A stretch of 32,000 bases of DNA from NCBI GenBank assembly GCA_963704435.1, contig OY969902.1, forward strand, positions 510,001 to 542,000, in the 5' to 3' direction. The notes beneath the pieces are model-generated. The model saw only the letters and a program-made list of their open reading frames with translations, did not search any database and was not told the origin of the DNA. The translations under genes were made by a program, and so were the position numbers. The stretch comes from an uncultured archaeon. Its GTDB lineage: Archaea; Micrarchaeota; Micrarchaeia; Micrarchaeales; CABMGC01. Positions 1 to 32,000 of the stretch are shown piece by piece. The number at the start of each line of letters is the position of its first letter. Within the stretch, counting starts at the first letter, position 1.

Positions 1-8
1 ATAAAGTT

Positions 9-108
9 GGGCTCCTAGCGTAACGGTAGCGCGCCTGCATGGCATGCAGGAGGTTGCGGGTTCGAATGGGTCCGGTCCGCCGGGTCCACGAAAATCCCGC
101 GGAGTCCA
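9..108 (+). tRNA. tRNA-Ala (anticodon GGC) with a 28-nt intron (67..94) in the T-loop, tRNA position 59/60
   Basis: Hand-folded cloverleaf. Acceptor GGGCTCC (9-15) pairs with GGAGTCC (101-107), including the G3:U70 Ala identity pair; A73 at 108. D stem GCGT/GCGC. Anticodon stem CCTGC/GCAGG with loop ATGGCAT (GGC at 41-43). T stem GCGGG (56-60)/CCCGC (96-100). The T-loop TTCGAA+T is restored only after removing 67-94. No encoded CCA. Confidence 0.8.
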
Positions 109-119
109 TCTTTTCGTTT
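109..119 (+). terminator. T-rich tract (tcttttcgttt) directly after tRNA-Ala; possible archaeal oligo-T terminator
   Basis: Pyrimidine/T run begins 1 nt after the discriminator base. Archaeal termination commonly uses oligo-T. Confidence 0.3.
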
Positions 120-204
120 ACTGTACAGAGAACCACGCATTCACTGTGGTTCCGTCTCCCTGTGAGCTTAGAATTTGAACTGCAAGAAAACGTCGGGCAA
201 CAAG

Positions 205-681
205 TCAATTCCGTCTCTTCTCCTTGATTTGCAAATTCTGCTTTTGCGCGACATGCGCTTTCAAGATCTTGGAAAGCTCCGGGATCGACGTCGCGGTTCC
301 CCCACTGCTCTTGAGGGGCACCGCCAGCATCGGATTGTCATTTCCTCCGATAAGGGTTCTGACGTCAGTCTTCAGGCCTATTAGGTGCTTTCCGTAGGCA
401 CAGGCCATCCCCAGCTCGTAGGCCGCCCCCTCGTCCGGCACCCTCCCGTCATAGACCATGACGACGATGTCCGTTTCCTTGAGTTTCCTCACGTCCAAAG
501 CGAATATCATTTCCTTTGCCTTGTCCTCCGCGATGCCCTGTTCCAGCAGATCGGACAGTCTAAGCCCGTCCCTTTGCGGCAGAAAGGTGTCTATGCCCGC
601 TTCCCTCACACAGGCATCCACCTTCTCGTTGAACTCCAGCTCTCCCTGCGAGAACAGCGGGCCCGCGATGTACGCTTTCAT
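205..681 (-). CDS. Nucleoside 2-deoxyribosyltransferase-family protein
   Basis: ORF 205..699. The first ATG (681) gives MKAYIAGPLFSQGE...; later VPDEGAAYELGMACAYGKHLIGL matches the N-deoxyribosyltransferase-like pattern. GGAGGGTGG lies about 6 nt upstream of the ATG. The track start at 699 is a GTG. Confidence 0.6.
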   Translation of the reverse strand: MKAYIAGPLFSQGELEFNEKVDACVREAGIDTFLPQRDGLRLSDLLEQGIAEDKAKEMIFALDVRKLKETDIVVMVYDGRVPDEGAAYELGMACAYGKHLIGLKTDVRTLIGGNDNPMLAVPLKSSGGTATSIPELSKILKAHVAQKQNLQIKEKRRN

Positions 682-790
682 GTTTTCCCCACCCTCCACG
701 ACGCCCCCAGAAGTAGAATCGTCAAGGAATAAAAATTCTCATCTTCGAATCTTTTACCAAGGGGCTGAAATGCACAAACAGTCTAATCTT

Positions 791-830
791 TCAACATTTA
801 GTTGAAATAAACGAAAGATATTTAAATATT
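791..830 (+). promoter_or_regulatory. Promoter region of the wHTH/grpE operon: inverted repeat TCAAC-ATTTA-GTTGA (791..805) plus TATA-like tttaaatatt (821..830)
   Basis: The AT-rich box is centred about 24 nt upstream of the ATG at 850, implying a leaderless or very short leader. A perfect 5-bp dyad lies just upstream of it. Confidence 0.4.
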
Positions 831-849
831 TAGACATAATATAGTAAGC

Positions 850-1344
850 ATGCATTCCGAGGAGCGCATAATAATAAGGTCCATCGCCAAGCCTACTGCG
901 GACAGCGTGGAGGAGCTGACTTTCTGGTTCTGCAGGGCGTTCGACCTCGCCTCAGGCGGCGAGGCCCTCGAGCCCAGCCTGTTCAAGGAGATCGTGAGCG
1001 CCAGCGTGGAGGGCACCGGCGTCACGAGCAAGGAGCTCAATGACCGGCTCGCCGTGCCGCGGACCACAGTCATCTACCACCTCAACAGGTTCATAGGCTC
1101 CGGGCTCGTTGTCCGGAAAGGTCGGAAGTACTTCCTGCGCTCCGAGGACATGGAGAGCACGATAGAGGAGCTCCAGGCTGACATGACCCGCGAGTTCAGC
1201 CGCATGCTCGCTTTCGCTGAGAAATTTGACGAGATACTGGCAGGCGATGCCGCCGCCATCGGAAGGAGGAGAATAAATGCCGAAAGACAAAGAACCGAAG
1301 GAAAACGGAGAGTCGAAGCAAACAGCAACCGGAGAAAGCGCTGA
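850..1344 (+). CDS. Winged-HTH transcription regulator, candidate regulator of the adjacent heat-shock operon
   Basis: VTSKELNDRLAVPRTTVIYHLNRFIGSGLVVRKGRKYF shows an HTH-plus-wing pattern. It lies directly upstream of, and co-oriented with, grpE. The basic C-terminal tail overlaps the grpE start by 68 nt. Confidence 0.55.
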   Translation: MHSEERIIIRSIAKPTADSVEELTFWFCRAFDLASGGEALEPSLFKEIVSASVEGTGVTSKELNDRLAVPRTTVIYHLNRFIGSGLVVRKGRKYFLRSEDMESTIEELQADMTREFSRMLAFAEKFDEILAGDAAAIGRRRINAERQRTEGKRRVEANSNRRKR

Positions 1345-1786
1345 ATCCCCCCAGGTGGCGGAGCTGAAGGACAGGCTGCTGAGGCTCGCCGCCGAGTTCG
1401 ACAACTACAAGAAGCGCGTCGCCAGGGACATCGACTCAGCGAAGACGCTGGGGAAGGCGGAGCTCATGCGGGGCATGGTGCCGGTGCTGGACGAGTTCGA
1501 GCTCGCGATAAACGCGAAGGGCCTCGACGACGAGTCCGCCAGGGGCATCGAGCTCGTATATTCCAACCTCATGGAATCCCTGAAACGGGAGGGCCTTAGG
1601 ACCGTCGAGGTGGACGGGAAGTTCGACCCGTTCAGGCACGAGATCGTGCTGACTCGGGAAAGTAACGAGGAAGACGGCGTGATCATCGGAGTGGTGCGGA
1701 AGGGCTACGCGCTTGGCGACCTGCTGATAAGGCCAGCGTCTGTTATCGTTTCAAAGAAGTTTATAGAGAAAGGTGAATCAAAATGA
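1277..1786 (+). CDS. grpE: GrpE nucleotide exchange factor
   Basis: LAAEFDNYKKRV, FDPFRHEIV and RKGYALGDLLIRPASVIV are typical GrpE blocks. GGAGGAG lies 7-8 nt upstream of the ATG at 1277. The last ~11 codons are AT-rich. Confidence 0.85.
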   Translation: MPKDKEPKENGESKQTATGESAESPQVAELKDRLLRLAAEFDNYKKRVARDIDSAKTLGKAELMRGMVPVLDEFELAINAKGLDDESARGIELVYSNLMESLKREGLRTVEVDGKFDPFRHEIVLTRESNEEDGVIIGVVRKGYALGDLLIRPASVIVSKKFIEKGESK

Positions 1787-2755
1787 ATAATTCAGATTTC
1801 GCACAATCAATGCAGGAAATTTCAAAAATCAGAGAATATGGCAATTTCCAAACCATAAAAAATAGAATTGGCGAAACGAAATTAAAGAATTCGTTGCTTA
1901 CTCTTTATCCAAAGTATACGATAAAGGAGATAGAATCAATTACGGGTATTGCGGATTCCACTTTAGCGAGATGGTTTAAATATTTCGGCATATTCCCAGA
2001 AATGCGATGGCACATAAAAATCATATCAAAAGCAGGCACTAAAACCAGCGAACGTCTGCTGAGAAAAGGAAATACTTTCACAAAAAGGCTCACTGTGCAA
2101 ATTACTCCCGACTTGGCCTATTTAATTGGATTCGCCTTAGGTGATGGGGCGATACAAACTTACATGGTAGAGGTTTTCAACAAAAATGAAGGATTTTATC
2201 AGTATCTAAGTCAAATTATGAAAACGTATGGCTCAGTGACTGAAGATAGAAGACCAAATGGCTTGTGGCGACTGAGATTATCTAGTGTCATGATAGCAAA
2301 TCTGATAAAGAAGAATAAAGAAATTGATAAAGAAACAATTGATTTTATTTTTAAAAATAAGAAATTAACAAGAAAGTTTATCGCTGCATTTTGGGATGCT
2401 GAGGGGACTGTTCGGAGGCAAAATAAATATTATCACATCTATTTGTATAATACAAACAAATATCTTTTAGATAAAGTTTGCGAATTCCTTCAAGCTAAAA
2501 AAATAGAGTATTCAATTCATTCTAGAGACGACACAAAACGCAGTTATAAGTTAAAAGGTCGGCCAATAAGGGCTACTAAAATACTGCACAGGATTTCGAT
2601 ACCAAAATCATCCGCATTAATTTGGGCCAAAGAAATTGGCATACATATGCTGCATTCAAAAAAGAATTATTTTGTAAAAGAACTAATACTATCTAAAGGT
2701 GGTAAATATGAGTAAGATAATCGGCGTGGATTTAGGCACCAGTAATTCAGCAGCC
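1741..2755 (+). mobile_element. AT-rich inserted block carrying a free-standing LAGLIDADG homing endonuclease gene (approximate compositional boundaries)
   Basis: Hand counts: 15/60 G+C in 2281-2340 versus 43/60 in 2821-2880. Composition switches at about 1741 (inside the grpE 3' end) and about 2755 (inside the dnaK 5' end). Confidence 0.7.
1783..2715 (+). CDS. Double-motif LAGLIDADG homing endonuclease with an N-terminal HTH-like domain
   Basis: Motif 1 is [13 protein letters not shown] and motif 2 is [12 protein letters not shown]; both keep the acidic residue before the final G. N-terminal [26 protein letters not shown] looks HTH-like. The ATG overlaps the grpE TGA (ATGA). AGGTGA lies 7 nt upstream. 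The stop TAA (2713-2715) overlaps the dnaK start. Confidence 0.85.
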
Positions 2756-4543
2756 GCGGTTCTTGAGGGCGGAAGGCCCGTTCTGGTACCGAGCGCTGAA
2801 GGGACATCTCTCTACGGCAAGGCGTTCCCGAGCTACGTGGCGTTCACGAAGGACGACCAGCGGCTCGTGGGCGAGCCCGCCAGGAGGCAGGCAATCGCGA
2901 ACACGGACGGCACGGTCTCGGCATTCAAGAGAAAGATGGGGACCGCATACAAGTACAAGGTAAGGGGCAAGGACTATACCCCACAAGAACTGTCCGCCAT
3001 ACTCCTCCAGAAGATAAAGAAGGACTCGGAGGCGTTCCTGGGGGAGGAAGTCAAGAAGGCAGTCATCACGGTCCCTGCATACTTCAACGACAACCAAAGG
3101 CAGGCGACGAAGGACGCCGGAGAAATCGCCGGGCTCGAGGTCGTGAGACTGGTCAACGAACCTACTGCGGCTTGCCTGGCGTACGGCCTGGATAAGACCA
3201 GCAAGGAGATGAAGATACTCGTATACGACTTCGGTGGGGGTACGCTCGACGTCACTGTCATGGAGTTCGGCGGTGGAGTGTTCGAGGTCAAGTCGACCAA
3301 TGGAGACACCCAGCTGGGTGGGACTGACATGGATAACGCGATAGTCAACTTCCTGGTGGGCGAGATAAAGTCCAAGCAGGGTATCGACATAACGAGCGAC
3401 AGGCAGGCGATGCAGAGGCTCCGCGAGGCCGCGGAACGCGCCAAGATAGAGCTGTCAACGGTGCTCACCACCGACATAAACCTGCCGTTCATCGCGGCCG
3501 GGAAGGACGGAAAGGCCGCTCACTTCACGTACTCCCTGACCAGGGCAAAGCTCGAGGATATCGTGCTGCCGATAGTTGAGAAGACCACGAAGCCGGTGGT
3601 GCAGGCGCTGAAGGACGCCAAACTGGAGCCGAAGGGTGTTGACAAGGTCATCCTCATAGGAGGCCCCACGAGGATGCCGATAGTGCAGAGGTACGTCGAG
3701 CAGCTGCTTGGCAAGAAGATAGAGAGGGGCGTTGACCCGATGGAAGCCGTCGCCTTCGGCGCTGCCGTTCAGGCAGGAGTCCTCACTGGGGAGGTGAAGG
3801 ACATCGTGCTCCTTGACGTGACCCCGCTGTCGCTTGGGATAGAGACGCTTGGCGGCGTGTTCACGAAGGTCATCGACAGGAACACCACCATCCCGATCAA
3901 GAAGAGCAACGTCTTCTCGACTGCGGACGACAGCCAGTCCGCCGTTGACATATTCGTCTTCCAGGGGGAGCGTCCCATGGCGCGCGACAACATACTGCTG
4001 GGCAACTTCAAGCTCGACGGGATAGCGCCCGCTCCCAGGGGCGTGCCGCAGATAGAGGTGGCGTTCGACATAGACGCGAACGGGATACTCCACGTGAACG
4101 CGAAGGACAAGGCCACCGGGAAGGAGCAGAGCATCAAGATCGTCGCACCGAACAAGATGGCGAAGGATGACATAGGCAAGAAGATGAAGGAGGCCGAGGA
4201 GTACGCATCGCAGGACAGGGAGACTCTCGAACGCGTCCAGACCGTCAACGACGCTGAGTCGATGGTCTACACCACGGACAAGACCCTTAAGGAGTTCGGT
4301 GACAAGGTACCCAAGGACGTCTCTGAGAAGGTGGAGGGCGCGAGGGACGAGCTCAAGGAGGCGCTGAAGAGCGACAAGTATGAGGACGTGAAGGCGAAGC
4401 TCCAGAGGCTCAGGGACGTGCTGCAGGAGATAGGGTCAAGCGTCTACGGGAAGCCGGGAGACCAGGGCAGCCCCTACGGTGGAGGCCCAGAAGCCGGGCC
4501 TGACCCGACCGAAGGAGGAGCCGATTCCGGCGTGGATAAGTAG
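2708..4543 (+). CDS. dnaK: Hsp70 chaperone DnaK
   Basis: [34 protein letters not shown] and a full-length Hsp70 pattern. The ATG at 2708 is preceded by AGGTGG. The track start at 2699 is an upstream alternative codon. Confidence 0.97.
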
Positions 4544-4554
4544 CGTGGATCCCC

Positions 4555-5277
4555 ATGTCAGACTACTATGAAGTTCTAGGCGTAGGAAGGAACGCCACGC
4601 AGGACGAGATAAAGCGGGCGTACCGCGAACTTGCTCTGCGCTACCACCCGGACAAGAACAAGTCCAAAGAAGCCGAGGAGCGGTTCAAAAAGGCTAACGA
4701 GGCCTACGCGGTGCTGGGGGACCCGGAGAAGAGGAGGCAGTACGACGTCCTCGGCTCGGATCGGTTCGGTCAGCAGTTCTCCCCTGATGACATATTTCGC
4801 GGATTTGACCCGAACGACATCCTCCGGGACATAATGCAGGGAGCCTTCTCATCGTTCGGCGGCGGGGGCGGCCCTTTCCAGGACATGTTTTCCCAGATGA
4901 ACCAGGGGGTCAATCTCTCACTGTCCTTGAAGGACATGGAGAACGGGCTCGACAGGGAGTTCGAGGTCAATCTCCAAAAGATCTGCGGGAACTGCAGGGG
5001 CACCGGCGGCGAGCCGGGGTCGAAGCAGATAAAGTGCCCCGCATGCAACGGTGCTGGCAGCGTCCGCGTGAACCAGCGAACGCCTTTTGGGACGATACAG
5101 GCCATAACCACGTGCAGCCGCTGCGGAGGCAGGGGAAAGACCTATGAGAAAATCTGCAGGACTTGCTCAGGGCGCGGACAGGTGCTCGTAAAGGAAAGGT
5201 TCAGGATTAAAGTGGAGAATACTTCGGACGGCGCCGGCGGGGACAAGAAACAGAGGGGCAGGTTCGGCATATTCTAG
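4555..5277 (+). CDS. dnaJ: DnaJ-type co-chaperone, short form (240 aa): J domain, G/F region and zinc-finger domain, lacking the distal C-terminal domain
   Basis: DYYEVLGV...YHPDKN (HPD), a GGGGGPF G/F region, and four CxxCxGxG repeats ([32 protein letters not shown]). It ends about 32 aa after the last repeat. Confidence 0.85.
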
Positions 5278-6356
5278 CGGTATGTCCGCACTATCCTGGC
5301 CGAATCGCTGCCGATCGCGCCCTGCCTCTTCGCCGAGAACAGCATCAGTCCCAACGTCGTTATGCTCACCCCCAGCATCAGCAGGTATAGCTCAAATCCC
5401 GCGGTGCCGAAACCGCCGACGACCGGCAGCAGGGCGATGGTGGCGAACGTGAGAAGGGGCGGTATCGCAGGCAGCGCTACCCTGTACCTCTTCGACACGT
5501 ACATTGCGAACACCAGGCCGAATGCCGACCCGATTATTATCAGCAGGCACATGAAGTAGCTGAAATAGGACGCGTAGGCGCTCACCACCAGCATGAGTGG
5601 TATTGCGAGGTCCCCGGTTCCCAGGGCTGAGAACGACGGGACGGGATAGCTGCCTGACTTCACCAGCTTCTTGATGATCGGATTCTTCACCTTGCTCTCC
5701 GCGATCGATTTGTTCAGGCTCTTTATCTCATTGCCCTTCAGGTAGCTCTTAGGCACCACCTCGACATCATAGGCGCCCACCATGAACGCGAGGTTCCTGT
5801 TCACGGATTCCCTTCCCAGTGCCACCATGTGCTTCGTCACGAAAACCGCCACGTAGTCGTACACCGCTATGAACGCCATGAGCGCGTACGCCGCGAAGAA
5901 GCTGAAGTAGCTGCCGAGCACCACCCCCACTCCAATGCTCGCGATCACCGCCGTGAGGTTCCTGAGTCGCGGCTGCTTATTCTTCGCGATGATCAGCGCT
6001 ATGGCCGCCGCGAGCGAGATCAGGAGGGCGTATGCGCCCCCTGCCTGCGGGAGGAACGGGCTGAGGATTATTATGAACAGGTAGAAGGACGCCGAGACGA
6101 CGACAACGGCCTCTATTATGGTGAACAGCGCGTTTCCGTGGTAGACCCTGAACAGGAGCACCATCACCAGGGCCGCGGCGATTATGTAGACGAAGTAGAA
6201 CAGTATCTGGGACGCCGATGACGTGGATGTCACTACCTGGACCTGCGCCGGCGAGATGAGATAGAACGCGATGAGCGCCCCGCAGAGCTGCACTATGAGG
6301 AAAAGCGACAGTATCGTTGCTAGCTGCCTGTACTCTATGCTCTTCAAACTCGACAC
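5274..6356 (-). CDS. Presenilin/signal-peptide-peptidase-family intramembrane aspartyl protease (PSH-like)
   Basis: Polytopic membrane protein with the YD motif ([11 protein letters not shown]), the GxGD motif ([13 protein letters not shown]) and a PAL-like motif (LPAIPPLL), in the canonical order. The start is uncertain: a GTG at 6356, with no in-frame ATG nearby. Confidence 0.75.
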
Positions 6357-6442
6357 CAGCCTATCCGGCAGATGCCTGCCGGTGCAGAATGCTTAGCTGC
6401 CAAGAAATTTAAAGCTAAACGGCTCCGGACCTGCGGCGGAGG

Positions 6443-8113
6443 CTAATGGGCAGTCACGTTTGCGGGAACCATGCCCGCGTCGGTTATGACGGTTATCCGG
6501 TATGTGGTCCCGTTCGTGAGCTCGGGGACGGCAAACGGTTCGGCCGGCCCGAGGCTGCCGCTGAAGGAAAGCGTGACCGAGGATCCCGGAGACAGCTCAT
6601 ATCCCGGTTCCGCGGGCGGCTGCGACTGCTTGAACGGCTGCGCGGAGGGCGCCACTGATACCGGACCGAATCCGCCGGGGCCGAAAGGCAGGGACAGCGT
6701 GCCGTTCTTATTCACTATAAAGACCGCCCCGGTAGGGTTCTGGAATCCGAACCCAGCCGTGCCGCCTGTGAAGAAGGGCTGGCTTGCGTTTTCCCCTAGG
6801 CCGACTATCCGTATCCTGCTGACCGGGCTGTGCATCCTTATCTCAACTGAATTGGCTCCGTCACGGTGGGATATCGAATAGATATCGCGCGCATCTATGG
6901 TAAAAGTCGAATTCTGGGCCTGGGAGGAATTCTGGGCCTGGGAGGAATTCTGGGCCTGGGAGGAATTCTGGGCCTGGGAGGAATTCTGGGCCTGGGAGGA
7001 ATTCTGGGCCTGGGAGGAATTCTGGGCCTGGGATGAGTTAAACTCCCTGCCCGCCCACGAGGTCCCGAAATGCGAGTCGTTAATGACATCCATGCCAAAG
7101 TTCGCGGGTTTCGCCCCGTAACCGTCCAGCGAAATGCCGATCACAGTCACATTGCGGTCTCCGGTGTTCTTCAGCGATATGTTGAAAGTGGTGGTATTCC
7201 CGTGGACTCCCAGAGCAACATTGGAGACCGTGACGTTCGGACCCGCACTTGGAAACGCTTTCTGATACGGCTGCTTCAAAGGCCAAAATGCCCCTTCTGG
7301 AGGGACGCCACTGCTCGGAGTGCGGTTGTACATGTCCGGCTGTGAGATCACCGACGCCCTTAGTGTCGGGAAGAGCACGAATTGCGTCGCGTTGTCTGAG
7401 TACACTTCAGTCACGACCGGAGAGAAATCCAGCAATATGCCTGACGAGGCATTGACGCCTTTCGCCTCTTCGACATCGGCGGTTATCCGCTTCTGGGCGA
7501 GCTGCACGCCATAGGTTACGTTATCGATGATTATGCTTGCTGCAGTCACGTTGAACCTGACCTCGGACACGTTCGAGCCGATCTTCATCTGGGCTCCGCC
7601 CATCACCTGGCTCGTGTTTATCAGGTCCATCAGGTTTAGCCTGCCGGTCGAGTTCACCGGGACCCATTCCGAACTATTTCCGTAGCCCACATGCACACTG
7701 AGGGAAGAGTAGTTTATGTATAGCGCCTGCGTCCCGGACGGCACCTGGGGTGGATCTGTTATGCTTACCGGGACATAGGTCGAATTCGGGCCCTGGGAAT
7801 ACAGGTATGCCGAAAAGACCGCCGCAGCCAATAGCGCAAATGCGATGAGCGTGACGATTATCCTGCCGCTTGGCACCATTCCTTCGGAGCGCTGCTCTGA
7901 CACAGTCACGCCAGGATTTATCCTGTAGTATTTCCACTTCTTAACGTGCTCGTTCTCCTCCTGCTCTATGCTGCCCGAGGTTTCGAGATCGTGGAGGTGC
8001 TTGCTTACGGTCGACGGTGCCAAATTAAGCGTCTCGCTGATCTTGCTAGGGTTGTTCTTACCTTCTGAAATCAGCTTGAGGATCTTCCCCTTTGTGTCCC
8101 CCTGTTTTGCCAT
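6443..8113 (-). CDS. Membrane-anchored winged-HTH (ArsR-like) protein with a large extracytoplasmic domain (DUF4382-like beta-rich region plus CARDB-like segment)
   Basis: N-terminal ILKLISEGKNNPSKISETLNLAPSTVSKHLHDLETSG...KWKYYRI (wHTH). Single TM segment IIVTLIAFALLAAAVFSAYLY. About 450 aa beyond it carry many N-x-S/T sequons. The ATG at 8113 lies about 27 nt downstream of a TATA box; the track start at 8134 is a TTG. Confidence 0.7.
   Translation of the reverse strand: MAKQGDTKGKILKLISEGKNNPSKISETLNLAPSTVSKHLHDLETSGSIEQEENEHVKKWKYYRINPGVTVSEQRSEGMVPSGRIIVTLIAFALLAAAVFSAYLYSQGPNSTYVPVSITDPPQVPSGTQALYINYSSLSVHVGYGNSSEWVPVNSTGRLNLMDLINTSQVMGGAQMKIGSNVSEVRFNVTAASIIIDNVTYGVQLAQKRITADVEEAKGVNASSGILLDFSPVVTEVYSDNATQFVLFPTLRASVISQPDMYNRTPSSGVPPEGAFWPLKQPYQKAFPSAGPNVTVSNVALGVHGNTTTFNISLKNTGDRNVTVIGISLDGYGAKPANFGMDVINDSHFGTSWAGREFNSSQAQNSSQAQNSSQAQNSSQAQNSSQAQNSSQAQNSSQAQNSTFTIDARDIYSISHRDGANSVEIRMHSPVSRIRIVGLGENASQPFFTGGTAGFGFQNPTGAVFIVNKNGTLSLPFGPGGFGPVSVAPSAQPFKQSQPPAEPGYELSPGSSVTLSFSGSLGPAEPFAVPELTNGTTYRITVITDAGMVPANVTAH
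6909..7034. repeat. Tandem repeat, 7 x 18 bp (gaattctgggcctgggag): six perfect copies and one with a single mismatch
   Basis: Counted unit by unit: 6909-6926, 6927-6944, ... 7017-7034; the last base of unit 7 is t. It is in frame on the minus strand and encodes (NSSQAQ)x7 inside the ectodomain of the 6443..8113 protein. Every unit contains GAATTC. Confidence 0.95.
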
Positions 8114-8132
8114 GAGATGATTATGCCGCCGC

Positions 8133-8271
8133 AATATATATAATTATGCGATATATTTCGCTTTTCGTTTCGCTTTTCAACAAGCAGCGAAAACGAAGCT
8201 CCGGCCATAAAGATTTCCCACGTAAACAAAAGCGAAGTTAAAGCGAAGTGATGAAAAAGCCTTATATATTT
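8133..8271. promoter_or_regulatory. Divergent, mirror-symmetric promoter pair with repeated AAAGCGAA elements
   Basis: Minus side: GAAAAGCGAAA x2 (8178-8168 and 8166-8156), then 12 nt, then TTATATATATT (8143-8133), then the ATG at 8113. Plus side: AAAGCGAAGT x2 (8229-8238 and 8240-8249), then 12 nt, then TTATATATTT (8262-8271), then the ATG at 8291. A partial fifth copy, AGCGAAAA, lies at 8186-8193. Confidence 0.55.
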
Positions 8272-8290
8272 GCTCGCGGCAATTAAGCCC

Positions 8291-8983
8291 ATGCCTGATT
8301 ATGCTGTGAAGGTAAAAAACGTCTCTAAGATATTCAAGTCCGGAGAGATAGAAGTAGACGCTCTCAAGGACATATCGTTCGAGCTTGAAAAGGGAGAGTT
8401 TGCTGCGATAGTCGGCCCCTCCGGCAGCGGCAAGTCCACCCTCATGAACATGCTTGGCACCATAGACCGCCCGACCAAGGGGGAAGTGTATATCGATGGC
8501 GTCCCCACTTCGTCGATGACAGGGGACGTCCTTGCGTCTTTCAGGAACAAAAAACTGGGCTTCGTGTTCCAGGCATTCAACCTTGTGATAGGGCTCGACG
8601 CGGAAAAGAACGTGGAGCTTCCCTTGATAGTCAACCGCATCCCGGAACACGAACGGCGCGAAAGGGCTACCAAAATGCTGGACAGGCTCGGCCTGGCGCA
8701 CAGGCTGCATCTCAAACCAAACCAACTGAGCGGAGGGGAGCAGCAAAGGATAGCGGTGGCCAGGGCGCTGATAAACAATCCAACTCTGATACTTGCGGAC
8801 GAGCCAACCGGGAACTTAGACACCAAGACTAGCGAGGGGGTTATAAAACTGCTGAGAGAGGTAAGTGCCACAGGAACAGTTACGATAATAATGGTGACCC
8901 ACAATCCTGATCTTACGAAATATTGCGATAAGGTTATTTACATAAAAGACGGAAAGATTGAGAAAATGCATGTGGTTAAATGA
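8291..8983 (+). CDS. ABC transporter ATP-binding protein (MacB/LolD/FtsE-like)
   Basis: Walker A GPSGSGKST, signature LSGGEQQR, Walker B ILADEPTGNLD, H-loop VTHN. The ATG at 8291 lies about 25 nt downstream of the TATA box. The stop overlaps the next start (ATGA). Confidence 0.9.
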   Translation: MPDYAVKVKNVSKIFKSGEIEVDALKDISFELEKGEFAAIVGPSGSGKSTLMNMLGTIDRPTKGEVYIDGVPTSSMTGDVLASFRNKKLGFVFQAFNLVIGLDAEKNVELPLIVNRIPEHERRERATKMLDRLGLAHRLHLKPNQLSGGEQQRIAVARALINNPTLILADEPTGNLDTKTSEGVIKLLREVSATGTVTIIMVTHNPDLTKYCDKVIYIKDGKIEKMHVVK

Positions 8984-10275
8984 AAACGATATTTGCGGCT
9001 TCGGCAGTGCTTTTGCTTTTGATGTTTCCGGCAGTGGTGTTCGCTGGCCTCAGTGGAGAGGCCCCCATACCCGCACCTCCGAACTATACCATAACCACTT
9101 CAATGCAGAGCCTCTGCAAAGGCGTAGTCAACTACGTTCCGATAACAATCACGAACGAGAAGACCCTAGGCGGCCCGCAGATGCAGAACATAGTGTTGAG
9201 CCTGGTGAACTCCAGGACCGTCTTCGCGTATTCGAACAGCACGCTGAATGCTGGGACCATCAATTCGAGCAATTCAAAAACGTTCTATATGCCTCTCCTG
9301 GTCAGCACGAACGCATCCTCGTACACCTCGCTTGAAATCGCGATAAACTACTACTTCTACAACATGTACTCGGACAGTGAAATGACAAACATGAGCTTTT
9401 CCACGTATTCCTGCCCGACGCCGCTTTCCATAACGCTGTCCCCGAAGATAATACCGTCAGGGAGCGTAAGGAACCTGGTTCTCAACCTGACAAATACGGG
9501 GAACACCATCCTTAACCAGATCTCCCTGAGCATAGCGGTGGGAAAGAACAACCAGAACAATTCCGCCACGATAATCAACCAGCCGCCGTTCGTGCCGAAG
9601 CTGGCGCCGAAGAAGAGCGTGCAGCTGAACACCAGCGTCTATCTGACGGTCGCGCAGCTGTTCCCGATATACCTCACAGGCACTTTCTACAATGGAAGCA
9701 CCCTGAACCAGGTGTCGGACAACACCTACCTGATGTCAGGGGGCCTGATAAATCTGGCGCCGTCGGGGCTCACGATATCTCCGTCATCTCCGATGACAGG
9801 GAGCGAGTTCTCGGCGTCGTTCGAGCTGACAAACACGGGAACGACGAGCGCGACATCGACATCGGTAACGGCAATGCCGCCTAAAGGCATCGCTCCGTTC
9901 GTATCCAACTACACGTACGTCGGCACGATCTCGAGCAGCAGCCAGGACTCGGTCTCGCTCGCGTTCACCACGTCCAATACGCTATCGCCGGGCACCTATG
10001 TCATCCCGGTGAAGGTGAACTACCTGGACGGCCTGCTGAACAACGTGAGCACATGGGCGAACTTCTCGGTCACCCTGAACTCGTCCTCGAAAAGCGTGGT
10101 TTCCAGCAGCGGATCCTCATCCCACTACACGGCGACGGGCAGCTCAACAGGAACTTCCGGCGGATATGTGATTCCTGCGATATTGGTCGTGGCGGTCGCG
10201 GTACTGGCGTGGCTCGTCTTTAAAACGAGGCGGCATGCCAAGAGGATAGGGGCCATCGGCGGCGGGAAGCGGTGA
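8980..10275 (+). CDS. Secreted, C-terminally membrane-anchored surface protein with CARDB/S-layer-like beta domains
   Basis: Signal peptide MKTIFAASAVLLLLMFPAVVFAG. Repeated LxLTNTGxT blocks (NLVLNLTNTGNTIL, FELTNTGTTSAT). Many N-x-S/T sequons. S/T-rich linker, then TM segment VIPAILVVAVAVLAWLVF and a basic tail KTRRHAKR. Confidence 0.5.
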   Translation: MKTIFAASAVLLLLMFPAVVFAGLSGEAPIPAPPNYTITTSMQSLCKGVVNYVPITITNEKTLGGPQMQNIVLSLVNSRTVFAYSNSTLNAGTINSSNSKTFYMPLLVSTNASSYTSLEIAINYYFYNMYSDSEMTNMSFSTYSCPTPLSITLSPKIIPSGSVRNLVLNLTNTGNTILNQISLSIAVGKNNQNNSATIINQPPFVPKLAPKKSVQLNTSVYLTVAQLFPIYLTGTFYNGSTLNQVSDNTYLMSGGLINLAPSGLTISPSSPMTGSEFSASFELTNTGTTSATSTSVTAMPPKGIAPFVSNYTYVGTISSSSQDSVSLAFTTSNTLSPGTYVIPVKVNYLDGLLNNVSTWANFSVTLNSSSKSVVSSSGSSSHYTATGSSTGTSGGYVIPAILVVAVAVLAWLVFKTRRHAKRIGAIGGGKR

Positions 10276-10351
10276 CTTCAAAGGTGAAGTCGCATGGCGC
10301 TCAAACCCCTCGCAGGATGCGCGGGGCCCGAAGCCACTCAGAGGCACAACA

Positions 10352-11704
10352 ATGAAACTTGACGACATATTTTGGCTGAGCCACAAGGACCTTGGCGAGA
10401 AGAAGGTCAGGACCGCGCTGACCGTGCTCATGGTGGTCATAGGAGTGGCGACCATAGTGGCGCTCATATCGCTGACCACCGGCATTAGCAATAGCATACA
10501 GAGCGACCTGGCATCCCTGGGCCCAACATCAATAGTGCTTACCGCCCAGAGGTCATACGGCTTTACCGCTGCGGACGTTGCCGCGATATCGAGGCTGGCC
10601 AACGTGAGCTCGGTGACGCCCCTGCTGACCGGGACCGCGACGCTCGCGTACAACAGCACGAACTCCACGTCTGTCACCCTGATAGGGGTGGACTCGGCAA
10701 ACCTGGGCCTGCTGCTCAACAAGATAAACCTGTATTCCGGCACGAACTACACCGAGACCGAGACCCATTCGATGCTTCTGGGCTACGACTCCGCCTTCAC
10801 GTCCGCAGGCGAGCAGAAGACCTACGTGAACGCGACGCTTACGCTGAAAGTCTCGAGTGCAGGCAGTGCGGACTCGTCGAGCGCGGCGGTCATCGGAATC
10901 CTGAACCAGTATGGCACGACGCTCATACCTGTTGATGAGGCGGTATTGGTCCCGATGCCAGTCGCGGAGTCGCTCCTCCACAAGACGGAGTACAACGAGA
11001 TACTGGTCAAGGCCGTGAATTCGAGCAGTGTGAGCGGCCTGTCCACCGAGCTCGGTGACATATACGGCAGCAACGCGAGGGTCATGAACACGCAGCAGAT
11101 CGCGAAGATAACCTCATCGATAGTCGGCTCGATAACCATACTGCTCGTGCTGATAGCCGGAATCTCGCTGGTCGTGGCGGCGATAGGCATAATGAACATA
11201 ATGCTCATGGCGGTGATGGAGAGGACGCGCGAGATAGGGATCTTCAAGGCCATAGGGTTCAGGAACAGGGACGTGCTTGCGATGTTCCTGATACAGTCGC
11301 TGATAATAGGATTTGTGGGAGGGGTCGCTGGAGTGGTCGTGGGCGCGGGCGGCTCCTACTCGCTCGGGTTCATAGTGCAGCAGATGTCCGCTTCGAGCAG
11401 CGCGAGCACCACTGTTGCTACTAGCACGGCCGCGAGCGCGGCGCCCACGGTGTCTGCGCGTGTCGGAGGCGGAGGGGTGGGAGGCGCAGGCGGATTCTCA
11501 GGTGGGGCCAGCTTCGGAGGGGGCTCTGCGGTAGCCTCGGCGCGGACCAGCACCACAAGCCTCACTTCATTCACTCCCGTGCTCACCATAACGACTGTGG
11601 CCGAGGCGCTGCTGGTCGCGCTCCTGGTGAGCGCGCTCGCGGGGATATACCCCGCGTGGAGGGCCTCCAAGATGGAGCCCATAGAAGCGCTGAGGAACCT
11701 ATGA
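10352..11704 (+). CDS. ABC transporter permease, MacB/FtsX family, with a low-complexity insertion in the last extracytoplasmic loop
   Basis: N-terminal TM segment plus a large ectodomain. C-terminal FtsX-like block GIMNIMLMAVMERTREIGIFKAIGF...AGIYPAWRASKMEPIEALR. Confidence 0.8.
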   Translation: MKLDDIFWLSHKDLGEKKVRTALTVLMVVIGVATIVALISLTTGISNSIQSDLASLGPTSIVLTAQRSYGFTAADVAAISRLANVSSVTPLLTGTATLAYNSTNSTSVTLIGVDSANLGLLLNKINLYSGTNYTETETHSMLLGYDSAFTSAGEQKTYVNATLTLKVSSAGSADSSSAAVIGILNQYGTTLIPVDEAVLVPMPVAESLLHKTEYNEILVKAVNSSSVSGLSTELGDIYGSNARVMNTQQIAKITSSIVGSITILLVLIAGISLVVAAIGIMNIMLMAVMERTREIGIFKAIGFRNRDVLAMFLIQSLIIGFVGGVAGVVVGAGGSYSLGFIVQQMSASSSASTTVATSTAASAAPTVSARVGGGGVGGAGGFSGGASFGGGSAVASARTSTTSLTSFTPVLTITTVAEALLVALLVSALAGIYPAWRASKMEPIEALRNL

Positions 11705-11726
11705 TGATTCCGTTAGCCTTCAGCAA

Positions 11727-11801
11727 CGGGCATGGCGGGATTTGAACCCGCGACCGACGGCTCCGGAAGCCGTTGTGCTATCCAAGCTACACCACATGCC
11801 C
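11727..11801 (-). tRNA. tRNA-Arg (anticodon CCG)
   Basis: Minus-strand fold: GGGCATG/CATGCCC acceptor, GTGT/GCAC D stem, ACGGC/GCCGT anticodon stem with loop TTCCGGA, GCGGG-TTCAAAT-CCCGC T arm, G73. 75 nt, no intron, no encoded CCA. Confidence 0.9.
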
Positions 11802-11824
11802 ATACTGCGGATTCAAAGGTCAAT

Positions 11825-11899
11825 CGGGCACGGCGGGATTTGAACCCGCAACCGCCTGGTCCGAAGCCAGGCGCGCTGTCCAAGTTGCGCCACGTGCCC
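11825..11899 (-). tRNA. tRNA-Arg (anticodon UCG)
   Basis: Minus-strand fold: GGGCACG/CGTGCCC acceptor, GCGC/GCGC D stem, CCTGG/CCAGG anticodon stem with loop CTTCGGA, GCGGG-TTCAAAT-CCCGC T arm, G73. 75 nt. Confidence 0.9.
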
Positions 11900-11981
11900 A
11901 TAGATTAGCAATAGGATAATTGGAGACAGATGAAAAATAAGTATGTATTGGTCTGCTGGGCGCGGCAAAGGCTTACGAGAT

Positions 11982-12437
11982 CTATGCCTCTATCGGCTCT
12001 ATGGGCTCCATTCCGTTCTCGAACTCCATCTTGAGCTTGGGCAGGAGCTCGGCGTATTCCCTCCTGCTCGGCCCATCAAGCGAGTACAGGAGCACCATCG
12101 AAAAAGCGTGTTCGTCTATGTCAGAGGTCACGACTTCCTTCACGTCGTTCTCGCTTATCTCCTTCCATCCGGAGTGGAAGGCAGCGGCTATCTCCTTTAC
12201 GACCGCCTCCCTGTCGAAGTTGTCCCCTTTATGCAGATACCTGTGGATTCGCCAGGAGTGATTTGATGAGAGTGTCGCTATAAGGCGTGCTTTGTTTATG
12301 ACTCCGAGATCATCCGTTGTTATTTCCCTTTTCTTAAGAACTTTGTGGACTTGCGAAACGAAGAGGCCATATTTGTTCAATATGGTTCTGTTAGGCATAC
12401 GACCCAAACATATTTCGCGTAAAGAGTTATTAAGCAT
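11982..12437 (-). CDS. Hypothetical protein (possible N-terminal HTH); family not recognised
   Basis: 151-aa ORF with an ATG start. The N-terminal third is encoded by lower-GC DNA: hand count 25/60 in 12301-12360 versus 34/60 in 12001-12060. Next to the tRNA-Arg pair. Confidence 0.4.
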   Translation of the reverse strand: MLNNSLREICLGRMPNRTILNKYGLFVSQVHKVLKKREITTDDLGVINKARLIATLSSNHSWRIHRYLHKGDNFDREAVVKEIAAAFHSGWKEISENDVKEVVTSDIDEHAFSMVLLYSLDGPSRREYAELLPKLKMEFENGMEPIEPIEA

Positions 12438-12659
12438 TCGCTATCTGAATTTTTAGAAAAGGATATGATGAGTGCATCAAATTTTCGCGCGGAATCCTGT
12501 TTGCTTCTGCGCGAGCGAGCGAATCTTGCGTTCCGAATTCGCGTTACGCGCCTCCATTTTCCATCGGAAGTTATGCGACAACTGGAGTCGGCGACCGAGG
12601 CGGGGTTTCAAAGCCAAGGGTTATAAATTTGTGCGGGCAATACCTAATTGTGTGATGAT

Positions 12660-13073
12660 ATGATTACCGGAATCAGGATAAGTGAAGTGCATGCGGCGAG
12701 GCCGGTAGACGAGGCCATAGCCAACATGAAGTTCAACATAAACTTTGACAACGTGAAGGTGTCTGAGAACGGGGATGTCGAAGTCATGTACACGTTCACC
12801 ACGGTGTACGAGGGCGCCGAGAAGGGCTCGAAGTCCGTGGGGGAGCTGAAGATAACCGGAAGCGTCTTCGCGAAGGAGGACAAGGGCATGGCCACCCAGA
12901 TAAGCGGGTCATGGAAGGACAAGAAGACGCTGCCCATAAAGTTCGCGGAGGACGTGATAAACATCCTGAACTTCGAATGCGCTTCTAGGGGAACCCTTCT
13001 GGCGTGGTCCATAGGAATGATTGCGCCTCTGCCTATCACAAGGGCGAAGCTCCAGGAGAACGAGCCCAAGTAG
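12660..13073 (+). CDS. Hypothetical protein; family not recognised
   Basis: The first in-frame ATG is at 12660 (MITGIRISE...), about 30 nt downstream of TATA-like ttataaattt (12621-12630). Codon usage is host-like. The track start at 12648 is a TTG. Confidence 0.5.
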   Translation: MITGIRISEVHAARPVDEAIANMKFNINFDNVKVSENGDVEVMYTFTTVYEGAEKGSKSVGELKITGSVFAKEDKGMATQISGSWKDKKTLPIKFAEDVINILNFECASRGTLLAWSIGMIAPLPITRAKLQENEPK

Positions 13074-13094
13074 AGCAAGCGCACAGGAAGGACC

Positions 13095-15518
13095 ATGAAG
13101 CAAGTCGAGCTCGAGGGCGTACTGCTCGACATCGACTACATAACCGTTTCCGGGAGGAGCACGATAAGGCTCACTCTCAAATCCAAGGACGGAGCGCGAG
13201 CCCTGTTCGATACGGGATTCTCTCCGTACTTCTACCTGGTGCCGAGCAATCCCGATCTGGATGAGAGCACAGTGACCTCCCTGAAAGTGTTCTCTGACAT
13301 GAACGAAAGGATAGAGATCACTAAGGTGGAAAGGCGCACGATGCTGCTGCGGGGGAAGAAGGTCGACGCCATCGCGGTGCACACCAAGGACTCAAAGGAC
13401 GTGCCGAAGCTCAAGGAATACGTGCAGGAGTTCGGCGAATGCTACGAATATGACATACTCTTCTGGAAGCGCTACGTCATAGACAAGGGCATCTCCCCGC
13501 TCGCGGGGGTCAGGATCGTAGCCCATGAGTCCGACCTCGGCCTGGAGGCGGACAGCGTAAGCCCGCTGGAAGGCGGGATTGACGTGAAGCTGAACTGCAT
13601 CTGCTTCGACATCGAGACCTACAACGCGGCCGGCACGAGCGAACCGCAGAAGGACCCCGTACTCATGATAAGCTATACGGACGGTACCCGGTTCGGGGTG
13701 CTGACCACCAAAAAAATCGACAGGGAGTTCGTGACGTCCTTCGGCACGGAAAGGGAGATGATTGAGGGATTCGCTGACCTCATCAAGAAGTCGGATGCGG
13801 ACGTCATAGCTGGGTACAACTCGGCGAACTTCGACGTCCCATACCTACTGAAGAGGGCCAAGGCGGTCAGGGCCAGGTTCGACATATCGAGATACGGCGA
13901 GGAGGCAAGGACCGTCCACCACGGCCTTATGGAATCCGTCAAGGTGCCCGGCAGGATAAGCCTTGACCTGTACCAGGTGGCGCGCTTCGTTTCGATAGCC
14001 GGGGCCGCGGAGCAGCTGCTGCGCACCTACAACCTGAAGCTCGACGAGGTCCACACGGCGATCACGGGCAAGAGGAAGAAGACCGTTGACAAGAAGAACA
14101 TATGGAGGATGTGGGACGGCGGGGGCAGGGGTCTCGAGGAGCTTGCCGATTACAACCTCTCCGACTCCGTATCGCTCTACGAGCTCTACGAGTTCTTCAT
14201 GCCGCTGGAGGTCGAGACCGCGAAGGTGAGCGGGACTACCCTGGCCGAGGCCTCGGTCTCGACCGTGGGCCAGCTTGCGGAGTTCCTGGTCATGCGCTAC
14301 GCGAATGCGAACGGGGAGATAGTGCCGAACAAGCCTGACGAGAGGGAGATGAGGGCCAGGCTCCAGAGCACGTTCGAGGGCGCGTATGTGAAGACCCCGG
14401 ACGCCGGGATATACGATAACATAGTGGTGTTCGACTTCAGGGGGCTGTATCCCTCGATGATAATCGCGCACAACATCGATCCCGCTACGGTGTGCACCGA
14501 CTGCAAGGACTACTTCGAGGCGCCGAACGGCGTCAGGTTCGCGAGGAAGCCGCAGGGGATAATCCCGAAGGCCATGGAGATGCTCATAAGCGAGAGGCAG
14601 AGCGTGAAGAAGGCCTACAAGAAGGACCCTGACAACAAGTCGCTCAGTGCCAGATCCAACGCGCTGAAGATACTCGCGAACTCGTTCTACGGCTACCTGG
14701 GATATTCCAGGTCGCGCTGGTATTCCAGGGACTGCGCCAGCAGCGTTACCGCGCTGGGCAGGGCCTACATAACCAACACCCTCGAGGAGGCGGAGAGGCT
14801 CGGATTCAGGTCGCTGTACGCGGACACGGACTCGTGCTTCCTGCTGGTGGGAGACAAGAGCGAGGATGACATAGGAGCGTTCCTGAAGCGCATCAACGCC
14901 GCACTGCCGAAGGCGATGGAGCTCGAGTTCGAGGATTTCTACACCCGCGGGGTATTCGTGGGGAAGCGCACGGCGACCGGGGGCGCTGGCGCCAAGAAGA
15001 AATACGCGCTTCTCTCGCGGAGCGGCAGGGTCAAGATAAAGGGATTCGAGCTGGTGCGCAGGGACTGGTCCGGGGTTGCGAGGACCACGCAGAGGGCCGT
15101 GCTGGAGGCGATACTGAAGGAGGGCAGCAAGGAGAAGGCGATAGGCATAGTCAAGACAGTCATAGGCGAGCTCAAGGAGGGGAAAGTCCCGATGAGCGAG
15201 CTCGTCATACACACGCAGCTCAGGAAGAGCATCGGCTCCTACGATTCGAAGTCGCCCGAGCTGGCCGCCGTGCAGAAGGCCATAAAGTCCGGCGCCAAGA
15301 GGAGGGACGAGCTCGAGGGCGCGACCATAGGATACATCATAACCAGGCACGGCAGCAGCATATCCGAGAAGGCCGAGCTCGAGGACATCGCCCAGGACTA
15401 CGACCCCGACTACTACATCAGCCACCAGGTGATTCCGGCAACGTTAAGAATCTTGAAGGAGCTTGGTATAAACGAGGAGGAGCTGAAGGGCGGAGGGGAG
15501 CAGAAGAGGCTGCTCTGA
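13095..15518 (+). CDS. polB: Family B DNA polymerase (PolB)
   Basis: Exo I FDIETYN, Exo II YNSANFDVPYL, Exo III YNLSDSVSLYEL, motif A DFRGLYPSMIIAHN, motif B KILANSFYGYLGY, motif C YADTDS, KKKYA. All blocks are contiguous, so no intein. Confidence 0.95.
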   Translation: MKQVELEGVLLDIDYITVSGRSTIRLTLKSKDGARALFDTGFSPYFYLVPSNPDLDESTVTSLKVFSDMNERIEITKVERRTMLLRGKKVDAIAVHTKDSKDVPKLKEYVQEFGECYEYDILFWKRYVIDKGISPLAGVRIVAHESDLGLEADSVSPLEGGIDVKLNCICFDIETYNAAGTSEPQKDPVLMISYTDGTRFGVLTTKKIDREFVTSFGTEREMIEGFADLIKKSDADVIAGYNSANFDVPYLLKRAKAVRARFDISRYGEEARTVHHGLMESVKVPGRISLDLYQVARFVSIAGAAEQLLRTYNLKLDEVHTAITGKRKKTVDKKNIWRMWDGGGRGLEELADYNLSDSVSLYELYEFFMPLEVETAKVSGTTLAEASVSTVGQLAEFLVMRYANANGEIVPNKPDEREMRARLQSTFEGAYVKTPDAGIYDNIVVFDFRGLYPSMIIAHNIDPATVCTDCKDYFEAPNGVRFARKPQGIIPKAMEMLISERQSVKKAYKKDPDNKSLSARSNALKILANSFYGYLGYSRSRWYSRDCASSVTALGRAYITNTLEEAERLGFRSLYADTDSCFLLVGDKSEDDIGAFLKRINAALPKAMELEFEDFYTRGVFVGKRTATGGAGAKKKYALLSRSGRVKIKGFELVRRDWSGVARTTQRAVLEAILKEGSKEKAIGIVKTVIGELKEGKVPMSELVIHTQLRKSIGSYDSKSPELAAVQKAIKSGAKRRDELEGATIGYIITRHGSSISEKAELEDIAQDYDPDYYISHQVIPATLRILKELGINEEELKGGGEQKRLL

Positions 15519-15529
15519 AAGGGTGCGAC

Positions 15530-16879
15530 ATGGACAGGATATTCAACTCGCTGAGCAGGCTGGGCGTGGACTTCGCCAGCGTTAGACACGAAACGACCCG
15601 GGGCCTGACGATAAGCATGCTTGACGGGATACTGAAGGTCGACGTTAACGACAGCATGGACGGGTACATGCTGAAGGTCCTTTCGGGAGGAAGCTACAGC
15701 TACAGGAGCATCGTCAAGGAGCCCACGGTCGAAGACATCAGGCTCGCCAAGGCGTTCGGACCCAGAAACGGCGCGGACTCGGCGCCCGAAATCAAGCCGA
15801 TCGAAGACACGGCGAGCATCGGGATGGGGGGCAGCATAGAAAAGGACATGGAGGAGAAGATACGCGATGTCCAGGAGCTTAGGAAACGGATAATGGACCA
15901 TGCCAAAAAGATAAAAACGCTCACGGTCACCTATAGCGAAAAGATGTATCACAAAGAGTATGCCGACTCCCATGGAAGCCGCATAGTGCAGGATTTCCCT
16001 AGAAGCATCCTGAGGATTAATGCCGTGGCAAAGGAAGGCAACGACATCGCCACGGCCATCGAGAGCAATGGGACCAACAGGGGGTACATATTCGACATTG
16101 TGAATCAGGAAGAAATTCTTAGGAGGATCAAGAACAAAATCGATTCTCAGTTGCACGGCGGGGTCCCTAAGTCTGGGGAGTACGAGGTGATCTTGGGCCC
16201 TGATGCGACTGGCACCTTCTGCCACGAGGCATTCGGGCATCTGGCCGAAGGAGATCTGGCACAGGCGGGTTTTCTACTTAGGATGAAAGGCCAGAAGGTC
16301 GCCGATTCCACCGTAAGCATAGTGGATTATCCGGTAGTGCCTGACGCCCTCGCTGCGGGTTTCACCATGTACGATGATGAGGGCGTGAAGGGCAGGGCCG
16401 TAGACATACTGAAAAAGGGCGTGGTGAATGAGTTCATGACCAACCTTCACTTCGCAGGAAAATTCGGTACCGCGCCCACAGGCAATGCGAGGGCGCAAGA
16501 TTTCAACTCGCCAGACATAGTGAGGATGCGCAACACCTGCATAAAAAAAGGGGAAGTGAGCAAGGAAGAGCTGATTTCAAGCGTGAAGAAAGGCTATCTC
16601 ATACTCTCCCCTCACGGAGGCACGACTACGTCCGAAGGCACTTTCCAGTTCGGCGTAGGGGAAGGATATAGGATAGAGAATGGCGAGGTGAAGGAGGGGC
16701 TGAAGCTTGGCGTCGGGATGTCCGGGTATGCGTTGAAGACGCTGGCCCTGATCAATGGCGTCTCCAAAGAATTTGGCATGAGTTCAGGACTATGCGGGAA
16801 GTGCGGCCAGTGGGCTCCGGTATCTGACGGAGGGCCCTACATAAGGGTCAGAAAACTGAAGGTTGGTGGGCATGCGTGA
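15530..16879 (+). CDS. tldD: TldD-family metalloprotease
   Basis: HEAFGHLAEGD (HExxxH) plus TldD/PmbA C-terminal blocks. Paired with the following PmbA-like gene. Confidence 0.8.
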   Translation: MDRIFNSLSRLGVDFASVRHETTRGLTISMLDGILKVDVNDSMDGYMLKVLSGGSYSYRSIVKEPTVEDIRLAKAFGPRNGADSAPEIKPIEDTASIGMGGSIEKDMEEKIRDVQELRKRIMDHAKKIKTLTVTYSEKMYHKEYADSHGSRIVQDFPRSILRINAVAKEGNDIATAIESNGTNRGYIFDIVNQEEILRRIKNKIDSQLHGGVPKSGEYEVILGPDATGTFCHEAFGHLAEGDLAQAGFLLRMKGQKVADSTVSIVDYPVVPDALAAGFTMYDDEGVKGRAVDILKKGVVNEFMTNLHFAGKFGTAPTGNARAQDFNSPDIVRMRNTCIKKGEVSKEELISSVKKGYLILSPHGGTTTSEGTFQFGVGEGYRIENGEVKEGLKLGVGMSGYALKTLALINGVSKEFGMSSGLCGKCGQWAPVSDGGPYIRVRKLKVGGHA

Positions 16880-18134
16880 TTACGATCGCGAAATAAGCGC
16901 GCTGAGCAGGAGGGGCTACCAGGCGGAACTCTACGTCGAGAAGGTCGATTCGCTGCAGATCACAAAGGAAATGGAGGCGACGACTTCGCAAAGCAGCCAG
17001 ACGGAGGGCTATAGACTCAGGGTGGTAAAGGAAGGCAAGGTTGGTTATGCGTCTTCCAGCGTCTTCGAAAAGGCCATGGTAGAGCGCGCGATAAAGGCCT
17101 GCGGGGTAGCGCAGCCTGACAGGAATAACGCGCTGCCGCCATCATGGCGCTGCGCCAGAAGCAATTCCCGCAATTTCAATTTCAGAATAGAGGATTCCGT
17201 AGCTGCGGCCAAGGCCTTCTTCGATATGTTAGTGGAGCCTTCAACGGTGAACCTAAATTCCGCAACAGTCTGCGCCGCGAATACCGAAATCAGCGTAATC
17301 AGCACGGAAGGAGTGGACGTCAAGGAAAAATCATCTGCCTTTTCAGCGTATGTGGAGGCCAATTACAAGAAGGGCAGTCTGCTGACCCCTGAGGTCCATG
17401 ACTACCGCACTTCGACCAAGATGCTCAGGAATCCGAATGGCATCCGCCAAACGGTCATGGAAAAGATAGACGCAGTAAAGCTGCAGAGCCAGCTTCCCCG
17501 CAAATTCGATGAGGTCGTCTTCACGCCCAAGGCGGTGGCGATGGTGATATCCAGTCTGGTGGCTTCCTCTTTCTCTGGCGAAAGCCTTTTCAGGGGCATA
17601 ACGCCCATGAAAGAAGAACTCGACCTAGGGAACTGGATATCCCTTATGGACGATCCATTCGTGAAGGACAGCGTCTACAACTGCAGTTTCGACGGCGAGG
17701 GACTGCCCAAAAGAAAGATACCCCTAATCCAGGAAGGCAGAGTCAAGAACTTCCTATACAACACATACTGGGCGCGCAAGGCCTCCGTTGCAGGAACCGG
17801 CTCGGCCAGCCGCGGATACCAGAGTGCACCCCAGATAGCGAACTCGAACCTAGTCATATTGGCGAACGAGGAGAAGGATGTGGCTGAGGACTCTCTTGTT
17901 GTGGATGAAGTCCTGGGATCGCACACTAGCGATTTGACTACGGGCAAATTCAGCGTTACCGCGAGCGCAGCATGGATAAATGGCAGGAGCGGAAGCAGGG
18001 GAGTTAAGGGTGTCGTCGTAACCGGCAACCTTACTGACTTCCTCAGTGGGATAGAGTCGATGTCGCGAAACAAGATTACGGATTACGGGGTCGTTACCGG
18101 AGACCTAAAGGTAAAAGGCCTGAGCATAACTTAA
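16872..18134 (+). CDS. pmbA: PmbA/TldE-family protein (TldD partner)
   Basis: Overall TldD/PmbA-like pattern without HExxxH. The ATG at 16872 overlaps the tldD stop by 8 nt. The track start at 16863 is a TTG. Confidence 0.75.
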   Translation: MRDYDREISALSRRGYQAELYVEKVDSLQITKEMEATTSQSSQTEGYRLRVVKEGKVGYASSSVFEKAMVERAIKACGVAQPDRNNALPPSWRCARSNSRNFNFRIEDSVAAAKAFFDMLVEPSTVNLNSATVCAANTEISVISTEGVDVKEKSSAFSAYVEANYKKGSLLTPEVHDYRTSTKMLRNPNGIRQTVMEKIDAVKLQSQLPRKFDEVVFTPKAVAMVISSLVASSFSGESLFRGITPMKEELDLGNWISLMDDPFVKDSVYNCSFDGEGLPKRKIPLIQEGRVKNFLYNTYWARKASVAGTGSASRGYQSAPQIANSNLVILANEEKDVAEDSLVVDEVLGSHTSDLTTGKFSVTASAAWINGRSGSRGVKGVVVTGNLTDFLSGIESMSRNKITDYGVVTGDLKVKGLSIT

Positions 18135-18142
18135 GTGATGAG

Positions 18143-19036
18143 ATGGAGTATGATTATGAGAGACTTAGGGAAGTAGGAAAGGTTTCGTTCGAGACTCTGC
18201 AGTACGCGAAAGGACTTGTGAAGCACGGCGCGAGCCTGCTCGACATTGCAGAGAAGATTGAGGCATTCATAGCAGCTAAGGGGATGCTTCCCTCGTTTCC
18301 GGTGAACATATCTGTGAACGAGCGCGCAGCCCACTATACCCCGCTCGCTGGAGACTCGTCGGTCTTCGGAGAAGACGATGTTGTGAAGGTCGATCTCGGG
18401 GCTAGGTCGGGCGATGCGCTGGGCGACTGCGCGCTTACGGTGGACCTGTCAGGCAAGCATTCTAAACTAGTAGAGGTAACGGAAGAGGCTCTGGAGGCTG
18501 CGCTCAGCAAGGTAAGGGCTGGCGTGGCGGTGAACGCGATAGGCAGGGAGGTGGAGACCATAGCCAAGAAGGGGGGCTTCAACCCCATACGCAATCTGGG
18601 CGGACATGGGATAGAGCAGGGGGAGCTGCACGCTTCGGTATTCATACCCAACTTCGACAACGGAGATACGACGAAACTGGAGGAGGGCCAAGTGGTGGCT
18701 GTAGAGGTGTTCCTTACCGCCGGAGCGGGGTACGTCGTTGATGGCGATATGCTGCAGATATTCCAGAAGACGGGGGACGCGGGTGCAAGGAACGAAGACA
18801 CCAGGAAGATCGCCTCCTTCATAGATGATAACTATGGCACTTATCCGTTCGCGCTGCGCTGGCTCTCCAAGGAGTTCGAATCCGAGTTCAAGATAAGGAG
18901 GGCGCTTAACGAGCTGGCGTCGCTCGGCGTACTGGAGTCGTTCCCCGTTCTGGTCGAGAAGACGCGGGGCATAGTCGCGCAGGCCGAGAAGGAAGTCATA
19001 GTCGAGAAGGACTCCTGCTCGATAGTCACCAAGTGA
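18143..19036 (+). CDS. map: Methionine aminopeptidase, type 2 (archaeal)
   Basis: 297 aa with ERAAHYTP, VVKVDLGA, DCALTV, NLGGHGIE, AVEVFLT and AQAEKEVIV blocks typical of archaeal MetAP2. Confidence 0.9.
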   Translation: MEYDYERLREVGKVSFETLQYAKGLVKHGASLLDIAEKIEAFIAAKGMLPSFPVNISVNERAAHYTPLAGDSSVFGEDDVVKVDLGARSGDALGDCALTVDLSGKHSKLVEVTEEALEAALSKVRAGVAVNAIGREVETIAKKGGFNPIRNLGGHGIEQGELHASVFIPNFDNGDTTKLEEGQVVAVEVFLTAGAGYVVDGDMLQIFQKTGDAGARNEDTRKIASFIDDNYGTYPFALRWLSKEFESEFKIRRALNELASLGVLESFPVLVEKTRGIVAQAEKEVIVEKDSCSIVTK

Positions 19037-19060
19037 GCGCGAAGAGTCCTCCGATGCGGG

Positions 19061-21403
19061 TCACGCGCACTTCGTGTAGCCGCAGTTCTTGCAGGTCTGG
19101 CATCCGTTCTCATAGACCAGCATATTCTCCATGCACTCAGGGCACGTCTTTGCCTTGGACTCTGCGCCGTCCTGCTCCGTGATGATGTTCGCCTGCACGC
19201 TCTTTTCCGGGGCGACCATGCTCGACTCGGAAAGCGGAACGAACTTGAAGTTCGTTATGCCGAGTATTATCTCTAGCGCCTTCGCTATCGCGTCCGGGAT
19301 GCTGTAGAGCTTGATGCCGCGGTCCCAGGTTATCGACTCGTTGGCCCTGATGCCCTTGAGGCTCTCTATCACGGACTTTATGTCCCCGTTGAGCTGGAGA
19401 TACCTGCTTATCAGGCGGCCTATGGCCTCGGCATAGCTCTTCTCCTGGCTGCCGGTATGCCCGAGGGTCACGAAGACCTCCCTTATCTGGCCTTCCTCAT
19501 CGAAATTGGCCGTGACGTACAGCGACTCAGACTGCTGGAGCTTCAGCTTTACCGTCTTGCCTATCAGCGCCTGCGGCCTGCGCCAGTTCTCGCTGACCAG
19601 CTGGATCTTTTTCTTCTTCTCCTCTTCCTCGCTGATCAGGATGCTCTCCCTGGATCCCTCCCGGTACACGGTTATGCCCTTGCATCCGGACTTCCACGCG
19701 TCCATGTATATCTCCCCCACCTGCTCCACCGTCGCGTCGGAGGGCAGGTTCACTGTCGAGGATATCGCGCTGTCCACGTGCTTCTGTATCCTTCCCTGCA
19801 TGCCTACCCTGAACTTGGGGTTTATCTTGTGCGCGGGAACGAAGAAGTCAGGCAGCTTCGTCTCGTCAGTCAGGCCCGAGATCTTCATGTACTCCATCAC
19901 CAGCGGGTGGTAGACCTTGAAATACTCCTTGCTCAGCGACTCTGACCTGCGCGTGTAGTTGAAAGCGAAGATCGGCTCTATCCCGCTCGACGTCCCCGCG
20001 AGCACCGATCCGCTTCCTACGGGCGCTATGGTGAGCAGCGCGACGTTCCTCAGCCCGTTCTTCGCTATCTTCTGCCTCAGGTCCTCGTTGAGCGACTTCA
20101 CGAATGTCATGGACAGGTGCTTGTCCCTGTCGAATAGCGGGAACGGCCCTTTCTCCTTGGCTATCGCTGTGCTCTCGTCGTACGCGGTGGTCTTTATCAT
20201 GTCGAACAGCTTGTCGACGAACTGCATCGCCTCGTCGCTGTCGTACTTTATCTTGAGCTTCGCGAACATGTCCGCCAAGCCTGTCACGCCCAATCCTATC
20301 CGCCTGCTCTTCCCTACGGCCTCCTTCTGCGCCGCTAGCGGATGCTTGTCAGAATTGTAATCGAGCACGTTGTCCAGGAACCTGACAGCGTAGCGCGTGG
20401 CCTTCTCAAGCTCCGCCCAATCCACCCGCGCGTTGTCCGCGAACGAATCCAGCACGAACATCGGCAGGTTAAGCGCGCCTAGGTCGCAGGCCCCGTAATC
20501 CTGGAGCGGCTGCTCGCTGCATGGGTTCGTGGTTATGATCTCCATGCCGTTGTACTCGCTAGGCGAGAACCTCTTCATGGTGTCCCAGAACATCACGCCA
20601 GGCTCTGCCCAGTCCCTCGCCGACTTTATGAGCTCGTTCCAGAGGTCCCTGGCCTTCACTTTCTTCTCGATCCGCTTTACCGTGGCGTTCTCGTACTTCA
20701 GCGTGAAGTCGCCGTTGGCCTCGACCGCGTTCATGAACTCGTCGGTGACCCTTACGCTTATGTTTGCGTATTTCACGCTGCTGGTGTCCTGCTTCACCCT
20801 TATGAACTCGAGCACGTCGGGATGGTCCACGCTTATGGTGAGCATCATCGCCCCGCGCCTGCCCTCCTGGCCTATGGCGTGGCCCGTGTCACTCATTATC
20901 TGCATGAATGAGACCGCGCCACTGGAGGTCATGGCGCTGTTGTTCACTGGCGCGCCCCTTGGCCTCAGCACGCTCACGTCGCCTCCGACGCCTCCGCCGA
21001 AGCTGTACGTCCTGGCGGATTCCTTGCACCAGTCGAATATCGCCTCTATGGTGTCGTCCTTTATCGCAATTACGTAGCAGTTAAGAAGTGTCGCCCTCCT
21101 CTTGGCGCCCGCGCCGAACATTATCCTGCCCCCTGGGATGAACCTGAAGTCCTCGAGGAGCCACATGAACTTCTCGTACCACTCGCTCCTCCTCGCGTCG
21201 TCGAACTCGACGCCGGCCATGGCCTTGGCTATTCTCTCCCACATCTCGGTCGGAAGCTTCTCAAGCACAGTCCTGCTCTCGTCCTTGAGCGTGTACTTCT
21301 CGTAGAACACCCTGGCCCGTATCTCGTCCCCGCCGAAGAAGTCAAGCGTCTCCTTCGGTATGCCGCGCACTTCAGACTCAACCTGCGTCTTTTTGACAGA
21401 CAT
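19061..21403 (-). CDS. nrdJ: Class II (adenosylcobalamin-dependent) ribonucleotide reductase with a C-terminal CxxC...CxxC zinc-ribbon tail
   Basis: TNPCSEQPL active-site block, RIGLGVTG, LLTIAPVGSGS, and a C-terminal CPEC...CQTCKNCGY. The ATG is at 21403; the track start at 21457 is a TTG. Contiguous, so no intein. Confidence 0.88.
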   Translation of the reverse strand: MSVKKTQVESEVRGIPKETLDFFGGDEIRARVFYEKYTLKDESRTVLEKLPTEMWERIAKAMAGVEFDDARRSEWYEKFMWLLEDFRFIPGGRIMFGAGAKRRATLLNCYVIAIKDDTIEAIFDWCKESARTYSFGGGVGGDVSVLRPRGAPVNNSAMTSSGAVSFMQIMSDTGHAIGQEGRRGAMMLTISVDHPDVLEFIRVKQDTSSVKYANISVRVTDEFMNAVEANGDFTLKYENATVKRIEKKVKARDLWNELIKSARDWAEPGVMFWDTMKRFSPSEYNGMEIITTNPCSEQPLQDYGACDLGALNLPMFVLDSFADNARVDWAELEKATRYAVRFLDNVLDYNSDKHPLAAQKEAVGKSRRIGLGVTGLADMFAKLKIKYDSDEAMQFVDKLFDMIKTTAYDESTAIAKEKGPFPLFDRDKHLSMTFVKSLNEDLRQKIAKNGLRNVALLTIAPVGSGSVLAGTSSGIEPIFAFNYTRRSESLSKEYFKVYHPLVMEYMKISGLTDETKLPDFFVPAHKINPKFRVGMQGRIQKHVDSAISSTVNLPSDATVEQVGEIYMDAWKSGCKGITVYREGSRESILISEEEEKKKKIQLVSENWRRPQALIGKTVKLKLQQSESLYVTANFDEEGQIREVFVTLGHTGSQEKSYAEAIGRLISRYLQLNGDIKSVIESLKGIRANESITWDRGIKLYSIPDAIAKALEIILGITNFKFVPLSESSMVAPEKSVQANIITEQDGAESKAKTCPECMENMLVYENGCQTCKNCGYTKCA

Positions 21404-21566
21404 TTCATTATCGCTTGCGACCACGAAACCCCCCTTGAATAGCAAATGTTTGAACAATAGTCAAACGACAAATCGAAGCTAGAGTATATTGACAGGCAGC
21501 TATTTAAGTATGAGCTTCCGTAACTTTGCCGTCAATTTTAGGGTGGCTACCTAGGTACCTTTTCGT

Positions 21567-22289
21567 TTACCTGGATAAATTAGATGCGCTCGGGAACTCG
21601 CCTATCCTGCGCTGCCTTATGGTCTCGATGGTCTTCCAGTACTCCCTCAGGTACGGGCCGAGCGCCCTGCTCTTGAGGTTCGCCTTTATGACCTCCACGG
21701 TCCCCCTATCGCCCGGATATCCCGAGCCAATCTTTATCCCGAGCTTCCTCTCTATCAGTTCCATCTCCCTGTCCCTCGTGACCTTGGCGATTATGCTCGC
21801 GGCGGAGACCACAGGGTACCTTATGTCTGCCTTGTGCTCCGATATGATCCTTATCCTCGCCTCCTTGGATCCGCCCTTGGCGCCCACAACCCTCGTGGGC
21901 TTCTTCGAGAACAGGCTTATCCTCATCCCGAACCGCTCCGCCACTACATCAGGGGAATCTATGTACGCCTTCTCCACGTCCGCGTGCATCTCGTCTATCA
22001 GCCTCGCGAAGTGCATCGCCTCCAGCTGGTTTATGGATACGCCGGACCTCATCGCGCTGTTGATCTCGCCGTTCGTTATCTTGTAGGTCCCGACCTCATC
22101 TGAGAGGGACTGTATCTCGTCGAAGAGGAACTCGCGCTTCTTGGGGGATAACAGCTTTGAATCGCGGACCCCTATCTCGGCCAGCTTCTTCTCTCTGGCC
22201 TTGCTTATGCAAATCATGCTGACGACTAGAGGCCCAATCACGGCTCCCCTACCGGCTTCGTCGCCGCCAGCGATTATTATGGGGCTCAC
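21567..22289 (-). CDS. rnhB: Ribonuclease HII
   Basis: IIAGGDEAGRGAVIGPLVV (DEAGRG), DSKLLSPKKRE, AASIIAK. GTG start 2 nt after the stop of the upstream PRC-barrel gene. Confidence 0.85.
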   Translation of the reverse strand: MSPIIIAGGDEAGRGAVIGPLVVSMICISKAREKKLAEIGVRDSKLLSPKKREFLFDEIQSLSDEVGTYKITNGEINSAMRSGVSINQLEAMHFARLIDEMHADVEKAYIDSPDVVAERFGMRISLFSKKPTRVVGAKGGSKEARIRIISEHKADIRYPVVSAASIIAKVTRDREMELIERKLGIKIGSGYPGDRGTVEVIKANLKSRALGPYLREYWKTIETIRQRRIGEFPSASNLSR

Positions 22290-22290
22290 C

Positions 22291-22545
22291 CTAGAGTACG
22301 CCCTTCCTGTCTATGACTATGAAGTCGTTTACCGCCATTACGCTCGCGTATGGCACCTTCAGCTTTCCTTCCTTTACGTCCAGCTTCTTTATGAACGCGC
22401 TGTCAGAGTTCGGCTCCAGGATTATGCCCGTGAGCTTTCCAGTCACTTCGTTGACCTCTGCGTCCAAGAACCTTCCCAGGTCTATCCCGTCGTTCGTCAT
22501 CACTTCCTTGCCAATGAGTTGTTCAGCAATAACATATTTCGCCAT
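22291..22545 (-). CDS. PRC-barrel domain protein
   Basis: LIGKEVMTNDGIDLGRFLDAEVNEVTGKLTGIILE is PRC-barrel-like. The ATG at 22545 is preceded by AAGGTG. Confidence 0.55.
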   Translation of the reverse strand: MAKYVIAEQLIGKEVMTNDGIDLGRFLDAEVNEVTGKLTGIILEPNSDSAFIKKLDVKEGKLKVPYASVMAVNDFIVIDRKGVL

Positions 22546-22642
22546 GTTCACACCTTAAGCGCAACCTCGTAATACCCTTCACAGAGAATATTTATATCTG
22601 TTACCTCTTGGGCCCGTTTCCTCCCTTATATGCGGAGTCCTC

Positions 22643-23056
22643 TCAGGCCACCTCCAATAAAGCCTTTTTCTTCATCGCATTGAGCACGTGCCCGTAGTCC
22701 CTGTAGTGTATGAATGCCGTGACCGAAAGCGTGTACTCCCCCTTGTCGGTCCCTACGTCGCCGTTCACCTCAATCCTCGATTCCTTCTCCTCCCCTGGCG
22801 CGAGCATCCCAAGGCGCAGCTCCTTGGTGCCTGACATCCCAGTGGTGTCAAGGCTGAGGTTCTTCGGGAGCTCCACGACCAGCGAGCTCAGCACGGGCTC
22901 GTTCGTCAGGTTCTTGAGCTTCAGCATGAGCAGGACTGAGTTCTTCCTGTTCGCGTACAGCTTGTACGGCACGAACTCGGTCATTATCCGGTAAGGAAGG
23001 GTCTTGTTAAGTTCCCCTGAAGAGTCCCTCTTGCCAAAGAGGTCGAGTATTTTCAT
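22643..23056 (-). CDS. Hypothetical protein (beta-sandwich/CARDB-like pattern, no signal peptide)
   Basis: The ATG at 23056 (MKILDLFGK...) lies about 35 nt downstream of TATA-like cttaaaatac (23090-23099, minus strand). Host-like composition. Confidence 0.45.
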   Translation of the reverse strand: MKILDLFGKRDSSGELNKTLPYRIMTEFVPYKLYANRKNSVLLMLKLKNLTNEPVLSSLVVELPKNLSLDTTGMSGTKELRLGMLAPGEEKESRIEVNGDVGTDKGEYTLSVTAFIHYRDYGHVLNAMKKKALLEVA

Positions 23057-23120
23057 AAGGTCGCCAGACACTACCAATTGCGCGCAAAGGTATTTTAAGC
23101 TTTTTACGACGCCGAAGCGC

Positions 23121-24026
23121 TCACGGCGGCAAGGAGTAGCCTGCCGTCCACGAGTTCGTGAAGATCACGTTCGTGGGCGTCGCGCTGCGGCCGTTCCCCG
23201 AGTAGTCGTTCGAGTTCCCGTTGAGGGGCCACCATCCCACGAGGTTCTGCAATCTCAGGGGGGCGCCGCCTATTCCCGCGTTGTACAGGGCCTTTATCTC
23301 GTTAGCGGAAAGGGAGGCGTTGTAGAGCTGGACGTTCGCGATGTAGCCGTTCAGCAGGTTGTATATCGGATTGCCGTCGTAGCTGCCTATGTAGAAGGCT
23401 TTGGCGGGTATCGCGTATGGAGTGGCGGGTATGACTCCGCTGTTCTGCGTATTTTGGGTGGGCGAGTTGAACGAGTATGAGGTTATAACGTTCCCGTTCG
23501 CGACGAACGCAAACATGACCCAATCCGATGTCGGCGCGGTTAGCGGCGCGTTGGAGCCGCAATTAGAATATCCGATGCACGAACACGGGTCCCAGTATGC
23601 CGTGAAAGTCGTGCTGGATGCCGCTGGCTCGTATACCTGGCATTCGTAGATGCCCATGCCGGAGCTTCCGCTCGACGGCGCGACTTTCGTCCACCAGGTA
23701 ACGGTGGTGCTGCTCATCTGCGGCAGCGAGTTCTGCGAGACGATAAGGCTGCTCGCGCCGTTGAACTGCGCGACGTAGGTGGGGATGTCTCCGTTGCATA
23801 CGCCTTCCAGGCCGATCGACGAGACGCTGCCTGCGCCGCCGGGCCGGTATACGCTGCACGAGCCGGGCTGGGCGCGCGGGGAGAAGTTGTATGGGGAGAA
23901 GACCCCGAGCGCCATGAGGAAGGCCATGACTATTGCGATTACGAGGATCGCCCATCCGTATACCGCCAGGTGCTCTAGTGAGGCCTGAAGCGAGTACCCT
24001 CTGCTTTTGCACGGCAAGAAACGCAT
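23121..24026 (-). CDS. Type IV pilin-like protein (class III signal peptide) with a LamG/concanavalin-like C-terminal domain
   Basis: MRFLPCKSRGYSLQASLEHLAVYGWAILVIAIVMAFLMALGVF has a charged N-terminus, a Q-A-S-x-E-x-L motif and a hydrophobic helix. C-terminal GYIANVQLYNASLSANEIKALY and WWPLNGNSNDYSGNG are LamG_3-type motifs. Confidence 0.6.
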   Translation of the reverse strand: MRFLPCKSRGYSLQASLEHLAVYGWAILVIAIVMAFLMALGVFSPYNFSPRAQPGSCSVYRPGGAGSVSSIGLEGVCNGDIPTYVAQFNGASSLIVSQNSLPQMSSTTVTWWTKVAPSSGSSGMGIYECQVYEPAASSTTFTAYWDPCSCIGYSNCGSNAPLTAPTSDWVMFAFVANGNVITSYSFNSPTQNTQNSGVIPATPYAIPAKAFYIGSYDGNPIYNLLNGYIANVQLYNASLSANEIKALYNAGIGGAPLRLQNLVGWWPLNGNSNDYSGNGRSATPTNVIFTNSWTAGYSLPP

Positions 24027-24096
24027 CCCTGTGTCTTCTGACACGTTCCTTTGGGAGACAAAGATAAAAAGGCGTGGCATCCGCTTCGGCGGACCC

Positions 24097-26175
24097 TCAC
24101 TCCGCCTCGTGCCTGACTATCTTGAGGACGCCCGGCTTCGGCATGTAGATGTCGCCGCTCCTCTCGAGCTCGTTTATGTAGCGCATCGCCGTCGCCCTGT
24201 CGATCCCGCCCTTCTCCGCCTCCTCGAGCACCCTCGACACCTTCGCGCTCTGCTCATCATCCTCGAGCTTCCTGACTATGCCCATCATCGCGTTTATCTT
24301 GTCTACCTTCTCCTTAGGCATGCCCGTAAGGAGCGTGTCTATGTCCTTCCTCCCGTGGCTGTCGACCGCGAGAGTGTTGAGCATGTAGTTCAACATCCCG
24401 ACCGCCACATCCGCGTCCTTCAGCTCCACGAGCGGGGACAGCCTGGTCTTGGCGCTCGCCTCGGCGAGCCTCACGAGCCCCTCTATCTGCCTCGGGGTCA
24501 TCGGGACGGCTCCCTGCCGGGCGCCTAGCTTCCTCAGCTCCACGTAGTAGTCCTGTATCCTGTCGCTCGCCTCCTTCGTGAGCCGCGGCTTCACGTTCCT
24601 CTTCGCGAAGGCGATGTACTTCCTGAGCAGATCAGGGGCTATCTGCGGCGCCTCCACCTGCTCGTATTCCTTGATGTCCGCTATGCGCGCTCCTGCCGCG
24701 GAGTGCTGAATCAGTATGTGGCTCGCTATGTTCTTGTCCTGGTCCTCGTCCAGTATGTCCCTTATCGGGAATATCAGGTCGAACCTCGACAGCAGCGTAG
24801 GGGGTATGTCGAACTGCTCCGCCGGGTAGATGTTTGGATCGAACCTGCCGTACTTCGGGTTCGCGGCCGCGAGAATCGACGCTCGCGCGGTGAACGTCGC
24901 GACTATGCCCGCCTTGGCTATGCTTATGGTCTGCGACTCCATGGCCTCGAGCAGCGCGCTCTTGTCGTCATCGCTTATCTTGTCGAACTCGTCGATACAG
25001 ACCGCCCCGCCGGATCCCAGCACCAGCGCTCCGGCCTTCAGCGTCCAGCCTCCTTCAGAGAACTCGTCCCTCTCGGCGGATGCGGTCAGTCCGGCGGACG
25101 TCGTTGACTTGCCGCTGATGTAAATCCCTTTGGGCAGCAGCGTGGTGACTGCTTGCAGCAGCCTGGTCTTCGCGCTTCCCGGGTCTCCGATGAGTAGGAG
25201 GTGCATGTCGCTCCTCACCTTGCTCCCGTCCACGAGCGTCTTGTCCGGTGTCCCGCTGAACAGCTGCAGCGCGAGCGACCTCTTGATCTCGTCGTAGCCG
25301 TATATCGACGGCGCGATGGACTTCGCTATCTTGTCGAACACCCTCGGGTCCTTGGAGAGCTCGCGTATTACCTTCTCGTCGTCCTGGCTTATCTCGAGCT
25401 CCGAGAACTCCTTCTGCCTCGGGATGACGGACACGGCGTCGAGGAGCATGGTGAACATCGCCTTCTCCTGCTTGCCCTTCGCGTTCCTCCTGGGCCTTAT
25501 CCTGAGCGTGCCCGTTATGTCCACGCGGTCGCCGGGCATGGCGCAGTTGACCAGGTCGTCCTCGAGCCACACCTCCAGGTTCCAGGTCGGCGTGCTCCCC
25601 CTCAGCCTCTCCAGCGGGTCCTGCACGGCTATCCTCTGCAGGTTGATGAACTTCGACTCCTCGTTGACCTGCTTGAGCGCTCGGCGCTTGCACTGCGGGC
25701 AGATCTCGGGAACGTCCTCCCGGTCGACCTCTATCTTGACCACTGTGTTGCAGAGCGAGCACCGGAACGTGCCCATGTGCACCATCGGGATTATCTCCGA
25801 CCTCTTGACTATGAGCGAATCGAGCGTGAGCAGCTTCCCTATGTTGTCCGAGCCGACCTCCTGTATCAGCGGCATCTGCGACCCTCCCATCCCGAAGAAG
25901 CGCGCGTAGACCGGCTTGTCGAGCGCCTCCGGGTGCGGATTGAGCCGCGCGAGCGCGGAGTTGGCGTTGGGGAGTATCATGTCGGGGTTGTTCATGAGCT
26001 CGCTGGTCAGCTCCCCGTCGAACTCTGCCAGGTCCTTCATGCTGACCGCTATGGCCCTTTTCTGGGGATACGCGACGTACATCTCGTTTATCTGGTCCGT
26101 GCAGTAGACGTTGTAGAACTCGATCAGCCTGTCCTCTATTTCCTTCCTAGCCACGTCGTCCAAGCGAGCCCCCAT
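24097..26175 (-). CDS. mcm: MCM replicative helicase
   Basis: C4 zinc finger CSLCN...CPQCKRR, Walker A GDPGSAKT, Walker B CIDEFDK, arginine finger SRFDL, and a C-terminal wHTH. The ATG at 26175 lies 20-27 nt downstream of atatatat (26195-26202). The longer track ORF would overlap the pilin gene. Confidence 0.95.
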   Translation of the reverse strand: MGARLDDVARKEIEDRLIEFYNVYCTDQINEMYVAYPQKRAIAVSMKDLAEFDGELTSELMNNPDMILPNANSALARLNPHPEALDKPVYARFFGMGGSQMPLIQEVGSDNIGKLLTLDSLIVKRSEIIPMVHMGTFRCSLCNTVVKIEVDREDVPEICPQCKRRALKQVNEESKFINLQRIAVQDPLERLRGSTPTWNLEVWLEDDLVNCAMPGDRVDITGTLRIRPRRNAKGKQEKAMFTMLLDAVSVIPRQKEFSELEISQDDEKVIRELSKDPRVFDKIAKSIAPSIYGYDEIKRSLALQLFSGTPDKTLVDGSKVRSDMHLLLIGDPGSAKTRLLQAVTTLLPKGIYISGKSTTSAGLTASAERDEFSEGGWTLKAGALVLGSGGAVCIDEFDKISDDDKSALLEAMESQTISIAKAGIVATFTARASILAAANPKYGRFDPNIYPAEQFDIPPTLLSRFDLIFPIRDILDEDQDKNIASHILIQHSAAGARIADIKEYEQVEAPQIAPDLLRKYIAFAKRNVKPRLTKEASDRIQDYYVELRKLGARQGAVPMTPRQIEGLVRLAEASAKTRLSPLVELKDADVAVGMLNYMLNTLAVDSHGRKDIDTLLTGMPKEKVDKINAMMGIVRKLEDDEQSAKVSRVLEEAEKGGIDRATAMRYINELERSGDIYMPKPGVLKIVRHEAE

Positions 26176-26261
26176 TCGATAGGGCGAGGCAGGAATATAT
26201 ATGTGACTGGGAAACGCGGGCACTTCCGTTACTAAGCTGGATGGCGGCGGGTTGCGGCGGG

Positions 26262-26831
26262 CTAAACCGCGAACTTCGTATAGACGAGGCTCAGGCTCGC
26301 GACCTGCTGGATCGTGCTTCCGTAGCCGGGTATGGTGTAGTTCAGCCACAGGTAGCCGGTGAATGCCGTTCCTATCGCGCCCGACGCCGGCGTCGAGGAC
26401 GCGTAGCAGTTCGGGCTCAGCAGCGTGCCTGCGTCGCTGGAAAGCGATATGCCATTCGTCGGGGAGGTCGTGATTCCGTTCACGGTGGGGTAGTACGCCA
26501 CCGTGTTGGTGACGAATATGTTGCCGTACGCGGGGCCGTTGCCAATTGAATTCGATTGGGACGCGCAGGCGACGCCGTTGATTACTATCGGGCCGCCGGT
26601 TGCCTGGGACAGCGTCACCGCCAGGGCCCCCGTTGTGTTAAGGGCATAGGTGTCGCACGAGAACCCCGGGACCGCGGTGCACGTGTAGGATGAGAGGGTG
26701 GGGTGTGAGAAGCTTATCTGGTATATCGCGGCTATCGCTATGGCGATCACTATGAGCGCTATGCCGTAGGACATCAGGAAATCGACCGAGGCCTGGGCCC
26801 CTACGGCTTTTCCTCGATGCTGCGGACCCAT
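26262..26831 (-). CDS. Type IV pilin-like protein (class III signal peptide)
   Basis: MGPQHRGKAVGAQASVDFLMSYGIALIVIAIAIAAIY has a basic N-terminus, a Q-A-S-x-D-F-L motif and a hydrophobic helix, followed by a Cys-containing beta-rich domain. The ATG lies 10 nt after the rps2 stop, with GAGGG spanning the stop. Confidence 0.65.
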   Translation of the reverse strand: MGPQHRGKAVGAQASVDFLMSYGIALIVIAIAIAAIYQISFSHPTLSSYTCTAVPGFSCDTYALNTTGALAVTLSQATGGPIVINGVACASQSNSIGNGPAYGNIFVTNTVAYYPTVNGITTSPTNGISLSSDAGTLLSPNCYASSTPASGAIGTAFTGYLWLNYTIPGYGSTIQQVASLSLVYTKFAV

Positions 26832-26841
26832 GCGCTTGCCC

Positions 26842-27459
26842 TCATCCCCTAGGCGTCATCTCGACCTTCGCCTCGAAGTCCGAAACCTTGTGCGTGAACT
26901 CGTCGTCGCCCTTGATGAGCCCCTTCTCCTTGAGGAATTCCCTCGCGAGGAGATAGTATATCAGCGCCAATGACCTCCTTCCCTTGTTGTTGCACGGTAT
27001 TATGAGGTCCACGAACTTTATCCAGTTGTCGGTGTCGCAGAGCGCGACCGAAGGGGCGCTTATCTTGCTCGCCTCCCTCACCGCCTGCCTCTCGTTCCTC
27101 GTGTCGCTTATCAGCACTATCTCCGGCTCGACGAAGTCGTCCCTGTTCGGGTTCGTGAATACGCCCGGCATCACCCTTCCGCTTATCAGCTTGGTCCCGG
27201 TCAGCTCGGAGAACTTCTTCGCGGGCGCGATTGCGTATATCCTGGAGGCGGTCGCGACTATGCTCCCCTGGTCGTACGATGCCAGCAGCTTTGCCGCTGC
27301 CCTTATCCTCTTGTCTATGGACTCGATGTCGAGCAGGTAGAGGCCGTCGTCCCTCCTCTTGTAGATGAACCTGCTCATCCCGGGGGTCCTGACCCTGGTG
27401 CCTATCTGTATGCCTGCCTCCAGGTACTCCGACTGGTTTGTGAGCGTCTCCTCTTCCAT
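26842..27459 (-). CDS. rps2: 30S ribosomal protein S2 (uS2)
   Basis: YLEAGIQIGTRVRTPGMSRFIYKRRDDGLYLLD, LISDTRNERQAVREA and IPCNNKG blocks. ATG at 27459; the track start is a TTG. Confidence 0.9.
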   Translation of the reverse strand: MEEETLTNQSEYLEAGIQIGTRVRTPGMSRFIYKRRDDGLYLLDIESIDKRIRAAAKLLASYDQGSIVATASRIYAIAPAKKFSELTGTKLISGRVMPGVFTNPNRDDFVEPEIVLISDTRNERQAVREASKISAPSVALCDTDNWIKFVDLIIPCNNKGRRSLALIYYLLAREFLKEKGLIKGDDEFTHKVSDFEAKVEMTPRG

Positions 27460-27583
27460 TGTAAAACCTGAAACCCTGCGCAATCTCCGCTTACTTTCTT
27501 CAGTATGAACATTCTTCGCTTCATCTTAATAAACCAGCGCTGTTTATGCCGGCCCTTTACGTTTTCCTGTAATGAACGACAAT

Positions 27584-27677
27584 CGGGGTCGCCGAGATTT
27601 CCAACTACGTTGCAGTTTTTGAACTCGGGTCATGTGCTCCCTAAGCACAGAGCCTATCCAGGCTAGCAGACGACCCC
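27584..27677 (-). tRNA. tRNA-Pro-like (anticodon AGG as encoded) with a 20-nt intron (27598..27617) in the T-loop, position 59/60
   Basis: Minus-strand fold: GGGGTCG/CGACCCC acceptor, G73. D arm TGCT-AGCCTGGATA-GGCT (T10:T25 mismatch). Anticodon stem TGTGC/GCACA with loop TTAGGGA. T stem CCGAG/CTCGG. T-loop TTCAAA+T after excising the intron. TATA-like agataaaaac lies about 25-33 nt upstream. Confidence 0.7.
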
Positions 27678-27724
27678 GCGCAGATATATTGGCGAGGGAT
27701 GTTTTTATCTCTATCGTCGCCGCG

Positions 27725-27925
27725 CTACTTCCTCCCGTAGCTCATTATGTCGTCTATCAGGTCGACGTGGCTGACGAGCATCCTCCTGCAGCAGTACCTC
27801 TTGACCCCAAGGTCGTCGAGAACCTTGCTGGGGTTCTCCTTGTCGACGTTGACCCTGCGGTTGTACTCCTCCCACTTGTCCGCAACCACCTGTCCGCAGG
27901 AAAAACATCTAACGGGTATCATCAT
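27725..27925 (-). CDS. rpoN: DNA-directed RNA polymerase subunit Rpo10 (RpoN)
   Basis: M(M)[12 protein letters not shown]...[15 protein letters not shown] overlaps the rps9 stop. The start is ambiguous between the ATGs at 27925 and 27922; the track GTG is at 27931. Confidence 0.9.
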
Positions 27926-27934
27926 ATGCACACC

Positions 27935-28471
27935 TCACCTGTAGGACTTCTGGAACCTGGCCCTCGCCTTCGGCCCCTTGTACTTCTTGGGCTCGACGCG
28001 CCTGACATCGTCCACCATCATAGTCCTGTCGTAAGCGTAATACTCCTTCCGGACAGCGTCGTCCGGCGCAGCCTTCGCGATGGCCTTGGCGATCGCGCTC
28101 CTGGCGGCCTGCGCCTGCCCGCTGACCCCGCCCCCGCGCACGGTTATGCTTATGTCGGATCCGCCGGCTATCTCCCTCGTCGCCCCGGACACGTTGACCG
28201 GCTCGAGTATGAGATCGCGCAGCATCCTCGGCTTGACGGTCCTTATGTCCATGCTGTTCACGGTTATCCTCTCCATCCCCGGAGCGAGCGCCGCTCTGGC
28301 TATCGAGGTCTTCCTCCTTGCCATGGCGATTATGATGTTCGGCCTCTTCCTGGCCGGGCCCGCCCTCTTCGCAGGCGCCCTCTTCGCCTTCGGCTTCGCC
28401 TGCTGCTGTGCCACTACCCCTGCCAGCTCCCTGTTCAGGTTGTCAAGGTTCTTGTCGTCGTTGACCATCAT
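27935..28471 (-). CDS. rps9: 30S ribosomal protein S9 (uS9) with a ~40-aa basic N-terminal extension
   Basis: RRKTSIARA...ITVRGGGVSGQAQAARSAIAKA...KARARFQKSYR. The ATG overlaps the rpl13 TGA (ATGA). Confidence 0.9.
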   Translation of the reverse strand: MMVNDDKNLDNLNRELAGVVAQQQAKPKAKRAPAKRAGPARKRPNIIIAMARRKTSIARAALAPGMERITVNSMDIRTVKPRMLRDLILEPVNVSGATREIAGGSDISITVRGGGVSGQAQAARSAIAKAIAKAAPDDAVRKEYYAYDRTMMVDDVRRVEPKKYKGPKARARFQKSYR

Positions 28472-28956
28472 CTCGCCCCGTATCCAAGCCTCTGCGTCAG
28501 TTCCTTCACGGTCACAGTGGTCTCGAAGGTCTCTTTCCTGTTCTTGAACTCGAGCTTGCCCGCGTTGACTGCCGGGACCCCGTGCGGCGTCCCAACGTAG
28601 ACGGTGAGCCTCCTGAACGCCTCCTTGCCCTTCGGCCTCTTGTAAGGGAGCATTCCCCTAACCACCCTCTTGACCAGCAGGTCCGGCCTCCTTGACCAGT
28701 ATGGCGAGTGCTCGGGATTTGCCTTGTCCACCAGCTCGAGCTTCCTCTTGTAGCTTGCGGTCAGCTGCGTCGCGTGCCCGCTCATCGCCGCCTTCTCCGC
28801 GTTGACCAGTATCACCGTGTTGCCCTGCAGCAGCAGCTTGGCGACGCTGCTGGCCAGCCTCCCGAGTATCTTCGAATCGCAATCTATGACGTATTCCTTG
28901 GCCTTCGCCTGCTCAGTCTTCACTGGGCCAGCCCGCCTCTGGTAGTCCTTCCTCAT
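28468..28956 (-). CDS. rpl13: 50S ribosomal protein L13 (uL13)
   Basis: VIDCDSKILGRLASSVAKLLLQGNTVILVNAEKA...RGMLPYKRPKG. The ATG at 28956 overlaps the rpl18e TGA (ATGA). The longer track ORF is an upstream extension. Confidence 0.9.
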   Translation of the reverse strand: MRKDYQRRAGPVKTEQAKAKEYVIDCDSKILGRLASSVAKLLLQGNTVILVNAEKAAMSGHATQLTASYKRKLELVDKANPEHSPYWSRRPDLLVKRVVRGMLPYKRPKGKEAFRRLTVYVGTPHGVPAVNAGKLEFKNRKETFETTVTVKELTQRLGYGAR

Positions 28957-29312
28957 ATGATCAGCCTCGCCTTGCCGCCCTTGAGGATCTCCTCCAGGGA
29001 CACCGTGCTGCACCCGGCCTTCTTGAGCTTCTGCAGCGCCGAGCCGGAGTACTCCACCGCGCAGACGCTTATCCTCTTGTCGATCTCGCCAGTGCCGAGC
29101 ACCTTGCCGGGGACGATGACCCTGTCCTCCGCCTTGGCGCACTTCGATATCTTGCCGACGTTCACGACCACCCTCTGCCTCTTCGGCCTCGCCGCTAGCC
29201 TGTGGATGTCGCCGTAGAGCTTCTCGCCCTTCTTCCCCTTGCTGGCCTCCGCCAGCCTATCGAGGAATCTGAGCAGGTTCTCCTTCTCTATTCTTTCTGG
29301 ATTCTTTTTCAT
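28953..29312 (-). CDS. rpl18e: 50S ribosomal protein L18e (eL18)
   Basis: MKKNPERIEKENLLRFLDRLAEASK...RPKRQRVVVNVGKISK...VIVPGKVLGTGEI. The ATG at 29312 lies 13 nt downstream of the tRNA-Leu 3' end. The track extension would overlap the tRNA. Confidence 0.8.
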   Translation of the reverse strand: MKKNPERIEKENLLRFLDRLAEASKGKKGEKLYGDIHRLAARPKRQRVVVNVGKISKCAKAEDRVIVPGKVLGTGEIDKRISVCAVEYSGSALQKLKKAGCSTVSLEEILKGGKARLII

Positions 29313-29324
29313 GAAATGCACCGT

Positions 29325-29423
29325 TGCGGGGGATGGGATTTGAACCCATGCAGGTTCTAAACCACAGGAGTTCTGAATGGGTTCCTCAGTCCTGCGCATT
29401 TGGCCAAGCTCTGCCACCCCCGC
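29325..29423 (-). tRNA. tRNA-Leu (anticodon GAG), class II, with a 13-nt intron (29371..29383) at the canonical 37/38 position
   Basis: Minus-strand fold: GCGGGGG/CCCCCGC acceptor, A73. D arm GCA-GAGCTTGGCCAAA-TGC. Anticodon stem CAGGA/TCCTG with loop CTGAGG|intron|C. Long variable arm TGGTTTAGAACCTGC. T arm ATGGG-TTCAAAT-CCCAT. Confidence 0.85.
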
Positions 29424-29424
29424 G

Positions 29425-29994
29425 TTACTTCTTCAGTTCTTTATGTATCTCTTTCAGATCGCTGCTTATTATATCTAGTGCTCTCCTTGCTATCTCTACA
29501 GACTGCATCTGGCCAAATGACTCTATGTAGAACTCAAAGTCTGAATCGTTCTTCGCTTTGTAGGATATAATCCCGGGCTGGAACTTCGCGCTCCTGCTGC
29601 CCGCGCCGAGCACCGCCTTGCAGTCCGCCCTTATGCGCTGCCCATCGGCGAGCTTTATGATCGGTATGTTCCCGTTCGCGGCCGTGACCTCCTTGTCGCT
29701 GCTCTTCAGGTCCTTCGAATAGACGGTGCCCGGGCCGTCGGATTCCAGCGACAGCACGACCGAGTCGGTCTCGCCGTAGCCCTTCGGGGTCAGCAGCGGC
29801 ACGAGGCCTATCCTGTGCGCTATGTACTCGTCGAACATCGCGCTGGAGTTCTCGTAGAACGTGACGGAGTCGACGGCGAAGCAGCCGACCGACGCCGTGG
29901 CGATGCGCCTTATGGCGTTCGCTAGCGCATACGTGATGCCGCTGACGTCGATTCTCACGACGCCGGGTAGATTCTCAATGATGCTAACTTTCAT
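29425..29994 (-). CDS. rpoD: DNA-directed RNA polymerase subunit Rpo3 (RpoD), short form without the Fe-S domain
   Basis: ALANAIRRI, DEYIAHRIGLVPL and the alpha-like dimerisation pattern. 189 aa with only two Cys, so no 4Fe-4S motif. The stop is 1 nt from the tRNA-Leu 5' end. Confidence 0.85.
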   Translation of the reverse strand: MKVSIIENLPGVVRIDVSGITYALANAIRRIATASVGCFAVDSVTFYENSSAMFDEYIAHRIGLVPLLTPKGYGETDSVVLSLESDGPGTVYSKDLKSSDKEVTAANGNIPIIKLADGQRIRADCKAVLGAGSRSAKFQPGIISYKAKNDSDFEFYIESFGQMQSVEIARRALDIISSDLKEIHKELKK

Positions 29995-30075
29995 CAGATC
30001 AGCAAAAATGAGGCAAATGCCTTTAAGCTATTACTGCGTTAAAATTATTTAAACGTTGCTTTGCGGGCGTATGGC

Positions 30076-30663
30076 ATGGATTTCTGGGGAATTTACAAAA
30101 ATTCGGAGATGTCTCCGGGTTTCGGGCAGGCGAGGCTGACGCTCTGCGCGAGGGACAGGATACATATTTCCAACTCCGCGATCGCGGATTACTGCACCCC
30201 GATTGGGCCGGACACCGGATTCTCCAGGAAATACGACGAGAGGTCGAGGTACGTCCTCGCCGGGGACCTGACCTATGACCTGCTGGTCTCGATTTACGAC
30301 GTGAATTCATCGCGCGCCTTCCTGCTGAGACTATCCAATCCCCTGAGCGAGATCGCGTTCAAGAGAGTGGCGGCCACCATTAAATCGCTGGCCAGGCCCA
30401 ACCTCGAGATGCGCGTCATAGGATTGCAGAACGGCGCCACGGGTCCGCTGGGAACGGTGCGCGAGCTGATCAAGCATGCGAAGTTCAGCCTGCAGGAGGT
30501 CGACATCTTCGGCGTGGAGATGAGGAACGTGGCGTTCGACCTCAAGCAGGGGATGGCGTTCGACGTGCTCCTTCTCGACAGGCCGTACGCCAGGGGCGAG
30601 CTGGTCAACAAGGCGAAGAGGGAGGAGTTCGACGCCAAGAAGTCGGAGTTCAAGCTCCAGTAG
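30076..30663 (+). CDS. Hypothetical protein; family not recognised
   Basis: The first in-frame ATG at 30076 lies about 25-35 nt downstream of aaaattatttaaa (30041-30053). The 3' end overlaps convergent thpR by 14 nt. Confidence 0.45.
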   Translation: MDFWGIYKNSEMSPGFGQARLTLCARDRIHISNSAIADYCTPIGPDTGFSRKYDERSRYVLAGDLTYDLLVSIYDVNSSRAFLLRLSNPLSEIAFKRVAATIKSLARPNLEMRVIGLQNGATGPLGTVRELIKHAKFSLQEVDIFGVEMRNVAFDLKQGMAFDVLLLDRPYARGELVNKAKREEFDAKKSEFKLQ

Positions 30664-31216
30664 CAGGGGGCGGGGACTGCAGCTTCAGCTCGAGCAGGTC
30701 GGTGTAGACCGGACCCTCAGCGCCAAGCACGCTCTTCTTGAGGACCACTGACCTGGCCTCGAAGGAACCGAAGTCGGTCTGCGCGCGCTCGTTTATAGCG
30801 CGCAGCAGTTCCTGGCGGTCCCTGACGCGCTTCGCCCTGGCCACGGTCATGTGCGGCGTGAAGCTTTCCTCTTCGAAGGCGATGCCGCCCTTGGAAAGCG
30901 CGTCGCAGAGCCTCTGCCGCAGCTCGAGCAGTTCGGCAGCGCCCTCCTTCACCTCGGCGAACACGATCTTTATGAAATCTGGAGAGAAGCATGAGACCCC
31001 CTTCAGGGAAATCCTGAAAGGCCGGAATTCCACGCCGCTGATCGCCGATGCCGCCCTTTCTGCATCGCCTTCGCTTATCTCTCCGAGGAACAGCAGCGTA
31101 AGGTGGACCGCCTCCCTCTTCGCGAATACCAATCCCGGGAAGGCCATGCCGTACTTCAGGTCCTCGACCTTGTCCTTCACCTCGGCAGGCACATCGATCG
31201 CTATAAACGCCCTCAC
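30650..31216 (-). CDS. thpR: RNA 2',3'-cyclic phosphodiesterase / 2'-5' RNA ligase family (2H phosphoesterase)
   Basis: Two HxTx motifs (VHLTLLFLG and PHMTVARA) with about 90-aa spacing. Apparent GTG start at 31216. Confidence 0.8.
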   Translation of the reverse strand: MRAFIAIDVPAEVKDKVEDLKYGMAFPGLVFAKREAVHLTLLFLGEISEGDAERAASAISGVEFRPFRISLKGVSCFSPDFIKIVFAEVKEGAAELLELRQRLCDALSKGGIAFEEESFTPHMTVARAKRVRDRQELLRAINERAQTDFGSFEARSVVLKKSVLGAEGPVYTDLLELKLQSPPPATGA

Positions 31217-31238
31217 ATGAAAACCTATTAATCCTCAA

Positions 31239-31606
31239 ATGGCTATTCCTGTTATGCTTCAGGAAGACGGGATTAAAAAGATTAGCCTATTGGAGTTCGC
31301 GGGCGCCGATATCAGGGTGGGCAGGATACTCGATGTGAGGGACCATGAGGGCGCCAGGAAGCCGATGTACGTGCTCTCCGTGGGATTCGGCGCCGAGATC
31401 GGGTCAGGCAGATCGTTGCAGGCATAAGGGAGTTCTACACCAAGGAAGAGCTTATCGGCAAGAAGGTGGTCTGCGTGGTGAACCTCGATCCGAAATCGAT
31501 CGCCGGGGTGGAGTCGGAGGGAATGGTGCTCGCCGCTGAGGGCGGAGATGGGGTATCCCTGCTCGTTCCTGACAGGGACCTTGAGGAGGGCAGCAGGGTG
31601 CGCTGA
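31239..31606 (+). pseudogene. tRNA-binding-domain protein (CsaA/Trbp111-like), interrupted by a 1-nt frameshift near 31401-31404
   Basis: Frame A (31239..31427) reads ...DIRVGRILDVRDHEGARKPMYVLSVGFGAEIG. The homology then continues in the -1 frame: (V)RQIVAGIREFYTKEELIGKKVVCVVNLDPKSIAGVESEGMVLAAEG...GSRVR*, ending at 31606. Adding one extra g to the ggg run at 31401-31403 would restore a single ORF. Confidence 0.7.
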
Positions 31607-32000
31607 ATGGTGATAGCGGTGACGGGGATGCCGGGCGCTGGCAAGAGCGAGGTCGGCAGGGCGCTTGGCAGGATGGGCTACCGCGTCTACGAGCTCGGCG
31701 ACGTGGTCAGGGAGATGATGAGGGAGGGCGGGGTTCCCGCCACGCGCAAGTCGACCGCAGAGTTCGCAATCATGATAAGGAAGAAATATGGAAAGCTCGT
31801 GACCATGAAAAGGCTACTGGACACGCTGAAACTAAAGCGCGGTGACAAGGTGGCGATCGTCGGGGTCAGGAGCGGCGTGGAGGAAGCATACATAAAGAAG
31901 AGGACTGGAGCTACCGCCATCGCGGTCGTTGCGCCGCTCGGCCTTAGGTTCAGGAGAATAAGGGCGAGGGGAAGGTACGACGCGCCGAAGACGCTTAAGG
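31607..32000 (+). CDS. UPF0200-family P-loop nucleotide kinase-like protein (partial; runs off the window)
   Basis: My own translation from the ATG at 31607: MVIAVTGMPGAGKSEVGRAL...LGDVVREMM...VAIVGVRSGVEE...LRFRRIRARGRYDAPKT. P-loop plus UPF0200-like blocks. No stop before the window end, so it is absent from the ORF track. Confidence 0.75.
   Translation, partial: MVIAVTGMPGAGKSEVGRALGRMGYRVYELGDVVREMMREGGVPATRKSTAEFAIMIRKKYGKLVTMKRLLDTLKLKRGDKVAIVGVRSGVEEAYIKKRTGATAIAVVAPLGLRFRRIRARGRYDAPKTLK

Follow-up and report, generated by a model that had tools for sequence, protein, structure and literature searches.

How does a gene for a homing endonuclease come to lie inside the heat-shock operon of an archaeon, adjoining grpE on one side and dnaK on the other, and what is it doing there? 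The question was addressed in a window of 32,000 nucleotides, the whole stretch of DNA analysed, where the operon is laid out as follows.

821-828: TATA-like TTTAAATA, ahead of the winged-HTH gene.
850..1344, + strand: winged-HTH gene, first of the conserved HTH-grpE-dnaK-dnaJ operon, with weak Pfam HTH_20/MarR_2 matches.
1277..1786, + strand: grpE (Pfam GrpE, E 2.5e-33).
~1742-1786: grpE tail, K/E-rich and AT-rich, holding the ribosome site of the gene that follows.
1770-1776, + strand: Shine-Dalgarno AAGGTGA, now serving the endonuclease ATG at 1783 and originally, it appears, that of dnaK.
1783..2715, + strand: free-standing single-chain LAGLIDADG homing endonuclease gene, 310 aa (Pfam LAGLIDADG_3).
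2698..2702, + strand: dnaK Shine-Dalgarno GGTGG, written in the endonuclease C-terminal Gly-Gly codons.
2708..4543, + strand: dnaK, intact, 611 aa (Pfam HSP70, E 3e-219).
4555..5277, + strand: dnaJ, taken from the ORF list, with DnaJ Pfam families in locus L001.

A homologue of the winged-HTH gene precedes grpE in all Micrarchaeota loci. The endonuclease ORF is translationally coupled on both sides, as the first-pass annotation had claimed: the ATGA at 1783-1786 joins the grpE stop to its start, and its TAA (2713-2715) falls within codons 2-3 of dnaK, whose ATG is at 2708. Co-expression of the endonuclease with the heat-shock operon is plausible, but its ORF contains two TATA-like boxes and the operon's sole sense-strand T5 run (2348-2352).

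The protein itself carries three recognizable elements.

1915..1989, + strand: N-terminal helix-turn-helix, MerR-like, a presumed extra DNA-binding module (aa 45-69).
2113..2151, + strand: LAGLIDADG motif 1 (aa 111-123, LGDG; catalytic Asp121).
2377..2412, + strand: LAGLIDADG motif 2 (aa 199-210, DAEG; catalytic Glu207).

Both the intact two-motif LAGLIDADG ORF with its acidic residues kept and the N-terminal HTH-like segment had been recognized from the letters, and the searches bore them out. The expected Pfam LAGLIDADG_3 match was obtained at E 7e-15, in two stretches, and in the alignment of the 96-member family D121 is invariant and E207 conserved at 90% or more. An AF2 model of the endonuclease (pLDDT 90, pTM 0.82), together with its structural matches in the PDB, displays the tandem alpha-beta-beta-alpha-beta-beta-alpha fold; Foldseek retrieved PI-PfuI, I-DmoI and I-Tsp061I at E ~1e-8, PI-SceI being also among the top matches. 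The same model places helices at residues 47-54 and 58-67 of the HTH segment, which aligns weakly with CarH/MerR, and 46 of the 96 family members match Pfam MerR_1 (best E 1.7e-4); a PDB sequence search with the whole protein gave only insignificant MerR-type matches. Public annotations of the family proteins read only 'LAGLIDADG family homing endonuclease' or 'hypothetical'.

The association of the family with dnaK is site-specific: among 46 contigs, all from DPANN archaea, a family member is followed directly by dnaK in 45, and the stop codon of the endonuclease falls at -9 to +11 nt relative to the dnaK start codon. The hosts range in GC from 0.26 to 0.58, with a GrpE identity of 27-78%. 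In the one exception, L095, a CDGSH protein gene follows instead. Other genes intervene between grpE and the element in L110, L111 and L184, where the element still adjoins dnaK, and in Woesearchaeota-type operons it stands apart from grpE, yet dnaK is immediately 3'. Alignment of the junctions of relatives, which the first-pass annotation had asked for, revealed that, of the 35 closest species of Micrarchaeota, 33 have an empty junction (-4 to 176 bp). Rather than being carried by all relatives with host-like composition, the gene is present in 2 of these 35, with a GC3 of 0.32 in the window against 0.82 in the neighbouring grpE, and its distribution is patchy, as that of a mobile element would be. 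Other insertions at the junction, in L080 (1.5 kb) and in L047 and L074 (0.35-0.43 kb), are unrelated small genes and not endonucleases. Sister families at about 30% identity were also noted (P0109-P0117).

The way in which the element entered is recorded in the loci that retain a dnaK leader. Seven family members, falling in at least four parts of the family tree, start with DnaK's own N-terminus, MxKIIGIDL, the G-I-D-L of this leader being written in the empty-site codons GGA ATH GAT TTG; in these seven loci the working dnaK starts with a second, recoded copy. The Gly6 codon is GGA in six of the seven leaders and GGC, GGT or GGG in all seven downstream copies. Every leader/replacement pair breaks right after codon 9, and, counted from that break, the base differences that go with the insert are concentrated at positions -10, -9 and +3. 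The duplicated leader and its recoded second copy therefore argue that the element inserted after dnaK codon 9. In the window, the corresponding features and sequences would be these.

2708..2734, + strand: element-borne replacement of dnaK codons 1-9, ATG AGT AAG ATA ATC GGC GTG GAT TTA.
2723-2728: recoded codons GGC GTG, within the dnaK replacement codons.
Between 2734 and 2735: inferred insertion point, since leader and replacement break after codon 9.
2698..2734: the element's dnaK cassette, consisting of Shine-Dalgarno, ATG and nine codons.
1783..1800, + strand: possible shortened and decayed remnant of the resident dnaK leader, M-N-N-S-D-F (tentative).
Empty-site dnaK 5' end: ..AAAATAATAGGAATAGATTTAGGAACATCAAA..
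Empty-site junction, e.g. L026 or L011: ..GGTGAATGAATATGGCAAAAATAATAGGAATAGATTTAGGAACATCAAATAGCGC..
The window's own right junction: ..AAATATGAGTAAGATAATCGGCGTGGATTTAGGCACCAGTAATTC..

This result refines what had been said of the insertion. The gene had been described as inserted between grpE and dnaK, and in the window it does adjoin both; the leaders show it to have entered dnaK after codon 9, bringing its own substitute for codons 1-9. Likewise, of the two cleavage regions put forward, the grpE 3' end and the dnaK 5' end, the duplicated leaders favour the latter. The AGGTGA noticed inside the grpE 3' end is indeed present, but the window's AAGGTGA aligns with AAAGGTGAATGAATATG of the empty junctions, which there is the ribosome site native to dnaK, and the ATG at 1783 with the start codon of dnaK in those junctions; AGGTGA and ATG 1783 are host sequence and not the element's. 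An in-frame leader fusion accompanied by an apparently element-borne duplicate was found in the seven loci, the window's own leader being at best vestigial: its putative remnant reads TCA GAT TTC against ATA GAT TTA, a weak match at the level of residues. At the other end, a GGAGG/GGTGA-type site can be made out in the 22 nt preceding the dnaK start codon in most insert-bearing loci with a readable junction, and most proteins of the family have ..GG.. at their C-terminus.

Recoding takes a particular form in the window's subclade, GGC GTG, as opposed to the GGA ATH of 33 out of 34 empty Micrarchaeota sites. As a universal signature GGC GTG was discarded, being confined to that subclade, with Val in 17 of 36 insert-bearing alleles; the more general signal is GGA to GGB at Gly6 together with the differences at -10, -9 and +3. 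A likeness of the 'M-x-SEK' kind between the L023 DnaK and the N-terminus of the L020 endonuclease was taken as chance because the Ser codons differ (AGC vs TCT).

The base composition of the locus carries less of the argument than had been thought. A two-change-point likelihood fit delimits a low-GC block at 1739..2721 (support 1725-1753 and 2715-2752), with a GC of 0.33 inside and 0.60 outside, in agreement with the tract of 1741..2755 drawn by eye; the hand counts of G+C, 15/60 and 43/60, proved exact. GC3 is 0.32 in the endonuclease ORF, 0.82 in grpE and 0.81 in dnaK. The first-pass annotation took the AT-rich ends of both chaperone genes for a codon-usage spill left by co-conversion, and this had to be abandoned, as GC and GC3 of the grpE tail and dnaK start are not specific to insert-bearing loci. 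Relatives lacking the endonuclease likewise have a grpE that ends in an AT-rich tail with GGTGA and a dnaK that opens with tta/agt/aat/tca codons, the tails in empty-site relatives being comparable and ending in ..GGTGAA-stop; the AT-rich gene ends therefore provide no evidence of co-conversion. Where relatives have an empty junction, GC over the first 45 nt of their dnaK falls short of the gene-body value by 0.13 +/- 0.05 (window 0.17), and GC3 over the last 12 grpE codons drops by a mean of 0.22 and a maximum of 0.45; the window's drop of 0.57 is the most extreme, the difference between groups not being significant (Mann-Whitney p = 0.18). The endonuclease, on the other hand, has a GC3 of 0.12-0.42 in every host of the family, which equals that of the host in low-GC DPANN and is far under it in high-GC Micrarchaeota such as the window's. 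In high-GC hosts, such a contrast points to a foreign origin. The gene is still AT-rich after ~20% protein divergence inside high-GC hosts (the window vs L086), and such persistence is not predicted by a simple reading of recent arrival.

Related genomes also illustrate later stages in the life of the element. A sister species, L006, carries the same gene with an internal deletion of ~373 bp and its ATG changed to GTG, next to an intact dnaK. L023 is an insert-free sister of the insert-bearing L020 (DnaK 88% identical) that keeps GGC GTG, whereas their outgroups L008 and L010 have GGA ATA; L023 is likely a loss that left the recoded allele behind. The deleted copy in L006 and the probable loss in L023 are what a cycle of invasion, decay and loss would leave. 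A search for an insert-free allele in the window's own species found none.

We consider it probable that the window holds one copy of a site-specific selfish element consisting of a LAGLIDADG homing endonuclease gene and a dnaK replacement cassette. The first part would be the single-chain endonuclease with its N-terminal MerR-like HTH, the second a short cassette of ribosome site, ATG and dnaK codons 1-9, and the home site would be the dnaK 5' end, in the DNA for the conserved ATPase loop ..IIGIDL/GTSNS... The endonuclease would cut an empty allele near GGA ATA GAT TTR^GGA ACN, a target predicted from insertion footprints alone, and repair from the element-bearing copy would place the element after codon 9. 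The start of the resident dnaK, from its ribosome site through the ATG to codon 9, would then become the translational start, or leader, of the endonuclease, and dnaK would be rebuilt from the element's codons 1-9, with the ribosome site in the endonuclease C-terminal Gly-Gly codons and a stop/start overlap. Since the element would carry spare recoded dnaK codons, the host gene could work without intron or intein. The recoding of the element's copy, GGA to GGB everywhere and also ATA to GTG (Ile7Val) in the window's clade, would prevent the endonuclease from re-cutting its own locus and would make the two 27-bp repeats recombine less often. The window's leader would have been trimmed, such that the endonuclease ATG at 1783 would be the old dnaK ATG, overlapping the grpE stop. 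The endonuclease gene as such is intact and subject to purifying selection.

Among the alternatives, the one that survives best is that of a domesticated LAGLIDADG/HTH protein, descended from an old insertion, kept for a host role (e.g. as a WhiA-like regulator or partner of the Hsp70 operon), inherited vertically and often lost; we regard it as unlikely. Compared with the 79%-identical L086 copy, the endonuclease has a dN/dS of 0.09 (grpE 0.17 and dnaK 0.04 in the same pair) over a dS of ~1.2, which is saturated. These values point to strong, long-term selection on the protein along the lineage linking the window and L086, which suits domestication too. The coupling of translation is perfectly conserved, the ribosome site of dnaK lying inside the protein's C-terminus, and this speaks in the same sense. 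Against domestication stand the footprints of duplication and recoding, which belong to an invading element, and the sister species' copy, internally deleted next to an intact dnaK. The HTH domain, a weak Pfam LAGLIDADG_WhiA match and the WhiA structure 3hyi among the structural matches recall WhiA, likewise a LAGLIDADG scaffold with an HTH; the HTH of WhiA is C-terminal, that of the window's protein N-terminal. WhiA-type proteins and maturases usually lose the catalytic acids, and WhiA is universally conserved in its clade, whereas here both acids are conserved across the 96 sequences, the gene occurs in only 2 of the 35 closest species and, in high-GC genomes, it departs widely in composition from its host. 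Domestication also draws on the search of viral contigs, where IMG/VR yielded only distant (30-33%) LAGLIDADG genes and no copies of the family, and on the correlation of pairwise endonuclease and DnaK identities (r = 0.66), in which there are no clear outliers. Given this correlation, the lack of pairwise outliers and of near-identical endonucleases in distant hosts, and the saturation of dS, recent horizontal transfer was dropped as a line of evidence; the tree is explained just as well by vertical descent with many losses, a point that also weighs against the selfish element.

Less credible still is a fixed relic, no longer mobile, which would be intact by chance or only recently immobilised and already heading for decay, the fossil of one old invasion. 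The broken copy of the sister species, the trimmed leader in the window and the failure to detect a same-species insert-free allele or a recent transfer event would all suit such a relic; the ORF, however, is full-length with all its conserved residues, and a functionless gene would not give a dN/dS of 0.09 over a dS of ~1.2. An intein, an intron-encoded ORF or an assembly chimera is already refuted, as the first-pass annotation had held for the first two: even though the single NCBIfam match is an intein-containing RpoA'' model and 31 of the 96 family members match Pfam Hom_end, an endonuclease domain of the intein type, the ORF starts and stops on its own between complete GrpE and DnaK genes, the flanking ORFs are continuous, there is no Hint/splicing Pfam domain and no Rfam intron family in the window, and the arrangement is repeated in two independent assemblies of this archaeon and in more than 40 other contigs.

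A selfish element of the kind preferred here would bear on how homing endonuclease genes find a place in genomes. Our literature search found no paper linking LAGLIDADG genes with archaeal dnaK/grpE, or describing such an arrangement. According to a recent review, free-standing homing endonuclease genes are generally limited to intergenic targets unless they reside in an intron or intein (PMC13619312); this family would represent a third route in a cellular prokaryote, invading an essential gene where it is most conserved and repairing the damage itself, with codons 1-9 supplied in recoded form and a ribosome site in its own C-terminus. It also offers a predicted target, open to direct testing, for a compact new meganuclease scaffold that has an additional HTH. 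It further provides a natural case of a target site recoded for putative self-immunity and, for the poorly understood and uncultivated DPANN archaea, a means of tracing gene flow.

Among known systems, the best structural matches of the modelled protein are I-DmoI, I-Tsp061I and the PI-PfuI endonuclease domain, with TM-scores of 0.6-0.7 normalised to I-DmoI. As in that group, there are two LAGLIDADG motifs per chain, with Asp in the first and Glu in the second, the very pairing of I-DmoI. Those enzymes sit in rRNA introns or inteins, whereas the window's is free-standing in a protein-coding operon and has an extra N-terminal HTH domain of ~105 residues, the identity being 16-19%.

The Seg and Mob nucleases of T4-like phages are likewise free-standing genes wedged among conserved genes; in this 'intronless homing' they spread with flanking DNA, and the carrier is protected by target-site differences (PMC2988022, PMC2790892). 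They belong to the GIY-YIG or HNH type and cleave at a distance of hundreds to thousands of bp from their own gene (PMC2988022). The window's element differs in being a LAGLIDADG enzyme of a cellular archaeal host, with an inferred cut at the insertion point and a duplicated gene end.

Comparable gene-end cases in organelles are Allomyces atp6 and Ophiostoma rps3. Organellar endonuclease ORFs can borrow expression signals through in-frame fusion to the host gene, termed 'core creep' (PMC8393795), and N-terminal gene duplications arising from mobility in Tremella mitochondria are among the work cited in that source. These cases are mitochondrial, mostly in introns or at 3' gene ends and in a different translation context; the window's element lies on an archaeal chromosome, at a 5' end, with the Shine-Dalgarno in the endonuclease C-terminus.

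Finally, a LAGLIDADG nuclease is tied to Hsp70 in yeast mitochondria, where Endo.SceI is a physical heterodimer of the LAGLIDADG subunit Ens2 and mitochondrial Hsp70. It is tempting to extend the parallel to a functional link in the archaeon, whether through stress-switched homing, through a need of the endonuclease for DnaK as a partner, like that of Endo.SceI for mitochondrial Hsp70, or through drive by the element having helped to spread the bacterial-type grpE-dnaK-dnaJ operon among DPANN. Homing would be stress-induced because the endonuclease would be translated from dnaK's initiation signals in a heat-shock operon, yet we give such a link very little credence; in Endo.SceI the tie to Hsp70 is physical, whereas here it is genomic only, dnaK being the probable target site.

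The nuclease is encoded within an operon, on the forward strand, that comprises the following features:

850..1344 (+), winged-HTH gene
1277..1786 (+), grpE
1770-1776, AAGGTGA, upstream of the nuclease ATG
1783..2715 (+), 310-aa ORF with a Pfam LAGLIDADG_3 match
2698-2702, GGTGG, before the dnaK ATG
2708..4543 (+), dnaK
4555..5277 (+), dnaJ

The first-pass annotation had described a two-motif LAGLIDADG gene overlapping both neighbours, and this description holds: the nuclease start overlaps the grpE stop as ATGA (1783-1786), its TAA (2713-2715) falls within dnaK codons 2-3, and the Pfam search that had been proposed matched LAGLIDADG_3 over two stretches (E 7e-15). All 96 aligned family members have Asp121 (LGDG), and Glu207 (DAEG) is kept by 90% or more of them. 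Fold and motifs make the protein a LAGLIDADG homing endonuclease; its AlphaFold model is confident (pLDDT 90, pTM 0.82) and the nearest solved structures are the archaeal single-chain nucleases PI-PfuI, I-DmoI and I-Tsp061I (E about 1e-8), with WhiA and maturases among the lower-ranked matches. Residues 1-76 are helical, and the HTH-like N-terminus suspected from sequence finds family-level backing in a weak MerR_1 HTH match in 46 of the 96 members. Sister families (P0109-P0117 and L188) align over their full length, N-terminal domain included, at ~30% identity, and could represent similarly built nucleases with targets in other genes. Pfam found no Hint domain in the nuclease and Rfam no intron within the window; the gene is free-standing, neither intein nor intron, as had been claimed. 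The window belongs to a metagenome-assembled genome of a Micrarchaeota archaeon (DPANN), and the same locus was seen in two assemblies. Compared with the 79%-identical copy at locus L086, the nuclease shows a dN/dS of 0.09 (dS 1.18), being as constrained as its neighbours in the same pair (grpE 0.17, dnaK 0.04). Its co-transcription with the operon is plausible, although the ORF itself contains two TATA-like boxes (1975, 2350) and, at 2348-2352, the one T5 run on the operon's sense strand.

Elsewhere in the window, tRNA-Ala(GGC) (8-110, +) is split at a non-canonical intron position, 28 inserted nt (68-95) separating the T-loop from the T-stem 3' strand; the unedited locus was missed by both ARAGORN and Rfam, and with 68-95 excised ARAGORN calls a clean tRNA-Ala. 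tRNA-Leu(GAG) (29325-29423, -), with a canonical 13-nt intron, was seen by Rfam and ARAGORN intron mode and missed by the default tRNA scan. A 563-aa ORF (6443-8134, -), probably for a secreted or surface protein, has an HTH-like segment at its N-terminus and contains seven perfect NSSQAQ repeats in tandem.

A GrpE-based scan, with one genome per species, retrieved 35 closely related Micrarchaeota loci (L006-L040), 33 of which have an empty grpE-dnaK junction (-4 to 176 bp), the kind of insertion-free allele that the first reading had proposed to look for. L020 holds a complete copy (59% identity), and L006, the closest relative (GrpE 78%, DnaK 80%), the same gene broken by a ~373-bp internal deletion, with loss of the second motif and the start mutated to GTG. 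Protein searches brought the family to ~100 relatives, 40-79% identical, many of which carry the label Woesearchaeota, Nanoarchaeota or Diapherotrites. In 45 of 46 sufficiently long contigs, with host GC from 0.26 to 0.58, dnaK starts -9 to +11 nt from the nuclease stop; the sole exception, L095 (123-1234), has a GrpE C-terminus upstream and a CDGSH iron-sulfur protein gene downstream, perhaps because the site is ectopic or the operon is ordered differently. Operons of Woesearchaeota type have YkgJ-like or DUF3467 genes between grpE and the nuclease, which is still directly followed by dnaK. Since dnaK adjoins the nuclease even where genes separate it from grpE, the element is tied to the dnaK 5' end, not to grpE; of the two target sites initially considered, the dnaK 5' end is the one supported, also by its duplication.

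Hsp70 operons of relatives show other peculiarities. In those of Woesearchaeota type a YkgJ-like Cys-rich gene, a DUF3467 gene or both lie either upstream of grpE or between it and dnaK (L080:2794-4320; L110:1-595; L111:2440-2976; L184:1461-1796). Between grpE and dnaK, two Anstonellaceae loci (L047, L074) hold instead another small conserved ORF of ~120 aa. In L003, L005 and L002, which belong to the sample series of the window contig, dnaK is split over 2-3 gene calls.

By a two-change-point fit the low-GC block spans 1739..2721 (support 1725-1753 and 2715-2752; GC 0.33 inside, 0.60 outside), in agreement with the AT-rich tract first perceived by eye, whose hand counts (15/60 and 43/60 G+C) were exact on recounting. 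GC3 is 0.32 in the ORF, 0.82 in grpE and 0.81 in dnaK. Nuclease GC3 is 0.12-0.42 across all hosts, which in low-GC DPANN matches the host; in high-GC Micrarchaeota it falls far short of the host value, AT-richness being kept there through 20% protein divergence. The AT-rich grpE and dnaK ends had been attributed to co-conversion, a reading that fails because the same ends occur in empty-site relatives. There, the first 45 nt of dnaK lie below the gene body in GC by 0.13 +/- 0.05 (0.17 in the window), the tta/agt/aat/tca codons are used at the dnaK start as well, and grpE tails are K/E-rich, ending in ..GGTGAA-stop. The grpE tail drop in GC3 averages 0.22 in empty sites, up to 0.45, the window being extreme at 0.57; a group test of insert-bearing versus empty loci gave p = 0.18, not a significant difference. 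At the left junction, GAAAGGTGAATCAAAATG of the window is homologous to AAAAGGTGAATGAATATG of empty sites, ATG 1783 aligning with their dnaK ATG. The grpE tail, AAGGTGA and ATG 1783 are thus native host sequence that now serves the nuclease. The first-pass observation is confirmed and its interpretation partly supported.

Seven family members, from no fewer than four parts of the family tree, start with the N-terminus of DnaK itself (MSKIIGIDL.., MAKVIGIDL.., MEKISGIDL.., MNKIIGID.., MGKIIGINL.., MTKMTGIN.., MSKIHCVD..), and at the DNA level the dnaK 5' end is present twice in every one of their loci. The upstream copy, fused in frame to the nuclease, ends directly after codon 9 and retains the empty-site codons GGA AT[ACT] GAT TTG (Gly6 is GGA in 6/7). 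The downstream copy is the start of the real dnaK; its Gly6 is recoded to GGC, GGT or GGG in 7/7, often with GTG, GAC or CTC besides. Over all loci, the bases by which insert-bearing alleles differ from empty ones concentrate at -10, -9 and +3 relative to the codon-9 break. The recoded form of the window subclade is GGC GTG (Ile7Val); of the 11 loci with a readable dnaK start and a nuclease identity of 57% or more, all but L089 have GTG, whereas GGA/GGC/GGG ATH occurs in 33 of 34 empty Micrarchaeota alleles. The exception, L023, looks like an element loss that left the recoded allele behind, because its sister L020 (DnaK 88% identical) bears the insert and its outgroups L008 and L010 have GGA ATA. 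The window carries:

2708..2734 (+), putative element-borne dnaK start

We infer that the insertion point is 2734|2735; the leader of the window nuclease is tentatively reduced to at most M-N-N-S-D-F (1783-1800).

The nuclease would recognise the conserved DNA for ..IIGIDLGTSNS.. and cut near TTR^GGN, and repair off an element-bearing allele would place the element after dnaK codon 9. Translation of the nuclease would then be driven by the ribosome site, ATG and nine codons of the resident dnaK, while the ribosome site, ATG and recoded codons 1-9 of the element would rebuild dnaK with a stop/start overlap. In most family members the element's ribosome site lies within C-terminal Gly-Gly codons. 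Without recoding, the right junction would restore the target; recoding would thus keep the carrier from being cut again, and would also limit deletion via recombination between the two repeats.

Recurrent horizontal homing is not separable from old vertical descent with frequent loss, because nuclease divergence correlates with that of DnaK (r = 0.66), pairwise comparison of both proteins revealed no near-identical nucleases in distant hosts, and dS is saturated. A domesticated role is made less likely by the conserved catalytic acids, the patchy distribution and the decayed copy in the sister L006.

Our literature search found no published description of this dnaK-linked family. Organellar insertions that duplicate the displaced gene end exist. 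In lifestyle the window nuclease is similar to phage T4 Seg/Mob genes with their 'intronless homing' (PMC2988022, PMC2790892), and the family is like organellar nuclease ORFs fused in frame to upstream host sequence (PMC8393795). According to a recent paper, free-standing homing endonuclease genes generally have only intergenic targets (PMC13619312), a limit that the dnaK-linked family escapes through gene-end replacement.

Follow-up and report, generated by a model that had tools for sequence, protein, structure and literature searches.

A tRNA-Pro gene with a T-loop intron and an AGG anticodon in a Micrarchaeota genome, and the distribution of this anticodon in related archaea

The window analysed here is a 32,000-nt stretch, to which all window coordinates refer, of a Ca. 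Micrarchaeota genome (G000; 853 kb, 92% complete); the family of the source archaeon is called the host family below. A tRNA-Pro gene (27584-27677, minus strand) is located between rpoN, encoding RNA polymerase subunit N (27725..27925, minus strand; NF003089 above cut-off), which lies 47 nt upstream, and rps2, encoding ribosomal protein uS2 (26842..27459, minus strand; TIGR01012 above cut-off), downstream, and this locus is conserved. The same gene block contains a tRNA-Leu(GAG) gene with a 37/38 intron (29325..29423, minus strand). The order from 29994 to 26842 on the minus strand is rpoD, tRNA-Leu, L18e, L13, S9, rpoN, tRNA-Pro and S2; rpoK and enolase are absent between rpoN and S2 in the window, and RpoD is short (189 aa). 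A tRNA-Ala(GGC) gene (9..108, plus strand) bears a 28-nt T-loop intron whose sequence is unrelated to that of the Pro intron. Our recount agrees with an earlier, sequence-only reading of this DNA that introns interrupt three of the window's five tRNA genes. A sigma-70 promoter scan, based on a model unsuited to archaea, found nothing.

The 5' exon of tRNA-Pro (positions 1-59; 27618..27677, minus strand) comprises the acceptor 5' strand GGGGTCG, a three-pair D stem with U10.U25, the anticodon arm, the T stem 5' strand and T54-A59. The 3' exon (27584..27597, minus strand) comprises U60, the T stem 3' strand CTCGG, the acceptor 3' strand CGACCCC and the discriminator G, and CCA is not encoded. 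The acceptor stem has 7 bp, a D arm and a 5-bp anticodon stem are present, and the T stem CCGAG/CTCGG encloses 27 nt. The sequence-only reading had folded this insert into TTCA, a bulge AAA, a hairpin ACTGC/GTAGT (loop AAC), TGGA and a bulge AAT, and this fold and all its coordinates were borne out; the hairpin has 5 bp, one of them G:U. The exon strand TTCA (54-57; 27620..27623, minus strand) forms the central helix with TGGA through four pairs, one of them G:U, between two 3-nt bulges on opposite strands. The intron is a strict hBHBh', a 3-4-3 bulge-helix-bulge (BHB) flanked by helices h and h'. Cleavage after base 2 of each bulge, as had been proposed, removes a 20-nt intron at 59/60 (27598..27617, minus strand), consisting of base 3 of the 5' bulge, the hairpin (27616-27604), the helix strand TGGA (27603-27600) and bases 1-2 of the 3' bulge, and leaves the T-loop TTCAAAT.

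When the gene was spliced in silico, ARAGORN called a 74-nt tRNA-Pro(agg) with a restored cloverleaf; the unspliced gene received no call from ARAGORN or Rfam. The combination of a 4-bp helix and a 5-bp hairpin arises in 5.5e-5 of shuffled-intron trials. In folding of the T-arm, the BHB register had an energy of -8.2 kcal/mol and the minimum-energy fold -10.3, so that the BHB is not the predicted ground state of the arm. The conserved locus, the exons and central helix preserved across the host family (see below) and the lack of another detected Pro tRNA cognate for CCU/CCC mark 27584-27677 (minus strand), with its BHB intron at 59/60, as a functional-looking tRNA-Pro gene and not a pseudogene. 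The tRNA-Ala intron had been assigned to the same site, and its position does fit 59/60, but its BHB is relaxed rather than strict, with a G.A inner pair beside a 3-nt bulge.

Genome G000 encodes a 385-aa endonuclease (C1:573k) that aligns end to end with the epsilon2 enzyme of ARMAN-2 (PDB 4FZ2, E 2e-146). It conserves the catalytic residues Y236, H251 and K282, the loop lysine K161 (ASL lysine), R275 and W384 (PMC3488258). An RtcB ligase is encoded as well, and the host thereby possesses both a ligase and an endonuclease of broad specificity (epsilon2 or (alpha-beta)2 type), as expected for non-canonical BHB introns. The 59/60 intron in the pre-tRNA-Cys from ARMAN-2 is cut by the epsilon2 enzyme in vitro (Fujishima et al. 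2011, PMC3239211). From the sequence and these published ARMAN-2 assays, it can be proposed that the T-loop of the tRNA-Pro precursor would fold into a BHB, that the epsilon2 endonuclease would cleave both bulges and that RtcB would ligate the exons into the 74-nt tRNA-Pro.

The 59/60 T-loop intron of tRNA-Pro is of a kind already published for this lineage (PMC3239211). Among 90 distinct host-family tRNA-Pro sequences, 58 have the 59/60 intron alone, 24 have introns at both 53/54 and 59/60, and eight have the 53/54 intron alone. These introns vary freely (11-33 nt), while the exons are nearly invariant; the 4-bp central helix is fully paired in 82/82 cases, and the first inner pair of the BHB may be T-A, G-C, A-T or C-G. 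In the sister family and in several more distant families, the GGG orthologues carry T-arm introns at the same sites, which indicates that the Pro intron is old, and the 59/60 intron would then be an old feature of the rpoN-rps2 tRNA-Pro gene in Micrarchaeales. In Pro(GGG) genes of other families (L061 = G136, L052, L054, L060), introns also occur inside the anticodon arm, and such genes escape pattern searches; the intron of G136 apparently splits the anticodon itself.

The sequence-only reading had suggested a genome-wide survey for 59/60 introns and a sequence comparison for traces of spread by duplication or transposition. In G000, 45 tRNA genes were counted, of which 14 have introns (the low-threshold intron mode of ARAGORN gave only noise on this genome). 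The survey bore out the recurrence of the site: six genes, namely Ala(GGC), Pro(AGG), Ser(GGA), Leu(CAA), Arg(CCU) and Arg(UCU), carry a T-loop intron at or beside it. Their intron sequences are unlike each other. A recent spread among these genes by copying or transposition would account for the shared site and for the variable presence of 53/54 and 59/60 introns inside the host family, and transposition has been proposed for Thermoproteales introns (as cited in PMC3239211). It is nevertheless improbable, since the six introns are single-copy, even the most similar two do not stand out from shuffled sequences (uncorrected p = 0.095) and the Pro intron site is shared with the sister family and more distant families. 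Recent copying is thus unsupported; ancient copying could have been hidden by fast intron divergence.

Several other tRNA genes of G000 deserve mention. Leu(UAA) has a D-loop intron (G000:C1:480462-480564), Ser(CGA) an intron 5' of the anticodon (G000:C1:691016-691115), and Ser(GGA) (G000:C1:553175-553289) and Arg(UCU) (607905-608029) two introns each, while GTCC or GTGC occurs at the T-loop in several tRNAs. A tRNA-Ile(UAU) gene is present (G000:C1:306468-306542) and tRNA-Ile(CAU) is absent in G000, as is the TiaS domain in five genomes tested; tRNA-Ile(UAU) without tRNA-Ile(CAU) was likewise reported for ARMAN in 2011. The initiator tRNA-Met was not found in the whole contig of this 92% complete genome; possible reasons are a location outside the assembled DNA or heavy interruption of the gene. 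The segment G000:C1:1-100 is repeated from 40535 onward. The contig ends do not overlap, so that closure is not shown.

The anticodon of the tRNA-Pro gene (27640..27642, minus strand) is AGG, with A34 at 27642 in the loop U32 U33 A34 G35 G36 G37 A38. The sequence-only reading missed this feature, which is more unusual than the intron. The Pro tRNAs of G000 are AGG, CGG and UGG, and Pro(AGG) is the only one found that is potentially cognate for CCU/CCC. Archaea have been stated to have no A34 tRNAs (PMC8007984, PMC11066159), and three A34 cases were found among 10,517 archaeal tRNAs (bioRxiv 10.64898/2026.05.15.725136).

A search for the D-arm plus anticodon pattern was performed across 351 Micrarchaeota genomes. 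In the host family, AGG was found in 64/69 genomes and GGG in 0/69; the 24 host-family loci that were read first are all AGG, and the anticodon spans about 28 genera. The sister family has GGG in 72/83 genomes and AGG in 6/83 (genera g37 and g46), and family f12 has GGG in 9/16 and AGG in 3/16 (genus g113), so that outside the host family AGG is confined to these three genera. AGG and GGG were found together in none of the 351 genomes. An additional AGG pattern match in genome G115 (C1:161122) is not a tRNA.

This distribution bears on the case, raised by the sequence-only reading, of a pseudogene accompanied by an intact tRNA-Pro set elsewhere. A pseudogene or an assembly error, with the true Pro(GGG) located in another place, would agree with the silence of the standard scanners and with a genome that is not closed and in which one tRNA is missing. 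Against it, AGG recurs in 64 other genomes of about 28 genera with exons and splice geometry conserved, Pro(GGG) was not found in G000 or in any of the host-family genomes searched, and a search of G000 for Pro-like 5' or 3' ends beyond the three known genes found none. Conservation has already refuted this reading, and the chance that it holds is negligible.

Leu(AAG) was detected in 4/351 genomes, all four of which also have Pro(AGG); G115 (g37), a single 952,257-bp contig, carries both. These tRNA-Leu(AAG) genes have a 37/38 intron, lie at the rpoD-rpl18e locus and belong to all three g37 genomes and G178 (L292 = G115:C1:13751-13772, L291, L293, L294); they are the sister-family orthologues of the tRNA-Leu(GAG) of the window. 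In the three genes that were read, the strand with which the intron pairs is TTAG, matching A34.

The A-form appears to have replaced the G-form of tRNA-Pro at least three separate times in Micrarchaeota. In a quick tree of six neighbouring proteins, built from 40 of 70 rows, the host family forms one clade with support 100, and the AGG label has to change three times inside the order, with at least two of these changes forced by well-supported branches; g113 stands outside this tree and was placed by its family code. The case for independent origins combines this tree with the family codes and the sequences of the tRNAs. The host-family AGG gene keeps the ancestral locus, the ancestral T-arm introns and the acceptor type, which indicates that G34 was changed in place. 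Genera g37 and g46 lack a tRNA at the rpoN-rps2 locus and have an intron-free AGG gene elsewhere. The AGG gene of G177 is identical to the Pro(UGG) of the same genome except at position 34, that of G115 departs from Pro(CGG) at four sites besides position 34, and that of g113 differs from Pro(UGG) only within the anticodon arm. These sequences show that AGG arose by different routes, in place in the host family and from UGG/CGG paralogues elsewhere. The g37 tRNA-Pro genes (L124, L125, L267, L271) have TCC instead of TTC in the T-loop (C55).

U38 is present in 36/41 distinct GGG genes and 0/67 AGG genes, but its loss is a change in place only in the host family, because the other AGG lineages inherited A38 from the paralogue. 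In the host-family ancestor, G34 would have become A34 in place and position 38 would have left U, mostly for A. Through the 32-38 pair, binding to the ribosome is adjusted to the strength of the anticodon, and the change at position 38 would fit selection on decoding.

CCC makes up 28% of the Pro codons in G000 and must therefore be read by some tRNA. The best model, which we consider probable, is that unmodified A34 of tRNA-Pro(AGG) reads both CCU and CCC; it ranks ahead of an undetected deaminase and of a reading of CCC by tRNA-Pro(UGG). Leniency at the third position would follow from the two G-C pairs that proline codons form with the anticodon, and part of the work may fall to tRNA-Pro(UGG), which probably lacks the Elp3 modification. 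In E. coli, AGG without modification decodes CCU and CCC in a 56:44 ratio, and no other A34 tRNA among those tested reads all four codons (PMC11066159); the same paper, citing Chen et al. 2002, attributes an equal lack of discrimination to engineered, unmodified tRNA-Pro(AGG) in Salmonella. Such lenient reading would explain the recurrence of A34 in the proline box. Against unmodified A34, the result in E. coli was obtained with an engineered tRNA body and a bacterial ribosome, and an enzyme of unrecognised fold would escape the deaminase searches. Also counted against it are the incompleteness of G000, in which the initiator tRNA was not found, and genus g113, which combines A34 with Elp3. 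Codon bias does not separate the decoding models, because CCU over CCC is raised alike in the AGG family and the GGG sister family (ln odds 1.04 versus 0.87, p = 0.14). The CCT/CCC ratio of G000 (0.71, other boxes 0.16-0.39) was for the same reason rejected as an adaptation to A34. Loss of m1G37 as a driver, with A34 breaking a run of G to avoid frameshifts, was also rejected, as a Trm5/Tyw2-family gene is present in 50/50 genomes.

Two other readings of CCC were weighed against unmodified A34. If A34 read mainly CCU, an unmodified tRNA-Pro(UGG) could superwobble on CCC, the G34 tRNA having become dispensable after the loss of Elp3. Elp3 above cut-off was found in 0/36 Micrarchaeales genomes, including G000, Pro(UGG) is present in 10/10 genomes checked, and three of the four A34 lineages fall in Micrarchaeales. 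Elp3 is present, however, in other families of the class and in g113, which has A34, so that its loss is not required for A34; 72/83 sister-family genomes keep GGG even though a search of 21 of them detected no Elp3, and CCC is still common in the GC-rich G000. We therefore regard this superwobble as unlikely. The lack of detected Elp3 in Micrarchaeales also bears on the handling of U34 in split boxes and in tRNA-Ile(UAU). The other reading is that A34 is converted to inosine by an archaeal enzyme too distant from TadA/ADAT to be detected, so that I34 decodes CCU, CCC and CCA. It is a minority reading that we rate only slightly higher than the superwobble. The strict mutual exclusion with which A34 replaces G34 is the pattern of inosine systems, the restriction of Leu(AAG) to genomes with Pro(AGG) (4/4), a pair also found in ARMAN-4/5, hints at a shared permissive factor, and archaea do form inosine at position 57 (PMC8007984). 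On the other side, only Pro changed in the host family, where the other seven four-box tRNAs and the Ile tRNA keep G34, unmodified AGG suffices in bacteria, and no CDA-fold or amidohydrolase family tracks A34.

As in inosine-34 systems, the A34 gene replaces the G34 gene, but searches with PF00383, PF14437 and NF008113 found no TadA/ADAT2-type deaminase that accompanies A34 throughout. PF00383 deaminases are patchy (30/75 host-family and 33/74 sister-family genomes), their matches fall into several unrelated groups, and none was found in the near-complete AGG genomes G003 (97% complete) and G017 (93%); a search of five AGG genomes for PF14437 gave no match. The most TadA-like proteins, L102:1459-1953 (G062, 87 bits) and L098:1262-1732 (G168, 107 bits), come from one AGG and one GGG genome and stay below the NCBIfam cut-off of 150 for NF008113. 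G000 carries a dCMP-deaminase-like gene and a yeast-type cytosine deaminase. Its TadA-like gene C1:402441 was rejected as a candidate because it best matches cytosine deaminases, the closest from yeast, over the full domain; close relatives occur in only two other fetched loci. Amidohydrolase deaminases were likewise rejected as partners of A34, being not found in three of five AGG genomes and below cut-off in one more. That a deaminase unrelated to TadA/ADAT makes I34 in these archaea, and allowed the repeated change from G34 to A34 in tRNA-Pro and then in tRNA-Leu, is a doubtful proposal; if true, it would be the first wobble-inosine system in Archaea.

The finding of a tRNA-Pro gene with an intron was correct as first written and was already known for the lineage; A34 is the surprising part, with a brief precedent in another DPANN lineage. 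The intron that hides this tRNA-Pro from standard scanners has also hidden a natural exception to the rule that archaea lack A34. PMC8007984 and PMC11066159 pose the question of why nature has no unmodified A34 tRNAs. A natural experiment is offered by the Pro(AGG) family together with the independent switches elsewhere, for which sister lineages with G34 serve as controls, and the family-wide fixation, the repeated routes, the nested Leu(AAG) and the lack of a TadA-type partner make this standing question testable. The tRNA of an AGG carrier could reveal either natural decoding by unmodified A34 or the first archaeal wobble inosine.

The closest known relative of the gene is the pre-tRNA-Pro(GGG) of ARMAN-2 (Ca. 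Micrarchaeum acidiphilum), which has introns at 53/54 and 59/60 (PMC3239211). Both share the amino acid, the 59/60 site, the strict hBHBh', the endonuclease type and the phylum, and sister-family genes of the ARMAN-2 layout occupy the same rpoN-rps2 locus; the present gene differs in its single intron and its AGG anticodon. For the anticodon, the nearest precedent is Pro(AGG) and Leu(AAG) in ARMAN-4 and ARMAN-5 (Fujishima 2011, PMC3239211). There too A34 replaces G34 in tRNA-Pro and the G34 gene is missing, and four genomes of the present set share the same pair, but by the published description that case concerns another lineage and two genomes in one paragraph, whereas here the trait is family-wide and occurs in three more genera. 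The tRNA-Leu(AAG) of Ferroplasma acidarmanus (PMC6000648) similarly replaces a G34 gene in an archaeon, although in leucine and in a single species rather than in proline. Eukaryotic tRNA-Pro(IGG), formed by ADAT2/3, and bacterial tRNA-Arg(ICG), formed by TadA, are alike in having A34 encoded by the gene and no G34 isoacceptor; unlike them, A34 is here accompanied by no TadA/ADAT orthologue and affects one box. The engineered AGG tRNAs of Salmonella and E. coli read CCU and CCC without inosine, as in the working model preferred here, but those are laboratory constructs in bacteria, whereas the AGG anticodon described here is a natural and fixed archaeal allele.
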